A stretch of 64,000 nucleotides of DNA, from contig JAICYU010000001.1 in assembly GCA_025934025.1 (NCBI GenBank), forward strand, positions 587 to 64,586. The letters run 5' to 3'. The stretch comes from Terriglobales bacterium (lineage in GTDB: Bacteria; Acidobacteriota; Terriglobia; Terriglobales; Acidobacteriaceae). The notes under the pieces were generated by a model. The model did not search any database. It saw nothing but the letters and a program-made list of their open reading frames with translations, and had not been told where the DNA came from. The position numbers were made by a program, and so were the translations under genes. This document shows, in pieces, positions 1-64,000 of the stretch (within the stretch, counting starts at the first letter, position 1; every line of letters begins with the position of its first letter).

Positions 1-426
1 AGGTATAGCGTCTTGCGAAACCTTCATCCAAAGCGAGCGAACATCGCTCGCGGAGATGTCGCCTGCCGGGAGATGTACGCCATGCGCACCGCAGGCCAGC
101 GCTATATCAGTCCGGCCATTGATGAGCAGCCGAGTTTTTGATCCCGCCGGAATCGCAGACATGACGTCGTTTGCCAGACGCTCCAGTTCTCGGCCCGAGA
201 GGTCCTTCTCGCGCAATTGAAGGTAGTCCACGCCCGCGGCAGCGCACTCCGCGATCTTCTGCAATAGCTTCTCGCGTTTCTGCCCTTCGTCGCCGGCAAA
301 CTGCTGCCGGTCAGTGATGTAGTAAAGCAGAGGGCTCGCCCATCTACGGCGAGACACGGGCTTTGCCTGCCAGCACAAGGGTGCTCCATCCTCCGTCAGT
401 CCACTATCGCACGCCTTAAATGCCAT
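1..426 (-). CDS. thiE: thiamine-phosphate synthase (N-terminal part; the gene runs off the left edge)
   Basis: The ORF is absent from the ORF track because it has no stop in the window. My translation of the minus strand from the ATG (rc of 424-426) reads MAFKACDSG..RRRWASPLLYYITDRQQFAGDEGQKREKLLQKIAECAAAGVDYLQLREKDLSGRELERLANDVMSAIPAGSKTRLLINGRTDIALACGAHGVHLPAGD. The YYITD, LQLREKD and INGRTDIALA..AHGVHL pattern is typical of ThiE. The true start may lie downstream of the first ATG. Confidence 0.7.
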   Translation of the reverse strand, partial: MAFKACDSGLTEDGAPLCWQAKPVSRRRWASPLLYYITDRQQFAGDEGQKREKLLQKIAECAAAGVDYLQLREKDLSGRELERLANDVMSAIPAGSKTRLLINGRTDIALACGAHGVHLPAGDISASDVRSLWMKVSQDAIP

Positions 427-468
427 GAAAAGGCAACTCTCATCAGTCAAATCGCACTCTCTTGAAGG

Positions 469-888
469 GTGCCGCTTTCACTGCAAATTATCTGGCTGTT
501 CGTTCTTGCGATTCCTATCGCCGCCATCTCCTGGACCATTACTCATGAAGAAGTCTTTCGTGAGCCGCGAGACTACTGCCTCCGCCAGAGCGAAGAGAGT
601 CATCGCTTCTTTTCGCGGAAGTTTTTCTTCGTGTTCACCTGCGAATACTGCTTCAGCCATTACGTGGCGGCGTTCTTTCTTATCATCACCGGCTACAAGC
701 TGTTGTACCAGGACTGGCGCGGATACCTGATTGGGGGCTTTGCCCTGGTCTGGGTGGCAAACCAATACATGAGCGTGTATTCGCATCTGCGGCTCGACAT
801 TCGCAAGGAACGCGTCGAGATCAAGCACGTAGAGCAGAAGGTCCGGGATGGAGAAGAGAAAAACGCCGAGATCCGGAAGGTCGCGTGA
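469..888 (+). CDS. hypothetical integral membrane protein (possibly DUF1360-like)
   Basis: The 139 aa ORF has a GTG start after GAAGGG. It has hydrophobic helices (IIWLFVLAIPIAAISW, FFFVFTCEYCFSHYVAAFFLIITGY, LIGGFALVWVANQYM) and a charged tail. The family guess is from memory only. Confidence 0.5.
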   Translation: MPLSLQIIWLFVLAIPIAAISWTITHEEVFREPRDYCLRQSEESHRFFSRKFFFVFTCEYCFSHYVAAFFLIITGYKLLYQDWRGYLIGGFALVWVANQYMSVYSHLRLDIRKERVEIKHVEQKVRDGEEKNAEIRKVA

Positions 889-1078
889 GCCCGATGACCG
901 TGCCTCATCTCCAGTGCTTTGGCTGTGGAAATCGTGTTCACAAGGCGGCGATAAATTCCCTGAATACGATTTATAAGCTTAATTAATTGGCCTTCGCAGC
1001 GCTTCCCGCGATACGCTAATTCTTCAAACCTTTGCATCCTGTACCAGGCCAAACATCAAATCATTTTTGCGGAGAACT

Positions 1079-2509
1079 ATGTCCACAGAACTGCGCACGT
1101 TCCTGACACTTTCCTATGACGAATTGGAAGAGCTCAACCTGAAAGCCAAGGAGCAGCGCAAGAATCGCGTTGCTTCGCACAAGGTCCAGGAAGAGCGGCT
1201 CAAGTATCTGACGGACGAGAAGCGCATTAAGGCCGTCACTGTGCTGTTCAGCGACCTCGAAGGCCGGCTGCACATGCTGGACTACGACAAGAAGTTTCTT
1301 ATCAAGAGCTGGGACAATCTCACCTTTGACGGCTCTTCCATTCGCGGCTTCACAGCGCAGCGCGAGAGCGATCTGCGCCTGGGCATTGACTGGGCTGCGT
1401 TCTACTGGGCTCCTGCTGACATCTTTGGACCCGGCAAGGTTTTGGTCTTCGGCGACGTGATTGACAAGAACGGTACGCCTTATGCGGCCGACATCCGCGG
1501 CATCCTCAAACTCTATGCCGACAAGCTGCACTCCAGCCAGGGCTACACGCTAAACGCCGCCAACGAAATTGAAGGCTTCCTTTTTCAGGGCATGGACGCC
1601 GAGCGCCGCTACCATGAGACCGCCAAGTTCGACTACGTGAACACCGGCGGCTACTACCATTCGCTGCCCGGCGATCCGCTTCGCACCTTCATTGACACCA
1701 CCGCCGAAGTGCAGCGCGCCATGGGCTTCCAGAATGAGAAAGACCATCCAGAAGTGGCGCCTTCGCAGTTTGAGATCAACTACGGTTACGGCGAGGTCGT
1801 CGCGGCAGCCGACCAGATTCAGTTATACAAGCTCGTTTGCCGGCAAGTCGCAACGCGCATGGGCTTCACCGCGTCTTTTCTGCCCAAGCCGGTGGTTGGC
1901 GTGAACGGCAATGGCATGCATACCAACGTGTCCGTCAGTAAGAGCGGCAAGAACCTTTTCTGGGACGCCAAGGGCGAGGAAAAGCTGAGTGAGATGGGCT
2001 GGGGATTTGTGGACCGCGTGCTCACTCACGCCAATGACATCTGCCTGCTGCTCAATTCCAGCGTGAACGCCTATCGCCGGCTCGATCCACATTTTGAAGC
2101 GCCCAACCAGATCAAGGCTTCGGCCGTGGACCGCGGCTCCATGGTGCGGATCCCCATTGGCAACGAGAAAAGCATGAGAGTAGAAGTGCGCTCCGTCGCG
2201 CCGGACGCGAACCCCTACATGGTGCTCTACTCGATTTTCAAATCCGGGCTCGACGGCTCGGTCTCCAAGATCAAAAACCTGCGCCAGGCCGAACGCTACC
2301 TTCCCGACAACATCTACACGGCGCTTGAGAACTTCCGAGGCTCGGAATGGGCCAGCCAGATACTCGGCGAAGACGTGAAAGCTCGTTACGCCGACCTGAA
2401 ACAGGCCTCAGCGGACCGCTGTTCGCGCCTGCTGGGGACATTTGTGAAGGCGCCCGAGGTCCAGTATCACCACGATGTCTACAACCAGTTCTTGTGGAAT
2501 TTGTTTTAG
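1079..2509 (+). CDS. glnA: glutamine synthetase family protein
   Basis: The track ORF is 1067..2509, and the ATG at 1079 is preceded by GGAGA. Glutamine synthetase motifs are present: FSDLEGRLH, HPEVAPSQFEINY, NGNGMHTNVSVS, NAYRRL and MVRIP. The subtype is not resolved. Confidence 0.8.
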   Translation: MSTELRTFLTLSYDELEELNLKAKEQRKNRVASHKVQEERLKYLTDEKRIKAVTVLFSDLEGRLHMLDYDKKFLIKSWDNLTFDGSSIRGFTAQRESDLRLGIDWAAFYWAPADIFGPGKVLVFGDVIDKNGTPYAADIRGILKLYADKLHSSQGYTLNAANEIEGFLFQGMDAERRYHETAKFDYVNTGGYYHSLPGDPLRTFIDTTAEVQRAMGFQNEKDHPEVAPSQFEINYGYGEVVAAADQIQLYKLVCRQVATRMGFTASFLPKPVVGVNGNGMHTNVSVSKSGKNLFWDAKGEEKLSEMGWGFVDRVLTHANDICLLLNSSVNAYRRLDPHFEAPNQIKASAVDRGSMVRIPIGNEKSMRVEVRSVAPDANPYMVLYSIFKSGLDGSVSKIKNLRQAERYLPDNIYTALENFRGSEWASQILGEDVKARYADLKQASADRCSRLLGTFVKAPEVQYHHDVYNQFLWNLF

Positions 2510-2541
2510 AGCTTGTATCCGCGGTTAAGCTGGAGAACGCA

Positions 2542-3126
2542 ATGCGTCTGCCACTGATTGCTCACTGGTCGTATGCCCTGGTGTATTGGGGAATTTTCAT
2601 CTGGGCCTACGCGCAGGAATTCGGGCTGAACCGGCGCACCGCGAAGATCAAAGGTCCCCAGGATGCCGGGTCGTTTCACCTGGTGATATTGGTGCAAGCG
2701 CTGGCCAATGCTGCCGGATTCTTCATTGCGTTTGTCGGAAAATCCGGGGCATTGCCGTGGCCGCTCCTGTGGTTCTGGGCTGGTCTGGCGTTGATGGTCG
2801 CCGGAAGATGGTTGCGCCGGCACTGTTTCCGCATGCTGGGCGAATCGTTCACTGCTGTCGTCGTGGTTAAGCCAGAACAACAGGTGATTGAGCGCGGCGC
2901 CTATCGCTGGGTTCGGCATCCTTCTTATACGGCGGGGATGATGCTCTTTGCTGGAAGCATGCTTGCGCTGGCGAACTGGCTGAGCGTAGTAGTCGTCCTG
3001 TGCGGAGCGATCGTGGCCTATAGCTACCGTGTTCACGTGGAGGAGCGCGCCCTGCTGGAAACACTGGGCGAACCTTATCGCGACTACATGCGACGAACCA
3101 AGCGCTTTATTCCGTTATTCCTCTAG
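2542..3126 (+). CDS. isoprenylcysteine carboxyl methyltransferase (ICMT)/phospholipid methyltransferase family membrane protein
   Basis: The track ORF 2347..3126 overlaps the end of glnA, and the ATG at 2542 (MRLPLIAHWSY..) removes that overlap. The protein has multiple TM helices, and ERGAYRWVRHPSYTAGMMLFAG followed by EERAL is the ICMT-family signature. Confidence 0.75.
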   Translation: MRLPLIAHWSYALVYWGIFIWAYAQEFGLNRRTAKIKGPQDAGSFHLVILVQALANAAGFFIAFVGKSGALPWPLLWFWAGLALMVAGRWLRRHCFRMLGESFTAVVVVKPEQQVIERGAYRWVRHPSYTAGMMLFAGSMLALANWLSVVVVLCGAIVAYSYRVHVEERALLETLGEPYRDYMRRTKRFIPLFL

Positions 3127-3214
3127 AGTCGCGGCGATGCCGATTCGAGGAATCCGCGTTCATCTGCCTTGATCCGGTGAGGTTCCAGCTTCAATTCCGG
3201 CGATTCTGGCAACG

Positions 3215-4057
3215 TTAGTTCACCCAGCCGCCAGGGCCGTGCTCTCCATCACTTTTTTTCTTTTGATCAGGCGGCTTAAAGTTCCCGTACTCATCGAAGT
3301 ACTGCTTAGGGTCGTCCTGGTGCTTGCGCATGTAAACTTCAAATTTGCGAGCGGCGCGACGGCGTTTCCAGCGGTAGTAGCGGTTCCTCCAGTTATCGGC
3401 GCGGTCCTGCATGATTGCGCTTACACTGGCGCGGCGGAACATCATCTTGTACCAGAGATAGCCGGCGCCCAGCCCTAGCAGTTCCACCAGGTAAAACAAA
3501 ATGAAGCCGTTGAGCAGAAAATAGCCGGCCTCAATCGCGCCGATTCCAACCACCACCCAACCAACGGGAAGCTGAAATGGCAGAGGAAACAGATAAATGG
3601 AAGTCCCGCGATTCAGGAGATAAAACACCATCAGAACAGCGTTCGCGGCAGCTCCTGCGCCTATGGCAGGCCCGAATCCTAGATATCCGGTAAGCGCGAG
3701 CAGGAATCCCGCCACGCCGGCCAGCACCGAGGAGACGATGTACATCTCGGCGAATTTGCGTGAGCCGATGCGGTCCTGTACCGGAGCTCCGATGAAGAAG
3801 ACCGCAACCATGGTGAAGAGGACCTGCCAGGGATCGCGGTGGACAAAGCCGTAGGTGAGAAATTGCCACACTGAGCCGTGGCGCAAGACGCTGGCCGGAT
3901 TGAGCACCCCCAAGCCATACAGCAGGTCTCCGATAGGCCGATCAAAAGCCGTCAGCAGAACGATGGCAATCCAGATCGCGACCGTAATCAGGATGATCTG
4001 GCGAACGGCCCCGTAAAAGCGAGGTAACCCGAATTGGAAGGTAGTGTCTCGGCGCAT
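3215..4057 (-). CDS. rhomboid-family membrane protein, apparently catalytically inactive
   Basis: The 280 aa polytopic protein has a rhomboid-like core (LTYGFVHRDPWQVLFTMVAVFFIGAPVQDRIGSRKF ... GPAIGAGAAANAVLMVF). The GxSG serine motif reads GAGA and the TM2 Asn is Thr. The ATG shares one base with the stop of the upstream M28 gene (TGATG). Confidence 0.65.
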   Translation of the reverse strand: MRRDTTFQFGLPRFYGAVRQIILITVAIWIAIVLLTAFDRPIGDLLYGLGVLNPASVLRHGSVWQFLTYGFVHRDPWQVLFTMVAVFFIGAPVQDRIGSRKFAEMYIVSSVLAGVAGFLLALTGYLGFGPAIGAGAAANAVLMVFYLLNRGTSIYLFPLPFQLPVGWVVVGIGAIEAGYFLLNGFILFYLVELLGLGAGYLWYKMMFRRASVSAIMQDRADNWRNRYYRWKRRRAARKFEVYMRKHQDDPKQYFDEYGNFKPPDQKKKSDGEHGPGGWVN

Positions 4058-5571
4058 CAGTGTTTGTCGTTGACCTTGGGCTCGGGAGTTTTTTGTTCGG
4101 AAACTGCCGGCGATCCGGCGCGCTCGGGCTGCGGAACCACAATCACACTCTTGCGGCCTTTCGCGTCCACCGAGCGCACGCCAAAGATCACATTGTCCTT
4201 CGATTCCGGCATATCAGCCTTGGTTTCTGTGGTGCGCGTTGCGTTCTCCGGAGGAAATTCCGAGTCAGTTGTCTTTCGCCACAAGACTTCATAGGCAGTC
4301 GCTCCCGGCGCGGCTTCCCAATCAATCTTGGAATCATTCTCCAGGCCCTGGGTCTCTAGCCGGACCTTCTCGGGCGGCGCCGGAGACGAAGCCAGCGTGG
4401 CGAGAGTAGCGGCATTGAGCCGGGCTACGTTGGCGACATAGTTAAAATCCACGAACTTGGGCAAATCCCCATATTCGATGCCGTTCTCCGTGCGTGGGTT
4501 CTCGTGCTGATGATGGAAATCCTCGCGATATTCGGTAAAGCGAACGGCCGGGAATCCCTGCTGATTGAAGGAAATGTGGTCACCGCCGCGGAGATAACGG
4601 TCGCGCCGAAAAATCAGCTTGGGAGTGAAGGCGCCAAAGCTGGAGTACGTTTCAGACACTTCCTGGACGTAGCGCGCCAGTTCGCGCGAAGCTGAATCGT
4701 TCTCTCCACCCACCGCGCGAATGCGGGCCAGGTCGGCTTCCGTAGCGTTTGCGGGAATGCTCTCAGAGAAGACGCGCACCCAGTTGTTGTTCTGCATGGT
4801 ATCGCCGGGCGTGCGGTTGCCGCCGACAATATCATTGTTCAGCGCGCCTTCAACGTCCCAGCCCTCTTCTTTCGCCATCTGCGCGAAATGGCCGCTGCCG
4901 TAGAGCCCCTGCTCTTCGCCTGCAACAGTGAGAAATATGAGGGTCGCCGGAAACCTGTGCTTGCTCAAGACCCGCGCGCATTCCAGGGACACAGCCGTGC
5001 CGCTGCCATCGTCGTTGGCGCCGGGGGCAGGTTCAGTAACGTTCATCACGTCCTTGCGGCGGGAATCGTAGTGGCCGGTGACCAGGAAAATGCGCTTCGC
5101 CTGTGCCGGATCGGTGCCGCGCAGAATAGCATAGACGTTCTGAAGCTCCGTGGGCTTGTTCACGCGATCATGCGGTCCCTTCGGCTTCTGGATGAAGGTG
5201 TCAGTCTTCACATCCAAGCAGCCGCCGCAAGCCTGCGAATAGCGCTCGAATTCCTGCCTGATCCAGTTGCGCGCGGCCACAATACCTTGGTCGGAAGTTG
5301 CCGCGTCAGGATTGTTTACGGAAAGCGTGTTGCGGGTTCCAAAGCTCACCAGCTTCTTGATGGTCTGCTCCACCTGCTGGGGCGAGACGTCGTGAATGAT
5401 ATGCACCACTGCGTCTTCCTTACCCAGCGGAGTAGAACGGTTTGCTGAGGATTTCGCAGCCGGCGAGGCTTTGGCGGCCTTGTGAGCGGGCTTTTTGTTT
5501 TGGGCAACGGCTTCCGAACCGGACAGCATCAGAAGCGCAATCAAGAAGTAAAACAAGAATGAACGATGCAA
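4057..5571 (-). CDS. secreted M28 family metallopeptidase with C-terminal fibronectin type III-like domain
   Basis: The track ORF is 4057..5634. A TTG at 5571, preceded by GAGAGGTGAG, gives a clean signal peptide (M)HRSFLFYFLIALLMLSGSEAVAQ. M28 motifs are present: HYDS, GANDDGSGTAVSLECARVL and VAGEEQGLYGS. The C-terminal WEAAPGATAYEVLWRKT segment is FN3-like. Confidence 0.8.
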   Translation of the reverse strand: MHRSFLFYFLIALLMLSGSEAVAQNKKPAHKAAKASPAAKSSANRSTPLGKEDAVVHIIHDVSPQQVEQTIKKLVSFGTRNTLSVNNPDAATSDQGIVAARNWIRQEFERYSQACGGCLDVKTDTFIQKPKGPHDRVNKPTELQNVYAILRGTDPAQAKRIFLVTGHYDSRRKDVMNVTEPAPGANDDGSGTAVSLECARVLSKHRFPATLIFLTVAGEEQGLYGSGHFAQMAKEEGWDVEGALNNDIVGGNRTPGDTMQNNNWVRVFSESIPANATEADLARIRAVGGENDSASRELARYVQEVSETYSSFGAFTPKLIFRRDRYLRGGDHISFNQQGFPAVRFTEYREDFHHQHENPRTENGIEYGDLPKFVDFNYVANVARLNAATLATLASSPAPPEKVRLETQGLENDSKIDWEAAPGATAYEVLWRKTTDSEFPPENATRTTETKADMPESKDNVIFGVRSVDAKGRKSVIVVPQPERAGSPAVSEQKTPEPKVNDKH

Positions 5572-5672
5572 GGTGTAGCACTCACCTCTCAGGAGAACTT
5601 GACGGCAACCGTGAGAGATTCTAAATATAATCACGAGGCCCTTTCCAGTAATTGGAAGAGTCTGGAGGAATA

Positions 5673-5876
5673 ATGGCTCTCTGCCCTGAATGCGAGACTG
5701 ATCTGGACCTGGACGAAGAGGAAATCGAAGAAGGCGAAATCGTCTCCTGTCCGGAGTGCGGCACCGATTTTGAAATCGTCACCAAGCATCCGCTGGAGCT
5801 CAATCCCGTAGACGAACTTGACGAGGATGACGACGAAGACGATGAGGACGAAGAAGAGGAAGAGAGTGATTATTGA
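5673..5876 (+). CDS. LysW-like zinc-ribbon protein with poly-acidic C-terminal tail
   Basis: The ATG at 5673 lies 3 nt after GGAGGA (5664-5669). The product is MALCPECETDLDLDEEEIEEGEIVSCPECGTDFEIVTKHPLELNPVDELDEDDDEDDEDEEEEESDY. The CPEC..L.L...E.GE.V.CP.CG...E.V...PL.L pattern matches my memory of LysW/ArgW amino-group carrier proteins. Confidence 0.65.
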   Translation: MALCPECETDLDLDEEEIEEGEIVSCPECGTDFEIVTKHPLELNPVDELDEDDDEDDEDEEEEESDY

Positions 5877-6264
5877 TCCTCGCCGGCTCCGGTTTGCTGC
5901 TCTCTGCGGCGTCGTTCTCCTGATCTCTTCCGGATTCGCTCTCAGCAACAAAAAGAAACAAGAAAAACCCACAGGGCTGATTTTTGGCACCGCGTTTGGC
6001 CCTGATGACCGCCCCCTCTATGGAGTGAGAGTCCATATTCAGCCCGCTGGGAAGAAACATCCTGACTGGAACCTGATGTCAGACCATCACGGCGAATTTG
6101 CCCAGCGCGTGCCGCCGGGAGATTACGATGTCACCGGCGAGGCGGAACTCGCGCCCGTGGCCGAAGGCAAGCCGCAACTCTCGCGCAAAAAGCGTGTTAA
6201 AGTCAGCAGGGTAGTCCACGTGGAAAAAGACGTGGAGCAGGACATCAACCTGCGTTTGGAATAA
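5842..6264 (+). CDS. secreted or anchored carboxypeptidase regulatory-like (beta-sandwich) domain protein
   Basis: The track ORF is 5818..6264. The ATG at 5842 gives MRTKKRKRVIIDPRRLRFAALCGVVLLISSGFALS, and a GTG at 5866 is an alternative start. The body (GLIFGTAFGPDDRPLYGVRVHIQP..GEFAQRVPPGDYDV) resembles the CarboxypepD_reg fold. The start overlaps the upstream gene out of frame. Confidence 0.6.
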   Translation: MRTKKRKRVIIDPRRLRFAALCGVVLLISSGFALSNKKKQEKPTGLIFGTAFGPDDRPLYGVRVHIQPAGKKHPDWNLMSDHHGEFAQRVPPGDYDVTGEAELAPVAEGKPQLSRKKRVKVSRVVHVEKDVEQDINLRLE

Positions 6265-6269
6265 TCGAG

Positions 6270-6617
6270 ATGAGTTTACGATTGAGATACGTTGTTCCGG
6301 TTGTGCTGTGCCTGGCGGCGATAACGGCCTCTGCCCAGCGCGGAGGGTCCAATGATCTGCGCACGCTCTTTGGGCACGTGCTCAGCACCGACAGCAAGCC
6401 GCTAAACAAAGCCGTCGTCTATCTCAAGAACACCCGGACACTCGCCATTAAGACCTACATCACGGAGCCTGATGGTTCCTATCGTTTCAGCGCGCTTTCT
6501 CCCAATGTGGATTACGAAGTCTATGCCGACTACCAGGGCGCCCGCACTGACACTCGTACCTTGAGCGCCTTCGATAATCGCAAGCAGGTAGATTTCACCC
6601 TCAAGCTCAAGAAATAG
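6270..6617 (+). CDS. secreted carboxypeptidase regulatory-like domain protein
   Basis: The signal peptide is MSLRLRYVVPVVLCLAAITASAQ. FGHVLSTDSKPLNKAVVYLKN..TEPDGSYRFSALSPNVDYEVYA is typical of CarboxypepD_reg domains. The gene starts 5 nt after the previous gene. Confidence 0.7.
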   Translation: MSLRLRYVVPVVLCLAAITASAQRGGSNDLRTLFGHVLSTDSKPLNKAVVYLKNTRTLAIKTYITEPDGSYRFSALSPNVDYEVYADYQGARTDTRTLSAFDNRKQVDFTLKLKK

Positions 6618-6641
6618 AAAAGGCCATCCATTACGATGGCC
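6612..6641 (-). terminator. intrinsic terminator downstream of rpsA (the hairpin also abuts the end of the convergent + strand gene)
   Basis: The minus strand reads GGCCATC-GTAATG-GATGGCC (6641..6622) followed by TTTTCTATTT. The hairpin starts 20 nt after the rpsA stop. Confidence 0.6.
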
Positions 6642-6661
6642 CTCTCACAAAGCTTTCTCCG

Positions 6662-8509
6662 CTAGTCCTGATCGTTACCAGCGCGCTTCCAGTTGATAAT
6701 GTCGCCAAGAGTCGTGGTCGCGCTTGAAGCAGGGTGCTTGTAGGCTTCCACATCAGCACGGCTTGCTTCTTCACCCACAGCGCGCAAGCTGAGTCCGACC
6801 TTCTTCTCCTCAGGATTCATCTTGATGATCTTGAAGTCGTGCTCCTGGCCGCTTTCCAGCTTGGCCGGCGTGCCGTTGGAATCGGTGGCTTCAGAGTTGT
6901 GGCAAAGGCCTTCAACCCCGTCGGCAATCTCTACAAAAGCGCCAAACTGAGCCAGTCGCAGCACTTTGCCGTGAACAACGTCGCCAATGCGATGCGTCTG
7001 GAAGAAGCTCTCCCATGCGTCGGGCTGAAGCTGCTTCACGCCCAGTGACAGGCGCCTCTGCTCCGGCTCAATGCCCAGCACAAGGGCTTTCACCTTTTCG
7101 CCCTTTTTCAGGACTTCAGATGGATGCTTGACGCGCTTGGTCCAGCTTAGATTGCTGACGTGGACCAGACCGTCAATTCCATCTTCGATTTCGATGAATG
7201 CGCCGAAGTCGGTGAGGTTGCGAACGCGGCCTTCAACTGTCGAACCAATCGGATACTTCTCGTGCAGCCTCTCCCACGGGTTCGATTCCAGCTGCTTCAA
7301 CCCAAGCGAAATACGGCGTTCGGTGGGGTTCACGTTCAGTACCACGCACTCGATCTCATTCCCTGGAGTCACGAGCTTCGAAGGATGCTTCATGCGTTTG
7401 GACCATGACATCTCGCTCACGTGGACCAGACCTTCAATGCCCTGCTCCAACTCGATAAACGCGCCGTAATCGGTAACGCTCAACACGCGTCCTCGCACAC
7501 GCGCGCCAATGGGATAGCGTTCCGCCGCATCCAGCCAAGGATCAGGAGTGAGCTGTTTGAAGCCGAGCGAAACGCGCAGTTTCTCCGGGTCGTATTTCAG
7601 GACCTTCACCTGAATCTGATCGCCCACATGGACCAGATCGCGAGGATGGGTCAGCCGGCCCCAGGACATGTCGGTAATGTGCAGAAGGCCATCAATGCCG
7701 CCCAGATCAACGAAAGCTCCGTACTCGGTCAGGTTCTTGACCGTCCCAGTGAGCACCGAACCTTCCTCCAGGTGCTCCAGAGTCTTTTCGCGCTTCGAGG
7801 CAATTTCTTCATCGAGAATCGCTTTGCGGGAAACCACGATGTTGCCGCGCTTCTTGTTCAGCTTGATAACACGAACTTCGATTTCATGCCCCTTCAGGGT
7901 GTCCAGGTTGCGGACGGGATGCACATCAACCTGCGACCCCGGCATGAAGGCTTTCACGCCAATATCCACGGAAACCCCGCCCTTCACGCGCTCGGCGATC
8001 TTTCCCTTGACCGGTTCTTTGGCGTTGTATGCCTTTTCAATGTTCTCCCAAACGCGGACGCGTTGGGCGCGCTCGTGCGAAAGAAGGACCGCGCCTTCTT
8101 CGTTCTCGCCGCGCTGCACCATCACTTCAATCTGCTCGCCGGGTTGAAACTTGATGTTCCCGTCGGCATCGGTGACTTCCGCGATCGGCACCAGGCCTTC
8201 TGACTTAAAGCCGATGTCCACAACCACATGCGTGGCGGTAATCTTGACTACGGAGCCTTTGAAGACGTTGTCTTCGCTGGGCGCCGGTTCGGTCTCAAGG
8301 GTGTACGACTCAAGAGCGCTGGCGAAATCTTCCATGTGATTGTCTTCTTTATGAGCGGCGCCCGCAGCGGGCTGCCCGGTAGATTCGAGTTGGGTATCGT
8401 TGGCTGGCATAGTGTGTGATTTTTCGTAGGACTGGCCGGGTCTGAGGGAGGTGCTGGTTTCAACTTCTGGTCCGGCGTGCTCGCTGCCGACTTTCTGATC
8501 TACTGCCAT
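6662..8509 (-). CDS. rpsA: 30S ribosomal protein S1
   Basis: The protein has six S1 repeats (GSVVKITATHVVVDIG.., GKIAERVKGGVSVDIG.., GTVKNLTEYGAFVDLG.., GRVLSVTDYGAFIEL.., GRVRNLTDFGAFIEI.., GKVLRLAQFGAFVEI..). The long N-terminal extension is uncertain, and an alternative start MEDFASALES lies at 8335. Confidence 0.9.
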   Translation of the reverse strand: MAVDQKVGSEHAGPEVETSTSLRPGQSYEKSHTMPANDTQLESTGQPAAGAAHKEDNHMEDFASALESYTLETEPAPSEDNVFKGSVVKITATHVVVDIGFKSEGLVPIAEVTDADGNIKFQPGEQIEVMVQRGENEEGAVLLSHERAQRVRVWENIEKAYNAKEPVKGKIAERVKGGVSVDIGVKAFMPGSQVDVHPVRNLDTLKGHEIEVRVIKLNKKRGNIVVSRKAILDEEIASKREKTLEHLEEGSVLTGTVKNLTEYGAFVDLGGIDGLLHITDMSWGRLTHPRDLVHVGDQIQVKVLKYDPEKLRVSLGFKQLTPDPWLDAAERYPIGARVRGRVLSVTDYGAFIELEQGIEGLVHVSEMSWSKRMKHPSKLVTPGNEIECVVLNVNPTERRISLGLKQLESNPWERLHEKYPIGSTVEGRVRNLTDFGAFIEIEDGIDGLVHVSNLSWTKRVKHPSEVLKKGEKVKALVLGIEPEQRRLSLGVKQLQPDAWESFFQTHRIGDVVHGKVLRLAQFGAFVEIADGVEGLCHNSEATDSNGTPAKLESGQEHDFKIIKMNPEEKKVGLSLRAVGEEASRADVEAYKHPASSATTTLGDIINWKRAGNDQD

Positions 8510-8716
8510 TCCTCTGCCCCTGCACGGCGCTGCAACACGCAGACCTCATGGAAGTGAAGTATTGACGTGCCTGGAAGTGACTGGCGTGACCAGCGGCCGG
8601 ATCTTACGGAGTCCCGACGGGGCCATAAGACTCCTTCGACTATAGCAACGCCCCAAACCACTGTCAAACCCGCTCAGCGCGATTTTTGGCCGTTCTCTGG
8701 TGTATCTTCCTTGACG

Positions 8717-9193
8717 ATGGACTTCCTCTTCACGCCCTGGCGATATGCCTATGTCACCGGCCAGGAATCACCCTCCGGCTGTCTTTTCTGTGGACTTTTG
8801 CGGCGAGGAAACGACGAGAGCAGCATGATTGTCCACCGCGGACAGCACTGCTTCGTGATGCTTAACGCTTTCCCGTACACCTCCGGGCATGTGATGTTGG
8901 TCCCATATCAACACACAGACGAGATCCAGAAACTGGATTCGGCTGCAGCGACCGAAATGATCACAACAGCTCAGAAAACTGAGGGCATTTTGCGCGAGCT
9001 TTACCATCCCGACGGGTTGAATCTGGGCATGAACCTGGGACGCGCTGCCGGCGCCGGCGTCGCCGACCACATCCATCTGCACATGCTGCCGCGCTGGGTG
9101 GCCGACTCCAATTTTATGAGCGTCGTGGGTGAAACGCGCGTGCTGCCGGAAGATTTGCACACGACTTACCGGCGCATTAGAGAGAAGTTCTAG
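8717..9193 (+). CDS. HIT family nucleotide hydrolase/transferase
   Basis: The track ORF is 8567..9193, and the ATG at 8717 gives MDFLFTPWRYAYV. The histidine triad is present (GVADHIHLHMLPRW) along with NAFPYTSGHVMLVP. Confidence 0.8.
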   Translation: MDFLFTPWRYAYVTGQESPSGCLFCGLLRRGNDESSMIVHRGQHCFVMLNAFPYTSGHVMLVPYQHTDEIQKLDSAAATEMITTAQKTEGILRELYHPDGLNLGMNLGRAAGAGVADHIHLHMLPRWVADSNFMSVVGETRVLPEDLHTTYRRIREKF

Positions 9194-9654
9194 CCTTTGC
9201 GTGATTTCATAGCCGCCATCACCGCTTCAGCGTGCTCTTCCGGCTTCACACCGTTGATGATTGCCGAAACCGTTCCTTGCGGACTAATCACGAACGTTGT
9301 GCGGTCAATCCCCATATATTTTTTGCCGTACATGCTCTTCTCCTTGAGCACGCCGAACTTTTTGGCCACGGCTTTGTCTTCATCGGCCAGCAAGGAATAG
9401 GGAAGGTCGTACTTTTCCTTGAATTTCTTCTGCGCCGAGGGCTTGTCACCGGAAATGCCCAGCACTACCGCTCCGGAGCGCTGAATTTTTTGAAATGCGT
9501 CGCGGAACCCGCACGCTTCCAGCGTTCAACCGGGAGTGTTTGCCTTGGGATAAAAAAACAGCACCAGGTCCTTGCCGCGGTAGTCCTTCAGCGAAACGCT
9601 CTTGCCCTCTTCATTGACGAGCGTAAAGTCAGGGGCTTTATCATTAACTTGCAT
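9190..9654 (-). CDS. bcp: thiol peroxidase Bcp/PrxQ (peroxiredoxin) with in-frame TGA at the peroxidatic position (candidate selenocysteine)
   Basis: One frame of 155 codons runs from the ATG at 9654: MQVNDKAPDFTLVNEEGKSVSLKDYRGKDLVLFFYPKANTPG[TGA 9528..9526]TLEACGFRDAFQKIQRSGAVVLGISGDKPSAQKKFKEKYDLPYSLLADED... The track reports only the C-terminal 91 aa (9190..9465). The family motif is FYPKD.TPGCT.E.C. Confidence 0.7.
9497..9516 (-). promoter_or_regulatory. SECIS-like hairpin downstream of the in-frame UGA
   Basis: The minus strand reads UGA ACGCUGGAA GCGUGCGG-GUU-CCGC(G)ACGC. The stem is 8 bp with one bulged G and starts 10 nt after the UGA. The G/U apical loop lies about 20 nt from the UGA. 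Confidence 0.5.
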
Positions 9655-9677
9655 AAGTTTTACGGGTTAAAGATCTC

Positions 9678-10892
9678 ATGAATTTATATCGCAGAAGTTC
9701 ATTTGCGGCCAGCCTGCTGATTGTGCTCACCCTGCTGGCGATCGCGCCTTCCTTGGCGCAGCGGCAGAAAGCCCATAAGCTGCGCGCAACGGCACTGCTG
9801 GAGTTAACCACCAGTCCGAAAGGCATCATCAGCTCGCGGCTCACGCCGATTGTGATCCTGGACGATGGCCGTTTTAACGATGCCAGCGTGTACAAGGCGA
9901 GACCGCGTCCCATGGCGGCCGAGATTGGCGTAGTGTACGAAGCCCAGAAATCGGGCGTGCCGGAGGGTTATGTGACCATCACGGGCGCAGCGATGAACGG
10001 AGGCTTGTGGACCGCGATGGGCAAATGGCAATCGGCGCAACAGCTCGCAAAGAAAGAAGCTCCCACCCCGACGCCTCCGAACAGTGAAGATGACCGCCCG
10101 ATTCTGCACCGAGGCGATGCTTCAGCCAATTCACCCGCTTCCAATCCTTCTGCAACACCTGCACCGCAAACAGCGTCCACGCCGGAGCCGCAAGTCACGC
10201 CCGTGCCGGAAGCAGAAGGCGATGACACCGGCCGGCCTATCTTGCGGCGGCGGGCCCCCAACGCTGGAACCACAGCAACTCCGGAGTCATCTCCTTCACC
10301 CACGCCGCAGTCATCGCTCACTCCCAAACCAAAATCGGTTACGCCCGGCACCGAGATCATGGTTGCAGTTTCTGATAATCAGCCCTCAGACGAGCGTTCA
10401 TATCTCTATCAATGGAAGCCCGGAGAGGAGCAGCAGATGCAGGTAAAACTGCGTCGTCTGGCCCTGGCCCAGCTTCCGCCGGAAAACGCCGCACTCGAGG
10501 ACAATGCGCTGCAAAATGTGCTGATCCGTTCTTTCGACCTTGATCTGACGAATGAGCCCGTGATGGTCTTAACGGCAGAGGTCCCCGGCAGCTATCTGAC
10601 TCCAACCAAGAAGACGACGTCGCCAAAGTTCGTTTCGCGCTACATCACTCTGATTGCCCGCGGCGACTACGAGCAGAACCTGCAACGGCTGGCTGTGAGC
10701 ATTACTGATTCTTCACGTCTCGATGTTGCGCCCCGTCTTGAGCTGATTGACGCAGTTGACGTGGACGGTGACGGCTACGCCGAACTGCTGTTCCGCGAAT
10801 ACGGCTTCGATCAAAAGCAGTTTGTGGTCTATGCAGTCGGCCGCGGAACGGTCACCAAGCTTTTTGAAGGCGCCGGCGGGCCGCGGAAGTAG
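9678..10892 (+). CDS. secreted hypothetical protein with Pro/Thr/Ser-rich linker and C-terminal FG-GAP-like motif
   Basis: The signal peptide is MNLYRRSSFAASLLIVLTLLAIAPSLAQ. A low-complexity linker (PTPTPPNSEDD..PSATPAPQTASTPEPQVTPVPEAEGDD..SPSPTPQSSLTPKPKSVTP) follows. The C-terminal region contains DAVDVDGDGYAELLF. Confidence 0.6.
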   Translation: MNLYRRSSFAASLLIVLTLLAIAPSLAQRQKAHKLRATALLELTTSPKGIISSRLTPIVILDDGRFNDASVYKARPRPMAAEIGVVYEAQKSGVPEGYVTITGAAMNGGLWTAMGKWQSAQQLAKKEAPTPTPPNSEDDRPILHRGDASANSPASNPSATPAPQTASTPEPQVTPVPEAEGDDTGRPILRRRAPNAGTTATPESSPSPTPQSSLTPKPKSVTPGTEIMVAVSDNQPSDERSYLYQWKPGEEQQMQVKLRRLALAQLPPENAALEDNALQNVLIRSFDLDLTNEPVMVLTAEVPGSYLTPTKKTTSPKFVSRYITLIARGDYEQNLQRLAVSITDSSRLDVAPRLELIDAVDVDGDGYAELLFREYGFDQKQFVVYAVGRGTVTKLFEGAGGPRK

Positions 10893-10969
10893 GACAAGGG
10901 AGCGCGGCCCCCCTCGCAGAAGAATCTCTGCAAGAGATATAACAACCTGTGTTATACTAGAAAAACGAG

Positions 10970-11656
10970 ATGGAACGAGACCTGCGCAAATCACGCAATT
11001 CAAAAGGGTTAACTCAGAGTGAAGTTGCGGTCAAGCTAAGGGTTACTCAGGCGTATATATCAATGCTGGAAAAAGGGGAGCGCCAGTTGTCAGCGAAACA
11101 ACTCCGCGCTCTGGTGGATCTTTACGGACTTTCTCCAACTGCGCTCTCACTTACCACGCGTAAGACCAGGAAAAAAGTTGATAACAAGGAAATTGCTGTT
11201 CAGCTTGCTGCGCTCGGCTATCCGGGATTCTCCTACCTAAGTAAGCTCCGGCCACGCCAGAACCCGGCGAAGGTCCTAATGACGGCCCTTACAAACGATA
11301 ATCTGGAAGCGCGTGTAGCCGAGGGACTGCCTTGGCTCGTCTATACCTATAGCGACTTAAACTGGAGCTGGTGTGCTGATCAAGCGAAAGCCGCAAGTGT
11401 GACAAACCGGCTGGGGTTCATCCTGACTCTGGCGAGAGGGCTTGCGGAACTTCATGGGAATACGACAACAGCAGCGGTTCTGAGCGATATCGAAGCTCGC
11501 CTCAAACCAGCCGTGCTTTTGCGGCCGCAAACACTTTGCCGTGAACGCATGACCCAGGCCGAGCGACGCTGGCTCGAGACTCACAGGAGTGCCCAAGCCT
11601 TGGAATGGAACGTTCTCTCAGACATTTCGAGCCAATCTCTGGTCCATGCCAGCTAG
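10970..11656 (+). CDS. XRE-family helix-turn-helix protein with about 160 aa C-terminal domain
   Basis: The N-terminus (LRKSRNSKGLTQSEVAVKLRVTQAYISMLEKGERQLSAKQLRALVDLYGL) is a classic HTH_XRE. The region is visibly more A/T-rich than its neighbours. Confidence 0.75.
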   Translation: MERDLRKSRNSKGLTQSEVAVKLRVTQAYISMLEKGERQLSAKQLRALVDLYGLSPTALSLTTRKTRKKVDNKEIAVQLAALGYPGFSYLSKLRPRQNPAKVLMTALTNDNLEARVAEGLPWLVYTYSDLNWSWCADQAKAASVTNRLGFILTLARGLAELHGNTTTAAVLSDIEARLKPAVLLRPQTLCRERMTQAERRWLETHRSAQALEWNVLSDISSQSLVHAS

Positions 11657-12194
11657 TGTTCCTTCCGAACCATGGCATTCGTTTCTCAACGACGTTGATG
11701 CCTTACTGCACAGGGAAGTGCTGCTTCATTGTTTGGGCGGATTCGTGATCGCGCAAATTTACGCTTTGCCGCGGCCCACGGTTGACGTAGACACGCTGGT
11801 GATTGTTCCCGGCGAGGAATCAAAGAACCTGATATCGAACGCGGGCAAGGGCTCAGAATTGCACCGGAAATACAAGGTGTACCTGGATTTGGTAACTGTT
11901 GCTGATGCTCCTGAGAATTACGAGGCCCGGCTCACTGAGATGTTCGTCGGAGCGTATCAGCATCTGCACCTTTTCGCTCTCGATCCCTATGATCTGGCAC
12001 TGGCGAAACTGGGACGCAATAGTGAACGCGATCGCGAAGATGTGCTTCGTCTGGCGAGAAAAACCCCGTTTGAGTTAGACTTGCTGAAGCAGAGATATGA
12101 AGAAGAACTCCGCCCTTACATTGCGAACCAACAGCGGAACGATTTAACCGTGGAATTGTGGATGGAGATGATTGCAGAAGACCGTGGTCAGTGA
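11646..12194 (+). CDS. nucleotidyltransferase-fold protein (DUF6036/MNT-like)
   Basis: The ATG at 11646 overlaps the upstream stop by 11 nt. LHCLGGFVIAQIYALPRPTVDVDTLV fits the hG[GS]..x..D.D minimal nucleotidyltransferase motif. PYDLALAKLGRNSERDREDVLRLA follows. The DUF assignment is from memory. Confidence 0.6.
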   Translation: MPASVPSEPWHSFLNDVDALLHREVLLHCLGGFVIAQIYALPRPTVDVDTLVIVPGEESKNLISNAGKGSELHRKYKVYLDLVTVADAPENYEARLTEMFVGAYQHLHLFALDPYDLALAKLGRNSERDREDVLRLARKTPFELDLLKQRYEEELRPYIANQQRNDLTVELWMEMIAEDRGQ

Positions 12195-13513
12195 GGCGGG
12201 CCCACCGCCCAGCTCTCCAACTGATTGATCTGCCGCAGAAGTTGCACCTGTGCTTTATCCAATTCAAAAGTGGAATTCAGGTAGGCAGTATAGCGCTCGT
12301 GCTCAGTGACGCGCGCGTTCTGCTGGTCCTTCAGCGTCGCCTGGCCTGACTGGATCTTGGCTTCTGTGCCCTCAATATCGGCTTGCGCCAGATCGTGCTC
12401 GAGCTGTGCTACGTCGCGCGCTGCCGTAAGCTGCTCCACCGAGCGCTGAAGTTTCAGAGTGTCGCTGCTGACCTGCTGTTTCACGTTACGCGCCTCTTCC
12501 CGAGCTTTCTGCGCGTCAAAGCGGGCCACATCCGCCGCAGCGCGCTGCACAGGATTGAGGAAGTAAAAGCGGAAGGCTGCGCCGGCAGTCACGTTGTGCC
12601 TCTGGAATTTCAAGAAGAACTGATCGTAGTTGTTGAAGCGCGCCAGCACGGCGTATTGGGCGGCCAGATCAATGGACGGAAAGAGTTGCTTGTGTTCTGC
12701 CTTGGCCCGGTGTTCTTTGGCTTGTGCAACAAAGTTCGCCACTGTCACCGCCAGGTTCTTGTCCGCAGCTTCAGAAGGAAGGTCCTGGTCCTTGGAGACC
12801 TCGGGAATCTTGGGAATTGTCTCCGTCGAAGTGATAATCGCGCCCAGCGGGAGCCCCGTCAGTTGCGACAGACGCAGACGTAATTCATCCGCGGCCGATT
12901 GCGCCTGGGCAATGTCCAACCGAGTGTGTGCAACAGCGAGCTTGGCTCGCGTCAGGTCCACGGAGCTGTCGAGACCGGCCTCAACACGTTGATTGACGAT
13001 CTCCTGCAGGCGCGCTGCGGCCTGCTGCTGCTCGCGCTGCACGGGAATGGAAGAATCGAGCAGATCAAGCTGCATATAACTGAGCGCCGTCTCCATGATG
13101 ATGTCATTGCGGCGGTCGGCGTTTTGCGCTTCTGTAACCTTAACGTCGTCTTTCGCAGCGCGGATGTACTCTCGCTGGGCCAGGTTGAACAGCCCTTCCT
13201 GAACATTCACGTTGAACACGGAAGGCGCCGCGCCTTCCAGACTTAAAGGGAATCCATAAGAAAAGCCCAGCCCGGAGCCGATAACCGCCTGTGGCAGGAA
13301 GAAATCCCGAGTCTGTGTAACGGCGGCATGAGCGCGCTGCAAATCGTTCCGATTGATGCCCACGGTCGCGCTGTTCTTCAATGCCAATTCAATCGCCGTG
13401 CGAAACTCAAGCGGCTTAGTTTCCTGCGAAGGGCTCTGTTCTTGCGCATTCACACGCGCCAGCAGCGAGAAGATCAGAACGAGAATGGAGAGTCTGCGGA
13501 ACTGCAAGGTCAT
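12188..13513 (-). CDS. TolC-family outer membrane efflux protein
   Basis: The signal peptide is MTLQFRRLSILVLIFSLLARVNAQ. Two OEP-type repeats are present, and LEFRTAIELALKNS, typical of the TolC N-terminus, follows. Confidence 0.8.
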   Translation of the reverse strand: MTLQFRRLSILVLIFSLLARVNAQEQSPSQETKPLEFRTAIELALKNSATVGINRNDLQRAHAAVTQTRDFFLPQAVIGSGLGFSYGFPLSLEGAAPSVFNVNVQEGLFNLAQREYIRAAKDDVKVTEAQNADRRNDIIMETALSYMQLDLLDSSIPVQREQQQAAARLQEIVNQRVEAGLDSSVDLTRAKLAVAHTRLDIAQAQSAADELRLRLSQLTGLPLGAIITSTETIPKIPEVSKDQDLPSEAADKNLAVTVANFVAQAKEHRAKAEHKQLFPSIDLAAQYAVLARFNNYDQFFLKFQRHNVTAGAAFRFYFLNPVQRAAADVARFDAQKAREEARNVKQQVSSDTLKLQRSVEQLTAARDVAQLEHDLAQADIEGTEAKIQSGQATLKDQQNARVTEHERYTAYLNSTFELDKAQVQLLRQINQLESWAVGPPH

Positions 13514-13555
13514 GCTCCACCTGTAGTTGAGAATGAATTGCGGAAAAACTGGATT

Positions 13556-14512
13556 CTATCGGGAAATGCGGGCCAGTGCATCCCGTGCCGCGTGGTATTC
13601 GGGAGCAAGCGCCAGGGCTGCGCGATACTCGTCAGCCGCAGCTTTCCTGTTGCCTTGCTTTTCCAGCAGAGTACCCAGCATCAGATGCGCGTGGAACGCG
13701 GGTCCATCTTCTGCGAGATGTCCTCCGAAGAGATAACTGCGCAGCATCTGAATCGCTCCCGGAAGATTGCGGCTGGTGCGGAGAAGAAGATAAGCGCCAT
13801 CGTAGTCAGGAAGATTTGACTGGTTCGATGCCCTCAACGACTGCGAGATGGCGGTTTCCATGTCCTGCATTCTGCCGGCGCGGCGGTAGAAGTAGGCCAG
13901 CTCCGTCCAGTAACGCGAATCGTTGCCGCTGCTGGTGATTGCCTTCTTGTATTCCTGCTCAGCCTGGCTGTTGCCTTGCTTCTCGTCTACGCGGGCGCGA
14001 ATGTAATCGGCCAATCCAGGGTTTTTCGCGGCTACCGCATCGGCCTGCTGCCGGGCTTTGCTCTTGTCGCCGCCCAAAAAACCGGGTGCTTCCAGGTAAT
14101 ACTCGGCGAGATCTGCGCGCGCTGAGAAATTGTTTCCATCCAGCGCCACCGCGCGCTCAAACTCCGCGTGAACGCGACGCGCCAGATTGAACGCAGTAAA
14201 GGGATTTGAATTTTCCGCCTTGCGGCCGGCGGCTCGGCCCAGCCATTCATGATAGGCGCTGTTCTGCGGCGACAATGCGACCGATTTCTCCGCCATCTTC
14301 AGCGAAGCGTCCCATAGCTCAAGCTGGTAATCAAGCCGGCAAAGCAGATGGTACGCCTGCGCATTGTTCGGGTCTTGCTGCACCTGCTGGTTCAGCATGC
14401 GGCGGGCATCGGCAGCACGACCGGTCCGGAGCAGGTCTTCCGGAGTGACTTGCGCGCCAGCCAGAGGAGCCAGAAAGAGAATAGCCAGAAAGACCCGAAC
14501 GGCAGTGATCAA
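13556..14512 (-). CDS. secreted tetratricopeptide repeat protein
   Basis: The protein has a signal peptide (MITAVRVFLAILFLAPLAGAQ) and repeated A..Y..LG/A.YY..AG TPR-like units. Its TTG start overlaps the stop of the upstream adaptor gene (TTGA). Confidence 0.7.
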   Translation of the reverse strand: MITAVRVFLAILFLAPLAGAQVTPEDLLRTGRAADARRMLNQQVQQDPNNAQAYHLLCRLDYQLELWDASLKMAEKSVALSPQNSAYHEWLGRAAGRKAENSNPFTAFNLARRVHAEFERAVALDGNNFSARADLAEYYLEAPGFLGGDKSKARQQADAVAAKNPGLADYIRARVDEKQGNSQAEQEYKKAITSSGNDSRYWTELAYFYRRAGRMQDMETAISQSLRASNQSNLPDYDGAYLLLRTSRNLPGAIQMLRSYLFGGHLAEDGPAFHAHLMLGTLLEKQGNRKAAADEYRAALALAPEYHAARDALARISR

Positions 14513-15759
14513 CGTTCGACCACCTTAACTTCCATTCCTCCATGCAGCGGCTGCGAGTTCATAGCGCCCAGCGCCACCTGCATTCCTTCAGAGACGCCGG
14601 AGGTGATTTCCACACGTGTCAGGCTGGAGATTCCGGTTTGCACCTGCTGCGGCTGGACCTTGTTATTGGCGATCTCGTAAACGTAACGCTTTCCTTCAAT
14701 GTCATGGACGGCCTCGCGGGAAACCGTGAGAGCGTCCATGTGGCGCGCGGTAATGATGCTTACGTTCACATTCACGTTAGGCAGCAGCTTGCGATCGAAG
14801 TTATCAATCAATGTTGTAGTCTCGCCCACGGTGCGGGTTCCAACCGTGGTCACCACGCTCGGAACTCGAGTGAGCATGCCTTCCCAGACTCGCCCGGGAA
14901 TGGCATCCCAGCGAATTTCGACCTTCTGATCTTTGGCCAGCCTTCCAATTTCCGGCTCATCCACAAATGCCCGGACCTGCATCCTTTCGAGATCGGCGAC
15001 TTGAACCAGCAGCTCGCCGCCCTGCACATAGGAACCCGCCTTCACCGGAAGCTGGTAAACCGTCCCGGCAAATGGAGCGTGGATGTTGGAGTTTTTCAGC
15101 AAGTCCTGAGCTGCGGCATAGGCTGCGCGAGCTTGTTCCGCATTCGCCTGCACCCGCTGAACTTCCGGTGATGAGTAGCGCCCGGTGAGCTTGGATTGGA
15201 GAAGCTGGGCATCAGCATCCGCTTTTTGCAGACGGCTCTTCGCCGCGTCTACTTCCGCGGGTGAGGCTGCGCCCTGCTGCTGCAGGTGCTGCACGGCTTC
15301 AAGATTTCGCTGTGCGTCGTCGCGCTCCGCCTGCGCCTTGCTGAGGTCAGCCTTTGTGGTCAGGACTTCTTCGTTGGTCCCTCCCGATTTCACCGCCTGC
15401 ATATCAGCTTCCGCAGCGCGAAGCTGGGCCAGCGCTTTCGCTGCGTCGGCGCGAGCCTGGGCGTCGTCCAATTGGACCAGAAGCTGCCCCGCCTTAACGT
15501 GATCGCCTTCCTTTACGAAAACACGTTTCACCGTTGCTGGAGCCGGCGCATGAGCTTCAAAGTTGTTGACCGGCTCAATCTTGCCATTGGTGGAGATGAC
15601 GCTGGCGATGTTCTGGCGTGCAACCATTTCCGCGCGTACGGCCACCACCGTGTTGCGCATTTTGATCCATCCCGAAAAGAGGAGGACAGCGATGGCCACC
15701 GCCGCCAAAATGGTGAGCAGCCGGGTTCTCTCTGAGCCGTTCTGATTTCTTCTTGCCAT
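14509..15759 (-). CDS. HlyD/MacA-type periplasmic membrane-fusion (adaptor) protein
   Basis: The protein has an N-terminal TM anchor, a long coiled-coil hairpin (AQARADAAKALAQLRAAEADMQAV...) and a beta-barrel C-terminal region (IHAPFAGTVYQLPVKAGSYV). Confidence 0.8.
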   Translation of the reverse strand: MARRNQNGSERTRLLTILAAVAIAVLLFSGWIKMRNTVVAVRAEMVARQNIASVISTNGKIEPVNNFEAHAPAPATVKRVFVKEGDHVKAGQLLVQLDDAQARADAAKALAQLRAAEADMQAVKSGGTNEEVLTTKADLSKAQAERDDAQRNLEAVQHLQQQGAASPAEVDAAKSRLQKADADAQLLQSKLTGRYSSPEVQRVQANAEQARAAYAAAQDLLKNSNIHAPFAGTVYQLPVKAGSYVQGGELLVQVADLERMQVRAFVDEPEIGRLAKDQKVEIRWDAIPGRVWEGMLTRVPSVVTTVGTRTVGETTTLIDNFDRKLLPNVNVNVSIITARHMDALTVSREAVHDIEGKRYVYEIANNKVQPQQVQTGISSLTRVEITSGVSEGMQVALGAMNSQPLHGGMEVKVVER

Positions 15760-15916
15760 GCAAACTTTTTAGTATATCCAAGCACAATCCCGCCTGCTCC
15801 TCAAAGAGGAGAGAACCACAGTCTGCACCTTGGGGCCGGAACGCCTTTGTTTAGATGCCGCGCATCAGGGCCAGTTACAAAAACTCAGTCAGGGCAAACA
15901 GAAGTCGCTTGCTACA

Positions 15917-16327
15917 ATGTGCGTGATGTCCCAGCGCACCGGCTACACGGAAAGCCACGCCAAAGCGGGGCTCGACCACCGTTTCCCGCCCATTGATACC
16001 TGGCCCAACCAATTTCCATCATACGAAATTGTGATTGATATTCCTGAGTTCACCTCCGTGTGCCCCAAGACCGGGCTGCCGGACTTCGGCGTGCTCGAGA
16101 TCCGCTACATGCCGGACAAGCTTTGCCTGGAACTGAAGTCCCTCAAGGAGTACCTGACCGAGTACCGCAACCTCGGCATCTTCCAGGAGAACATCGTGAA
16201 TCGGATTCTGGAAGACGTGGCCTATGCGGCAAAACCGAAATGGACGATTGTGAAAGGCATCTTCCGTCCCCGAGGCGGGATTGGCACCACTGTTGAAGCG
16301 AGATGGCCGAGGAAGAGCAACAGATGA
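15917..16327 (+). CDS. queF: NADPH-dependent 7-cyano-7-deazaguanine (preQ0) reductase
   Basis: EFTSVCPKTGLPDFGVLEIRY contains the catalytic Cys, and LELKSLKEYL is the QueF motif. The start is at 15917 or 15926; the track ORF begins at 15830. Confidence 0.85.
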   Translation: MCVMSQRTGYTESHAKAGLDHRFPPIDTWPNQFPSYEIVIDIPEFTSVCPKTGLPDFGVLEIRYMPDKLCLELKSLKEYLTEYRNLGIFQENIVNRILEDVAYAAKPKWTIVKGIFRPRGGIGTTVEARWPRKSNR

Positions 16328-16490
16328 AAGCCGGCTGGCTTGCACCAGGATCACGCTAATTCCTAGCCGGAGCGCGGTGAGCTTCCGCTACGATTAAACC
16401 CGCAGACTGCCGAAAACTCAGCTTGAAGATGTAGCAGAAAAGGGAACCGCTCAATTAGATGGGAAATCATATCCATCCGCCTGCGGATAA

Positions 16491-16643
16491 GCGAGCAGGT
16501 CAGGGGCGGGTGACAACGGCAAGGCGATGGCGCTCACCAATTTCAAAGACACCAACCGCAGCCAGACCTTCTGCTATGACCTGCTGAACCGCTTCATCTC
16601 GAGGGCTTCTCCCGTATTGTTCTGTTTGCAAACGGGAAGATAG
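16491..16643 (+). pseudogene. short remnant of an RHS/YD-repeat protein gene
   Basis: The open frame between a TAA and a TAG reads ASRSGAGDNGKAMALTNFKDTNRSQTFCYDLLNRFISRAS.. The ..G.. T.F.YD.LNR. pattern is the YD-repeat consensus. The frame has no start, no context and only about 50 codons. Confidence 0.35.
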
Positions 16644-16739
16644 ATTCGCATCTGTTCGGACAGATAGCATCACTCATTATCAATCCCTCTGATCAGGTGA
16701 TCCGAAAAACCTGAGACTCACCAGAGAGAACAGCCGATC

Positions 16740-16955
16740 CTACTTGGTGAGGACGCGCATGTTGCTCCAGTCATATTCAAATTTCTGGCCGCAGTCGAGG
16801 CAAACGACGTAATGGCGGGCCGAAGCAGCGGCCGGAGCGTCCCATTGCGCGTTCACAGCGCGGCGCATAGGGACAGCTGCGGAGGCGGCAAACGGCTGCG
16901 AGATCTTCTTGTGCGAGCAGCGGATGGAGAGCAACTGGAGGATTTTGTTTACCAT
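16740..16955 (-). CDS. small hypothetical protein, possible zinc-ribbon
   Basis: The 71 aa ORF has C..H near the N-terminus (IRCSHKK) and CLDCGQKF near the C-terminus. It lies 222 nt downstream of the bactofilin gene on the same strand. Confidence 0.45.
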   Translation of the reverse strand: MVNKILQLLSIRCSHKKISQPFAASAAVPMRRAVNAQWDAPAAASARHYVVCLDCGQKFEYDWSNMRVLTK

Positions 16956-17177
16956 TTTCCGGTCTTCTATGCTGACTAACTGTTCAAACTAGGTCAAAGG
17001 AAGACTGTGTCACCCCTACGGGGCTTGCCTTCTTCTCGAACCGTTCCCCCTGCGCTGCTGCGCTGGGCCTACCGCGAGGTTTTTGTGGGGCGCTTCCCTC
17101 AGGAAAGCGCCCCGATTCCTGGAGCCGCTGGGGCGGGAAGCTCGCAAAATGAACTTCACGCCCAGTTGCGTCCGAGC

Positions 17178-17762
17178 TTAAGCAGACGCGGCGGTCAGCT
17201 TGGTGGGCTCGACGGTTTCCATCTTGGAGGCGCCGTTCATTTCCTTCTGGCCGGGCTTGCGAATATCAATGCTGCCCTTGAAATAGGCGCCGTCTTCGAT
17301 GCTGATGCGCTGGCAGATCACGTCGCCAGCGAGCGAGCCTTCATTGCGGATGTCCACGCGGTCGCTGGCGGTAATGTTGCCCTTCACTTTGCCAAGGACC
17401 ACGAGTTCCTTTGCGTTCACGTTGGCCTGGATGGTGCCGTTGCGTCCGATGGTGACGCGGTTGCCGGGAAGATTGATGGTGCCTTCCACACGGCCGTCAA
17501 TATAGAGCGACTCGGAGCCGGTGACTTCGCCCTTGATCACAAGAGACTTGCCGATGGTGGCCTGCTCCTGGCTGTTGACTACGGCATTGCGAGGCGCGGC
17601 GGCTGGCGTCGGCTCACTGTTGAACGCTGGCGTGGTGCTCATAACTGGTTTCTCCGCTTCCGGTTTGGTGGTTGTGGTGGTGCTGGGTTTGGGGTTTGCG
17701 TTGGCGTTGGGATTGGGGCTTGCACCCGGGGTCGGGTTCGACGAATTTGCAGGCTTCCACAT
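17178..17762 (-). CDS. bactofilin family cytoskeletal protein
   Basis: The bactofilin (DUF583) beta-helix core is present: SLVIKGEVTGSESLYIDGRVEGTINLPGNRVTIGRNGTIQANVNAKELVVLGKVKGNITASDRVDIRNEGSLAGDVICQRISIEDGAYFKGSIDI. The start at 17762 (MWKPANSS) is preferred over the track start at 17822. Confidence 0.8.
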   Translation of the reverse strand: MWKPANSSNPTPGASPNPNANANPKPSTTTTTKPEAEKPVMSTTPAFNSEPTPAAAPRNAVVNSQEQATIGKSLVIKGEVTGSESLYIDGRVEGTINLPGNRVTIGRNGTIQANVNAKELVVLGKVKGNITASDRVDIRNEGSLAGDVICQRISIEDGAYFKGSIDIRKPGQKEMNGASKMETVEPTKLTAASA

Positions 17763-18090
17763 CTTGTACAAATGTCCTTTCAGAAAGGTTCTGTCTGGCT
17801 GCAGCGCGCGGCTTACATCCACTGATTAGTCATTCAAAAGGGGGACAACCATCAGGGATATTGGCACGTTGGTAACCAAACTCCCGGCTGCCCGCGTCAA
17901 CTCCAGAATTGCTGAATTGGCGCTGCTTTCGGCGACGCCTCCGGCGGAAACTGCCCGGTGGTATCGCGCGAATCCACGGTAAATATTCCAATCTTAGTGG
18001 CATTTCTTATATCGGGCATGCCCCTTAAAGAAAAATTCCATTCGCGCTTAGCAGGGATTACGGCGGAGTAGGTGTTCCGGGCAGCGCTGG

Positions 18091-19410
18091 TTGCGGCAGG
18101 ACCGAATCGAGCAATCTGAATCTGCCTTGGCTTCTAAGATAAGCAACCGGCAACCTGCATCCTATGTGCGACGGATAGAATGGTTACACCTTATACCTGT
18201 GATTGTGCTGATTCTAAGTTTGGTCGCAGCAGGGCTGGCACTATGCGGCGTGGGGTTCCTTCTTCTGTGCCTGTGGAGCGCGCGCGCTTTTCTGCGGGAC
18301 TCGCGCAGTTCCGTGGGTAGCTTTGCTCCTCCTGTCTCCATTCTCAAGCCCCTGCGCGGAATGGATCCCCAGATGTACGAGAGCTTCCGCAGCCATTGCA
18401 GCCAGGAGTACCCGGAATACGAAATCATCTTTGGCGTGAGCGAAGCCGGTGATCCGGCTGTTGAGGCCGTGCAGCGACTGATGCGCGAGTTCCCGCAGCG
18501 CCAGATCCAGCTTGTGCTCTGTGATCAAATCCTGGGCAATAACCGCAAAGTCAGCAATCTGGTGCAGATGCTTCCTAAGGCAAAGTACGAGCATGTGCTG
18601 GTGAATGACAGCGATATTTACGTTACGCCGGACTATCTGCGGCGCGTGATGGCCCAATTCGTCAACCCGAGAGTAGGGATGGTGACCTGCCCCTATCGCG
18701 GGATTGCGGCCGGTACGCTGGGATCCAGGCTGGAGTCCATTGGCATCAGTACCGAATTCATTCCCGGAGTTCTAGTGGCGCGCCAGATTGAAGACGGCAT
18801 CCACTTTGCTCTGGGATCCACTCTGGCGATGAGCCGCACAGCGCTGGATGCCATCGGCGGACTCGAGCCTTTGGTGGACTATCTGGCCGACGATTTCGAG
18901 TTGGGCAGCCGCATTTCGCAAGCCCGATTCAAAGTAGCGTTGGCCGACGTGGTAGTTGAAACGCATCTTCCGGCATATACGTTTCGGCAGTTCCTGGACC
19001 ATCAACTGCGCTGGGCCCGAAGTACTCGCGATTCGCGCCGCGCCGGCTACCTTGGACTGTTGTTGACCTTTGCCGTGCCCTGGGCACTGATCGCCGTGCT
19101 GCTCGCGGCGGGAGCGTGGTGGAGTTGGTTGATCCTGGGCGTGGGACTGCTGCTGCGTGGGGCGGTTGCGCTCCAAGTAGGTGCAGGCGTAGTGCATGAC
19201 CGGGCGGTAGTGAGCCATCTATGGCTGCTTCCACTGCGTGACGTCGTCGCCTTCTGGGTATGGTTTGCCAGTTTCATGGACCACAAGGTCCACTGGCGGG
19301 GCGACATCTTTATTTTGGAAAAAGGAAAAATCCGTCCCGCGTATCCAGCGCAGGACAATCTTCTCAGCGGGCCGGGAGCGGAACAGGACAAAGTTTCAGC
19401 GCATTCGTAA
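18091..19410 (+). CDS. membrane glycosyltransferase, ceramide glucosyltransferase/HpnI-like (GT21)
   Basis: PVSILKPLRGMDP, EYEIIFGVSEAGDPA, VNDSD and HQLRWARSTR resemble the GT21/HpnI family. C-terminal TM helices are present. Confidence 0.65.
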   Translation: MRQDRIEQSESALASKISNRQPASYVRRIEWLHLIPVIVLILSLVAAGLALCGVGFLLLCLWSARAFLRDSRSSVGSFAPPVSILKPLRGMDPQMYESFRSHCSQEYPEYEIIFGVSEAGDPAVEAVQRLMREFPQRQIQLVLCDQILGNNRKVSNLVQMLPKAKYEHVLVNDSDIYVTPDYLRRVMAQFVNPRVGMVTCPYRGIAAGTLGSRLESIGISTEFIPGVLVARQIEDGIHFALGSTLAMSRTALDAIGGLEPLVDYLADDFELGSRISQARFKVALADVVVETHLPAYTFRQFLDHQLRWARSTRDSRRAGYLGLLLTFAVPWALIAVLLAAGAWWSWLILGVGLLLRGAVALQVGAGVVHDRAVVSHLWLLPLRDVVAFWVWFASFMDHKVHWRGDIFILEKGKIRPAYPAQDNLLSGPGAEQDKVSAHS

Positions 19411-21238
19411 GCAGCAGCTTCCCGCCCCATTTCCTTAAACGGCAATAAGGCGCGCTGTTGACCTCAGATGGCGTGCTCTCTTCCGCAGTCAACAGGAAGA
19501 CTGGTGTTCCACTCTGCCATAGCTTCTGGAACGACTCGTTGTCATCGAAGATCTTCGGCGCATCAGGAAACGTTGCGCCATACCAGATGTTATTGCGCCG
19601 CCCATTCAGAATCCGCGTCTGGTGATGCGTGTAGAAGTTCACGCTGGAAAAAGATTCGTAGTCGCCGTTCTCCTCGACAACCGCTCCGGGCTTCCAGTTG
19701 GCTTCAATCTTTTCTGCCAACACCTTTGACGAGAGAACCGGAGAAAAAATCTCCAACCCGCGATGCGCTGCCAGTAGCAGAACAACCGCCATTGCGGCCA
19801 GTGCGAGATTTGCAGCAACGGCTCGGTTCTTTCGGCGAAGCAGCCAGCTTGCAATCGCTCCCAAAGCAAACGCAATACCTGTCACCAGCAGTGGAACTTT
19901 GAATGCGCCCATGGCCTGCGGCGTGAGATCAAGAAAATGTCCAAAGGAGAGCGCGTAATCCTGCGGGTTCTTCTTGAGCAGTTCGGCGATGTCGTAATTC
20001 GGAGGCGGCGACTGCGATCTCAGAGCAAGGGTTACGCACACCGCGCAGGCCGCGAGCCCTATTGCCACGAGCACCAGCGCGGAAATACGCCCGCTGCGGC
20101 GCTCCGGGCTGTCTAGAGGAGAATCAGATTCGCGCGCCAGCCATCCTCCCAGCAGCAATGCCAGCCCGGGCACTCCGGGAATCACGTAATATTCCTGCCG
20201 GCTGGAGAAGCTGAAGAAGACGAGGACAACAAACATCCAAACCGCGAACAGTAGTGTTCCCCGCTGACGAGGTGAGAGTCCGCCGCGCCAATCGCGCAAC
20301 CTGACCGGAATCTCGGCCAGCGCTTGCACAATGAATGCGGTCCACGGCATCAGCCAGATCAACATCAGGCCCCAAAAGAGCCACAGAGGGACGGTGTCGT
20401 AGTCAGCGGGAAAGCGTTTGTTCAGGTAACGGAGAAAATGTTCGTTGACAAAGTAGAACCATAAGAACCCTCTCGCTTCCCCCTGGGCCGGATTGCGAAT
20501 TGCCGCCAGGACGTGCCACGGAGCAGCGATCAGCAGAAACACCAGAACGCTTGAGAGCAGGCGAAGCTTCAGCAGGCGCCGCAAATTGCTCGTGAGCAGA
20601 AGAAAAATGACAATCGTTGCAATCGGAAAGACCAGCCCGATCAGTCCTTTAGTCAGGACGTTCAACGCCATGGTGGCCGCGAGTCCCCAGCATACCGTCC
20701 GGGATGGGCGCTCCTGCTCCAGGCTGCTCAGAAAAAAGTCAAAGCCAAGCGCCATCCAGAGGGCGACTCCCATGTCAGGGATCAGGATGCGGGTGAAGAC
20801 GAAAGGGCCAAAGCCGGTTGCCATCGCCAGCGCTGAGTAGAGACCTCCGCGTTCGCCATAAACGCGCCGGCCTAGACGGTAAATGACGAGCAACAGCGCG
20901 AGCACGCCAAGAGCAAGCGGCAGCCGGGCTGACCAGTCGTGTACGCCGAAGATCTTGAAGCTTACCGCGGTGCACCAGTACATCAGCGGCGCTTTTTCGA
21001 GATAGCGGAATCCGCCATTGATGTGTAGCGTAACCCAGTCGCCGGTGAGGACCATCTCACGCGCAGCTTCGGCATGGACCGTATCGGCGTCATCTTGTAG
21101 CGCTGGATGAAAGATGGTGCCGAGATATACCACCGCCCACACCAGCACCACAATCGCGAGATAAAGCGTGTGCTCGCGAGTCCGCCGTCGCGAGAGATTG
21201 GGACTCAACGGCTCCTGAAACAGAATCCGAGCGGCCAT
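19364..21238 (-). CDS. ArnT/PMT-type membrane glycosyltransferase (GT39/GT83 family)
   Basis: The protein has at least 10 TM helices. The first-loop motif is LQDDADTVHAEAAREMVLTGDWVTLHINGGFRYLEKAPLMYW. The ATG at 21238 is preferred over 21364. The 3' end overlaps the convergent GT gene by 47 nt. Confidence 0.75.
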   Translation of the reverse strand: MAARILFQEPLSPNLSRRRTREHTLYLAIVVLVWAVVYLGTIFHPALQDDADTVHAEAAREMVLTGDWVTLHINGGFRYLEKAPLMYWCTAVSFKIFGVHDWSARLPLALGVLALLLVIYRLGRRVYGERGGLYSALAMATGFGPFVFTRILIPDMGVALWMALGFDFFLSSLEQERPSRTVCWGLAATMALNVLTKGLIGLVFPIATIVIFLLLTSNLRRLLKLRLLSSVLVFLLIAAPWHVLAAIRNPAQGEARGFLWFYFVNEHFLRYLNKRFPADYDTVPLWLFWGLMLIWLMPWTAFIVQALAEIPVRLRDWRGGLSPRQRGTLLFAVWMFVVLVFFSFSSRQEYYVIPGVPGLALLLGGWLARESDSPLDSPERRSGRISALVLVAIGLAACAVCVTLALRSQSPPPNYDIAELLKKNPQDYALSFGHFLDLTPQAMGAFKVPLLVTGIAFALGAIASWLLRRKNRAVAANLALAAMAVVLLLAAHRGLEIFSPVLSSKVLAEKIEANWKPGAVVEENGDYESFSSVNFYTHHQTRILNGRRNNIWYGATFPDAPKIFDDNESFQKLWQSGTPVFLLTAEESTPSEVNSAPYCRLRKWGGKLLLTNALKLCPVPLPAR

Positions 21239-21387
21239 GAACGCCTCATTATATGTGCGCAGGCGTAGGCGCGGCATCCCAGGCGGTACCTCGGCCATCA
21301 CACAAACAGAGACAGAGAGCAACCGGATTAACGGCGGTGGTGCAGCGCTAAAACTTGCAGTCATTGGTTCGCGCAGCGATATAAATC

Positions 21388-22536
21388 ATGCCTTCCTCAA
21401 GTCTTGCTTCGAGAATTCGTTCCATCACGTCGCGCACTCAGCCTTGGGCCATAGCCGAAGTCGAGACATTTCTGGTACGCATCCCGGTGGATCCGCCGAA
21501 GGGCGATGCCATTCAGAAATTCTCCGCGCTCGAGCTGCCCATGGTGCGCATCGCCGACGCGCAGCATAATGTGGGTCTCGGCTTCGGCTACACCATTGGC
21601 CAGGGCGGGACTACCATCCTCGAACTAATCCAGCGCGAACTGCTTCACCAGCTCGAAGGCAAAGACTCGCGGCGCATCACGCAGATCCATCATCTTCTGA
21701 AACAAAGTGTTCACGCGCTCGGTCCGGGCGTTGTGCTCTCGAACGCGCTGGCCGCAATTGATATTGCTTTATGGGACCTGAACGCCAAGCGCGAACAGAT
21801 TCCTCTGCACACGCTGCTGGGCGGCGCTAAGGACAGCGTTCCGGTTTACAACACCGACGTCGGATGGCTGAACCGCCCGACAGAAGAAATGGTTGAGCTT
21901 TCGCGGCGCGCAGTGAAGCGTGATGGCTTTCGCGCGCTGAAGCTAAAGATCGGAAAGCCCGATCCGGGAGAAGATGCGGAGCGCGTAGGCCGCGTCCGCA
22001 AAGCCATCGGTGACGACATCAAGATCATGGTGGATGCCAACCAATCGTGGACTATCAATGAAGCAATTCGCAGGCTGCGACCGCTGGAAAAGTTCAATCT
22101 GGTTTGGATTGAGGAACCGCTGCTCGCCACCGATATTCAGGGCTACCACCATCTCGGACAGCACACCAATATTCCTCGCGCTGGCGGAGAAAGCCTTTAC
22201 GATCCTGCTTATTTCTATGAAAACATTCGCCAGGACGCTCTGGACATTCTTCAGCCGGACATCGCGCGTGTAGGCGGCATCACGCCGGCAATGAAGGTCT
22301 GCGGCATGGCTGAGGCCGCAAACCTGAAAGTCGCTCCGCACGTCTCGCCTGAGTTGAGCCTGACCGTGGCGGCTGCCGTCCCCAACAGCATGTTTATCGA
22401 GTACATCCCGCAAATGGAGCCGGTGCTGCGGCACAAGCTGAAGATGGTGAACGGCGAGGCGGTAGCGCCCGACGTGCCCGGCCACGGCATTCCCTTTGAC
22501 GAAGATGCCCTTCGACACTATGAGGTGAAGCATTGA
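21388..22536 (+). CDS. enolase-superfamily enzyme, mandelate racemase subgroup (acid-sugar dehydratase-like)
   Basis: The KxK motif (ALKLKIG) is present. The metal ligands are VDANQSW, WIEEP and GGES, and a His lies in KVAPHV. Confidence 0.75.
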   Translation: MPSSSLASRIRSITSRTQPWAIAEVETFLVRIPVDPPKGDAIQKFSALELPMVRIADAQHNVGLGFGYTIGQGGTTILELIQRELLHQLEGKDSRRITQIHHLLKQSVHALGPGVVLSNALAAIDIALWDLNAKREQIPLHTLLGGAKDSVPVYNTDVGWLNRPTEEMVELSRRAVKRDGFRALKLKIGKPDPGEDAERVGRVRKAIGDDIKIMVDANQSWTINEAIRRLRPLEKFNLVWIEEPLLATDIQGYHHLGQHTNIPRAGGESLYDPAYFYENIRQDALDILQPDIARVGGITPAMKVCGMAEAANLKVAPHVSPELSLTVAAAVPNSMFIEYIPQMEPVLRHKLKMVNGEAVAPDVPGHGIPFDEDALRHYEVKH

Positions 22537-25500
22537 CGCAGACTCTCGATTTCAAGCCCCGTTATCGCATGCCTCCGGACGAGAAATTTTCTCGCGATCG
22601 CGCTATGGCTCTGGCGGAAGACTTGCGCAAGAACATCAATGGCGAGGTGCGATTTGATGATGGCAGCCGCGCGCTCTATGCCACAGACGGATCGAACTAT
22701 CGCCAGGTGCCGATTGGAGTCGTGATTCCGCGCACCATTGAAGACGTGATCCAGACCGTTGCGGCGGCGCGACGGCATGGCGCGCCGCTTCTGGCCCGCG
22801 GTGGCGGCACCAGCCTTGCCGGGCAGTGCTGCAACGTTGCGGTCGTTATGGACTTCTCCAAATACCTCAACCAGATTCTAGAGATCAATCCGGAAGAGAA
22901 GTACGCATGGGTCGAGCCTGGCGTTCCGCTGGACCATTTGCGTCATCGCGCCAATCAGTACAACCTGACGTTCGGTCCCGATCCTTCCACGCACGAGTAC
23001 TGCAATCTCGGCGGAATGCTCGGCAACAACTCCTGCGGCGTCCACTCGATGATGGCGGGTCGCACCGTGGACAACACGCACGAACTTGAAATCCTGACTT
23101 ACGATGGAGAGCGTCTGCGCGTGGGTCCGACTAGTGACAGCGAAATTGAGCAGATCATCGTTCAGGGCGGCCGGCGCGGCGAGATCTATCGCAAGCTGCG
23201 CGCGTTGCGTGATAAGTATGCGGACCTGATCCGACGCAGGTTCCCAGATATTCCACGCCGCGTTTCCGGGTACAGCCTCGACGAATTACTGCCTGAAAAT
23301 GGATTTAACGTGGCTCGATCGCTCGTCGGCTCGGAGTCCACTTGCGCCATCACTTTGCGTGCCAAGTTGCGCCTCGTGTACTGGCCGCCCAAGCGCAGCC
23401 TGTTGGTGCTGGGGTATCCCACCGTGTATGAAGCGGGCGATCACGTGCCCGAAATTCGCGAATCGCATCCGATCGGCCTCGAAGGGATGGACGACATCCT
23501 CATCGAGAACATGAAGAAGAAGAAGCTCCATCCCGAGGACGTGAAGATCCTTCCTGATGGAAAGGGCTGGCTGCTGTGCGAATTCGGCGGTGAGAGCAAG
23601 CAGGAAGCCGACGCGAAAGCGCACGAGCTGATGGCCCGCCTCCGCCGCCATCCCAACGCGCCCAGCATGAAGCTGTTTGACGATGAGCACGAAGAGTCCC
23701 TGGTGTGGAAGGCGCGCGAGTCAGGACTCGGCGCCACTGCGCGCGTGCCCGGCGAGCCGGACACGTGGGAAGGCTGGGAAGACTCGGCCGTTCCGCCGGA
23801 GAAGCTCGGCCAGTACCTTCGCGAGCTGCGCAAGCTGTTCGAGAAGCATGGCTATAATTGCGCTCTTTACGGTCATTTCGGCCAGGCCTGCGTACACACG
23901 CGCATTGATTTCGATCTGGTCACATCAAAGGGCATCGCCAATTACCGCTCATTCGTTGAAGAAGCAGCCGATATCGTGGTAAAGCTCGGCGGATCGCTTT
24001 CGGGCGAGCACGGCGACGGGCAATCGCGCGGCGAGCTGCTGGTGAAAATGTTCGGTCCCGAGCTGATGGAAGGCATGCGCGAGTTCAAGCGGATCTGGGA
24101 CCCGGAGTGGAAGATGAATCCGGGAAAAAAGATTGATGCCTATCCGCTGGACGTGAACCTGCGCCTCGGCACCGACTACAGCCCTCCGCGGGTAAAGACC
24201 AATTTCTTCTTCCCGGAAGAGAACGGCGATTTCGCGCGCGCGACTACACGTTGCGTGGGAGTGGGCAAGTGCCGCAAAGATGAGCAGGGCACCATGTGTC
24301 CCAGCTACATGGCGACGAAGGAGGAAATGCACTCTACGCGCGGGCGCACGCACCTGCTCTTCGAAATGCTGCAGGGAGATCCACTGAAAGGCGGCTGGAA
24401 GGACGATCACGTTCACGAAGCGCTCGACCTTTGTCTCGCCTGCAAGGCTTGCAAAGGTGAGTGTCCGCTTAACGTGGACATGGCCACATACAAAGCCGAG
24501 TTTCTGTCTCATTATTACGAAGGTCGGCTCCGTCCGCGCCACGCCTACTCCATGGGATGGATTTATTGGTGGGCGCGCCTGGCGCGTTTTGCTCCAGAGC
24601 TGGTGAATCTCGCAGGCGAACTGCCGCTAATTTCCAACCTTATTAAGTGGGTCGGCGGAATCTCGCAGCAGCGCCGCATGCCCAAGTTCGCCACGCAAAC
24701 TTTTACTGACTGGTTCCGCGGGCGCGGCGTTCGCAACCAGGACAAGCCCAAGGTCATGCTCTGGCCGGACACCTTTAACAACCACTTCCATCCCAAGGTA
24801 GCCAAAGCAGCGGTGGAAGTGCTGGAGCACGCGGGATACCAGGTGATCATTCCGCGCGTGTCGCTCTGCTGTGGGCGGCCGCTCTACGACTTTGGCATGC
24901 TCGATACGGCCAAGGTGATGCTTCAGCAGATCCTGACTGAACTGCGTCCGCACATCGCCGCCGGCACTCCGCTCATAGGATTGGAACCGAGTTGCGTTTC
25001 CGTCTTTCGTGACGAGATGGTCAACCTTCTCGCGCATAATCAGGATGCTGAGCGGTTGCGAGAGCAGACGTTCTTGTTAAGCGAATTCTTGATCAAGAAA
25101 GCGGACTATCATCCGCCGCAGCTCCAGCGCAAAGCCATTGTGCACGGCCACTGCCATCACAAGTCCATTTTGAAGTTTGATTCCGAGCAGGAGCTGCTGA
25201 AGCGCATGGGGCTGGATTTCAAAGTCCTCGATTCGGGCTGCTGCGGGATGGCCGGTTCATTCGGATTTGAAGAAGGAAAATTCGAGATCTCAAAGCAGAT
25301 TGGCGAGCGCGTGCTGCTGCCCGCGGTACGTCAAGCTTCGCGCGACACCCTCATCATCTCCGATGGCTTCAGTTGCTTTGAGCAGATTGACGGTCTCGCC
25401 GGGCGCAAGCCGCAGCACATCAGTGAAGTGTTGCAGATGGCAATCGCCGGCGAAGGGGGCCGGAGCATAGCCCCAACCGGCGAGCGGCACGCAGCACGTA

Positions 25501-25685
25501 CTGCAGTTGCCACCGTCGTAGGCGCAAGCGCGGTGGCTGCGGCTGGCGCGGCATTGTATTTCTCGCTTCGCCCAAGCCACAACGGACATGGACGAAACGG
25601 CGGCTCGCGCAATGGTCACCGTAAACCTGCGGAAAATGACAACGTGAAGGAGTTCAGCGGCTTTGAATCCGTCCCAAAGAGATGA
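22533..25685 (+). CDS. FAD-linked oxidase fused to a 4Fe-4S/CCG (GlcD-GlcF-like) 2-hydroxyacid dehydrogenase
   Basis: The N-terminal FAD-binding PCMH domain is indicated by ARGGGTSLAGQ. Cys clusters CLACKACKGECP and CVGVGKCRK are present, along with C-terminal CCG repeats (LCCGRP, SGCCGMAGSFG). The start overlaps the upstream stop. Confidence 0.8.
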   Translation: MTQTLDFKPRYRMPPDEKFSRDRAMALAEDLRKNINGEVRFDDGSRALYATDGSNYRQVPIGVVIPRTIEDVIQTVAAARRHGAPLLARGGGTSLAGQCCNVAVVMDFSKYLNQILEINPEEKYAWVEPGVPLDHLRHRANQYNLTFGPDPSTHEYCNLGGMLGNNSCGVHSMMAGRTVDNTHELEILTYDGERLRVGPTSDSEIEQIIVQGGRRGEIYRKLRALRDKYADLIRRRFPDIPRRVSGYSLDELLPENGFNVARSLVGSESTCAITLRAKLRLVYWPPKRSLLVLGYPTVYEAGDHVPEIRESHPIGLEGMDDILIENMKKKKLHPEDVKILPDGKGWLLCEFGGESKQEADAKAHELMARLRRHPNAPSMKLFDDEHEESLVWKARESGLGATARVPGEPDTWEGWEDSAVPPEKLGQYLRELRKLFEKHGYNCALYGHFGQACVHTRIDFDLVTSKGIANYRSFVEEAADIVVKLGGSLSGEHGDGQSRGELLVKMFGPELMEGMREFKRIWDPEWKMNPGKKIDAYPLDVNLRLGTDYSPPRVKTNFFFPEENGDFARATTRCVGVGKCRKDEQGTMCPSYMATKEEMHSTRGRTHLLFEMLQGDPLKGGWKDDHVHEALDLCLACKACKGECPLNVDMATYKAEFLSHYYEGRLRPRHAYSMGWIYWWARLARFAPELVNLAGELPLISNLIKWVGGISQQRRMPKFATQTFTDWFRGRGVRNQDKPKVMLWPDTFNNHFHPKVAKAAVEVLEHAGYQVIIPRVSLCCGRPLYDFGMLDTAKVMLQQILTELRPHIAAGTPLIGLEPSCVSVFRDEMVNLLAHNQDAERLREQTFLLSEFLIKKADYHPPQLQRKAIVHGHCHHKSILKFDSEQELLKRMGLDFKVLDSGCCGMAGSFGFEEGKFEISKQIGERVLLPAVRQASRDTLIISDGFSCFEQIDGLAGRKPQHISEVLQMAIAGEGGRSIAPTGERHAARTAVATVVGASAVAAAGAALYFSLRPSHNGHGRNGGSRNGHRKPAENDNVKEFSGFESVPKR

Positions 25686-26931
25686 CCAGCGAATTGCCTT
25701 GCTTCAGGCTGCGCTGCGCGAGCACAACCTCGATGCCCTGCTTGTCTCGCTCCCCAGCCACGTCCTGCTGCTGACGGGATACTATCCGGTTGTAGGGGTC
25801 TCAATTGCCATCTGCACACGCGATGGCGAAATTGCGTTGCTGGCGCCCGAAGATGAAAAACAATTCGCGGAGCAGGGATGGGCCACAGACATTGAATATT
25901 TCCAGCCAGTCACACTGGAAGAAATCCCGCCGCTCGCGCAGTCAGTAATCCCTCCGCTCAAGCGCCTGGCGCAGAAGATGCAGTTCGCCTCAGCAAGAAT
26001 TGGCATTGAGTCCGGCCCTGTGTCCGAACCGAGCAGCTACTCGGCATTGAACTGCTACGGCTCCGCGTTGCAGGCAATTTCGAAAGAAGTCTGGCCCGGC
26101 GCAGAACTGGTTAACGCGCACAAAGTTCTTCATCACCTGTGCGCGGTCAAAACTCCAAGCGAACTGCGCAAGATTCGCACTGCATGTTCCATTGCTGCAA
26201 GCGCCTTCGAGGGCGGACGCAAGACCATTGCTCCCGCAGCTTCCGAAATCGAACTCGCAGCCGGCTTTGCCCGTGAGTTTGCCACGGCTGCCGCATCCGC
26301 GGGTATTGACCGCCAACATGCGTTTCTCTACTGCATGTCCGGACCAAACTCTGCGCAAGCCTATTACGCTTTTGCGCACTCTACAGATCGCAAGCTTGGC
26401 CGCCGTGACTGGGCGCTTGTCCACTGCAATTCTCAGGTAGGAGGCTACTGGACGGACATCACTCGTACTTACGTGATGGGCGAATACACAGAGCGCCATC
26501 AGGAGATGTTCCGTGCCGTGCTGGAAGCGCGCGATGCGGCCCTGGCCGTCATCCGGCCCGGAGCAAAAGCGAGCGCTGTTGATGCTGCAGCGCGAGAAGT
26601 AATCGAGAAGCACGGATTCAAAGGCGGGTTCAAACACCAAACCGGCCATGGCGTGGGCTTCGGCGCGATTGATGCCCACGCGCTGCCGCGTATTCATCCG
26701 AAGTCAGGCGATGTCCTTGAAAACGGGATGGTTTTCAATGTTGAGCCGGCGATTTATCGCGAAGGCTTCGGCGGGGTGCGCCAGTGCGAGATGGTGGCGG
26801 TTACAGACACAGGCGCGGAGATCCTCACGCCATTTCACTCGCAGTTCGCCGACCTGCAGATTTCAGCAAGAGTTTCTGAAAGAAACATTCACCCCCGCAG
26901 AAAACCTTCTCGGCTGAAAAAAGCGTCATGA
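25663..26931 (+). CDS. M24 family metallopeptidase (Xaa-Pro peptidase/creatinase-like)
   Basis: The pita-bread fold motifs are present: GGYWTDITRTY, HQTGHGVGF, VFNVEPAIY and EMVAVT. The TTG start overlaps the upstream gene by 23 nt. Confidence 0.75.
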   Translation: MNPSQRDDQRIALLQAALREHNLDALLVSLPSHVLLLTGYYPVVGVSIAICTRDGEIALLAPEDEKQFAEQGWATDIEYFQPVTLEEIPPLAQSVIPPLKRLAQKMQFASARIGIESGPVSEPSSYSALNCYGSALQAISKEVWPGAELVNAHKVLHHLCAVKTPSELRKIRTACSIAASAFEGGRKTIAPAASEIELAAGFAREFATAAASAGIDRQHAFLYCMSGPNSAQAYYAFAHSTDRKLGRRDWALVHCNSQVGGYWTDITRTYVMGEYTERHQEMFRAVLEARDAALAVIRPGAKASAVDAAAREVIEKHGFKGGFKHQTGHGVGFGAIDAHALPRIHPKSGDVLENGMVFNVEPAIYREGFGGVRQCEMVAVTDTGAEILTPFHSQFADLQISARVSERNIHPRRKPSRLKKAS

Positions 26932-26933
26932 GG

Positions 26934-27743
26934 TTATCTTCTCTTGCGTGGCTTCCGCTCTCCCCACTCCAACTCAGCGAATAGGGCAAAATGGTCCGAA
27001 GCAAAGATCGGCGCAGGTTCGCGCAGGATGACTTCAGCGCGGCGGATGCGCACGCCTTTGGGGCAAAAGATGTAGTCCAACCGGCGGTCGGGCATGTTCT
27101 TCCAGCCGCGGTTCATAGGATTTTTTCGCAGCCAGGTATAGCCCGGAGCGCTGGGATGGCAGGCGCGATATGCATCCTGCAGACGCTCGCAAGCCAGTTC
27201 GATTGCGGGCTCGTCGTCTGTGGCGTTGAAATCGCCCATCAGCACCGCGCGTGAATTCGGCTTGGTCCAGCCGGCAAGCGAGAATTCATTGAGCACCATC
27301 CCCAGCTGAACAATACGCAGAGGCGCCTCTTTCGGCGCCCAGGAGAGATGCGTGGTCACTACCTCAAACTTTCCACCAGGCGATTGCAGGGTGACGAACA
27401 GTGCGACACGTGAGTCGGGAGGATGGTCATGTCCGATGGGAAGCCGCCGGTGTCGCACTGCAATAATCGGCCAGCGAGCGATTACCGCAACGCCGCCCTG
27501 GTCGGCGCTCATCACTTCAATCGGATTGCCGTACGGGCTGAACGCGACTGTTCGCAGCCCCAGGCCCCCGCCGATGGCTGCGGCCTGCTGGTACAGCTCA
27601 CCGCCGTAGCGGACCGTACACTCCTGCAGGCAAACCACGTCTGGCTGGTACTTGCGCAGCCCTTTGACAACGACATTGGCGCGCTGAGGAAACCACGCTT
27701 CACCCAGCCCTTGTAGATTTAACGTGACGCAACGAACGCGCAT
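26934..27743 (-). CDS. endonuclease/exonuclease/phosphatase (EEP) family protein
   Basis: The motifs are VTLNLQG, VVCLQE, LMGDFN and SDHFALFAELE. Confidence 0.75.
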   Translation of the reverse strand: MRVRCVTLNLQGLGEAWFPQRANVVVKGLRKYQPDVVCLQECTVRYGGELYQQAAAIGGGLGLRTVAFSPYGNPIEVMSADQGGVAVIARWPIIAVRHRRLPIGHDHPPDSRVALFVTLQSPGGKFEVVTTHLSWAPKEAPLRIVQLGMVLNEFSLAGWTKPNSRAVLMGDFNATDDEPAIELACERLQDAYRACHPSAPGYTWLRKNPMNRGWKNMPDRRLDYIFCPKGVRIRRAEVILREPAPIFASDHFALFAELEWGERKPRKRR

Positions 27744-27837
27744 GACTCAACCTACTTAGATGCTTCACCAGCTGCCGCGTTCTACGCAGAGCGGCCCGAA
27801 GCGCGAGGTGAGCTGACCTCATTTACGATATTGAAAT

Positions 27838-28188
27838 ATGCCTGCCGCAAATCCCAAATCAGTGAAAGTGCACGTCACTACGGGCGCCGGAATGGATATC
27901 GAGTGGGACGATGCGCACCAGACGCATTACAGCTTCCAGTGGCTTCGCGACGCCTGTCCTTGCGCCACCTGCAATGAGGAACGCGAGCAGAGCGGCCGCA
28001 GAGCGGGCGAGCCGGTGAAGCAGGCTGCGTCATTGCTGCCCATGTACAAGGAGCCGGTGAAGCCCAACGAGGTGAAGCCCGTAGGGCGCTATGCTCTGAG
28101 CTTCAGTTGGAATGATGGCCATACCAGCGGCATCTATTCCTGGGACTACTTGCGCGCGATGTGCCAGTGTGAAGAGTGCAGAAAGTAA
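27838..28188 (+). CDS. DUF971 family protein
   Basis: YSFQWLRDACPCATCNEE and GIYSWDYLRAMC match the DUF971 pattern (gamma-butyrobetaine hydroxylase-like N-terminal domain). The assignment is from memory. Confidence 0.6.
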   Translation: MPAANPKSVKVHVTTGAGMDIEWDDAHQTHYSFQWLRDACPCATCNEEREQSGRRAGEPVKQAASLLPMYKEPVKPNEVKPVGRYALSFSWNDGHTSGIYSWDYLRAMCQCEECRK

Positions 28189-28250
28189 ATGAACGCGCGC
28201 TTGCGTGACAAGACCATACGGGAGAGAGGACGCTCATCTGCGATCGCGGA

Positions 28251-29297
28251 CTAATTTAAGAAGAACTGCCTGTAGAGCGTATCGCGTTGTCGGGGAACGA
28301 AGCCGGCGTCGCGAATCATGCGGCGCAGTTCTTCTTCTGTCGTGCAGTTGCTGACTCCGGCAGAACGAACGACGTTTTCTTCCAGCATCACCGAGCCCAC
28401 ATCGTTCCCGCCAAAGCGCAGCCCAAGCTGGCAGACTTTCAGTCCCTGCGTCACCCAGCTTGACTGAACGTTCTCAAAATTTGAAAGAAACAGCCGCGCG
28501 ATGGCCAGCGTTTTGAGGTATTCGACTGCCGTAGCTTCTTCCCAGTGCCGGCCACCCAGCGCCGTGTTCTTCGGCTGGAACGTCCAGGGGATGAAAGCAG
28601 TAAATCCGCCGGTCTCCTCCTGCAAATCGTAAATGCGCTGAAAGTGGTTGACGCGATGCTCCAGCGTCTCGCCCACGCCAAACATCATGGTCGCTGTGGT
28701 GCGCATGCCCAGTTTGTGGGCCGTTCGATGCACGTTGAGCCAGTCTTCGGTCAGGCACTTGAGCCGCGCGATCTTGTAACGGACTTCATCGTCCAGAATC
28801 TCCGCGCCGCCGCCGGGAATGGAATCGAGTCCGGCATCGCGCAGCCGCTTGATCGTATCTTCAATCGTCAGCCCGCTCACTTCGGCGAAGTGGATGACCT
28901 CTGACGCGGAGAAGCAGTGCAGATGAACTTTCGGGAAGCGCTGCTTGATGCCGCGCAACATCTCCTCATACCACTCGATCTTCAGATCGGGATGCAGCCC
29001 GCCTTGCATCAACACGCCGGTTCCGCCGACTTCAACGGTTTCGCGTATTTTTTCGTAGATGGTCTCGAAATCGAGCACATAGCCCTTCGTACGGCCCGGC
29101 CCTTTTACGGGGGCATAAAAAGCGCAGAAGGTGCAGTACTCGGTGCAGAAATTGGTGTAGTTGATGTTGCGATCAATGATGTAGGTGACCACGCCTTCCG
29201 GATGCAGTTTGCGGCGCAATGCATCGGCCTCCATGCCGATACCGATGACATCGTCAGAGCGGAACAGATCCAGAGCTTGCACTTTGCGGAGGGACAT
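28251..29297 (-). CDS. radical SAM menaquinone (futalosine pathway) enzyme, MqnC/MqnE family
   Basis: YIIDRNINYTNFCTEYCTFCAFY contains the CxxxCxxC motif. GGLHPDLKIEWYEEM, HLHCFSASE and IPGGGAEIL follow. I cannot separate MqnC from MqnE by eye. Confidence 0.7.
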   Translation of the reverse strand: MSLRKVQALDLFRSDDVIGIGMEADALRRKLHPEGVVTYIIDRNINYTNFCTEYCTFCAFYAPVKGPGRTKGYVLDFETIYEKIRETVEVGGTGVLMQGGLHPDLKIEWYEEMLRGIKQRFPKVHLHCFSASEVIHFAEVSGLTIEDTIKRLRDAGLDSIPGGGAEILDDEVRYKIARLKCLTEDWLNVHRTAHKLGMRTTATMMFGVGETLEHRVNHFQRIYDLQEETGGFTAFIPWTFQPKNTALGGRHWEEATAVEYLKTLAIARLFLSNFENVQSSWVTQGLKVCQLGLRFGGNDVGSVMLEENVVRSAGVSNCTTEEELRRMIRDAGFVPRQRDTLYRQFFLN

Positions 29298-29441
29298 AAA
29301 CAGAAGTTGATTTTAGAACAGCAGTCAGCACTGAGCAATCGGCGTTGGGCTCGCCCGAATACGATTGCCTCTCTTGACCTTTGTGAGGTTTGACCTTTGT
29401 AGCTGGCACATTTAGCATTCTCGCCGCTGTTCACGGAGGTC

Positions 29442-31196
29442 TTGATGAAGCTGCACTTCTCTGCTGTTTTGAACTCGCGTTCGCTTGCCAAACCATTCTT
29501 GATTACCGCTCTCATGCTCGGCGCGAGCAGTCTTTTTGCCCAAACCATTATTTCTCCCGGGTTGCAGATCGGCTCCGCCAATACCGCAGTTGCTGATCCC
29601 ACTGTGCCGCGCCCTGCGACCACACCTTGCGTGGTGCAGCTATTTCAAAACCTTCAGTTTGCTGATTTCTCACCCAAGTTGTTCAGCTTCACGCCGACGG
29701 CAGCCTGCCCCGGCCCATGGGCCAAGGTGGTTCTGGAAGCCGATTTCTCCATTCAAGCAGGACGGCAGTTTGATCGCACGGCGAACATCTGGATCGGCGC
29801 AACCAACATCTATTTCGGGACCACCGCCGAGCCTTCCGCCAATGTGGCACGTTCCTGGCACATTGAACGCGATCTCACCGATTACAGCGCCTTGTTCAAG
29901 ACTTCGCAGAACGGACGAATTGACTTGGGCAATCTGGTGAACTCCACGTTCACCAGCAGCCTGTTTGGCAACGCGGACATCGCGTTCTATCCGCTGCCGA
30001 ATGATGAAGATCGCGGCCGCGATCATGCCAATGCTCCGGTTACCGCCGACGTGGTTCTGCCGCTCTCGGGCAGCGACAACGGCGGCACCGTCTTTCTCTC
30101 CAGCACGGCGAGTACTCTGGCAAAGACCTTCACGTTCCCAACCAACGTCGAGCGCGCATTTCTTGACGTCGTTGCGCAAAGTCAGGCCTCGGACGAGTTC
30201 TGGTATTCCTGTGTTCCTGACGATGTTGCAGCGGAGTTGCAGGACTGTGGATCCACCGGATTCCGCGAAACTGAAGTGACTATTGACGGGCAGGCGGCCG
30301 GCGTCGCCCCTGTATATCCCTGGGTTTACACCGGCGGCATTGATCCGCTGCTGTGGCGTCCCATTCCGGGAGTGCAAACTCTTAACTTTGTGCCTTATCG
30401 CGTGGATCTGACCCCATTTGCCGGGATTCTCAGCAACGGACAGCCGCACCAGGTCAGCCTCAACGTTTTCAATGCTGCCAATGGCTTCTCCACCACGGCA
30501 ACCCTTTTGCTGTATCTCGATCATGGATCAACTCAGGTCACCGGCGCGGTAACTAAAAATACCATTGGCTCAGGCCCCTCGCCCAGCATCACAGAGAACC
30601 TCACCAACACAAACGGAGATGTCACCGGCAACGTAACCATCACCTCCTCGCGCAGCTTCGATGTTGACGGGTTTGTGCGCACCTCGCACGGCAAGGTCTT
30701 TACCGCGGTCCATCAGAACATTGACTTCCGCAATTCTCAGGACTTCAACATCACGAATTCTGTTTTTGGGCAGATCGTTACCCAGAACACCAGCATCTCC
30801 TCCGTGACGGAAACTCGAAACCGGGAGCACAGCCAAACAGACTTCCAGAAATTCGAATGGCCCTTTGTGCTGAACTTCAACTTTGTCGTGAACCCTGATG
30901 GCACCGGCTCCCAGGCCACGACCATTCAGCAGACCTTCAACAGCAGTGAGCTGCTCCGCGAACACGGACACACCCTCTTCTTCAGCACACTTTCCAACTC
31001 AGTGTCTCCGGCAGATACGCTGCTGTTTGATTCGAATTTCAATATCACGGGCGGAGTCAACCAGAGCAACACGCAAAAGTTCTTCTCCACCGATTCAACC
31101 GGCGCCTGCTTTAGCCGGAAGATTGCCGCTGAAGGCGGCGTGCTCACCAGCATCACTGACGGAGTGGGATGCGAGGACGAAGGTAAACACCGGTAA
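29442..31196 (+). CDS. secreted peptide-N4-(N-acetyl-beta-glucosaminyl)asparagine amidase A (PNGase A/H+)-like protein
   Basis: The protein has a signal peptide (..ALMLGASSLFAQ). CPGPWAKVVLEADFSIQAGRQFDRTANIWIGATNIYFGTTAEPS resembles the PNGase A family core as I remember it. Confidence 0.5.
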   Translation: MMKLHFSAVLNSRSLAKPFLITALMLGASSLFAQTIISPGLQIGSANTAVADPTVPRPATTPCVVQLFQNLQFADFSPKLFSFTPTAACPGPWAKVVLEADFSIQAGRQFDRTANIWIGATNIYFGTTAEPSANVARSWHIERDLTDYSALFKTSQNGRIDLGNLVNSTFTSSLFGNADIAFYPLPNDEDRGRDHANAPVTADVVLPLSGSDNGGTVFLSSTASTLAKTFTFPTNVERAFLDVVAQSQASDEFWYSCVPDDVAAELQDCGSTGFRETEVTIDGQAAGVAPVYPWVYTGGIDPLLWRPIPGVQTLNFVPYRVDLTPFAGILSNGQPHQVSLNVFNAANGFSTTATLLLYLDHGSTQVTGAVTKNTIGSGPSPSITENLTNTNGDVTGNVTITSSRSFDVDGFVRTSHGKVFTAVHQNIDFRNSQDFNITNSVFGQIVTQNTSISSVTETRNREHSQTDFQKFEWPFVLNFNFVVNPDGTGSQATTIQQTFNSSELLREHGHTLFFSTLSNSVSPADTLLFDSNFNITGGVNQSNTQKFFSTDSTGACFSRKIAAEGGVLTSITDGVGCEDEGKHR

Positions 31197-31219
31197 ATCG
31201 TTTCTTTGCCGAGTTATCG

Positions 31220-31275
31220 CGCCACCTCGGGCTGGCTATCTCGATCTGATGCCACTCCGAGGCGGCGTCTTATTG
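31220..31275 (+). terminator. candidate terminator after the PNGase-like gene
   Basis: CGCCACCTCGG (31220-31230) pairs with CCGAGGCGGCG (31257-31267) with one mismatch, and TCTTATTG follows. The 26 nt loop makes this a weak call. Confidence 0.3.
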
Positions 31276-31354
31276 AATCGTCTCAGGGTGTTGACAGCGG
31301 ACAGCACGCCGCTAATTAGAACAGCGGCGAGGGGGCGGCGACGAAGCAGAGCTT

Positions 31355-31540
31355 TCACCGCGGCGGCCACTCTTGGTTCGTTGTGAGAGCAGCGAGAACG
31401 AAATCTGCCAATTGCAGCAGATTGTACTTTCCCTCAATGGCAACCCAGTCAAGTGAGCGATCCGAGACCCAGTTGCGGAAATGGAGCGGCTCTTGCTCAT
31501 TCAAGCCGTCGCGAATAGCATTCGCCACCAACTCTCTCAT
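31355..31540 (-). CDS. small hypothetical ORF (possibly a gene fragment)
   Basis: The 61 aa ORF lies in a locally A/T-richer patch. Its ATG overlaps (ATGA) the stop of a 21-codon ORF (31537..31602, MTEKLLMDCRTLGTIVKETGR). I recognise no family. Confidence 0.25.
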   Translation of the reverse strand: MRELVANAIRDGLNEQEPLHFRNWVSDRSLDWVAIEGKYNLLQLADFVLAALTTNQEWPPR

Positions 31541-31656
31541 CTGCCTGTCTCCTTGACAATCGTTCCCAGTGTCCTGCAGTCCATCAACAGCTTTTCAGTC
31601 ATAGTGACGCTGAAGGAATCAGCGCTCGTCTGTGTCCATCTGGGGGCGAAACTCGG

Positions 31657-32340
31657 CTAGTGCGCTTTGGCCGGGTTCTCCGCTTCGGCGGCGCGCTGCA
31701 TGGCCCGCTTCTTGCGGCGGCTAAGGACAAACGGACGGCGGCGACGCCGCTCCGCGTGCTTATCAATCTTCTTCCAGAAACCAACGAAGTAATCTATGGC
31801 AGAGATGATTGAGACGCCGACCATGAACCAGATGGCAAACACCGCGATCATACGAATGGGGAGGATCATGCCGTCAAAGAACGGCCAATAATCCCAGCGC
31901 ATCGCCAGGATGGCGGAAACCACCGAGATGATTTGCACCACCATCTTGAGCTTGCCCAACTCGCTGGCTTCAATGGTGAAACCTTCTGACGCGGCAATGG
32001 ATCGCAGCCCGGAAATCAGAAACTCGCGTCCCACGATAATCACTGCCACCCAGACGCTTACGATGGAAGGAATCAGTTGCACGAGCGTGATGTAGGCAGC
32101 CGCAATCATCAGCTTGTCGGCCAATGGATCCAGCAGCATGCCCATGGTGGTGATCTGGCCGCGCTTTCGGGCCAGATAACCGTCGAGCCCGTCGGTAATC
32201 GAGGCCAGGACAAAAATCCCCGAAGCCAGGATTACGCGCAGCGTCTCCTCGCGGCTGCTGAAATGCGAAGTCGTCAGCACCCAGATGATTAGCGGTACGG
32301 CCGCGATGCGAGAGAGCGTGATGTAATTAGGTAGATTCAC
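31657..32340 (-). CDS. pgsA: CDP-diacylglycerol--glycerol-3-phosphate 3-phosphatidyltransferase
   Basis: The CDP-alcohol phosphatidyltransferase motif is present: DGLDGYLARKRGQITTMGMLLDPLADKL. The GTG at 32340 gives the typical (M)NLPNYITLSRI N-terminus. The protein has a basic C-terminal extension. Confidence 0.85.
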   Translation of the reverse strand: MNLPNYITLSRIAAVPLIIWVLTTSHFSSREETLRVILASGIFVLASITDGLDGYLARKRGQITTMGMLLDPLADKLMIAAAYITLVQLIPSIVSVWVAVIIVGREFLISGLRSIAASEGFTIEASELGKLKMVVQIISVVSAILAMRWDYWPFFDGMILPIRMIAVFAIWFMVGVSIISAIDYFVGFWKKIDKHAERRRRRPFVLSRRKKRAMQRAAEAENPAKAH

Positions 32341-32410
32341 TTCGAGTGGCGCAATCGAGAGCTGTTTCTCAATGGTAGTAAACGGCCAATGCCGATGCAA
32401 GGGCGCCAGA

Positions 32411-32641
32411 TCACCTCTTGCCGTTGATCGTATTCAGGCAGCGAGTATACAAGTCCAGCAGGTGAGCCGCATAATCTTCTGCCTTATTGACTGTGCCGCC
32501 CTGAAATCCTGCCCCTGGCGCTCCGGTCTTGCCATAGCCGGTGGTGGCGGCAATGAATTTCATCATCTCCAGCGCGATTTCTTCGTTGCGGCGCGCGGCC
32601 ATCAGCCCTGATAACTGGTCCATACGTTCTGGTTCCTCCAA
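32411..32641 (-). CDS. small hypothetical protein
   Basis: The 76 aa ORF lies upstream of pgsA on the same strand. I recognise no motif. Confidence 0.4.
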   Translation of the reverse strand: MEEPERMDQLSGLMAARRNEEIALEMMKFIAATTGYGKTGAPGAGFQGGTVNKAEDYAAHLLDLYTRCLNTINGKR

Positions 32642-32731
32642 AATATGATGCCTCCTCTATTGTAAAGGGGAGCAGCGCTCAAGTTCCGGGCCGCGGCGTG
32701 ACGTGATACAACAGACTGGAAAGGCCATTCC

Positions 32732-34093
32732 TTGAGAAAGCTCTTCGGAACCGACGGAATTCGCGGCCTTGCCGGGGAGTACCCGCTGGACAGAACGACG
32801 GTTTTCGCCATTGGCCGCGCGCTGGGCGATCACCTTCCTTCCGGCCCACGGCGAGTTGTCATCGGACAGGACACGCGCGAATCGAGCCGCTGGATTGCCG
32901 ACGTGCTTTCCGCCGGGTTGGAATTTTCCGGCGTGGTGGTGGAGAGCGCAGGAGTCATTACCACGCCCGGCGTGGCTTACATTGCTCATACGCAACGGTT
33001 CTCCGCCGGCGTGGTGATTTCCGCCTCCCACAATCCCTGGCGCGACAACGGAATCAAGCTCTTCGGACCAAACGGTTACAAGCTGCCCGACCAGACGGAA
33101 CTTGAGATTGAAGGCGAGATTTTCTCTTTGCTGAAAAACCCGACAGAAGCGGGCCCAACACAATCGTGTACGGCATCGCTTCCCGGAGAAACCCGGCTAC
33201 GCTCGGCTTACATTGACTGGCTTGCCCGTCCGATTGCCGGTGCGGAAAAGCTGCGTGCCGTGATTGATTGCGCCAACGGAGCCGCCAGCGCAATCGCGCC
33301 CGAAGTTCTGCGCCGCTGCGGACTTCGTCTTGAGGTCACGCACGAACGGCCCGATGGCCGCAACATCAACGAGAATTGTGGCGCCCTGCATCCGGAAGTG
33401 GTAGCGCGTGAGGTAGTCGCGCGTGGTGCTGATTTGGGCATTTGTTTTGACGGCGATGCCGACCGCGCTCTCTTCGCCGATGCTTCCGGCAACGTGGTAA
33501 ATGGAGACGCAGTGCTGCTGCTGCTCGCGCGGCAACTGCAGCAGCGCGGCGAACTGGCCCAGGACACGGTGGTCGCCACCACCATGTCAAACATGGGATT
33601 GGAAGTAGCGCTGTCACAATCCGGAATCAACATGCTGCGTTCCCCCGTCGGCGACAAATACGTTCTGGAAGAAATGCAAAAATCAGGCGCGGCGCTGGGC
33701 GGCGAGCAATCCGGTCACATTATTCTTGCCCGCGAAGCCACCACCGGCGACGGCGTGCTCACAGCAATCCATGTGCTTGAATCACTCTGCCGCAGCGGCG
33801 TGCCGCTTGCCGAACTGGTGCAGGACCTCGAAGTTTTTCCGCAGACAATTCGCAACATCCGCGTCCGCGAAAAGAAACCGCTGGGCGAACTCCCTGAAGT
33901 TCTTGCGACCATCCGACACGCCGAGCAGGAACTGCATGGCAACGGCCGGGTGAACGTGCGCTATTCCGGTACCGAATCACTGGCCCGAGTGATGGTGGAA
34001 GCTCCGTCAGAAGCCACTGTGCAGAGACTTGCTTCTGCAATCGCGCAAGCGATTGAAAATGCCATAGGCGCAGGAGCGCCTGCCGGGCATTGA
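32732..34093 (+). CDS. glmM: phosphoglucosamine mutase
   Basis: The N-terminus is (M)RKLFGTDGIRG. The active-site loop is GVVISASHNPWRDNGIKLF. FDGDADR and GGEQSGH are also present. Confidence 0.9.
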   Translation: MRKLFGTDGIRGLAGEYPLDRTTVFAIGRALGDHLPSGPRRVVIGQDTRESSRWIADVLSAGLEFSGVVVESAGVITTPGVAYIAHTQRFSAGVVISASHNPWRDNGIKLFGPNGYKLPDQTELEIEGEIFSLLKNPTEAGPTQSCTASLPGETRLRSAYIDWLARPIAGAEKLRAVIDCANGAASAIAPEVLRRCGLRLEVTHERPDGRNINENCGALHPEVVAREVVARGADLGICFDGDADRALFADASGNVVNGDAVLLLLARQLQQRGELAQDTVVATTMSNMGLEVALSQSGINMLRSPVGDKYVLEEMQKSGAALGGEQSGHIILAREATTGDGVLTAIHVLESLCRSGVPLAELVQDLEVFPQTIRNIRVREKKPLGELPEVLATIRHAEQELHGNGRVNVRYSGTESLARVMVEAPSEATVQRLASAIAQAIENAIGAGAPAGH

Positions 34094-34108
34094 TCCAGAC
34101 TGATTCCA

Positions 34109-34408
34109 GTGAAGATTAGCGTAAAGCCGCGATACTGGATCATCTCATTCCTGGTTGGCATCGCTGCATACTTTGCTGCTCCATCTCTGACCCGGGAACT
34201 CTCGGCACAAACAGGTGTAGCCGGCGTGCTTCTCTCTGTGGCTGCATATGTTTGCGTTGTCGTCCTTCTTTTGGCGCCAGCCGTTACGCTGATTTGGTTT
34301 CTCTTCCATGTCTGGGGAAAGACCTATTACCGGGCCTGGCACATTCAGCGCATCCGGAATAACCGAGAGATGCGGCGAGTTCTCCTGCGAGGCGAGCACG
34401 AGGAGTGA
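34109..34408 (+). CDS. small membrane protein, hypothetical
   Basis: The 99 aa ORF has a GTG start, two hydrophobic helices and a basic tail. Confidence 0.45.
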   Translation: MKISVKPRYWIISFLVGIAAYFAAPSLTRELSAQTGVAGVLLSVAAYVCVVVLLLAPAVTLIWFLFHVWGKTYYRAWHIQRIRNNREMRRVLLRGEHEE

Positions 34409-34434
34409 CGGCAACTGGCGCAGGGCTCGGAGTG

Positions 34435-34818
34435 TTATCGTCTGGTTCGGTGCTGCCGCGGCTTTGCAATACTCTTCGTTTTTCTCTTGGAAACGGGCCG
34501 CTTGGTTTTCTGAAACTGCCATTCGCAATCCGGCATCCGTACGCGCGACCCGCTAAAAACAACGCCTTCAGCTTCCAGGCGGAGTCGCTGCTCGAAACCC
34601 GCTTCGCCGGGCAAAGCAATCCGTCCCCCCGCTGCTACCACGCGATGCCACGGCAGTCCTCTGGATTGGCGTAACGCCCAAACCACCTGCCGCGCAGCAC
34701 CTGGATAACCGGCGGCTAGAGCCACCGCGCCGTACGTTGATACCTTGCCGCGCGGAATCTTTAGAATGGTTTCGCGGATGCGCGGAAACATCCCGCTGTT
34801 CTCTTTAGCCTTGCTCAT
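34435..34818 (-). CDS. alkyltransferase-like (ATL) protein / MGMT DNA-binding domain protein lacking the acceptor Cys
   Basis: IPRGKVSTYGAVALAAGYPGAARQVVWAL...LPWHRVV carries PWHRV in place of the MGMT PCHRV motif. The ATG at 34818 overlaps the GNAT stop by 14 nt, and an alternative ATG lies at 34791. Confidence 0.7.
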   Translation of the reverse strand: MSKAKENSGMFPRIRETILKIPRGKVSTYGAVALAAGYPGAARQVVWALRQSRGLPWHRVVAAGGRIALPGEAGFEQRLRLEAEGVVFSGSRVRMPDCEWQFQKTKRPVSKRKTKSIAKPRQHRTRR

Positions 34819-35494
34819 ATTGCACCGTCGTAGAGTGCATGCGGACCCGCTCCCGGAAACCGAGTCTCTCATAGATCTCGATTGCTCGCGTATTCTCAAT
34901 CCGAACGGTGAGAAAAGGGAGCTCACCGGCTGAGTGAATACGAACCGCCATCTCGGTAACCAGCGCCGTAGCAAACCCAAGTCCAGTGTGCTCCGGCAGC
35001 GTGCCCACGCTGCTGATTTCGCGATAACCAGGAAAATGCAAACGAAGGCAGGCCATGGCCAGGACGCGGTCGTCCTGTTTCACGCTGAGCGCCAGCCCGA
35101 GTGCGTTCAGGCGAGGCGCCAGGCCGCGCCCGGGACGCGTGGCTCCATACAACAGGGCCATCTGCGGAACATCGTCTGGCCCAAGCTCTGAGATTGCAAT
35201 GCTCTGCCCGGCGGTCGATCGCGGTGGCTTTTCCTGCACCATCTCGTGGAGTTCCACCTTGCGTACAACCTTCCACCCGGGCGGCAGTTCAAGCTCGTGC
35301 AAAGAAAAGAGACTCACAGGCAGAGGTGAAATCTGCGCCAGAGACTGCCACGCTTCAGGCGTTGGCGCCGCGAAACCGCCGTGCGGCGACATCTCCGGCG
35401 GAAATCGCCGGGCAGCGCCGTTTACAAGCGCCAACTCGCTCTGCAAAGTTGTGAGCGCTGACCAGGTGGGGTTGTCGAGGGGATGCATCAACAA
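34805..35494 (-). CDS. GNAT family N-acetyltransferase
   Basis: The acetyl-CoA binding region is ISSVGTLPEHTGLGFATALVTEM. Confidence 0.65.
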   Translation of the reverse strand: MLMHPLDNPTWSALTTLQSELALVNGAARRFPPEMSPHGGFAAPTPEAWQSLAQISPLPVSLFSLHELELPPGWKVVRKVELHEMVQEKPPRSTAGQSIAISELGPDDVPQMALLYGATRPGRGLAPRLNALGLALSVKQDDRVLAMACLRLHFPGYREISSVGTLPEHTGLGFATALVTEMAVRIHSAGELPFLTVRIENTRAIEIYERLGFRERVRMHSTTVQYEQG

Positions 35495-35651
35495 GAGTTT
35501 ATCGGGAACCTCACCCGGATGGCATTGAGAGTCTGCGGTTCATGCTTGCGAGTAGCGGAACGAGTTGCGGACTGTACTCTGCTTCGATAGTTGTCTACGA
35601 AAGGTCGCAGAATGCTATGCTGCAAGCTCTGTAGTGGCTAAACTTGGAGGC

Positions 35652-36857
35652 ATGACGATTTCAGAGTCGAGCAGCAAGTTGGGGCTTTTTCCGGAGTTGC
35701 AGGATCGGGCGCAGGAGCCGGTTCGCAGCGAAGGGATGCTGCCGTCGCAGGAGATCCGCGAGATGATTGCGTCTGGACAGCTACGCGGCTTTCCCGACAT
35801 TACGGAACAGCAGATTCAGCCGGCCAGCCTTGACCTGCGGCTCGGCGATGTTGGCTATCGAGTGCAGGCCAGTTTTGTGCCGCAGCACTCAACCGTGGAG
35901 CGCGGCATTGCCGAGGCCGGCTTAAAGATGAGTGCGGTGGATCTTACCCGCACGACGGTATTCGAGAAGGGCTGCGTCTATATTGTTCCCTTATTGGAAG
36001 AACTGGACCTGCCGCCTGAGATCTCCGCCCGCGCCAATCCCAAGAGCAGCACCGGACGCCTCGACATTTTCACCCGACTGATTACGGATTATGGAGTCGA
36101 GTTTGAGAAAGTCCGTGCGGGATACAAAGGAAGGCTTTACGCGGAAATCGCCTCCCGTACCTTCAGCATTATCGTGAGGGCAGGCATGACGCTGAATCAA
36201 CTGCGCTTCCTTCGCGGCAATCCCAAACCTTCTGATCGCGCCACCACCGCCCTGGAGCGGGCGGCACTGGAAAACGAAGAAGCGCTGGTTTATGGGGAGG
36301 CGGGCAGCCCAGCCAGAGCGCGCATCGGCAAGGACAGCATCATGCTTTCAGTAAACCTTCAGGGCGTTGGCGCCGGCGAAGTGGTTGCTTATCGCGCGCG
36401 GAAGAACGCTCCGGTGATTGATCTCGCCAACATCAATCACTACGACCCCGAGGATTTCTGGGACCTGCGGCATGATCCCGGCAAACGCGGACTGATTTTG
36501 GATACCGGAGACTTCTACATTCTCGCTTCCAAGGAAAAAGTGAGCGTTCCGCCGGATTGGGCAGCGGAGATGGTTTCCATGGACCAGGATATTGGCGAGT
36601 TTCGCATTCACTACGCTGGATTTTTCGATCCTGGATTCGGCCACGGCTCCGGCGATGTTCGCGGCACGCGTGCGGTGCTGGAAGTGCGGGCGCACGAAGT
36701 CCCGTTTCGGATTGAACACGGACAGATTATGGGCCGGCTCATGTATATCCCGCTGCGGTCGCGTCCGGACAAGATTTATGGCTCCAACATTGGCTCTAAT
36801 TATCAGCAACAGGGGCTGGCGTTGAGCAAGCATTTCAAAAGATCTCCCGGAAAATAG
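35652..36857 (+). CDS. 2'-deoxycytidine 5'-triphosphate deaminase, long (DCD, about 400 aa) form
   Basis: The ATG at 35652 follows GGAGG. IQPASLDLRLGDVGYRV, NPKSSTGRLDIFTR and GFFDPGFG are present, which fits tandem dUTPase/dCTP deaminase-like folds. The family assignment is from memory. Confidence 0.6.
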   Translation: MTISESSSKLGLFPELQDRAQEPVRSEGMLPSQEIREMIASGQLRGFPDITEQQIQPASLDLRLGDVGYRVQASFVPQHSTVERGIAEAGLKMSAVDLTRTTVFEKGCVYIVPLLEELDLPPEISARANPKSSTGRLDIFTRLITDYGVEFEKVRAGYKGRLYAEIASRTFSIIVRAGMTLNQLRFLRGNPKPSDRATTALERAALENEEALVYGEAGSPARARIGKDSIMLSVNLQGVGAGEVVAYRARKNAPVIDLANINHYDPEDFWDLRHDPGKRGLILDTGDFYILASKEKVSVPPDWAAEMVSMDQDIGEFRIHYAGFFDPGFGHGSGDVRGTRAVLEVRAHEVPFRIEHGQIMGRLMYIPLRSRPDKIYGSNIGSNYQQQGLALSKHFKRSPGK

Positions 36858-37072
36858 CCGGCCCATGCAGACGGTAAGTCATTTAGATTCATAACAATCT
36901 GCGGAGAACCGCGCCCGAGTTACTTACCATCGTTATCTTTTTCTCAAAGCTACAGCAGTGTTATAACTGCGCCAATTGCAAGTTGCGCTCAGGGGAGCGA
37001 CGGAACCCGAGGTCTGGCTCATCAAGACGGTCGCTCGGGCAAGGCAAGGGCCCCGGAAGGAGTGCGCAAGGT

Positions 37073-39445
37073 ATGCTGGAGAGAAAGCTCTTGAAAGCCC
37101 AGGGGCTGCGATATGCTCGCACGCTCCAAACCGTTGTAAAGACGGTCAACATGTTCTCTGCCGAGCACAAGAGCGTTGACGGCCTGCTGCAACGTAGTTA
37201 CGAGCAATTAAATCCTCTGCTCAAACAGGTGCGGCTTCTCACGCTCGGATTTGTTGACCAGCGATTCCTTCTGAACAACATTCTTACCTCTGAAGACAGC
37301 CTCAAGCCCCTGGAAAACGATTTGCTCAAGCGGGGAATCGGCGCGGTGAGTTTTGAGGCGGGGCTCACCTTTGCAGCCTACAAGAAAGCCATTGGCGCTT
37401 TAGCTGCCAATCCCAAGACAATCGAAGACTGTGGCGGGCTGATGCCCTTTCTGGATCAGCGCGAACTCGAATACGTGCGCATCTTCCCTGCGGTGAAAAA
37501 CGAAGCGCGGAATGAAGATGGCGACACCGTGCTTGAGATGGGCTCAGAGGAGTATCTGATCTCAAAAGCGCTGAGCAACCTCAACTCGGGATTCGCGAAT
37601 GGCATTGAGTCCATGCTGACGCACATGGCGGCCGGCAATAGCGAATCAGCTTTTGGCGGGGTGAACTACGGCGCGTCGGGCGCTGGAACTGCCGCAGGCA
37701 ACACAGGTGCTTCCGCGGGCGGGCCGCCGGCAGTTGGTGCTTCCGGCGGGACTCCCGTTACGGGCCTTATCTCCGAGCCGAAAGCTGGCGCGGGGTTCCA
37801 GGGAAGTTTCATGGAGATTCAGCGCGCCGTCGAACGGAAATTTGAAGCTTCCATGTCCAATCCTGAGGAAGAGCCTGAGAAGGCTTATGTAGAACTGGGC
37901 AAGATGCTGGGCAATGTGCGCTCTGATCTCGTTCTCTCCCAGTTCATGGGCAGTCAGGCTGGAGGGAAGAACGCGTCGAAAGAAGAAGTCACTGCCGAGC
38001 TGTTTGAGGATACTGCCATTCGCTGGGCTTTGCGCCGGCTCTCTGCGGTCCCGGCAGGCGAAGAAGCAGTTGTGGTTCAGGAGCAGGTGTTTCGCGTGCT
38101 TGCTCGCAGTTTGCAGGCCACTCATACCGCATCGCGGCTGGCGCAAAAACTGGCAGAGTTCGCCAGGGAATACGCGCTGCCCAAACACACGCTGGAACGC
38201 ATTCAGGAAGAAATCCGCTGGCTATCTCTCACCACACAGCAGAAGCTGCGTGAGTTGCTGGCCATCACCCACTTCAGCGCGGCGGAGTTCAGGCGCACTC
38301 TGGATCTGCTGCGCGAGCTGACGCGCCAGGGCAAAAACGAAGATGCCATTGCGCTTGGAATGCAGTACTTCTCTATCTTCGAGGATCACCTCACCATCAG
38401 GATGGAAGAGATTGGAAGAATTCCCGAGCTGCTGCGGGTACTCTCGGGCATTCCCGGCGAGTTCTGGCAGGGTGCCGCCGAATACCTCAGAGAAGCGTTG
38501 ACTTCAGTAAAGCTCAATCAATTGATGCACGTTCAGGTGGTGAATGCCCTGGTTACGCTGGCCCGCATTGCCGGGACCTATGAAGATTTTGAGCTGGTCC
38601 GCAGACTCGGGACTGCCCTGGAAGAGAGCGCCGCGCGCGATGCAACTCGTCATGGTCCCTGCTGCACCGCCGCTACCATCAATCTTGTGCAGCCTGCGTC
38701 CGTGGACCGTATTGCCGAAATTTATCTTCAGAAGAAGAATGACGCGCATTGGATTCGCATGGCTTCCCGCCTTCTTCTCTGGGCCACACCGGAGGCACTC
38801 GAACGTCTCTTCATTCGACTTGATTCTGAGACCATCGCGGCCAACCGCTTGGCTCTGCTCCGTCTGATCTCACGCCTTGGCGCAACTGCGATGAAGGCGG
38901 CGCGGCAACGGCTGAGTCACCCCGAATGGTACGTCGTGCGCAATGCCTGCAAACTCTTGGGCGAGTTGAAGGACCCCGGGCTCTTGCAGCACATTGTTCC
39001 TGCACTCACTCATAAGGATGAGCGTGTCCAGAAAGCGGCTCTGCACGCTATTACAGATACCCGCTTGTCAGGCTCTGCGACGGTGCTGGTGGAGAATCTG
39101 GAACGCATTGCCCCGGTACTCTTTGACGAAGTTCTGGGAGAACTCATCTTCCAGGCGGATGGCCACTGTCTTCCTCAATTGGAGAAGTGCTTCGCCTCGC
39201 CAGTGCTGCGGCAGCGAAATGTTTTGTTACGCCTGATTCCGCTGATCGTCGCCATTCGCGACGTTCCCGCGGCGGATCTGCTGGCCCGCATCTCGCGCGA
39301 TCAGACACTCAATCCCGCGCTGCGCCAGGCCGCTCTCGATGGGCTTTCCGTCCGCCAGAAGAAGAACCTGCAGCGCTGGCTGGCCGAAACCGACGGTGAA
39401 GACACCACCACGCTCATGCTGCGGCCGGGATACGCGGGCACCTAG
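37073..39445 (+). CDS. large hypothetical protein with C-terminal HEAT/armadillo-like repeats
   Basis: The protein is about 790 aa and has a Gly/Ala-rich linker. The C-terminal region has HEAT-like units (HPEWYVVRNACKLLGELKDPGLLQHIVPALTHKDERVQKAALHAI). The start is uncertain; the track ORF begins at 36983. Confidence 0.6.
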   Translation: MLERKLLKAQGLRYARTLQTVVKTVNMFSAEHKSVDGLLQRSYEQLNPLLKQVRLLTLGFVDQRFLLNNILTSEDSLKPLENDLLKRGIGAVSFEAGLTFAAYKKAIGALAANPKTIEDCGGLMPFLDQRELEYVRIFPAVKNEARNEDGDTVLEMGSEEYLISKALSNLNSGFANGIESMLTHMAAGNSESAFGGVNYGASGAGTAAGNTGASAGGPPAVGASGGTPVTGLISEPKAGAGFQGSFMEIQRAVERKFEASMSNPEEEPEKAYVELGKMLGNVRSDLVLSQFMGSQAGGKNASKEEVTAELFEDTAIRWALRRLSAVPAGEEAVVVQEQVFRVLARSLQATHTASRLAQKLAEFAREYALPKHTLERIQEEIRWLSLTTQQKLRELLAITHFSAAEFRRTLDLLRELTRQGKNEDAIALGMQYFSIFEDHLTIRMEEIGRIPELLRVLSGIPGEFWQGAAEYLREALTSVKLNQLMHVQVVNALVTLARIAGTYEDFELVRRLGTALEESAARDATRHGPCCTAATINLVQPASVDRIAEIYLQKKNDAHWIRMASRLLLWATPEALERLFIRLDSETIAANRLALLRLISRLGATAMKAARQRLSHPEWYVVRNACKLLGELKDPGLLQHIVPALTHKDERVQKAALHAITDTRLSGSATVLVENLERIAPVLFDEVLGELIFQADGHCLPQLEKCFASPVLRQRNVLLRLIPLIVAIRDVPAADLLARISRDQTLNPALRQAALDGLSVRQKKNLQRWLAETDGEDTTTLMLRPGYAGT

Positions 39446-39556
39446 CTAGGCTGCCCTTCTCTTTTCATTCTGCTAGCTCACTCGGCGTCTTTACCTGCGC
39501 AACAAATGACGCTCAAATGAAATTTTCTGCGCAAGCAAAGCCGCGCGTTGTTCCGT

Positions 39557-39850
39557 TTAGCCCTGCCCGAATTTCCTTTCTTCCTGAGCTTCGCGGGTAA
39601 AGCCGAGCAGATTGCTGCCGCGCTCGCGTAAGTCACGGGTACGCGCGCTTACGTTGTCCACGGTGCGCCTGAACCTGCGGGAGATGCCGTCGCGCAGGTC
39701 AACTCCGCTGTTGGGCGCGAGCAAGAGCGCCACCACGGCGCCGATGCCTGCCCCAATCAGCAGAAACGTAATAATGCTTCCTACGCCTGCTCCCTCTGAC
39801 TCTTCCTGCCCCTGCTGCGAATAATCGCCATATCTCTGGTACTCATTCAT
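39557..39850 (-). CDS. YtxH domain-containing (general stress-like) protein
   Basis: GSIITFLLIGAGIGAVVALLLAPNSG is followed by a helical charged region. The ATG at 39850 is preceded by GAGAGGAG. Confidence 0.6.
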   Translation of the reverse strand: MNEYQRYGDYSQQGQEESEGAGVGSIITFLLIGAGIGAVVALLLAPNSGVDLRDGISRRFRRTVDNVSARTRDLRERGSNLLGFTREAQEERKFGQG

Positions 39851-39872
39851 TTCTGCACTCCTCTCCGCTGTC

Positions 39873-40763
39873 TCAGCTGGCTTTGCGCTTGCCACGGTTC
39901 CGCGCAGGATTGCCGGCCTCAGCGCGCATCGGCGTGACCTTTTGCTGCCGCTGGTTTTCCTGGCGCGGGGAGCGATTGCTCACGCCCTGAGTTTCTCCTT
40001 TGCGTGTCGAGGTCCCGCGCTCCTGGCCGGAGGCTCTGCCGCGGACCGATTCGCTCTGGCGGCCCCTGATGCTCGGCTGCTGCTGGTTCGCTCGTTGCCG
40101 TGCATTTCCGCTGCCCGCGTTCTGGAAGTCCGGCTCCTCTTCGCCTTCAGCATTCACGATTTCATTGGCAATGGTCTGCTGGCTTCGCGACTGGTTGCGG
40201 GTCCGGCCCGCAAGAGTGCTCTCCGCGCGCGCGCCGCCGCTTTGACGCTGGTATTCGGCTTCTTCCTCGGCCACGCGCTCACCCGACGACTGTCGCCGGC
40301 CCGACTGCGGCCGCTGATTACGCGAACGCGAGCTGCTTTCTTGCCGTACACCTTCCGAGATGCCTTCCAGAGCATCCGATGCTTCGTCTTCCTCAGATTT
40401 CACCGCCAGATCGCCGAGTGAGATCATCCCGATAATCACCTCGTCCTCGATTACGGGCAGTCGGCGTATTTGCCGGCTGGCCATCAGGTCCGCAGCTTCT
40501 TCCAGTTCCGCATCGGGATGGATGGTGTGCAACTCCTGGCTCAGGATTTCTTCCGCTGTACACTCCTCGGGGTTGTCGCCCTCGGCAATAGCGCGGACAA
40601 CGATGTCACGGTCGGTAATGATTCCAGCCAGCTTGTCATCATCGTCAACAATCGGGATTGCCCCCACGTTCTCGTCTCTCATGCGCTGGGCAATCTCGGT
40701 GAGGGTGGTATCAAGAGTGGCGCTGGCCAGCCCCTCGGATGTCATAATGTCGCGGACCTTCAT
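39873..40763 (-). CDS. CBS domain pair protein with long disordered R/Q/S/E-rich C-terminal region
   Basis: The N-terminus has two CBS motifs (MKVRDIMT..GAIPIVDDDDKLAGIITDRDI.., ..RRLPVIEDEVIIGMISLGDL). Confidence 0.75.
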   Translation of the reverse strand: MKVRDIMTSEGLASATLDTTLTEIAQRMRDENVGAIPIVDDDDKLAGIITDRDIVVRAIAEGDNPEECTAEEILSQELHTIHPDAELEEAADLMASRQIRRLPVIEDEVIIGMISLGDLAVKSEEDEASDALEGISEGVRQESSSRSRNQRPQSGRRQSSGERVAEEEAEYQRQSGGARAESTLAGRTRNQSRSQQTIANEIVNAEGEEEPDFQNAGSGNARQRANQQQPSIRGRQSESVRGRASGQERGTSTRKGETQGVSNRSPRQENQRQQKVTPMRAEAGNPARNRGKRKAS

Positions 40764-41005
40764 GGCGTCTCCTTCAGGTGCATCTCTCGCAGCGGCGCTG
40801 CCGCATACTTAGAAAAGCCTGGCACAGGATGCGTTGTCCTGTTTCAGTCAGGAAGACGCGAAGTGTTTTTACGCGATGCGCGAGGCCCTGAGTCGAGTTA
40901 TGCGATAGAATTTAAGGTTTGCGTGCGGTCCCGGTTCACAGCCGGGGCCCCTTCGATCGCTTCTTTGCTCACCAGCAAGCGTTCAAAAAGGAGAACTGTT
41001 CGTTC

Positions 41006-41566
41006 ATGGCAATTCCAGCAACACAGATGCGTCCCGGGATGATTATCAAGCACAACAACGATCTTCATCTCGTCTTCACCGTTGAGCATCGCACGCCGGG
41101 GAACCTGCGCGCCTTCATTCAGGCCAAGCTGCGCAACATCCGCACCGGCGCCATGTTCGAACACCGCTTCCGCTCGGCTGACCCGATTGACAAGATCACC
41201 GTGGACGAGATCCCCATGGAGTACCTCTACCAGGACGGCGACGATTACTACTTCATGAACACGGAGAACTACGAACAGATTCATTTGCGCAAAGACACGC
41301 TGGGCGACGCCGTGGATTACCTGACTTCGAACCTGCAGATCAAAGTCGAGTTTTATGATGGCAAGGCGGTGGGCGTGGAGCTGCCGCAGATCGTTGAGCT
41401 GACGGTGGTCGAAACCGAACCGGGGTTGAAATCCGCTACGGCTTCCAGTGTCACCAAGCCGGCAAAGACCGAAACCGGCCTTGTGGTGCAGGTACCACCG
41501 TTCATCAATGAAGGCGAAAAAATCCGCGTGGACACCGCGGAAGGCGCGTACCTTTCCCGCGCATAG
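41006..41566 (+). CDS. efp: elongation factor P
   Basis: The ATG at 41006 follows AAAGGAGA. The product aligns without gaps to E. coli EF-P over the N-terminal domain (..VEHRTPGNLRAFIQAKLRNIRTG..). The C-terminal region contains KPAKTETGLVVQVPPFINEGEKIRVDT. Confidence 0.9.
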   Translation: MAIPATQMRPGMIIKHNNDLHLVFTVEHRTPGNLRAFIQAKLRNIRTGAMFEHRFRSADPIDKITVDEIPMEYLYQDGDDYYFMNTENYEQIHLRKDTLGDAVDYLTSNLQIKVEFYDGKAVGVELPQIVELTVVETEPGLKSATASSVTKPAKTETGLVVQVPPFINEGEKIRVDTAEGAYLSRA

Positions 41567-41574
41567 CTTGAACG

Positions 41575-41853
41575 ATGCAGGCCAGGCGCTATATCGTTCG
41601 CGGGCGCGTGCAGGGCGTGGGCTTCCGCTGGTTTGTGGACAGCGAAGCCCGGCAGCTCGGCCTTGCCGGTTGGGTGCGCAACAACGTGGATGGCTCCGTG
41701 GAGGTGCTGGCCATGGGCAACGAAGTGCAACTCGCCAACTTGCGCGAGAAGTTGCAGCGCGGGCCGCGAGCCGCGCGTGTTGATGAAGTTCAGGTCCTTC
41801 CGGCGGAACCTGTTGCCGGGCTGGAAACGTTTCGTATCGAAGGAGCATGGTAA
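41575..41853 (+). CDS. acyP: acylphosphatase
   Basis: The motifs are GRVQGVGFRWFV and GWVRNNVDGSVEV. Confidence 0.85.
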   Translation: MQARRYIVRGRVQGVGFRWFVDSEARQLGLAGWVRNNVDGSVEVLAMGNEVQLANLREKLQRGPRAARVDEVQVLPAEPVAGLETFRIEGAW

Positions 41854-41859
41854 TCACCC

Positions 41860-42393
41860 ATGGCCGCAAACTGCGATCACCTCAAAAAGCTGATCCGCGA
41901 AGTTCCGGATTTCCCCAAGAAGGGCATCCTCTTTTACGACATCACAACGCTGCTCAAAGACAAGGTCGGCTTTGCCACTTTGATTGATGCCCTCTCCGAA
42001 CACTACTTGAACGCGAAGATTGACACCGTGCTCGCCATTGAAGCCCGCGGCTTCATTTTCGGTCCCGCGCTGGCCTACCGGCTCAATGCCGGTTTTGTCC
42101 CCATTCGCAAGCCGGGCAAGCTACCGGCAGAGAAGGTCAAGTGGACTTACGATCTGGAATACGGCACCGATACGCTCGAAATCCACAAAGACGCGATCCG
42201 TCCGGGCGAGCGGGTCATCATTGTTGACGATCTTCTGGCGACGGGCGGGACAGCCAACGCCTGCGCGCAGCTTGCAAAGTCACTCGGCGCAGAAATCGCC
42301 GGCTTGGGCTTTGTGGTGGAACTCGACTTCCTTAACGGACGCCAGAAATTCGACGGGACAGAAGTGTTTTCGCTGCTGCATTACGACAAATAG
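41860..42393 (+). CDS. apt: adenine phosphoribosyltransferase
   Basis: The motifs are [12 protein letters not shown] and the PRPP motif [14 protein letters not shown]. Confidence 0.9.
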
Positions 42394-42445
42394 GGCCGCG
42401 GTTTCCCTATTGCAGATACTCTGGTTTTAATCCAGACTTCATCCT

Positions 42446-43429
42446 ATGAAACGCAAGCTTATCGCAGCCTGCTTCAGCCTCGTGCTGCTCGCTGGTCTTT
42501 GTCCACGTGCAACTGCAAAGACTCCACCACCAACTCCGGAAGAACTGATTGAAGCGGCGCATAAGGTCTCTGGATTGGACGCGCTCGCTCCTTACACCTT
42601 CGCCGCGGATGTCGCTCTTGCTGGCGACAGCAGAAGAGGCACCCTTGTTATTTCTCGCGATGGCGATAAGGAACGGGTGGAGTTAAAGATTGGTGACTAT
42701 CTGGAGAAGCAGGTATCGCTCGGTACCACGAGTTATGTCGAGCCGAAGCACGCGTTCCTGGCGGCGGTCGGTTTTGCAGGTTTCGATCGCAGTTGGGATC
42801 CCAAGCCTCCCACTTTTGTCGCCGCGAACGCTGAACGTTCGTTTGGCAAGGTATCGTCAAAAAAGATCCACGGACAATCTGCTTGGTGCTTTGATGAGCA
42901 TTCGAAATATCTGAAGACCACTTTGTGTTTCGACTCAGAACGTTCCATCATGCTGGAGAAAGGACGGAAGAAGAACCTTTACGAGTTCCTCGATTTCTTT
43001 CAAGTCGGCAACCAACTCGTTCCTCAAACTGTGAAAATCACGCACGAGTGGCTGCCAGATATAACACTGAACAATATCCGCTTATCACGAGGACCGCTTG
43101 CGCCGGAGCTTTGGGTCCCCGCGCAAGATTCGCTTGAGATCCAACATTGTGACCAAGACTCGAAGCCTCCAAAGGCGGAATTTACTCCTGAGCCTAGCTT
43201 CTCTCCGAAAGCAAGAGCTGCCCACAAGACTGGGATGGTTACGCTTTACGCGATCATAACCAGCAAAGGACAGCTAGTCATGGCTCAATCTCTGAATCAC
43301 GATCCCTTCGGTTTCGCTGACCAAGCCGAGCAAATCGTTAAGATATGGAGGTTTAAGCCAGGGACATGCGGCGGTGTACCCATCAACGTGCAAATGACAT
43401 TGCAGATAGATTTTAATTATGCACCGTGA
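42446..43429 (+). CDS. secreted hypothetical protein with TonB C-terminal-like domain
   Basis: The protein has a signal peptide. The C-terminal region (PEPSFSPKARAAHKTGMVTLYAIITSKGQLV..WRFKPGTCGGVPINVQMTLQIDF) resembles TonB_C. Confidence 0.55.
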   Translation: MKRKLIAACFSLVLLAGLCPRATAKTPPPTPEELIEAAHKVSGLDALAPYTFAADVALAGDSRRGTLVISRDGDKERVELKIGDYLEKQVSLGTTSYVEPKHAFLAAVGFAGFDRSWDPKPPTFVAANAERSFGKVSSKKIHGQSAWCFDEHSKYLKTTLCFDSERSIMLEKGRKKNLYEFLDFFQVGNQLVPQTVKITHEWLPDITLNNIRLSRGPLAPELWVPAQDSLEIQHCDQDSKPPKAEFTPEPSFSPKARAAHKTGMVTLYAIITSKGQLVMAQSLNHDPFGFADQAEQIVKIWRFKPGTCGGVPINVQMTLQIDFNYAP

Positions 43430-43444
43430 TGAGCGGTGAATTTT

Positions 43445-44371
43445 TTACTCCACCTTGACTCCCGTCTTCTCCCCTTCCGTACTTCTATACGCCCAAGCCA
43501 TCCGTGGAGTGTTATGAGCGATACCGAAGCGGCCTCGCTGGTCGAGCAGGATCATTCCTCCGTGGCCATTTAAGCGCCGCTCAAGATAGTAGATGGCTTC
43601 CTGTGCCACAGCGTCAGGCGCTCCTCCGCCCTGGACGCAGTCGGCGGCCCACTTGGCCAACACCAGCTTCATGATCGGCTCGCCCCATCCGGTACAGGAG
43701 ACGGACGCGCTTTGGTTATCGGCATAGCAGCCGCAGCCAATCAATGAAGAATCGCCCACGCGGCCTGGAGCTTTGTTTAGGGTGCCGCCGGTGGAAGTCG
43801 CGGCAGCGATGTTGCCATCGGCATCAAGCGCTACTGCGCCCACGGTGTCGTGGCCTTTGTCGAAGGCAGCGCCCGCGAACGTAGTGTCGGGATGTCCGGC
43901 CGCCGCTTTCGCTTGTGCTTCCTTGAGTCGCTCTACTTCACGTGCGATCACCAGGTCTTGATTGCGGCAGAGCTTGATGCCGTGCTGCGCGGCAAACTGC
44001 TCCGCTCCTTCGGCGACCATGTAGACATGCGGGCTGTCCTCCAGCACCAGCCGCGCCGCCTGAATTGGATTCCTGATGCGCTCGACGCATCCCACACCGC
44101 CGGCGCGCAGCGTGGCCCCGTCCATCATCAACGCATCAAGTTGCACGCGGCCATCGCAGGTGAGAAAACTGCCACGGCCTGCGTCGAAGGTTTCGTCGTC
44201 TTCCATCGTTTCGATCGCAGCCTGCACCGCGTCCAGCGCCTTGCCGCCCTGCTCCAGCACATGCCAGCCCCGGCTCAAAGCCTGGCGAACGCCGTTCAGG
44301 TGCGCCTCAATCGTTTCATCGGGAATCGCCCATGCTCCGCCGTGGACCACCAGAACCGGAAGTTGTCTCAA
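43445..44371 (-). CDS. iaaA: isoaspartyl peptidase/L-asparaginase (Ntn hydrolase)
   Basis: The autocleavage/nucleophile site is HDTVGAVALDADGNIAAATSTGG. GRVGDSSLIGCG is also present. Confidence 0.85.
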   Translation of the reverse strand: MRQLPVLVVHGGAWAIPDETIEAHLNGVRQALSRGWHVLEQGGKALDAVQAAIETMEDDETFDAGRGSFLTCDGRVQLDALMMDGATLRAGGVGCVERIRNPIQAARLVLEDSPHVYMVAEGAEQFAAQHGIKLCRNQDLVIAREVERLKEAQAKAAAGHPDTTFAGAAFDKGHDTVGAVALDADGNIAAATSTGGTLNKAPGRVGDSSLIGCGCYADNQSASVSCTGWGEPIMKLVLAKWAADCVQGGGAPDAVAQEAIYYLERRLNGHGGMILLDQRGRFGIAHNTPRMAWAYRSTEGEKTGVKVE

Positions 44372-44421
44372 GAATTCAACCCTCTTTGCAGGAAGAAACA
44401 GGTGAGTGTAACAGAGAAGAA

Positions 44422-45693
44422 CTACCGCGCCAGCCGCACCACGCTTTCAATATGGAACGTCTGCGGGAACAAATCCACCATGTGTACGTCTTCCACATGA
44501 TACCCGGTCTCGAGCAGCAGACGCAGGTCGCGCGCCAGAGTTGCCGGATCGCAGGAAACATAGACGATTCGCTTGACCCGCAAAGCCGCCAGAAGCTGCG
44601 TAATCTTCGGTCCAAGCCCGGCGCGCGGCGGATCCACGACGACCAGCTCGGGATTCATATTGAGGCAGCGCGGCAGGAACTGCTCCGTCGTGGTCTTTAC
44701 CGGAACAACATTTTTCAGCACGTTGGCCTTCAGATCTGCGGCCGATGCAGGCGACGATTCCACCGCAAACACCTGAGTAAATCTCTTGGCCAGATGATTG
44801 GCGAACAGGCCCACTCCCGAATAGAGGTCCATGGCGATGTTGCCGAAGAAATCGTTGGTCGCGGTGTTCACCAGCTCGCGCATCAGGTAACGGTTGGCCT
44901 GGAAGAACGAGCCCGCGCTCACGCGAAATGATTTTTCTCCCACCTGATACAACAACGTGGTATTCCCGATGGAAGCCTTTAGCTCCGGCTGGCCCGGCGA
45001 GCCGGCGGGCGGCTCGGCAAAAATGGCGATGCCCTGAATATCAGAGATTTTGTTCCGCAGCTCTCCGGCAAACTCTTCGATCCCCTGCGCACCCGGAACA
45101 TGAGAGATCTCCAGCAACAGCCGTGCGTCGGCATGGTCGGCAAAGAACTCGATCTCGCTCAGCCCTTTTGGCGCGCCGCCAGCCTCGCCAATCTCCCAGA
45201 GCTGCCGGATGACACGATTGATGCCAGGAGAGCTGATGGGACACTCCTTTACCGGCAGGAGGTCATGCGAGCCGAAGCGGTAATAGCCTAGAGCAAACTC
45301 AGTCCCGCCTCTGACCTTCATGCGCGTCCGGTTGCGATAGTTCCACGGATCGCCTGAATGAGAAATGATCTTGCCTTGCCAATCGAGTTTGCCATTGCGC
45401 AGCAGCGTTTCATGCAGGATTTCGCTCTTGAATTCGAGCTGCGTTTTGTAATCGGCGTGCTGATAATGGCAGCCGCCGCAATTCCCGTAATAGGGGCACG
45501 GCGCCGTCACACGCTGTGGCGAAGGCTTGAGCACCTGCTCCGCCTGCGCGCGAGCAAAACTGCTTTTCTCTTTGGAGATGACTGCGCTTACTTCCTCGCC
45601 GGGAAGCACAAAAGGGAGAAAGGCCGCTTTACCGTCGGGAAGTCGCGCCAGACCGTCGCCGCCGTACACCATTTTTTCGATGGTCAGATTCAC
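44422..45693 (-). CDS. rlmD: 23S rRNA (uracil-C5)-methyltransferase RlmD/RumA family
   Basis: The protein has a TRAM-like N-terminus, the Fe-S Cys cluster CPYYGNCGGCHYQH, a SAM fold (DLYSGVGLF) and a catalytic region (VVVDPPRAG..VYVSCDP). Confidence 0.8.
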   Translation of the reverse strand: MNLTIEKMVYGGDGLARLPDGKAAFLPFVLPGEEVSAVISKEKSSFARAQAEQVLKPSPQRVTAPCPYYGNCGGCHYQHADYKTQLEFKSEILHETLLRNGKLDWQGKIISHSGDPWNYRNRTRMKVRGGTEFALGYYRFGSHDLLPVKECPISSPGINRVIRQLWEIGEAGGAPKGLSEIEFFADHADARLLLEISHVPGAQGIEEFAGELRNKISDIQGIAIFAEPPAGSPGQPELKASIGNTTLLYQVGEKSFRVSAGSFFQANRYLMRELVNTATNDFFGNIAMDLYSGVGLFANHLAKRFTQVFAVESSPASAADLKANVLKNVVPVKTTTEQFLPRCLNMNPELVVVDPPRAGLGPKITQLLAALRVKRIVYVSCDPATLARDLRLLLETGYHVEDVHMVDLFPQTFHIESVVRLAR

Positions 45694-46382
45694 ATGTAAA
45701 AGAGACTGAGTCTGGGAATTGTAGCCTGTTCGAAAAGACGCTTGTGAATATATTGCTTCTGCAGCTGCGCGATCTGGGCCGCAGGCATCTTGCTGCGATA
45801 AGGAGCAATGGCTCGGTCCGCTTCCGCCCGGAAACGCACCAGATCTTCTTCAGAAGTGCTCAACATCAACGCCGCCACAAGCTTTTCTTCCAGCACTGTC
45901 ATTTTTCGTTCCAACTCTTCCAGCAGCGGGGCGGCCGCAGCGACGTCGTTTAACCCTGAGGCGGCGGCTTCCAAACTGGCAGCACACTCGCGCGCCACCT
46001 GCTGCACGGGCGCGGCGACTTCTATCTGCCGAAGCTTCTGCGCGTTTTGCGTGAAAAACTCGGCGATTTCCGTTGCGCTCTGCCCCGAAGCCTTGGTCTC
46101 TTCGCGCGCGGAACCCACCGCAGCTTCCTTGATCTCTTCTGCTGCGGCGAGCACCTCCTGCGCGCACCATGCCAGGCCGTTGACCTTTTTCGTTTTGCTC
46201 GGCCGGCGCTCGTAATGGTCGAACGTGGCGTCTACGCCTCGCAACGCGGCCTCCAGAGGAATGCCCGAATCTTTCCACGTTTCAATGAGCGCCCAATCAA
46301 GCGGCGAGAGCTGCAGCAAAGTGCCGCGCCGCCGACAGAAATGCTCCTCAATTTCCGTGAAGTAATTGAAGTAGTTTTCCAT
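45690..46382 (-). CDS. conserved hypothetical protein
   Basis: The ATG at 46382 (MENYFNYFTEIEEHFCRRRGTLLQLSPLDWALIETWKDSGIPLE) is preferred over the track start at 46541, which would overlap coaX. The stop overlaps the rlmD start by 4 nt. Confidence 0.55.
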   Translation of the reverse strand: MENYFNYFTEIEEHFCRRRGTLLQLSPLDWALIETWKDSGIPLEAALRGVDATFDHYERRPSKTKKVNGLAWCAQEVLAAAEEIKEAAVGSAREETKASGQSATEIAEFFTQNAQKLRQIEVAAPVQQVARECAASLEAAASGLNDVAAAAPLLEELERKMTVLEEKLVAALMLSTSEEDLVRFRAEADRAIAPYRSKMPAAQIAQLQKQYIHKRLFEQATIPRLSLFYM

Positions 46383-46404
46383 CAATACAAAGCCGAGACG
46401 GATC

Positions 46405-47226
46405 TCATGCACGCTGTTTTTGCGCGGATGCGTTGCGTTCCCAGATAATCCGCAGGCCCTCGAGCGTAAGCAGATCATCCACCGATTTGATGAACCGCGA
46501 ACCGTCCCCGATGAGTTGCGCCTGCCCCCCAGTCGCCACAACCTTGGTGTCTTTGCCCATCTCTCCGATCATTCGCTCGAGGATTCCATCCACCAGCCCA
46601 AGATACCCGAAGAACAACCCAGACTGAATGCTGCCCACGGTATTACTGCCTATCAGCTTGGCAGGTTGTCGTATGTCCACCAGCGGCAGCCGGGCGGTAT
46701 GCTCAAACAGCGCCTGCGCGGACACGCCAATCCCAGGCGCAATCACCCCACCCAGATATTCACCTTTCCGCGAGACTGCATCGAACGTGGTTGCGGTTCC
46801 AAAGTCCACGACGATGCACGGTCCGCCATATTTTTCGAATGCCGCCACGCCGTTCACAATACGGTCTGCCCCCACTTCCTGAGGGTTGTCATAATGAATT
46901 GGCATTCCGGTCTTGATCCCTGGCTCAACGAATAGCGGCTTTAAATGAAAATATCGCTCGCAAACTTCACGCAGCGTGGAATCAAGCGGCGGCACCACGG
47001 AAGAAATGATGATGCCCCGCACCTCTTCGACCTTCACTTTGCCAATGGCAAAAAGATTTCTGAAGAGCACGCCGTATTCGTCCACCGTGCGGGTGCGCAC
47101 CGTGGCCACGCGCCAGTGAGCCAGCAGGCGTGAATTGGAACCTTGGGATTTAACGAATCCTGCCCGGTCCAGCTCATAAACTCCCAGAACGGTGTTCGTG
47201 TTCCCGACATCAAGAACCAGTACCAT
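46405..47226 (-). CDS. coaX: type III pantothenate kinase
   Basis: The motifs are MVLVLDVGNTNTVLGVY and VVDFGTATTFD. Confidence 0.9.
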   Translation of the reverse strand: MVLVLDVGNTNTVLGVYELDRAGFVKSQGSNSRLLAHWRVATVRTRTVDEYGVLFRNLFAIGKVKVEEVRGIIISSVVPPLDSTLREVCERYFHLKPLFVEPGIKTGMPIHYDNPQEVGADRIVNGVAAFEKYGGPCIVVDFGTATTFDAVSRKGEYLGGVIAPGIGVSAQALFEHTARLPLVDIRQPAKLIGSNTVGSIQSGLFFGYLGLVDGILERMIGEMGKDTKVVATGGQAQLIGDGSRFIKSVDDLLTLEGLRIIWERNASAQKQRA

Positions 47227-48073
47227 CGTTCCTCCTGGGCAGCGGCCGAACGCTTCCGGAAATCACCATGCGCAAGCCTTTATCGGTACGAACACGCAGG
47301 AAACCGCGCGGATCCAGACCGTCGGTAATGCCGTTGTACCCGCCGTCTTCATCCACGTGGACCAGCTTGCCATGCGCATACGAAGAGCGCGCCTCAATGC
47401 GGCGCATGATCGGTTCAAAGCGCAGAGCGGGGGTGCGAATAGGACCATTCATCGCGCGCAGCAATGCCCGGTATTCGCGGTCCACAGCGCGAATCATCGC
47501 GGCCGCCAGATCGAGCCGGCTCCACTCGCGTCCAGACTCCATTCTGAGCGAAGTCGCAGTGCCGGCCAGTTCGCCGGAAAAATTTGCCTGGTTCACATTG
47601 ATTCCAATCCCTATCACCGCGTGCTTCACGCGCGTGGAATCGGAGCTGGTCTCGGTAAGAATGCCGGCGAATTTCTTTTCGTTCAGCATCAGATCATTGG
47701 GCCAGCGGATGTCTGGCTGAAGTCCGGTAATCTCCTTCACCGCATCTTGAACACCCACGCCAGATGCCAGAGATAGCCATAGTGCTTCGCTGGGAGACAT
47801 TGGCGGGCGGATCAGAAACGAACAGTAGATGCCCACGCCGCGCTCGGATTCCCATGCGTGAGATCCGCGCCCTCGGCCGGCAGTCTGCTCTTCAGCCAGG
47901 AAGATTGCGCCTTCCGGAGCGCGGTCAGGATCATAGTCCGCCTGCGCCGCGACGTGCATGGCTAGAGAGTTGGTGGAATCAACCTCGTTGTAATGATGAA
48001 TGTTGCCGGAAAAAATCGTGTTCCGCACCAGCGGCGCAAGCTTGTCCGGCAAAATCACATCAGGTACTGCCAC
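47210..48073 (-). CDS. birA: biotin--[acetyl-CoA-carboxylase] ligase (class I, no N-terminal HTH)
   Basis: The motifs are EEQTAGRGRGSHAWES and KWPNDL-like IRWPNDLMLNEKKFAGILTE. The gene overlaps coaX by 17 nt. Confidence 0.85.
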   Translation of the reverse strand: MAVPDVILPDKLAPLVRNTIFSGNIHHYNEVDSTNSLAMHVAAQADYDPDRAPEGAIFLAEEQTAGRGRGSHAWESERGVGIYCSFLIRPPMSPSEALWLSLASGVGVQDAVKEITGLQPDIRWPNDLMLNEKKFAGILTETSSDSTRVKHAVIGIGINVNQANFSGELAGTATSLRMESGREWSRLDLAAAMIRAVDREYRALLRAMNGPIRTPALRFEPIMRRIEARSSYAHGKLVHVDEDGGYNGITDGLDPRGFLRVRTDKGLRMVISGSVRPLPRRNDGTGS

Positions 48074-48236
48074 TTTGCTGCTCCGGGCCTAGTTGCCGCT
48101 CTTCCTGCAGATTTCGCAGACGGGTTGGTCGGCCCTTTAGATTTTGTAGCGCTCGAGCAAGGAAGAGTCCAGAAATCATACAGGAACATTCCCGATATCA
48201 GTCGAGGTTCGCCTGCGTCGCAGCGAATGACCGCCG

Positions 48237-49115
48237 TTACGCAGGCACAATCCTCATGCTCAAATCCACCGCCACAGCCGAGTGGGTGAGGGCGCCGACA
48301 GAGATATAGTCCACTCCAGTTTCTCCGTAAGCCCGAACATTATCGAGACGAATGCCGCCCGAAACCTCAATGGGCACGGGGTGCGAATGCGCTCGAATTC
48401 TGGCCACTGCAGACTTCACCTGCTCCACTGTCATGTTGTCGAGCATGATACGTTCTGCGCCGTTGCTCAGAGCCTCTTCCAGTTCCGGCATATTGCGAAC
48501 TTCCACTTCCACCGGCATCTCGCTGCGGCGGTTTTGGAGCGCCTTCCGCAAGGCCGCAGACAAACTGCCGGCGAGCGCAACGTGATTGTTCTTCAATAAC
48601 ATGCCATCGGAAAGATCCAGCCGATGGTTGTGCCCGCCCCCACAGCGCACCGCATATTTATCCAGCACACGAAGTCCCGGAACCGTCTTGCGGGTGTCGA
48701 GAATTCGCGCGTTGGTGCCGTGAATGGCATCAACGAATTGACGCGTATAAGTCGCGATCCCGCTCAATCGCTGAAGGACGTTAAGGATGACGCGTTCGCA
48801 GCAGAGCAGTACCCGCGCGTTGTGACGGACCACCGCAATAGCCTGGCCTTTATGCAGGCGGACGCCATCAAAGATTTCGCCGTGGCTAATGACTTCGGCA
48901 TGGCCAATGGCTTCACGGTCCAAATGCTCATAGATCTCCAGAATACGCGCCACCGCGCCCACGCCGGCCAGCACACATTCCTGTTTGGCAAGAATGGTCG
49001 CTGTTGCGCGTTGTTGCGCGTCAATACACGCGCGCGAAGTTGCGTCGCTGGTGGCCTTGTCTTCCAGCAGCGCGTTTTCCAGAATGGAGCTGATTCTTCG
49101 GCTGTGCCAATCCAT
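48237..49115 (-). CDS. nadC: nicotinate-nucleotide diphosphorylase (carboxylating)
   Basis: The motifs are TRKTVPGLR, YAVRCGGGHNHR, MLDNM and EVSGGI. Confidence 0.9.
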   Translation of the reverse strand: MDWHSRRISSILENALLEDKATSDATSRACIDAQQRATATILAKQECVLAGVGAVARILEIYEHLDREAIGHAEVISHGEIFDGVRLHKGQAIAVVRHNARVLLCCERVILNVLQRLSGIATYTRQFVDAIHGTNARILDTRKTVPGLRVLDKYAVRCGGGHNHRLDLSDGMLLKNNHVALAGSLSAALRKALQNRRSEMPVEVEVRNMPELEEALSNGAERIMLDNMTVEQVKSAVARIRAHSHPVPIEVSGGIRLDNVRAYGETGVDYISVGALTHSAVAVDLSMRIVPA

Positions 49116-49130
49116 GGTTGAATTCTTAAT

Positions 49131-51806
49131 TTATCCGAGACTTGCCAGGGCCTGCCGACCTTTCTCGATCAGGACCTGAGTTTCCGCCGCCTGTTTTTTT
49201 AAGCCGTCCACCACGGGTGCAGGAGCTTTGCTCAGGAAGTGCTGGTTGCCCAACTGCTTTTGCGCGCTGGCGAGATGCGCCTCCAATTTTGTCAGCTCTT
49301 TGGTCAAACGCTCCTTCTCGGCCGCTGTGTCCACCTTGCGTTCGTATACCAGCGCGACCTCGAAGTTCGGCGTGCTGCGTGCCCCGGGAGCATTGGCTAG
49401 AGACTGCGGCACGAACTCGATTCCTTCCATGCTCGCCAGCCGCTCGATCATGCCACGATTCTCGCTAATCAGGCCTTGGACTTGTGCGCTCGCGTGAACA
49501 CGGACCGGCGTCTTCGTTCGCGGCCCAACCTTCATTTCAGCGCGCAGGTTGCGTACATTGACGATCAAATCCTGAAGCAACGCCATGTCTTCTTCCGCGC
49601 GATCATTGAGCCGGCGCTCTTCCAATTCAGGATAACGCGCCAGAGCAATGGACTTCTGCGGCGCCTGGTCTACGTACATGGCATGCCAGATTTCCTCAGT
49701 GATGAAAGGCATGAATGGCGCAAGCAGCCGCAGAGCACCTTCAAAGATATCTCCGAGTAAAGTCAGACCCTCGCGCGCTTCAGCTTCATTGCCGGAAAGG
49801 GTGGGTTTGATGATCTCCAAATACCAATCGCAGAATTCGCCCCAGAAGAACTTGTAAACGGTATTGGCGGCCTCATCGAAGCGGTAGGAGCGCAAGCTGT
49901 CGTTGACTTCGCCGGTGACTCGGTGGAACCGTGAATAAATCCAGCGGTTCTCCAGCCGGTTGAGCTGCGCTTCAGAAGCACCATCGGTAAGCTTCGCTCC
50001 AGCTATGCGATCGCGATACATGAACATAAAGCGGGCCGCGTTCCATATCTTGTTGGCGAAGGCCCGATAGCCGTCCGTGCGCGCCTCATTAAACGCAACA
50101 TCGGTGCCGGGCGAGGCCATGGAGGCAAGCGTGAAGCGCACGGCATCTGTCCCGTACTTCTCCGTGACCTCAATCGGATCAATCACGTTGCCTTTGGTCT
50201 TCGACATCTTCTGCCGCTCGGCATCCCGCACCAGAGCGTGAATATAAACTTCGTTGAACGGAACGCTTCCTTGCGGATGGTCGGCCATAAAGTGGCAGCC
50301 CAGCATGATCATTCGCGCCACCCAGAAGAAAAGGATGTCAAAACCGGTAATCAGCAGTGAGGTCGGATAGAAAACTTCAAGGTCGCGCGTTTTCTCCGGC
50401 CAGCCGAACACCGTGAATGGCAACAAGCCCGACGAAAACCAGGTGTCCAGCACATCGGGGTCCTGCTCCAGCTTCGTCCCTCCGCATTTGCATTTGCCGG
50501 GCGTGGTGCGCGCGACGATGATCTCGTGACAGGCAACGCAGTGCCACGCTGGAATGCGGTGCCCCCACCACAGTTGGCGGGAGATGCACCAATCGTAGAT
50601 GTTGCGCATCCACTCAAAATAGGTCTTGGCATAATTCGCCGGAGTAAAAACGATCTCGCCTTTCTCTACCGCTTCGATGGCGTGATCAGCCAATGGCTTG
50701 ATCTTGACGAACCACTGCGTCGAGAGGCGGGGCTCGACAATCGTCTTGCAGCGATCGCATTTGCCGATAGCGTACGTGTGGTCATTGATGCCCACCAGCA
50801 AACCGCGCTGTTCCAGATCGTGAAGGATGCGCTCGCGCGCCTCATAGCGGTCCAAACCGGCATAAGGTCCGCCGTTTTCGTTGATGCGCGCCTGTTCGTC
50901 CATCACGTTGATCTGTGGCAGATTGTGGCGCAGCCCTGCCTGAAAATCATTGGGATCATGCGCGGGAGTTACCTTCACTGCCCCGCTGCCGAATTCGGGA
51001 TCGGCGAAGTCATCAGCGATGATCGGAATCTCCCGCTCCAGCAGCGGCAGCATGAGCTTTTTGCCATGCAAACGTACGTAGCGTTCATCTTTGGGATTCA
51101 CCGCGACGGCGGTATCGCCCAGCATGGTTTCCGGCCGCGTGGTGGCAATGGTGATGAACTGGCCCGGTTCGCCCCAAACCGGATAGCGGATCTGATACAT
51201 CTTCCCCGAATAGTCTTCATGAACTACTTCGAGATCGGAAATCGCTGTCATGCAGCGCGGGCACCAATTCACAATATACTTGCCGCGATAGATGAGCCCC
51301 TGCTCGTGCAGGCGTACGAACACCTCAGTCACCGCGCGCGAGAGGTTCTCGTCCATGGTGAAGTATTCGCGGTCCCAGTCCACGGACGCGCCAAGCCGTT
51401 TCATCTGGGCTAGAATCGCTCCGCCGTAATGCTCCCGCCACTCCCACACGCGCTTGACGAACGCCTCGCGCCCGAGCTGCTGCCGGCTGGTCCCTTCGTT
51501 GGCGAGTTGGCGTTCCACCATCATCTGCGTGGCGATGCCGGCGTGGTCGGTGCCGGGCACCCAGAGCGTGAGATCGCCGCGCATGCGATGCCAGCGGATG
51601 ATGATGTCCATCTCCGTCTGGTTCAGCATGTGGCCCATGTGGAGCCGTCCCGTGACGTTGGGCGGCGGCAGCAGCAGGGTGAAGACACGTTGCTGCGTGT
51701 TCTGCGCGGGCGTCTTTACCGAAAAGAGTTTTTCCTTGACCCAGTACTCCGCCCATCGCTCTTCGATCGCGCCGGGGTCATAGGTTTTTGGAAGCTCGTG
51801 AGACAT
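49131..51806 (-). CDS. valS: valine--tRNA ligase
   Basis: The class I motifs are PPPNVTGRLHMGH and KMSKTKGN. The protein is 891 aa with a C-terminal coiled coil. Confidence 0.95.
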   Translation of the reverse strand: MSHELPKTYDPGAIEERWAEYWVKEKLFSVKTPAQNTQQRVFTLLLPPPNVTGRLHMGHMLNQTEMDIIIRWHRMRGDLTLWVPGTDHAGIATQMMVERQLANEGTSRQQLGREAFVKRVWEWREHYGGAILAQMKRLGASVDWDREYFTMDENLSRAVTEVFVRLHEQGLIYRGKYIVNWCPRCMTAISDLEVVHEDYSGKMYQIRYPVWGEPGQFITIATTRPETMLGDTAVAVNPKDERYVRLHGKKLMLPLLEREIPIIADDFADPEFGSGAVKVTPAHDPNDFQAGLRHNLPQINVMDEQARINENGGPYAGLDRYEARERILHDLEQRGLLVGINDHTYAIGKCDRCKTIVEPRLSTQWFVKIKPLADHAIEAVEKGEIVFTPANYAKTYFEWMRNIYDWCISRQLWWGHRIPAWHCVACHEIIVARTTPGKCKCGGTKLEQDPDVLDTWFSSGLLPFTVFGWPEKTRDLEVFYPTSLLITGFDILFFWVARMIMLGCHFMADHPQGSVPFNEVYIHALVRDAERQKMSKTKGNVIDPIEVTEKYGTDAVRFTLASMASPGTDVAFNEARTDGYRAFANKIWNAARFMFMYRDRIAGAKLTDGASEAQLNRLENRWIYSRFHRVTGEVNDSLRSYRFDEAANTVYKFFWGEFCDWYLEIIKPTLSGNEAEAREGLTLLGDIFEGALRLLAPFMPFITEEIWHAMYVDQAPQKSIALARYPELEERRLNDRAEEDMALLQDLIVNVRNLRAEMKVGPRTKTPVRVHASAQVQGLISENRGMIERLASMEGIEFVPQSLANAPGARSTPNFEVALVYERKVDTAAEKERLTKELTKLEAHLASAQKQLGNQHFLSKAPAPVVDGLKKQAAETQVLIEKGRQALASLG

Positions 51807-51829
51807 GTAGCCTGTCAGACTAAATCACG

Positions 51830-51859
51830 ATATTACAGGCGGGTGGCGAGGCGGAGCAA
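51830..51859 (-). promoter_or_regulatory. candidate sigma70-type promoter for valS
   Basis: The minus strand reads TTGCTC (rc of 51854-51859), an 18 nt spacer, then TAATAT (rc of 51830-51835). The -10 lies about 24 nt upstream of the valS ATG. This is pattern match only. Confidence 0.3.
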
Positions 51860-51890
51860 ACGCGCGGCGTGGAATGCCTTTGCCGCGCGT
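51860..51890 (-). terminator. candidate terminator after the CVNH-like gene
   Basis: The minus strand reads ACGCGCGGC-13 nt loop-GCCGCGCGT followed by TTGCTCC. The hairpin starts 16 nt after the stop at 51907. The U-tract is weak. Confidence 0.4.
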
Positions 51891-51906
51891 CGGCTCGAGG
51901 ATGCGA

Positions 51907-52785
51907 TTACTTCTGGCAGCGCAGGTGGCCATCATCGTTGATGATGTCACTCTTGCATTTTTTGTAGTCGTCAAGACTCGTCTTGCGCCAATCACCACTT
52001 CGCGTTTGGCATTTGGCGTCAAGATCGTCCCCGTGAGAGCGGATATCCTTGCAAGACTGAAGATAGGAATTGCCCGCATTTGTGGAACCAGACGGGCCGT
52101 AACCAGCCGGATTATAGCCGCCGGCAACGCAACGAAGCTTTCCATCGTCATTTACAATGTTCCCTTTGCATTTGTTGTAATCGTCAAGCTTCGTATCGTG
52201 CCACTCGCCTGCACGCGTTTGGCAGCGCGCATGCAGATCATCGCCCCCAACGTGAATGTCCTGACAGGTCTGGGCGTAATCTCCGGCAGGACCGTTCACT
52301 CCCGCGTATGAAGGGGTGCCACCGTAGACGCCTCCGACTGGAGCGCCGGTAACGCATCGCAATTTGCTATCGTCATTGATGATGTCGCCGCTGCATTTGC
52401 GGTAGTCATCGAGCTTGGCATCATGCCATGCGCCGTCGCGACCCTGGCAAGAAGCCTTCAAATCATCGCCGCTCACGTGCACGTTTTGGCAGGAACGCAG
52501 GTATGAGCCGCTGGGCCCATTGTTCCCTTGGAGGCTGCTTACCGGGCCGTTCATGGCACAGCGCAGCACGCCATTGTCATTGATAATCTCACCGCCGCAG
52601 CGCTGGAATCCTGGCAATTCGACACTCTTCCAGTTACCACTGCTATCCTGGCAATTTGCCGTGAGCGTGTCGCCGTTTACGGAAACATTGTTGCAAGTCT
52701 GTTGATACGAGCCCTGAGGTATGCCTTGCGCCACGCAAGCCGTCCCCACTACAGCAAGTGACATTGACAAAAGCAAACGTCGCAT
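51907..52785 (-). CDS. secreted protein of four cyanovirin-N-homology (CVNH)-like half-domain repeats
   Basis: The ATG at 52785 lies 5 nt after AAGGAG and gives the signal peptide MRRLLLSMSLAVVGTACVAQG. Four 52-aa units have the form [GN][SD]Y..[TS]C.[ND][IV].[VS].GD.L.A.C....G.W....L..[FY]..C.G.I[IV]ND.[GS].LRC. Confidence 0.7.
   Translation of the reverse strand: MRRLLLSMSLAVVGTACVAQGIPQGSYQQTCNNVSVNGDTLTANCQDSSGNWKSVELPGFQRCGGEIINDNGVLRCAMNGPVSSLQGNNGPSGSYLRSCQNVHVSGDDLKASCQGRDGAWHDAKLDDYRKCSGDIINDDSKLRCVTGAPVGGVYGGTPSYAGVNGPAGDYAQTCQDIHVGGDDLHARCQTRAGEWHDTKLDDYNKCKGNIVNDDGKLRCVAGGYNPAGYGPSGSTNAGNSYLQSCKDIRSHGDDLDAKCQTRSGDWRKTSLDDYKKCKSDIINDDGHLRCQK
51916..52713 (-). repeat. four tandem coding repeats (52 codons each, with variable Gly/Pro-rich linkers)
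   Basis: The repeat cores lie at 52558..52713, 52354..52509, 52129..52284 and 51916..52071, counted from the protein alignment. Confidence 0.7.
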
Positions 52786-52887
52786 CGGATCTCCTTTTCG
52801 GAACCGGTTCCAGAGGCGCACCGTCCCTTTCCCCGCTACTTAGATTCCTTTGTTCCGCGTCAAGTTGTGACCTGTGAATCGTGGTCT

Positions 52888-52919
52888 CAAAGCAAAACGG
52901 GCGCGATTTGCGCCCGTTT
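52888..52919 (-). terminator. intrinsic terminator after the response-regulator gene
   Basis: The minus strand reads AAACGGGCGC-AAATC-GCGCCCGTTT followed by TGCTTTG. The hairpin starts 20 nt after the stop at 52940. Confidence 0.6.
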
Positions 52920-52939
52920 GTGAGTTACTAGAAATCCTG

Positions 52940-54433
52940 CTATTTGGTGGCTCTCAGTTCGCGAACGATTTCTTCCACCAGATCGCTTTTGATGCGTTCC
53001 ATCACGCGATGCACAGCCTGGGCAATCGTGTGATGCTCAGCGCCGGTTTCTGCCGCGGCCGTCGCTGCGGCGGCGGGAATCGCTGTTTGGAGCGTTGTGG
53101 CAACAGCATGATGGTTGGTAGAAATTTCTGGTTCTGGTGAAGGAACTTCGGTCTGAACATTCGGCACCGAAGCGAGAGCTTCGATTACAGGCGCAGCGCT
53201 CTCCTGGAAAGGAACAGAATCTTCCGCGGACATCGCAGGGAGAGGCGGAGCGGGCGGCTCAGGTACTCCGATCGTCTCTGCGCTTTCGCTAGGTTCTACA
53301 ACAGGCGAAGCCTGATGCATCACGGTTTCCGGAGCTTGCGTATACGCTGCCATTGCGGCGGCCACACGGGCTTCGAAATCCATATCGGGAGCCGCGGGCG
53401 AAGGAGCAGCCACCGTCGGCAGTTCCTGGATCTGTTCCGGCGCCTTCACTTCCTCAACTACCACGGAAGCAGATTCAACCGCGGCCGCTGGTTCTTCCAT
53501 CACAGGCGTTTCCTGAATGGTAGAAACCAGGTCTGGCTCACGCAGTTCCACAATGGTATTGCGTGTTGCTTCAGCATCTGTCTGCTGAAGCGTTGGCTCC
53601 TGCGGGATCTCTACATCGCCGATGGCTCCGGCCGTTGCACTGAACGTTTCAAACTCGGGCCGGTCAGGCTCGTAGTAAACAGGAATTTGGGGCGGAAGAA
53701 CCGGTTCCGGCTGCGGCATTTCAACGGCAACGCTCGCCTGGGGTACCGGCTCAGGCTTCCAGGAAATCGGGATCTCGTAATCGGGGACGGCTGCTGCGGC
53801 CTTAGTGAGTTCGGCAGGCGGCTTCATTTCGGCCACTACGGTCGAAGCCGGCGGTGCGAAGTTTTCCTGTACGTGTCCTGGCTCGGATCCCAGCAGATCG
53901 CTGAAAGCAGACGCTGTGGCCATGTGATCCGGAACATCAAGCGTGAAGTGTGTCTTCGTAGGCGTTGACGGCTCCGGAACTTCGCTTGCCGGCTCAGGAG
54001 CAATTGCGACTTCCGGCATGGCGGTTATGACCGCTGTCGGAGCTGCTGCGGCCGATGTTTCAGCGATGCGGTCTTCAAATTTCTTGATGATGGCAAGCAG
54101 GTCAGTGGCCTCAAAGGGCTTGATGATTACGCCATCGGCGCGAACGCGGTTGGCATCTTCCGGTCTGTACGGCTCCATCTTGCCCACGGTCAGCAAAACC
54201 GGGGTCTTGATGGTAGCCGCGGAAGAGCGCACCTTTTCGCAAACTTCGAGCCCGGTGTAGCCAGGCATGTATACGTCAAGGATGATGATGTCGGGCTTCT
54301 GCTCGGCAATCTTCTTGACAGCTGCGGCGCCATTGCTGACAGCCACCACCTCATATCCGGCCTCAGTGAGGATCTTCTTGCCCATGTTCTGGGCGGTTAC
54401 GCTGTCATCGGCAAATAGAATTCTTAGCGACAC
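52940..54433 (-). CDS. response regulator receiver protein with about 370 aa Pro/Ala/Glu/Val-rich extension
   Basis: The N-terminal REC domain is present (RILFADDSVTAQ..DIIILDVYMPGYTGLEV..LLTVGK..KPF). The rest is low complexity apart from the last about 50 aa. Confidence 0.8.
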   Translation of the reverse strand: MSLRILFADDSVTAQNMGKKILTEAGYEVVAVSNGAAAVKKIAEQKPDIIILDVYMPGYTGLEVCEKVRSSAATIKTPVLLTVGKMEPYRPEDANRVRADGVIIKPFEATDLLAIIKKFEDRIAETSAAAAPTAVITAMPEVAIAPEPASEVPEPSTPTKTHFTLDVPDHMATASAFSDLLGSEPGHVQENFAPPASTVVAEMKPPAELTKAAAAVPDYEIPISWKPEPVPQASVAVEMPQPEPVLPPQIPVYYEPDRPEFETFSATAGAIGDVEIPQEPTLQQTDAEATRNTIVELREPDLVSTIQETPVMEEPAAAVESASVVVEEVKAPEQIQELPTVAAPSPAAPDMDFEARVAAAMAAYTQAPETVMHQASPVVEPSESAETIGVPEPPAPPLPAMSAEDSVPFQESAAPVIEALASVPNVQTEVPSPEPEISTNHHAVATTLQTAIPAAAATAAAETGAEHHTIAQAVHRVMERIKSDLVEEIVRELRATK

Positions 54434-54587
54434 GTCAAAAACACCTGTAATTTCAGGGAAACGAGTGACAACTTACTGTCAATTACCTTTGAAGTCAATG
54501 GGAAGACCACCTCAGTACCTAGTGAGGCATACCTCTTATGCCCACCAAAAGTGTTGATACTCCAGTTTTACGAAACTCCGCCCCGGA

Positions 54588-55952
54588 CTAGAAAGGAATG
54601 AGCTTACGGAGTCCCTTCTTCTTTTTCTTCTTGCTGGTGCTCTCCTGCTTCGCGTCCGCTTTCGGCTTGGAATCCGTCTTGTCTGCGGACGTAGTGGCAT
54701 TCTCGGGCTGAACGCTCGGGGAAGAGTTCTGGATCTCATTCACTTGAGGCGGAGCGGCAGCGGGCGGCGTCGCGGTATTGCTTTGCGCTGAACTGCCTGG
54801 CGGCGCCTGATTCGGTGCAGGCGTTCCGGTTCCCGCTGACACAGCAGCAATTCCGACGTTTTCTTGCGATTGTCCGCTCGCTGGAGCCGGAGTTGCCGTT
54901 GCACCGATCATCTCTGCCTGTAGTTCGTGAACCAGGGCAGGCGCGCTCGCTACTTTTTCTTCCTGCAGGTTCGGTTCGCCGACTTTGGCCGCTCGTGCGA
55001 CATCGGGATGTTTCTTGAAATTGTCCATGAAACCGGTGACCATACCGCTGGATCCACGGCTCTCTTCTTCCGCTTTGCTCTGGGCCAGAGCTTCGGCCGT
55101 TGGAGTGGGTACCGGGGCATCCAGGTCCTTCAATCGCCTGCGCGCATCGTCGGCGCGGTCCATGGCCGGATATCGAGTGATGATTTTGCTGTACGCATCG
55201 ATCGCGTGCTTCTGAAATTCGGCGGTCATTTTTTCGCGGCGGGCATCCGGGATACGTACTTGTCTCTTTACCGCATCCGCTTCTCTCTCGTAAAGACCGC
55301 CCAGGTCAAAGAGCGCCTGATCAACTCTGCTGTACAGAGGATAAGAATCAATCAGCGATTCCAAGCGCGCCTGGGCTGCCGCCATGTTGCCGCGAAGATC
55401 ATAGAAGTTGGCAATCCGATACTGCCGTTCCGCCAGCACTTCTTCCACCTCGCGCAGCTTCTGCTTTGCCTCGGATACCAGAGGACTGTCAGGATACGTC
55501 TGTATTAACGTCTTGTATTCCTCCGCAGCGTGCTCGGCCTGCGCGTAGTCCCGGTCCGGCTTCTCCATCTGCTTGTAGTGAATGTTGGCGACTTTGAGCT
55601 GCGCCTCGGAAGCCTCTGGAAGATTGGGGAAGAAGGTTTGGAAATCCTTGTACTCGACTTCAGCCTGCTGTAGCGCCGTGCTGCCGCCCTCGGCGTACCA
55701 GGAGTCGCCAATCGCCAGCTTGGCCCGGGCGATGTACTCGGAATCAGGGTAAGTATTGATCAGAGTTTCCAGCAGGGTGCGAGCTTCCTGATAACGGGCG
55801 TGTTTCATGGAGTCCATGGCGCGATCAAACAGCCCTTTATCCGGCTGCTTGGAATCAATATTCGCGAGAGGATTCTGGACTTTATGATGGCAGCCGCCGA
55901 CAACGAGAAGGGCCGACGCCAGCGCCAGGACAGTAATTGATTTGCGAACCAT
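54588..55952 (-). CDS. bamD: outer membrane protein assembly factor BamD-like TPR lipoprotein with low-complexity C-terminal extension
   Basis: The lipobox is LLVVGGC. YPDSEYIARAKLAIGDSWY, YPDSPLVSEAKQKL and YPLYSRVDQALFDLG are BamD/YfiO-type repeats. Confidence 0.75.
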   Translation of the reverse strand: MVRKSITVLALASALLVVGGCHHKVQNPLANIDSKQPDKGLFDRAMDSMKHARYQEARTLLETLINTYPDSEYIARAKLAIGDSWYAEGGSTALQQAEVEYKDFQTFFPNLPEASEAQLKVANIHYKQMEKPDRDYAQAEHAAEEYKTLIQTYPDSPLVSEAKQKLREVEEVLAERQYRIANFYDLRGNMAAAQARLESLIDSYPLYSRVDQALFDLGGLYEREADAVKRQVRIPDARREKMTAEFQKHAIDAYSKIITRYPAMDRADDARRRLKDLDAPVPTPTAEALAQSKAEEESRGSSGMVTGFMDNFKKHPDVARAAKVGEPNLQEEKVASAPALVHELQAEMIGATATPAPASGQSQENVGIAAVSAGTGTPAPNQAPPGSSAQSNTATPPAAAPPQVNEIQNSSPSVQPENATTSADKTDSKPKADAKQESTSKKKKKKGLRKLIPF

Positions 55953-55974
55953 TGCTACCTCAGAACGTATAAAT

Positions 55975-56649
55975 TCACACTTTTTGCAGAGTGGCTTCGC
56001 CGGCCAGCTTCAGCAATTGCTGCGTGTTTTCTTTCGGACGGCCATGCCCAAATATGGCGTTGCCGGCAACCAGGATCTCGACTCCTGCGCGAACCGCCTC
56101 GGCAATTGTCTCTGTGCTGATGCCGCCATCAATCTCTATACGAAAGGTGGCGCGCCGAGCTGCTCGCATCATCACCAGCTTGCGAACTTTATCCAGGGTA
56201 AACGGGATAAATCTTTGCCCGCCAAAGCCCGGATTTACTGACATCACCAGGACGTGGTGGACCATTTCCAGCACTTCTTCCAGGACTCCCACCGGAGTTG
56301 CCGGATTGATCACGACTCCCGCATTCACGCCGTGGCTCTGGATCAACTCCAGCGTCCGATGGAGGTGAACGCAGGCTTCCTGGTGAACTGAGATCCAGTC
56401 TGCTCCCGCTTCAACAAACGCCGGAATAAACTGATCAGGATTCTCGATCATCAAATGCACATCCAGAGGCAGCCGTGTGACTTTTCTGAGAGACGCAACC
56501 ACCGGAGGCCCAATCGTAATATTGGGAACGAAGTGACCATCCATCACGTCAACGTGCAGCACCGTAGCGCCGCCTTCAGTTACGGCCTGAACAGCCGCAG
56601 CCAGGTGGGCAAAGTCTGCAGACAAAATAGAAGGCGCTAGCTCAATCAA
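55975..56649 (-). CDS. rpe: ribulose-phosphate 3-epimerase
   Basis: The motifs are IELAPSILSADFAHL, HVDVMDGHFVPN, MSVNPGFGGQ and IEIDGG. The TTG at 56649 gives a typical about 224 aa product, while the track ORF extends to 56823 and has an ATG at 56754. Confidence 0.85.
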   Translation of the reverse strand: MIELAPSILSADFAHLAAAVQAVTEGGATVLHVDVMDGHFVPNITIGPPVVASLRKVTRLPLDVHLMIENPDQFIPAFVEAGADWISVHQEACVHLHRTLELIQSHGVNAGVVINPATPVGVLEEVLEMVHHVLVMSVNPGFGGQRFIPFTLDKVRKLVMMRAARRATFRIEIDGGISTETIAEAVRAGVEILVAGNAIFGHGRPKENTQQLLKLAGEATLQKV

Positions 56650-56928
56650 ACTGAGTTGTCCCTGGGTGTGACCTGAAGAAAATTCTAACACGCTGGCCAG
56701 CCTCCTCTGCGCGCTAAAACCAGCAAATGCAAAGAGTTCGTGACTGTTTAACATCCGGCGAACCTTAATTCGGAGCAGATGCTGGGACTGCTTTTTTGGC
56801 TTCTCAATCGCCAAGAACACCACTTGCTGTCGCAGCGGTATGCCAACAGTAACTCCTGTGTTTTCATCACATCGTGCTAACCTTCAGCCATTGCCCTGCA
56901 CCAGCTCGGGAAGGGATTCGGAGACGAT

Positions 56929-57942
56929 TTGCCCACATTTGAAAAAGCGCCGCCTGAAATGCAGGAAATCCTGAGCAAGCCCATTCGCGATCTCGGGCTG
57001 AAGCTTGAAGGTTCGCCGCTGGAGCGCTTCGTCCAGCAACTCTATCTTGAGCTGGAGCGCAAAGGGCTTAAGAAATTCCATCCGGCGTGCTATCTCACCG
57101 ACGAGTGGGGCTGCCCTTCCGGGGAGCCGGTGATCGGCATTCCCTTTTATTTGGCCGATCCCAAGCTGGCCGACCTGGAAAAAGAAATGAACGATCTCGA
57201 AGATTCGCGCCAAATCATGATGTACCTGCGGCACGAGGCGGGACATGCCATCAACTACGCCTACGGACTCTACAAAACACCGGAATGGAAGCAGCTTTTC
57301 GGGCCCTATCGCAAACCCTACCGCGATGCCTACCGCCCAATTCCCTTCTCGCGCAAATTTGTCCGCCACATGGAGGGCTGGTACGCCCAGAAGCATCCTG
57401 ACGAGGATTTTGCGGAGACTTTCGCCGTATGGCTTACGCCGGCCTCGCGTTGGCGTAAGCGATACAAAGGATGGCCTGCGATGGAGAAGCTGCGCTACGT
57501 AGACCGCATGGCGCGGCAGTGGCGCAATGTGGATCCGCTGCGTCCGCGCGGGCGCACCGACATCACCGTGGAGCAGATGGAAACCACAGTAGCCGACTTT
57601 TACGAGGCCGCCCTGAGCCAGCAGCCTTCGCCCGGCGACCTGCCGCTCGATACCGACCTTGAAGACATCTTCAAAGTCGCGCGCCGCAGGAAAAATGGCG
57701 TTCGTCCAGCGGCGGATTTGTTGCGCGAAAATCGCAAATGGCTGGTGGACAAGCTCACCTACTGGACCGGAGTGCAGCGTCCGCTGGTGCGCAAGCTGGT
57801 GGAATCCATAGAGCAACGAGTGGCCGAACTGAATCTGCGCGCCGACATTAAACAGGAGAAAGAACACCTGACAGAGATCACGGTTTATGCCACGGCTTTG
57901 GCCATGAACTACATCACTCGCGGCAAGTTTGTGCATTCTTAG
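56929..57942 (+). CDS. putative zinc-binding metallopeptidase (HExxH; Peptidase_Mx-like)
   Basis: YLRHEAGHAINYAYG carries the HExxH motif, and HPDEDFAETFAVWL follows. The protein has no signal peptide. The TTG start at 56929 is uncertain, and an ATG lies at 56959. The mirror ORF 56884..57936 on the minus strand is rejected. Confidence 0.65.
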   Translation: MPTFEKAPPEMQEILSKPIRDLGLKLEGSPLERFVQQLYLELERKGLKKFHPACYLTDEWGCPSGEPVIGIPFYLADPKLADLEKEMNDLEDSRQIMMYLRHEAGHAINYAYGLYKTPEWKQLFGPYRKPYRDAYRPIPFSRKFVRHMEGWYAQKHPDEDFAETFAVWLTPASRWRKRYKGWPAMEKLRYVDRMARQWRNVDPLRPRGRTDITVEQMETTVADFYEAALSQQPSPGDLPLDTDLEDIFKVARRRKNGVRPAADLLRENRKWLVDKLTYWTGVQRPLVRKLVESIEQRVAELNLRADIKQEKEHLTEITVYATALAMNYITRGKFVHS

Positions 57943-57964
57943 CCGCGAACGTTAGGGAACCCAG

Positions 57965-59035
57965 ATGGATAAGAAACTCAAAGTCGCCGTGCTTTACGAA
58001 AACTGGGGATGGGAAGAAGAGCAGCCCGATCCTGAACCGGAAAAGAAGAAGCGCGGCACCAAAAAGAAACGCAGGAAACGGGAGAAGCACGACCGCGAAG
58101 AAATTTATGAGGCGCTGGAGAAGCTCGGCCACGAGCCCAGCTATGTGGTGCTCGACGGCGAGGACAAGACGCTCAACGCTCTGGCGCGCTGCGAAGCCGA
58201 CATCTTTTTCAACCTGGTTGAATCCTACTCCGGCGACGACACCAAAGAGATGCAGGTGGCCGGCTACCTCGATCTGCTGCGGAGGCTTTACACCGGCGCA
58301 GGCCCGCAAGGGCTTTACATAGCTCAGGACAAGGGCCTGGCGAAAAAGATTTTCCAGTTCCACGGCATTCGCAGCCCCTACTTCGCCATGTGCTATCAGG
58401 GAATGCTCGAGCATTCACACGACATAAAGTTCCCGCTGATCGTGAAGCCCGCATCCGAAGACGGTTCGCTGGGCATAGACAAGGATTCGGTCGTGGATAG
58501 CGTGAAGGGCCTGATGGAACGAATTCACTACGTCCAGGAGGAATTCGAGTGTCCGGCGCTCATTGAGGAATACATTGAAGGCCGCGAAATTTACGCTGCT
58601 GTGCTGGGCAACCAGCGTCCTGAAGTGCTGCCCCTGATCGAGCTTGATCTTTCCAAACTTCCCGCCGGAATGCCCAAGGTGGCCGGAATGGAAGTGAAGT
58701 GGGACAAGGATTCGGAAGCCTACAAAGTCACAAAGTCTGCGCCAGTCGAAGACCTCGATGAGGAGACGACGAAAAAGCTGAGCAGGACCGCGCTCGCTGC
58801 TTACCAGATTCTCAAGCTGCGCGATTATGGTCGCATTGACATGCGGCTGACCGATAAGGGCGAAATTTACGTCATCGAGGCGAATCCCAACCCGTGGCTC
58901 TCGAGCGAGTCAGAGTTCTTTATGGCGGCAAAGAAATCCGGCCGCAGTTATGCCGAAATGGTGGAAGAGATCCTGGATCACGTTCGCAATGACCGGCGTC
59001 GGCGCGACCGGTTAAGGATCGGGTACGCGGAGTAA
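57965..59035 (+). CDS. D-alanine--D-alanine ligase-like ATP-grasp enzyme with a KR-rich N-terminal insert
   Basis: The motifs are FPLIVKPASEDGSLGI, IEEYIEGREIYAAVLGN and YGRIDMRLTDKGEIYVIEANPNP. The gene starts 22 nt after the peptidase gene. Confidence 0.75.
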   Translation: MDKKLKVAVLYENWGWEEEQPDPEPEKKKRGTKKKRRKREKHDREEIYEALEKLGHEPSYVVLDGEDKTLNALARCEADIFFNLVESYSGDDTKEMQVAGYLDLLRRLYTGAGPQGLYIAQDKGLAKKIFQFHGIRSPYFAMCYQGMLEHSHDIKFPLIVKPASEDGSLGIDKDSVVDSVKGLMERIHYVQEEFECPALIEEYIEGREIYAAVLGNQRPEVLPLIELDLSKLPAGMPKVAGMEVKWDKDSEAYKVTKSAPVEDLDEETTKKLSRTALAAYQILKLRDYGRIDMRLTDKGEIYVIEANPNPWLSSESEFFMAAKKSGRSYAEMVEEILDHVRNDRRRRDRLRIGYAE

Positions 59036-59104
59036 ACCGGCCGCAAGCGCTGTCTGAATGCAATTCGCAATGTCACCGGTCCAGTTCCCAGCAGGAACCC
59101 TGCA

Positions 59105-60127
59105 CTAGGCCGCTGCGACTGGGGCCAGCGAGCGCTGCGCGGCCTGGTGGATGAATTTCTTCATCACGTTGGCCCACATTACCTTCTTGCGCATTGCGCT
59201 TTCTTTCACGGTGCGTCCCTGAGCAAACATTCCCAGAAGGGCCTTCATCTTCAGCACTCGCAGAATCGCCGATTCTGACTGGGTGATGCCGTACGAATCG
59301 AGAAAATTCTCCTGAATCTGGCTGGTGATCAGGCGGTTGCAGAATGGATATTTCTCCAGCGCTTCAACCGAGGCCAGGAATTGGGCCACATCTTCAAAGG
59401 AGTTGCCGCGCCGCTTCATGCGGACAAAATCATTGAAGCCAACACCATTTTCCGTAACTACCACGTTCAGCGGAGTGAAATCGGCCAGCACGGCGGAGCT
59501 GGGCAGCGACTTTTTCGTCCGGGAAAGCACGTTCTTTGCTCCCGTAAGGATTACATGCACCGAGTGCTCATCCAGGCCTTCCTCAAGACAGCTTTGGCAG
59601 AGCTTCTCCAGGTTTGAAATCAGCGCGGTTCCGTCGAAGGGCTCCGGCATGTCGGAAGTGGATTTGTGAAACGCGCGCAGCCATTCTCCCGAGCGCCGCG
59701 CCACGAGGGCTATGCTGCCGTTATCGGCGAATCCGGGGAGCAGGGCGGCTTTCATGATGATGGATTGCAGCGGCAATCCGGAAATTTTTTCCGTCACCAC
59801 CGCGCCGAATTCGCTGTGGTCACCCAGAGGACGCGGCACGCCGGTCTGCTTCTTCTTGAGCATCGCCTGGTAGGCGTATTCCAGATTTGCGCTTTCCTGC
59901 CGCGCCAGCGCTTTGCCTTGCCCGCCGCACTTGTTATTGCGATATATCTTGATGGCCAGCCGTTCCGATCCGTCGGCAAAATCGGCGCAAAAGTCGTAAA
60001 TGAAATGATCGTTCTTGGGGGTATGTCCAACGACTCGTAGGTTCTGCAGCTCTCCGCGCTCCGGATAATACTGTCCCGCGTTCTCCCGCAGGGCAACAAC
60101 GATCTGGTCCAACACTGTCTCGGGCAT
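59105..60127 (-). CDS. protein kinase-like/aminoglycoside phosphotransferase-fold protein
   Basis: RLAIKIYR is VAIK-like, VLADFTPLNVVV is a degenerate HGD..N catalytic loop, and VGFNDF is DFG/DxD-like. Confidence 0.55.
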   Translation of the reverse strand: MPETVLDQIVVALRENAGQYYPERGELQNLRVVGHTPKNDHFIYDFCADFADGSERLAIKIYRNNKCGGQGKALARQESANLEYAYQAMLKKKQTGVPRPLGDHSEFGAVVTEKISGLPLQSIIMKAALLPGFADNGSIALVARRSGEWLRAFHKSTSDMPEPFDGTALISNLEKLCQSCLEEGLDEHSVHVILTGAKNVLSRTKKSLPSSAVLADFTPLNVVVTENGVGFNDFVRMKRRGNSFEDVAQFLASVEALEKYPFCNRLITSQIQENFLDSYGITQSESAILRVLKMKALLGMFAQGRTVKESAMRKKVMWANVMKKFIHQAAQRSLAPVAAA

Positions 60128-60397
60128 TCCTTCTCCTGGAATAACTGATGCGGCGCATCAAAAAGAAACTGTATGAGGGTCCAAAAAAGACAAATTGACG
60201 CATAAACCTGTATTGCAGTTGGAGGGCCATTCTGCGGGGAGTGTCTGTTGTTAAAGCACTGATTTTCAGGTAGTTACAAACTGGTCAATAGCTGAAAGGA
60301 AACGGGGTGAGTACGCCGATGCTTATATTGAGAACTTAAGAGCAGAAATATGGCGAATCTGCTCTCTCGGAAGTAAGAAGCCTTAACCCTTCCAAGG

Positions 60398-60988
60398 TTA
60401 ATAAAAGAGATACTTTCTCCACTTCAGGTCAGAGCGGCCGATCATCCGCATTATGTGGCGGCTGGTGTGGAGTGTAAACGGCCGCGGCTCCTTGAGCAGC
60501 CGCATGGAAGTTTCCAGCAGCAGATGGTTTCCCTTTTTTCGGTTGCATGGATGGCAGCAGGCCACCAGGTTCTCCCATGTGGAGGACCCTCCGCGCGAGC
60601 GCGGAATTACGTGATCCAGAGTCAGCTCACCGGACGGCAGCACCAGGCCGCAGTACTGGCAGGTATTGCGGTCACGCAGCAGGATGTTCTTGCGGGAAAG
60701 AGCGCGAGTCTGGTGCGGAATCCGGCGATACTCCAGCAGCCGGATCACCGAGGGAATCCGCATGGCAATACGCGCCGCATGGAGGTAATGGCCGTTCTCC
60801 TCCTCCGGCATGGCCAGCCCCTTCAAGACCAGCACAATCGCCCGGCGCGCTGCGCAGATATTGATGGGCTCGTACGAGGCGTTCAGCACCAGGACGGGCG
60901 TCTGCATGACCGGATTTTTCCGTTGCGGCAGGTCCGGCGGGATTTCGGGATGGCGGTGCTTGCTTTTTCCTGCGTTCCTCTCATGCAT
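60398..60988 (-). CDS. HNH endonuclease family protein
   Basis: The HNH/zinc motif is [45 protein letters not shown]. The ATG at 60988 overlaps the comF stop (ATGCATGA). An alternative ATG lies at 60907. Confidence 0.75.
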
Positions 60989-61973
60989 GGCCCTGGGTTC
61001 CTCCAGCAGAAGCGGCGGCGGAGAAACTGATCTCTCGCACGGCTTCTTTTGTGGCTCTGGCAACAGTCGCCACATAAACTTCTTTAGCGCCGGCGCGAAG
61101 CAGCACGCGGGCACATTCCCCCGCCGTGGCTCCGGTGGTCATCACGTCGTCAATCAGCAGAATCGTGCGCTGGCGGATGCGCGCGCGATCAACCACGCGA
61201 AACGCGCCGCGTAGATTGGCCCGCCGCTGATGCCGCGTAAGGCCGGTCTGCGACCTGGTTTCACGCCGCCGAACCAGAGAAGTAGCATCCAGTTGGATGC
61301 TTGCTGCTGCCCCGCGGCTTCGGACAAAGCTACGCGCGATCTCCTCCGCCTGGTTAAATCCACGGTTCTTGCGCTTGCCCTCCCATAATGGAACCGGGAT
61401 CACCACCAGCGATTGGTGCACCGGCAGCCCGGCGGCAGCATGCGCAATGTAGCGCGCGAGAAGGGGCGCAGCCGACCGCACATGCTGATACTTGAAGATG
61501 TGGATAAAATCGCGCAACGCGTTTTCATAAGCGCCGTACGCAACCGCTCGCGCGAACGGCGGTGGAATGCGGCGGCACATGCCGCACAGAGGCTGCGCTT
61601 CGGCTGAGATGCGCTGCGCCAAAAGCCGCTCGCCGCAAACGCTGCAAAGCGCCCCATCAATTGGTTCGATTTTAGCGAGGCAGGTCTCGCACACTGGCAG
61701 CGTTGAAATTTTAGTAAGAGGCGACTGGCAGATGCGGCAGTCCGAAGGAAACAGGACAGAGAACAGGCTTTCAGCCGCGTGCTGCGCGGCGCGGAAGATT
61801 CCCGGCTTGTGAGGCCCTAAATCAACCCGGGTTAGGTCACCGCTACTGCTGAAGACGACCCTCCTTGCGATACAGCATGCAGGATTGCGTGGCCTAAGTA
61901 TAGCTGTGTTGCAGGCGAGGTGCAATGAAGAATCGGCCATCCGGCAGATCGGTTCATCTGCCCATCGGTTCAT
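60981..61973 (-). CDS. comF: ComF family protein (phosphoribosyltransferase domain)
   Basis: The zinc-finger N-region is [26 protein letters not shown], and the PRT motif is [14 protein letters not shown]. The start is very uncertain (61973 or 61940), and the product is longer than typical ComF proteins. Confidence 0.7.
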
Positions 61974-62041
61974 CTGGTGATCGGGTCCTGGGAGAATTTT
62001 GGTTAGAGCCTCAGATTGATTCAGATGCTCGATGAACCGAT
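61948..62041. promoter_or_regulatory. three copies of ATCGGTTCATC (two direct, one inverted) in the comF/OPT divergent region
   Basis: ATCGGTTCATCTG occurs at 61948-61960 and 61964-61976. The inverted copy GATGAACCGAT lies at 62031-62041. Confidence 0.4.
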
Positions 62042-62131
62042 GGCCCCATCACCCGATTCTCATTTGTATTGCCTGCGCTGATATGCTACCTTGCGGCGAT
62101 TCAAGCAAAAACAGTCAGCGGGGAGGCAAGC

Positions 62132-64000
62132 GTGGCGGAGATTCAGGAAGCCAGAGAAGTCAGAATTGCGGAACCCAAGTTCCAGCCGTATGTGCCGCCG
62201 GGCGAGATTCGTCCTGAATTCACCTTCCGCGCCATCTTCTTTGGTGGACTGTTTGGCATCCTTTTTGGCGCTGTAACGGTTTACGTTGGCTTGCGCGCCG
62301 GGCTGACGGTTTCAGCTTCCATCCCGATTGCGGTGCTCTCCATCAGCGTGCTGCGCGCTCTGGGCAAGGCCAGCATTCTTGAAAACAATATCGTGCAGAC
62401 CACTGGATCGGCGGGCGAATCGGTGGCTGGCGGCGTCATCTTTACTCTGCCCGCGCTGATCTTCCTCGGCTTTCCTCTGGAATACGCGCGCATCTTTCTT
62501 CTGGCATTCATCGGAGGCTGGCTGGGCGTGCTCTTTATGATTCCGTTGCGGCGTCAGCTCATTGTAAAAGAGCACGGCAACCTTCTTTATCCCGAAGGGA
62601 CCGCCTGCGCCGATGTGCTGATTGCCGGGGATAAGGGCGGATCATTTGCCGGCCGCGTCTTTGCCGGGCTAGGACTGGGCGCGCTCTACACGCTCTTCCA
62701 GAACGAGAACATGTTTGCGCTCTGGCCCAGCACGCCGGATTATTCTCCGAACTGGTTTCCCGGATCCTCCATCCGCGCCAACACCACTTCGGAATACCTT
62801 GGCGTCGGCTACATCATCGGGCCGCGCATTGCGGGCGTGATTTTTTCCGGCGGCGTGTTCGCGTGGCTGGTGGTGATGCCGGCCATCAAGTTCTTCGGCT
62901 CCCATGTGCCGGGAGCCATCTTTCCCGGAACTATGCCCATTTCCCAGATGAGTACCGACCAGATTTATGGCGCTTACATTCGCCCCATGGGTGCAGGCGC
63001 GGTTGCGGCAGCCGGCCTGATCACGTTGTTGCGAACGATTCCTACCATCATTGGCGCGTTGCGGGCCGGAGCGAAAGACCTGGCCAAAGGCGCGGCAGGA
63101 GCCGCCGGGCAACGACGGACAGACAATGACATCAGCCTGAAGTGGGCGCTGCTGGGTGCTGGCGTTTTGCTGGTAATTATGTGGGCCATGCTCACCTGGT
63201 TCCCCATCAAGAACGCGGAAACGTTCGGGATGAACAACTTCTTGGCCGCGATTCTGGTGGTTGTATTCGGCTTCCTGTTCGTAACCGTCTCCTCGCGTAT
63301 TACCGGACTGATCGGCAGTTCGTCGAATCCAATTTCCGGAATGGCGATTGCTACTCTGATGGCCACATGCGCCATGTTCCTGGTGATGGGTTGGACGGCG
63401 GTTGCGTTCTCGGCGCTGGCCATCACGATTGGCGGCGTGGTCTGTATTGCTTCCGCCAACGCGGGCAATACCTCGCAGGACTTGAAAACCGGATTCCTGG
63501 TCGGCGCTACTCCCGCCAAACAGCAGCTTGCGCTGATGGTGGGGGTAACGGTCTCGGTCTTCGCCATTGGCCTGACGTTGAACCTGATGAACAGCGCGCT
63601 CGAAGAATTCCGCCCGGCGAACATCGCCATTGATGTCCACAACCTGCCGACCGGCGTGACGCAATACTCAGGAAAGTTTGAGCGCACCACGGTTCCGGTA
63701 GCTCCCGCAAAAGGTCCGGATGCGAACGCCGCTCCGCAAGCTGCGCAGGAAGAATCGGTGCAGGGCATGACGCTCTACACCTCAATCAACTCACCCACGG
63801 TCCCGAACGGCTACTACTTTTTCAACCCGCGGACGCAGAAATTCGAGATTCAGTGGATTCAGGGTATTGGCAGCGCTCGCGCCGCTGCGCCGCAGGCACA
63901 GTTGATGGCCACGGTGATCAACGGCATCCTGCAGCGCCGTCTGCCGTGGGGGCTGATCCTGCTGGGCGTTTTTCTGGTGATTGGAGTGGAGCTGCTGGGG
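62132..64000 (+). CDS. OPT family oligopeptide transporter (N-terminal 623 codons; runs off the right edge)
   Basis: The ORF is absent from the ORF track because it has no stop. The GTG at 62132 lies 5 nt after GGGAGG. My translation reads (M)AEIQEAREVRIAEPKFQPYVPPGEIRPEFTFRAIFFGGLFGILFGAVTVYVGLRAGLTVSASIPIAVLSISVL...IVQTTGSAGESVAGGVIFTLPAL...SSSNPISGMAIATL...NAGNTSQDLKTGFLVGATP. These are typical OPT-superfamily motifs. Confidence 0.8.
   Translation, partial: MAEIQEAREVRIAEPKFQPYVPPGEIRPEFTFRAIFFGGLFGILFGAVTVYVGLRAGLTVSASIPIAVLSISVLRALGKASILENNIVQTTGSAGESVAGGVIFTLPALIFLGFPLEYARIFLLAFIGGWLGVLFMIPLRRQLIVKEHGNLLYPEGTACADVLIAGDKGGSFAGRVFAGLGLGALYTLFQNENMFALWPSTPDYSPNWFPGSSIRANTTSEYLGVGYIIGPRIAGVIFSGGVFAWLVVMPAIKFFGSHVPGAIFPGTMPISQMSTDQIYGAYIRPMGAGAVAAAGLITLLRTIPTIIGALRAGAKDLAKGAAGAAGQRRTDNDISLKWALLGAGVLLVIMWAMLTWFPIKNAETFGMNNFLAAILVVVFGFLFVTVSSRITGLIGSSSNPISGMAIATLMATCAMFLVMGWTAVAFSALAITIGGVVCIASANAGNTSQDLKTGFLVGATPAKQQLALMVGVTVSVFAIGLTLNLMNSALEEFRPANIAIDVHNLPTGVTQYSGKFERTTVPVAPAKGPDANAAPQAAQEESVQGMTLYTSINSPTVPNGYYFFNPRTQKFEIQWIQGIGSARAAAPQAQLMATVINGILQRRLPWGLILLGVFLVIGVELLG

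Follow-up and report, generated by a model that had tools for sequence, protein, structure and literature searches.

Peroxiredoxins (Prx; PF00578, with a T-x-x-U active site) are an established family of bacterial selenoproteins (PMC1794560, Zhang et al. 2006; PMC13188914). The sequence file of PMC1794560 holds the Sec-Prx of Anaeromyxobacter dehalogenans (entry Anaeromyxobacter dehalogenans_1, ...FFYPKANTSGUTQEASDFRD...) and that of Geobacter metallireducens (...FYPKDSTPGUTKEANGFRD...). The same study placed Acidobacteria among the phyla with selenoproteins, with three families, and its supplement gives the SelA sequence of Solibacter, where both SelA and SelB are present. PrxU of Eubacterium acidaminophilum (NF040737) and Prx-SUH (NF045827) also contain Sec and fall within the peroxiredoxin superfamily, but they belong to different subfamilies. 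As for the RNA signal, bacterial SECIS elements have been described as stems of 6-8 bp with a conserved loop G about 20 nt past the UGA (PMC4605307).

The gene described here was found in the window, i.e. the whole 64 kb stretch of DNA that was analysed, and is, judging from its sequence, a new acidobacterial member of the known Bcp-type Sec-Prx family, by a mechanism that is not new. The first-pass annotation had already regarded Sec-containing Prx as a known class, in agreement with PMC1794560 and PMC13188914. The window protein aligned over its full length with the A. dehalogenans Sec-Prx (Prx_1) at 50% identity, and with the G. metallireducens form at 45% identity, the U being aligned to the TGA in both cases. 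A Bcp-type fold, the length, the FFYPKANT(S/P)G-U-T-x-E-A context and a predicted Sec at the peroxidatic position are shared with the Sec-Prx catalogued in 2006, as is the existence of Sec/Cys pairs with ordinary Bcp proteins. Unlike the catalogued forms, which come from anaerobic Deltaproteobacteria or Clostridia, the window gene belongs to a soil lineage of the Terriglobia (Acidobacteriota). Its protein also keeps the resolving Cys (U-x4-C), whereas S or N occupies this position in the published Anaeromyxobacter and Geobacter forms, and R, S or H in part of the acidobacterial Sec clade. With the Cys-type Bcp/PrxQ proteins (NF006960; 5enu; Xanthomonas campestris Bcp, 3gkk/5iiz) it has in common the P-x3-T-x2-C motif, the catalytic Arg and the CP-x4-CR arrangement, but its peroxidatic residue is specified by UGA, not by UGC or UGU, and a putative SECIS hairpin lies within codons 47-53. 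The features of the locus are as follows.

9190..9654, minus strand: putative Sec-containing bcp/prxQ gene, complete, with 154 sense codons plus TAG (frame reading, PF00578, NF006960, homologue alignment, dN/dS)
9526..9528, minus strand: in-frame UGA, probable Sec43, at codon 43 and the peroxidatic (CP) position of the P-x3-T-x2-C motif
9511..9513, minus strand: codon 48, UGC, resolving Cys (CR), five residues past the probable Sec and doubling as nt 16-18 of the putative SECIS stem
9526..9654, minus strand: N-terminal fragment of 42 aa, an artefactual call of standard gene finders that take the UGA as a stop
9190..9465, minus strand: C-terminal fragment of 91 aa called by standard gene finders from an internal GTG, likewise an artefact
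9497..9516, minus strand: candidate bacterial SECIS-type hairpin inside the coding sequence (MFE, synonymous-site freeze, pairing, compensatory changes)
Parts of this hairpin, minus strand: GCGUGCGG at 9516..9509, GUU at 9508..9506, CCGC at 9505..9502, bulged G at 9501, ACGC at 9500..9497
9506..9508, minus strand: apical loop GUU, with G21, U22 and U23 invariant in 50 distinct Sec-form sequences

The frame starts with ATG at 9654..9652 and stops with TAG at 9192..9190, the 154 sense codons including the UGA at codon 43. Its single interruption is the TGA at 9528..9526, in the context ...LVLFFYPKANTPG-TGA-TLEACGFRDAF..., where codon 43 is embedded in FFYPKANTPG-TGA-TLEACGFRD. The first-pass annotation had proposed this one minus-strand frame from the ATG at 9654 with a lone TGA, and all its statements on the sequence held when the latter was re-read. 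It had also placed the TGA exactly on the peroxidatic Cys of a Bcp/PrxQ protein with the resolving Cys five residues on, which was confirmed by PF00578, NF006960 and the motif alignment, and had anticipated that gene callers would mishandle the locus. This is indeed what they do: a standard ORF listing contains the 42 aa and 91 aa pieces only and no full-length frame, the public gene calls in Logan and ENA are split in the same way, and in JGI calls the TGA is rendered as W. The artefactual 'TPGWT', with Trp at the catalytic site, was present in 18 of the 120 best database matches. Genome-wide reassignment of TGA was ruled out, TGA being an ordinary stop that terminates 12 of the 30 confident genes of the window. 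Other single-TGA read-through ORFs detected by a scan of the window were limited to same-frame neighbouring genes and two non-coding-looking stretches, and a promoter and terminator scan of 9000..9900 returned nothing informative.

Family searches were run with Cys substituted for U at codon 43. Residues 3-131 matched the Pfam AhpC-TSA profile (PF00578) over its positions 1-123 of 124 (E = 2.2e-42), and the score against the NCBIfam Bcp equivalog NF006960 (thioredoxin-dependent thiol peroxidase) was 161.9 bits, above the cut-off of 140. The nearest solved structures were Bcp proteins, namely 5enu (E = 3e-36), 5iph, 3gkk and the Xanthomonas Bcp series. The window gene is a member of the Bcp/PrxQ subfamily. 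It belongs neither to PrxU (NF040737, 48.1 bits for a cut-off of 270) nor to Prx-SUH (NF045827, 35.9 bits for a cut-off of 298). P36, T40, position 43 and R118 were invariant columns in an alignment with 18 homologues, position 43 being the one specified by UGA here, and the presence of Cys48 gives the protein the CP-x4-CR spacing. Codon 48 encoded C in 35 of 56 Sec forms, the others having R (16), S (4) or H (1).

Conservation of the TGA was evaluated among the 80 best matches of a species-representative genome scan and the 80 best of a metagenome scan. A motif scan of these detected TGA at the homologous codon in 55 loci, and two Candidatus Angelobacter MAGs read by hand (L006 and L025) had it too, bringing the number of further orthologues to 57, with 58-88% amino acid identity to the window protein. 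All but one of their genomes, labelled Binatia, carried Acidobacteriota/Terriglobia labels, including Candidatus Angelobacter, Candidatus Sulfotelmatobacter, Terriglobales and uncultured Acidobacteriaceae, and the TGA was present in all four Candidatus Angelobacter genomes recovered. The alignment of orthologues, which the first-pass annotation had suggested as a way to find Cys/Sec pairs, did reveal such pairs: against the TGA of these 57 loci, Cys-form homologues, including those of sister lineages, have TGC or TGT at the same codon. A divergent neighbouring gene of 404 aa is syntenic at both the Sec (TGA) and the Cys loci, which supports their orthology.

Since TGA is one base away from both TGC and TGT, a sequencing or assembly error at the active-site codon was considered. 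Fifteen contigs of the same species (14 from Logan sequencing-run assemblies and one from an ENA assembly) contained both fragments, of 42 aa and 91 aa, as exact matches; although assembled independently, all 15 had TGA at codon 43, and the TGC or TGT at 9526-9528 that would have spoken against the first-pass annotation was not found in them. Elsewhere in the gene these contigs showed 0-5 SNPs relative to the window, and several differed at 1-5 positions, indicating that they represent separate strains and not copies of one sequence. An error is refuted by these assemblies, and its remaining probability is negligible.

Another possible explanation is that a nonsense mutation at the active-site codon has turned the locus into a pseudogene, as may be suggested by its reading under table 11, which yields two fragments, and by the public gene calls that split it. 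However, 57 orthologues whose synonymous sites are saturated have the same TGA, and each of the 50 full-length TGA forms (50/50) contains exactly one in-frame stop, with no further stop or frameshift; orthologues combining this stop with other disruptions, which the first-pass annotation had held to be the mark of a true pseudogene, were thus not encountered. Median dN/dS between the window gene and its 17 closest relatives was 0.09 for the part before the TGA and 0.07 for the part after it. The dS values of these comparisons were about 1-2, with saturated synonymous sites, so that a ratio of about 0.07 implies that the part downstream of the TGA is translated and constrained. Decay is also at odds with the constraint at the RNA level, described below, on the hairpin that follows the TGA. 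Altogether, TGA conservation among orthologues, intact frames, dN/dS and hairpin constraint effectively refute a pseudogene, which we consider extremely unlikely; they show that the gene is intact, that its UGA is conserved and that purifying selection operates downstream of it.

The first-pass annotation had further proposed a SECIS-like hairpin past the UGA, which was located at 9516..9497. The predicted structure, GCGUGCGG-GUU-CCGC(G)ACGC, is an 8 bp stem with a bulge of one nucleotide that begins 9 nt past the UGA. It agrees with the stem length and loop position given for bacterial SECIS elements in PMC4605307, and all four constraints of the bacterial SECIS consensus of PMC13188914 are reflected in it. 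The consensus asks for an apical loop of 3-9 nt on an upper stem of 4-16 bp, and the window hairpin has a loop of 3 nt with 4 bp above the bulge and 4 below. The G expected in the first two loop positions, usually as G[G/U], corresponds to the invariant G-U-U of the 50 distinct sequences. The third constraint concerns the distance between UGA and loop, which is 17 nt (nt 4-20), the loop G being nt 21 counted from the U of the UGA. The last one sets an MFE of -7.5 kcal/mol or lower, and values of -11.5 kcal/mol for the window hairpin and -11.3 on average for the 56 Sec forms were obtained.

The fdhF element of E. coli, the prototype of bacterial SECIS elements, has a stem that begins 11 nt after the UGA. 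The window hairpin resembles the bSECISearch model and this element in its position within the ORF directly past the UGA, its small G-U loop and its bulged stem, and has in common with bacterial SECIS elements a loop G about 20 nt from the UGA and an MFE below -7.5 kcal/mol. It differs from the fdhF element by an unrelated primary sequence, a loop of 3 nt and a stem starting 9 nt past the UGA. No match was obtained with Rfam, either at the gathering threshold over the window or at E <= 10 over 9100..9760, and Rfam may hold no such family. When the apical motif was searched for through the window as a second SECIS, 49 matches were found for 39.6 ± 6 expected, the exact motif occurring at the bcp site only.

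Taken as a single sequence, the fold is unremarkable (z = -2.0; 11 of 200 shuffles folded equally well), and the significance of the hairpin is based on comparative data. Mean synonymous codon entropy in the Sec forms was 0.30 bits at codons 47-53 versus 1.23 across the remaining gene, while the corresponding values for 20 close Cys forms were 0.99 and 1.14. Within this stretch the 56 TGA forms were nearly uniform in codon choice (GCG in 50/56, GGG in 54/56, TTC in 54/56, CGC in 52/56, GAC in 53/56 and GCA in 44/56), and codons 44-46, directly after the UGA, were freely variable in the Sec forms. Among the 50 distinct Sec sequences, 91.8% of the cells were paired in the proposed structure versus 15-60% when the 3' partner was slid. 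Compensatory changes were observed at two pairs in three sequences, G17:C27 becoming A:U in L024 and G20:C24 becoming A:U in L129 and L130. Covariation scored no better overall than in shuffles because the stem is mostly invariant. A check of hairpin covariation had been recommended by the first-pass annotation; it brought out synonymous sites conserved in the TGA forms only, together with these two compensatory pair changes.

This pattern could in principle result from conservation of the EACGFRD peptide together with local GC content, in which case the hairpin would not be a functional RNA element and read-through would depend on something else. Conservation of the peptide is high throughout the family, the z-score is only -2.0 and few stem pairs covary, all of which would fit such a view. 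On the other hand, 21 Cys forms with an identical EACGFRD peptide use other codons (GCC/GGC/TTT versus GCG/GGG/TTC) and fold more weakly, with a mean of -6.8 kcal/mol versus -11.3 for the Sec forms, and the trough of synonymous entropy at codons 47-53 exists in TGA forms only. Codon 48 varies in ways (C/R/H/S) that keep the stem or re-register it. In a neighbour-joining (NJ) tree all TGA forms fell into one clade, with several Cys forms nested within. The exact hairpin was kept in two Cys forms only, L095 (TGT) and L098 (TGC), both placed inside Sec clades, as expected of recent Sec-to-Cys conversions, which these two sequences look like. An origin of the hairpin from peptide conservation alone was rejected on the basis of the same-peptide Cys forms and the TGA-only entropy trough, and we see only a very slim chance for it. 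Rather, the comparison shows constraint at the RNA level on the predicted hairpin, specific to the UGA forms.

The genes for Sec decoding were sought in the window and around related loci. ARAGORN, run on the 64 kb window and on 17 related loci, detected no tRNA-Sec (selC), and NCBIfam scans of 40 window ORFs revealed no sel genes. All loci were also searched by tblastn with E. coli SelA and SelD query sequences, and the sole match was a SelD in L051, a Cys-form locus of a Flavobacteriaceae that is irrelevant here. In sum, neither the 64 kb window nor the fetched flanks of related Sec loci contain selA, selB, selD or tRNA-Sec. An exact-protein look-up found the organism elsewhere on contigs of at most 10 kb only. 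When the Solibacter SelA was used as a protein query, the best 120 matches were all relatives at 72% identity or more, and the few named ones among them were from Solibacter, Bryobacteraceae or 'Acidobacteriia'. SelA was reached in a distant acidobacterium, whose housekeeping proteins are 52-60% identical to those of the window, and in MAG JAJDWW01. None of the SelA-bearing genomes reached by the representative search and by cluster and contig look-ups matched a MAG carrying the Sec-type bcp. Assemblies that bear this bcp include DASTJB01, DASXMN01, DASSEH01, DASTCT01, CAWEGO01, CAVRWH01, CAVWLH01, CAWIEG01 and CAWGDB01. Combination of a conserved UGA, a SECIS and purifying selection is the standard bioinformatic criterion for Sec, and on these grounds we infer that the organism decodes Sec and that its Sec machinery lies elsewhere in the genome.

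Sequence data cannot by themselves distinguish insertion of Sec from insertion of Cys at a SECIS-dependent UGA. It is therefore conceivable that the UGA is read through, with or without the help of the hairpin, as a residue other than Sec: Cys by way of a selC* tRNA-Cys, or Ser or another residue by way of an acidobacterial allo-tRNA acting as opal suppressor. Allo-tRNAs that may be nonsense suppressors are known from Acidobacteria, and selC* tRNA-Cys opal suppressors from other phyla (Mukai et al., PMC5389517); that no Sec machinery was seen within the window would also accord with such a reading. However, selC* has not been reported in Acidobacteria, and most of the allo-tRNAs tested were inactive or had other anticodons (PMC5389517). 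General opal suppression would moreover harm those window genes, 12 of 30, that have TGA as their stop. Sec insertion, unlike EF-Tu-dependent suppression, needs a SelB-type hairpin at the canonical spacing, and such a hairpin is conserved here. Judging from established Prx chemistry, an enzyme with Ser, Trp or Gly as its peroxidatic residue would be inactive, yet purifying selection on the gene is strong. We judge insertion of another residue to be quite improbable, and Sec is the residue that these data point to at codon 43. It is very probable that the locus is a true bcp gene encoding Sec and that its bacterial SECIS is functional.

The reading that we favour is that of one intact gene, encoding a thioredoxin-dependent thiol peroxidase of the Bcp/PrxQ type in which Sec would replace the peroxidatic Cys. 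The UGA at codon 43 would be recoded during translation and not read as a stop, the hairpin 9 nt past it acting as a bacterial SECIS. [quoted passage not shown] By analogy with atypical 2-Cys Bcp chemistry (CP-x4-CR), the selenolate of Sec43 would then attack the peroxide and become a selenenic acid, Cys48 would resolve the latter into an intramolecular selenenylsulfide, and thioredoxin would reduce this bond to complete the presumed catalytic cycle.

No new mechanism is implied by these data, as Bcp-type Sec-peroxiredoxins with a T-x-x-U context were catalogued in 2006. If the favoured reading holds, the organism and a broad clade of Terriglobia would decode Sec and need selenium for one thiol peroxidase. 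With regard to annotation, abundant soil Acidobacteriota are probably under-counted for both peroxide-defence capacity and selenium dependence, owing to the split gene calls in Logan and ENA and to the Trp translation in JGI. Added interest, which is modest, comes from the breadth of the Terriglobia clade, from the apparent fossil SECIS in Cys revertants and from the overlap between the putative SECIS stem and the codon of the resolving Cys. It may be suggested tentatively, with somewhat less than an even chance of being right, that Sec-Bcp is ancestral in a large clade of soil Terriglobia comprising Candidatus Angelobacter, Candidatus Sulfotelmatobacter and many uncultured Acidobacteriaceae, that several Sec-to-Cys reversions have left a 'fossil' SECIS behind (L095 and L098), and that the SECIS stem, by extending over codon 48, channels the replacements of the resolving Cys (C, R, H, S). 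If so, an RNA structure would be shaping the evolution of an active site, from 2-Cys-like U-x4-C forms to 1-Sec forms. The members of this clade are largely aerobic soil bacteria and are not thought of as selenoprotein users.

The SECIS-type hairpin of bcp, the Bcp/PrxQ peroxiredoxin gene very probably read with selenocysteine (Sec) at codon 43, contains within its stem the codon of the resolving Cys (codon 48, window 9511..9513). Among 56 Sec forms (orthologues with TGA at codon 43), this codon specified Cys in 35, Arg in 16, Ser in four and His in one (homologous positions listed for L011, L018, L019, L021, L023, L024, L026, L029, L030, L117, L129, L130, L159 and other database loci). The replacements observed were those that keep or re-register the stem: the change from UGC to CGC creates a new pairing with a G that was bulged before, and CAC was accompanied by a compensating CGU. 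In the 19 Sec forms lacking Cys48 that were examined at full length, no other Cys was found within residues 1-141, with the exception of L117 (Cys97), and from their sequences these proteins would thus be '1-Sec' enzymes.

The complete hairpin sequence GCGTGCGGGTTCCGCGACGCA was also retained in two Cys-form orthologues, L095 (TGT; L095:1903-1947) and L098 (TGC; L098:233-277), both placed inside Sec clades. They appear to be Sec-to-Cys conversions of recent date, in which the SECIS was left as a 'fossil'.

Trp occupied the catalytic position ('TPGWT') in 18 of the 120 best database homologues (P0001-P0006, P0009-P0011, P0013, P0017, P0018, P0020, P0023, P0035, P0062, P0064 and P0068), and all those checked were JGI calls on short contigs. 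The catalytic codon is TGA in both 'TPGWT' contigs fetched (L001:827-829 and L002:503-505). This Trp is an artefact, a mistranslated Sec codon, and protein databases now hold such artefacts under the guise of full-length 'peroxiredoxins'. A single homologue, P0075 (ENA contig, 852 nt), displayed Arg at the peroxidatic position (TPGRT); its codon is presumably CGA, one base from TGA, a variant and an error being alike possible.

Only one Sec-bcp locus did not carry an Acidobacteriota label, namely L022 (DATJAI010000024.1, 'Candidatus Binatia bacterium'). Its Bcp fell among acidobacterial sequences in the tree, a position which may reflect mis-binning or horizontal transfer. In the unrelated MAG JAJDWW01, a HesB-like gene (PF01521) was found about 8 kb from selA (L186:17375-17419 and L185, SelA loci); HesB-like proteins are a known selenoprotein family.

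Four further ORFs of the window were considered:
9678..10892, plus strand, 404 aa ORF divergent to bcp
10970..11656, plus strand, HTH_3 (Xre-type) protein
11589..12194, plus strand, DUF6036 nucleotidyltransferase-like ORF overlapping the preceding one
60398..61114, minus strand, 238 aa ORF that includes an HNH-nuclease region

The 404 aa ORF, whose start and that of bcp are a mere 23 nt apart, was syntenic directly upstream of bcp in nearly all acidobacterial loci examined, of Sec and Cys form alike; it received no family assignment, its sole match being a sub-threshold FG-GAP repeat. The HTH_3 and DUF6036 ORFs look like a toxin-antitoxin-type pair, also present in L178-L180, contigs of the same species. 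The 238 aa ORF, with a ComF-family gene immediately upstream, matched the IscB and Cas9d models weakly (1e-15 and 5e-12, far under cut-offs); public calls place an HNH protein of 196 aa at this site.
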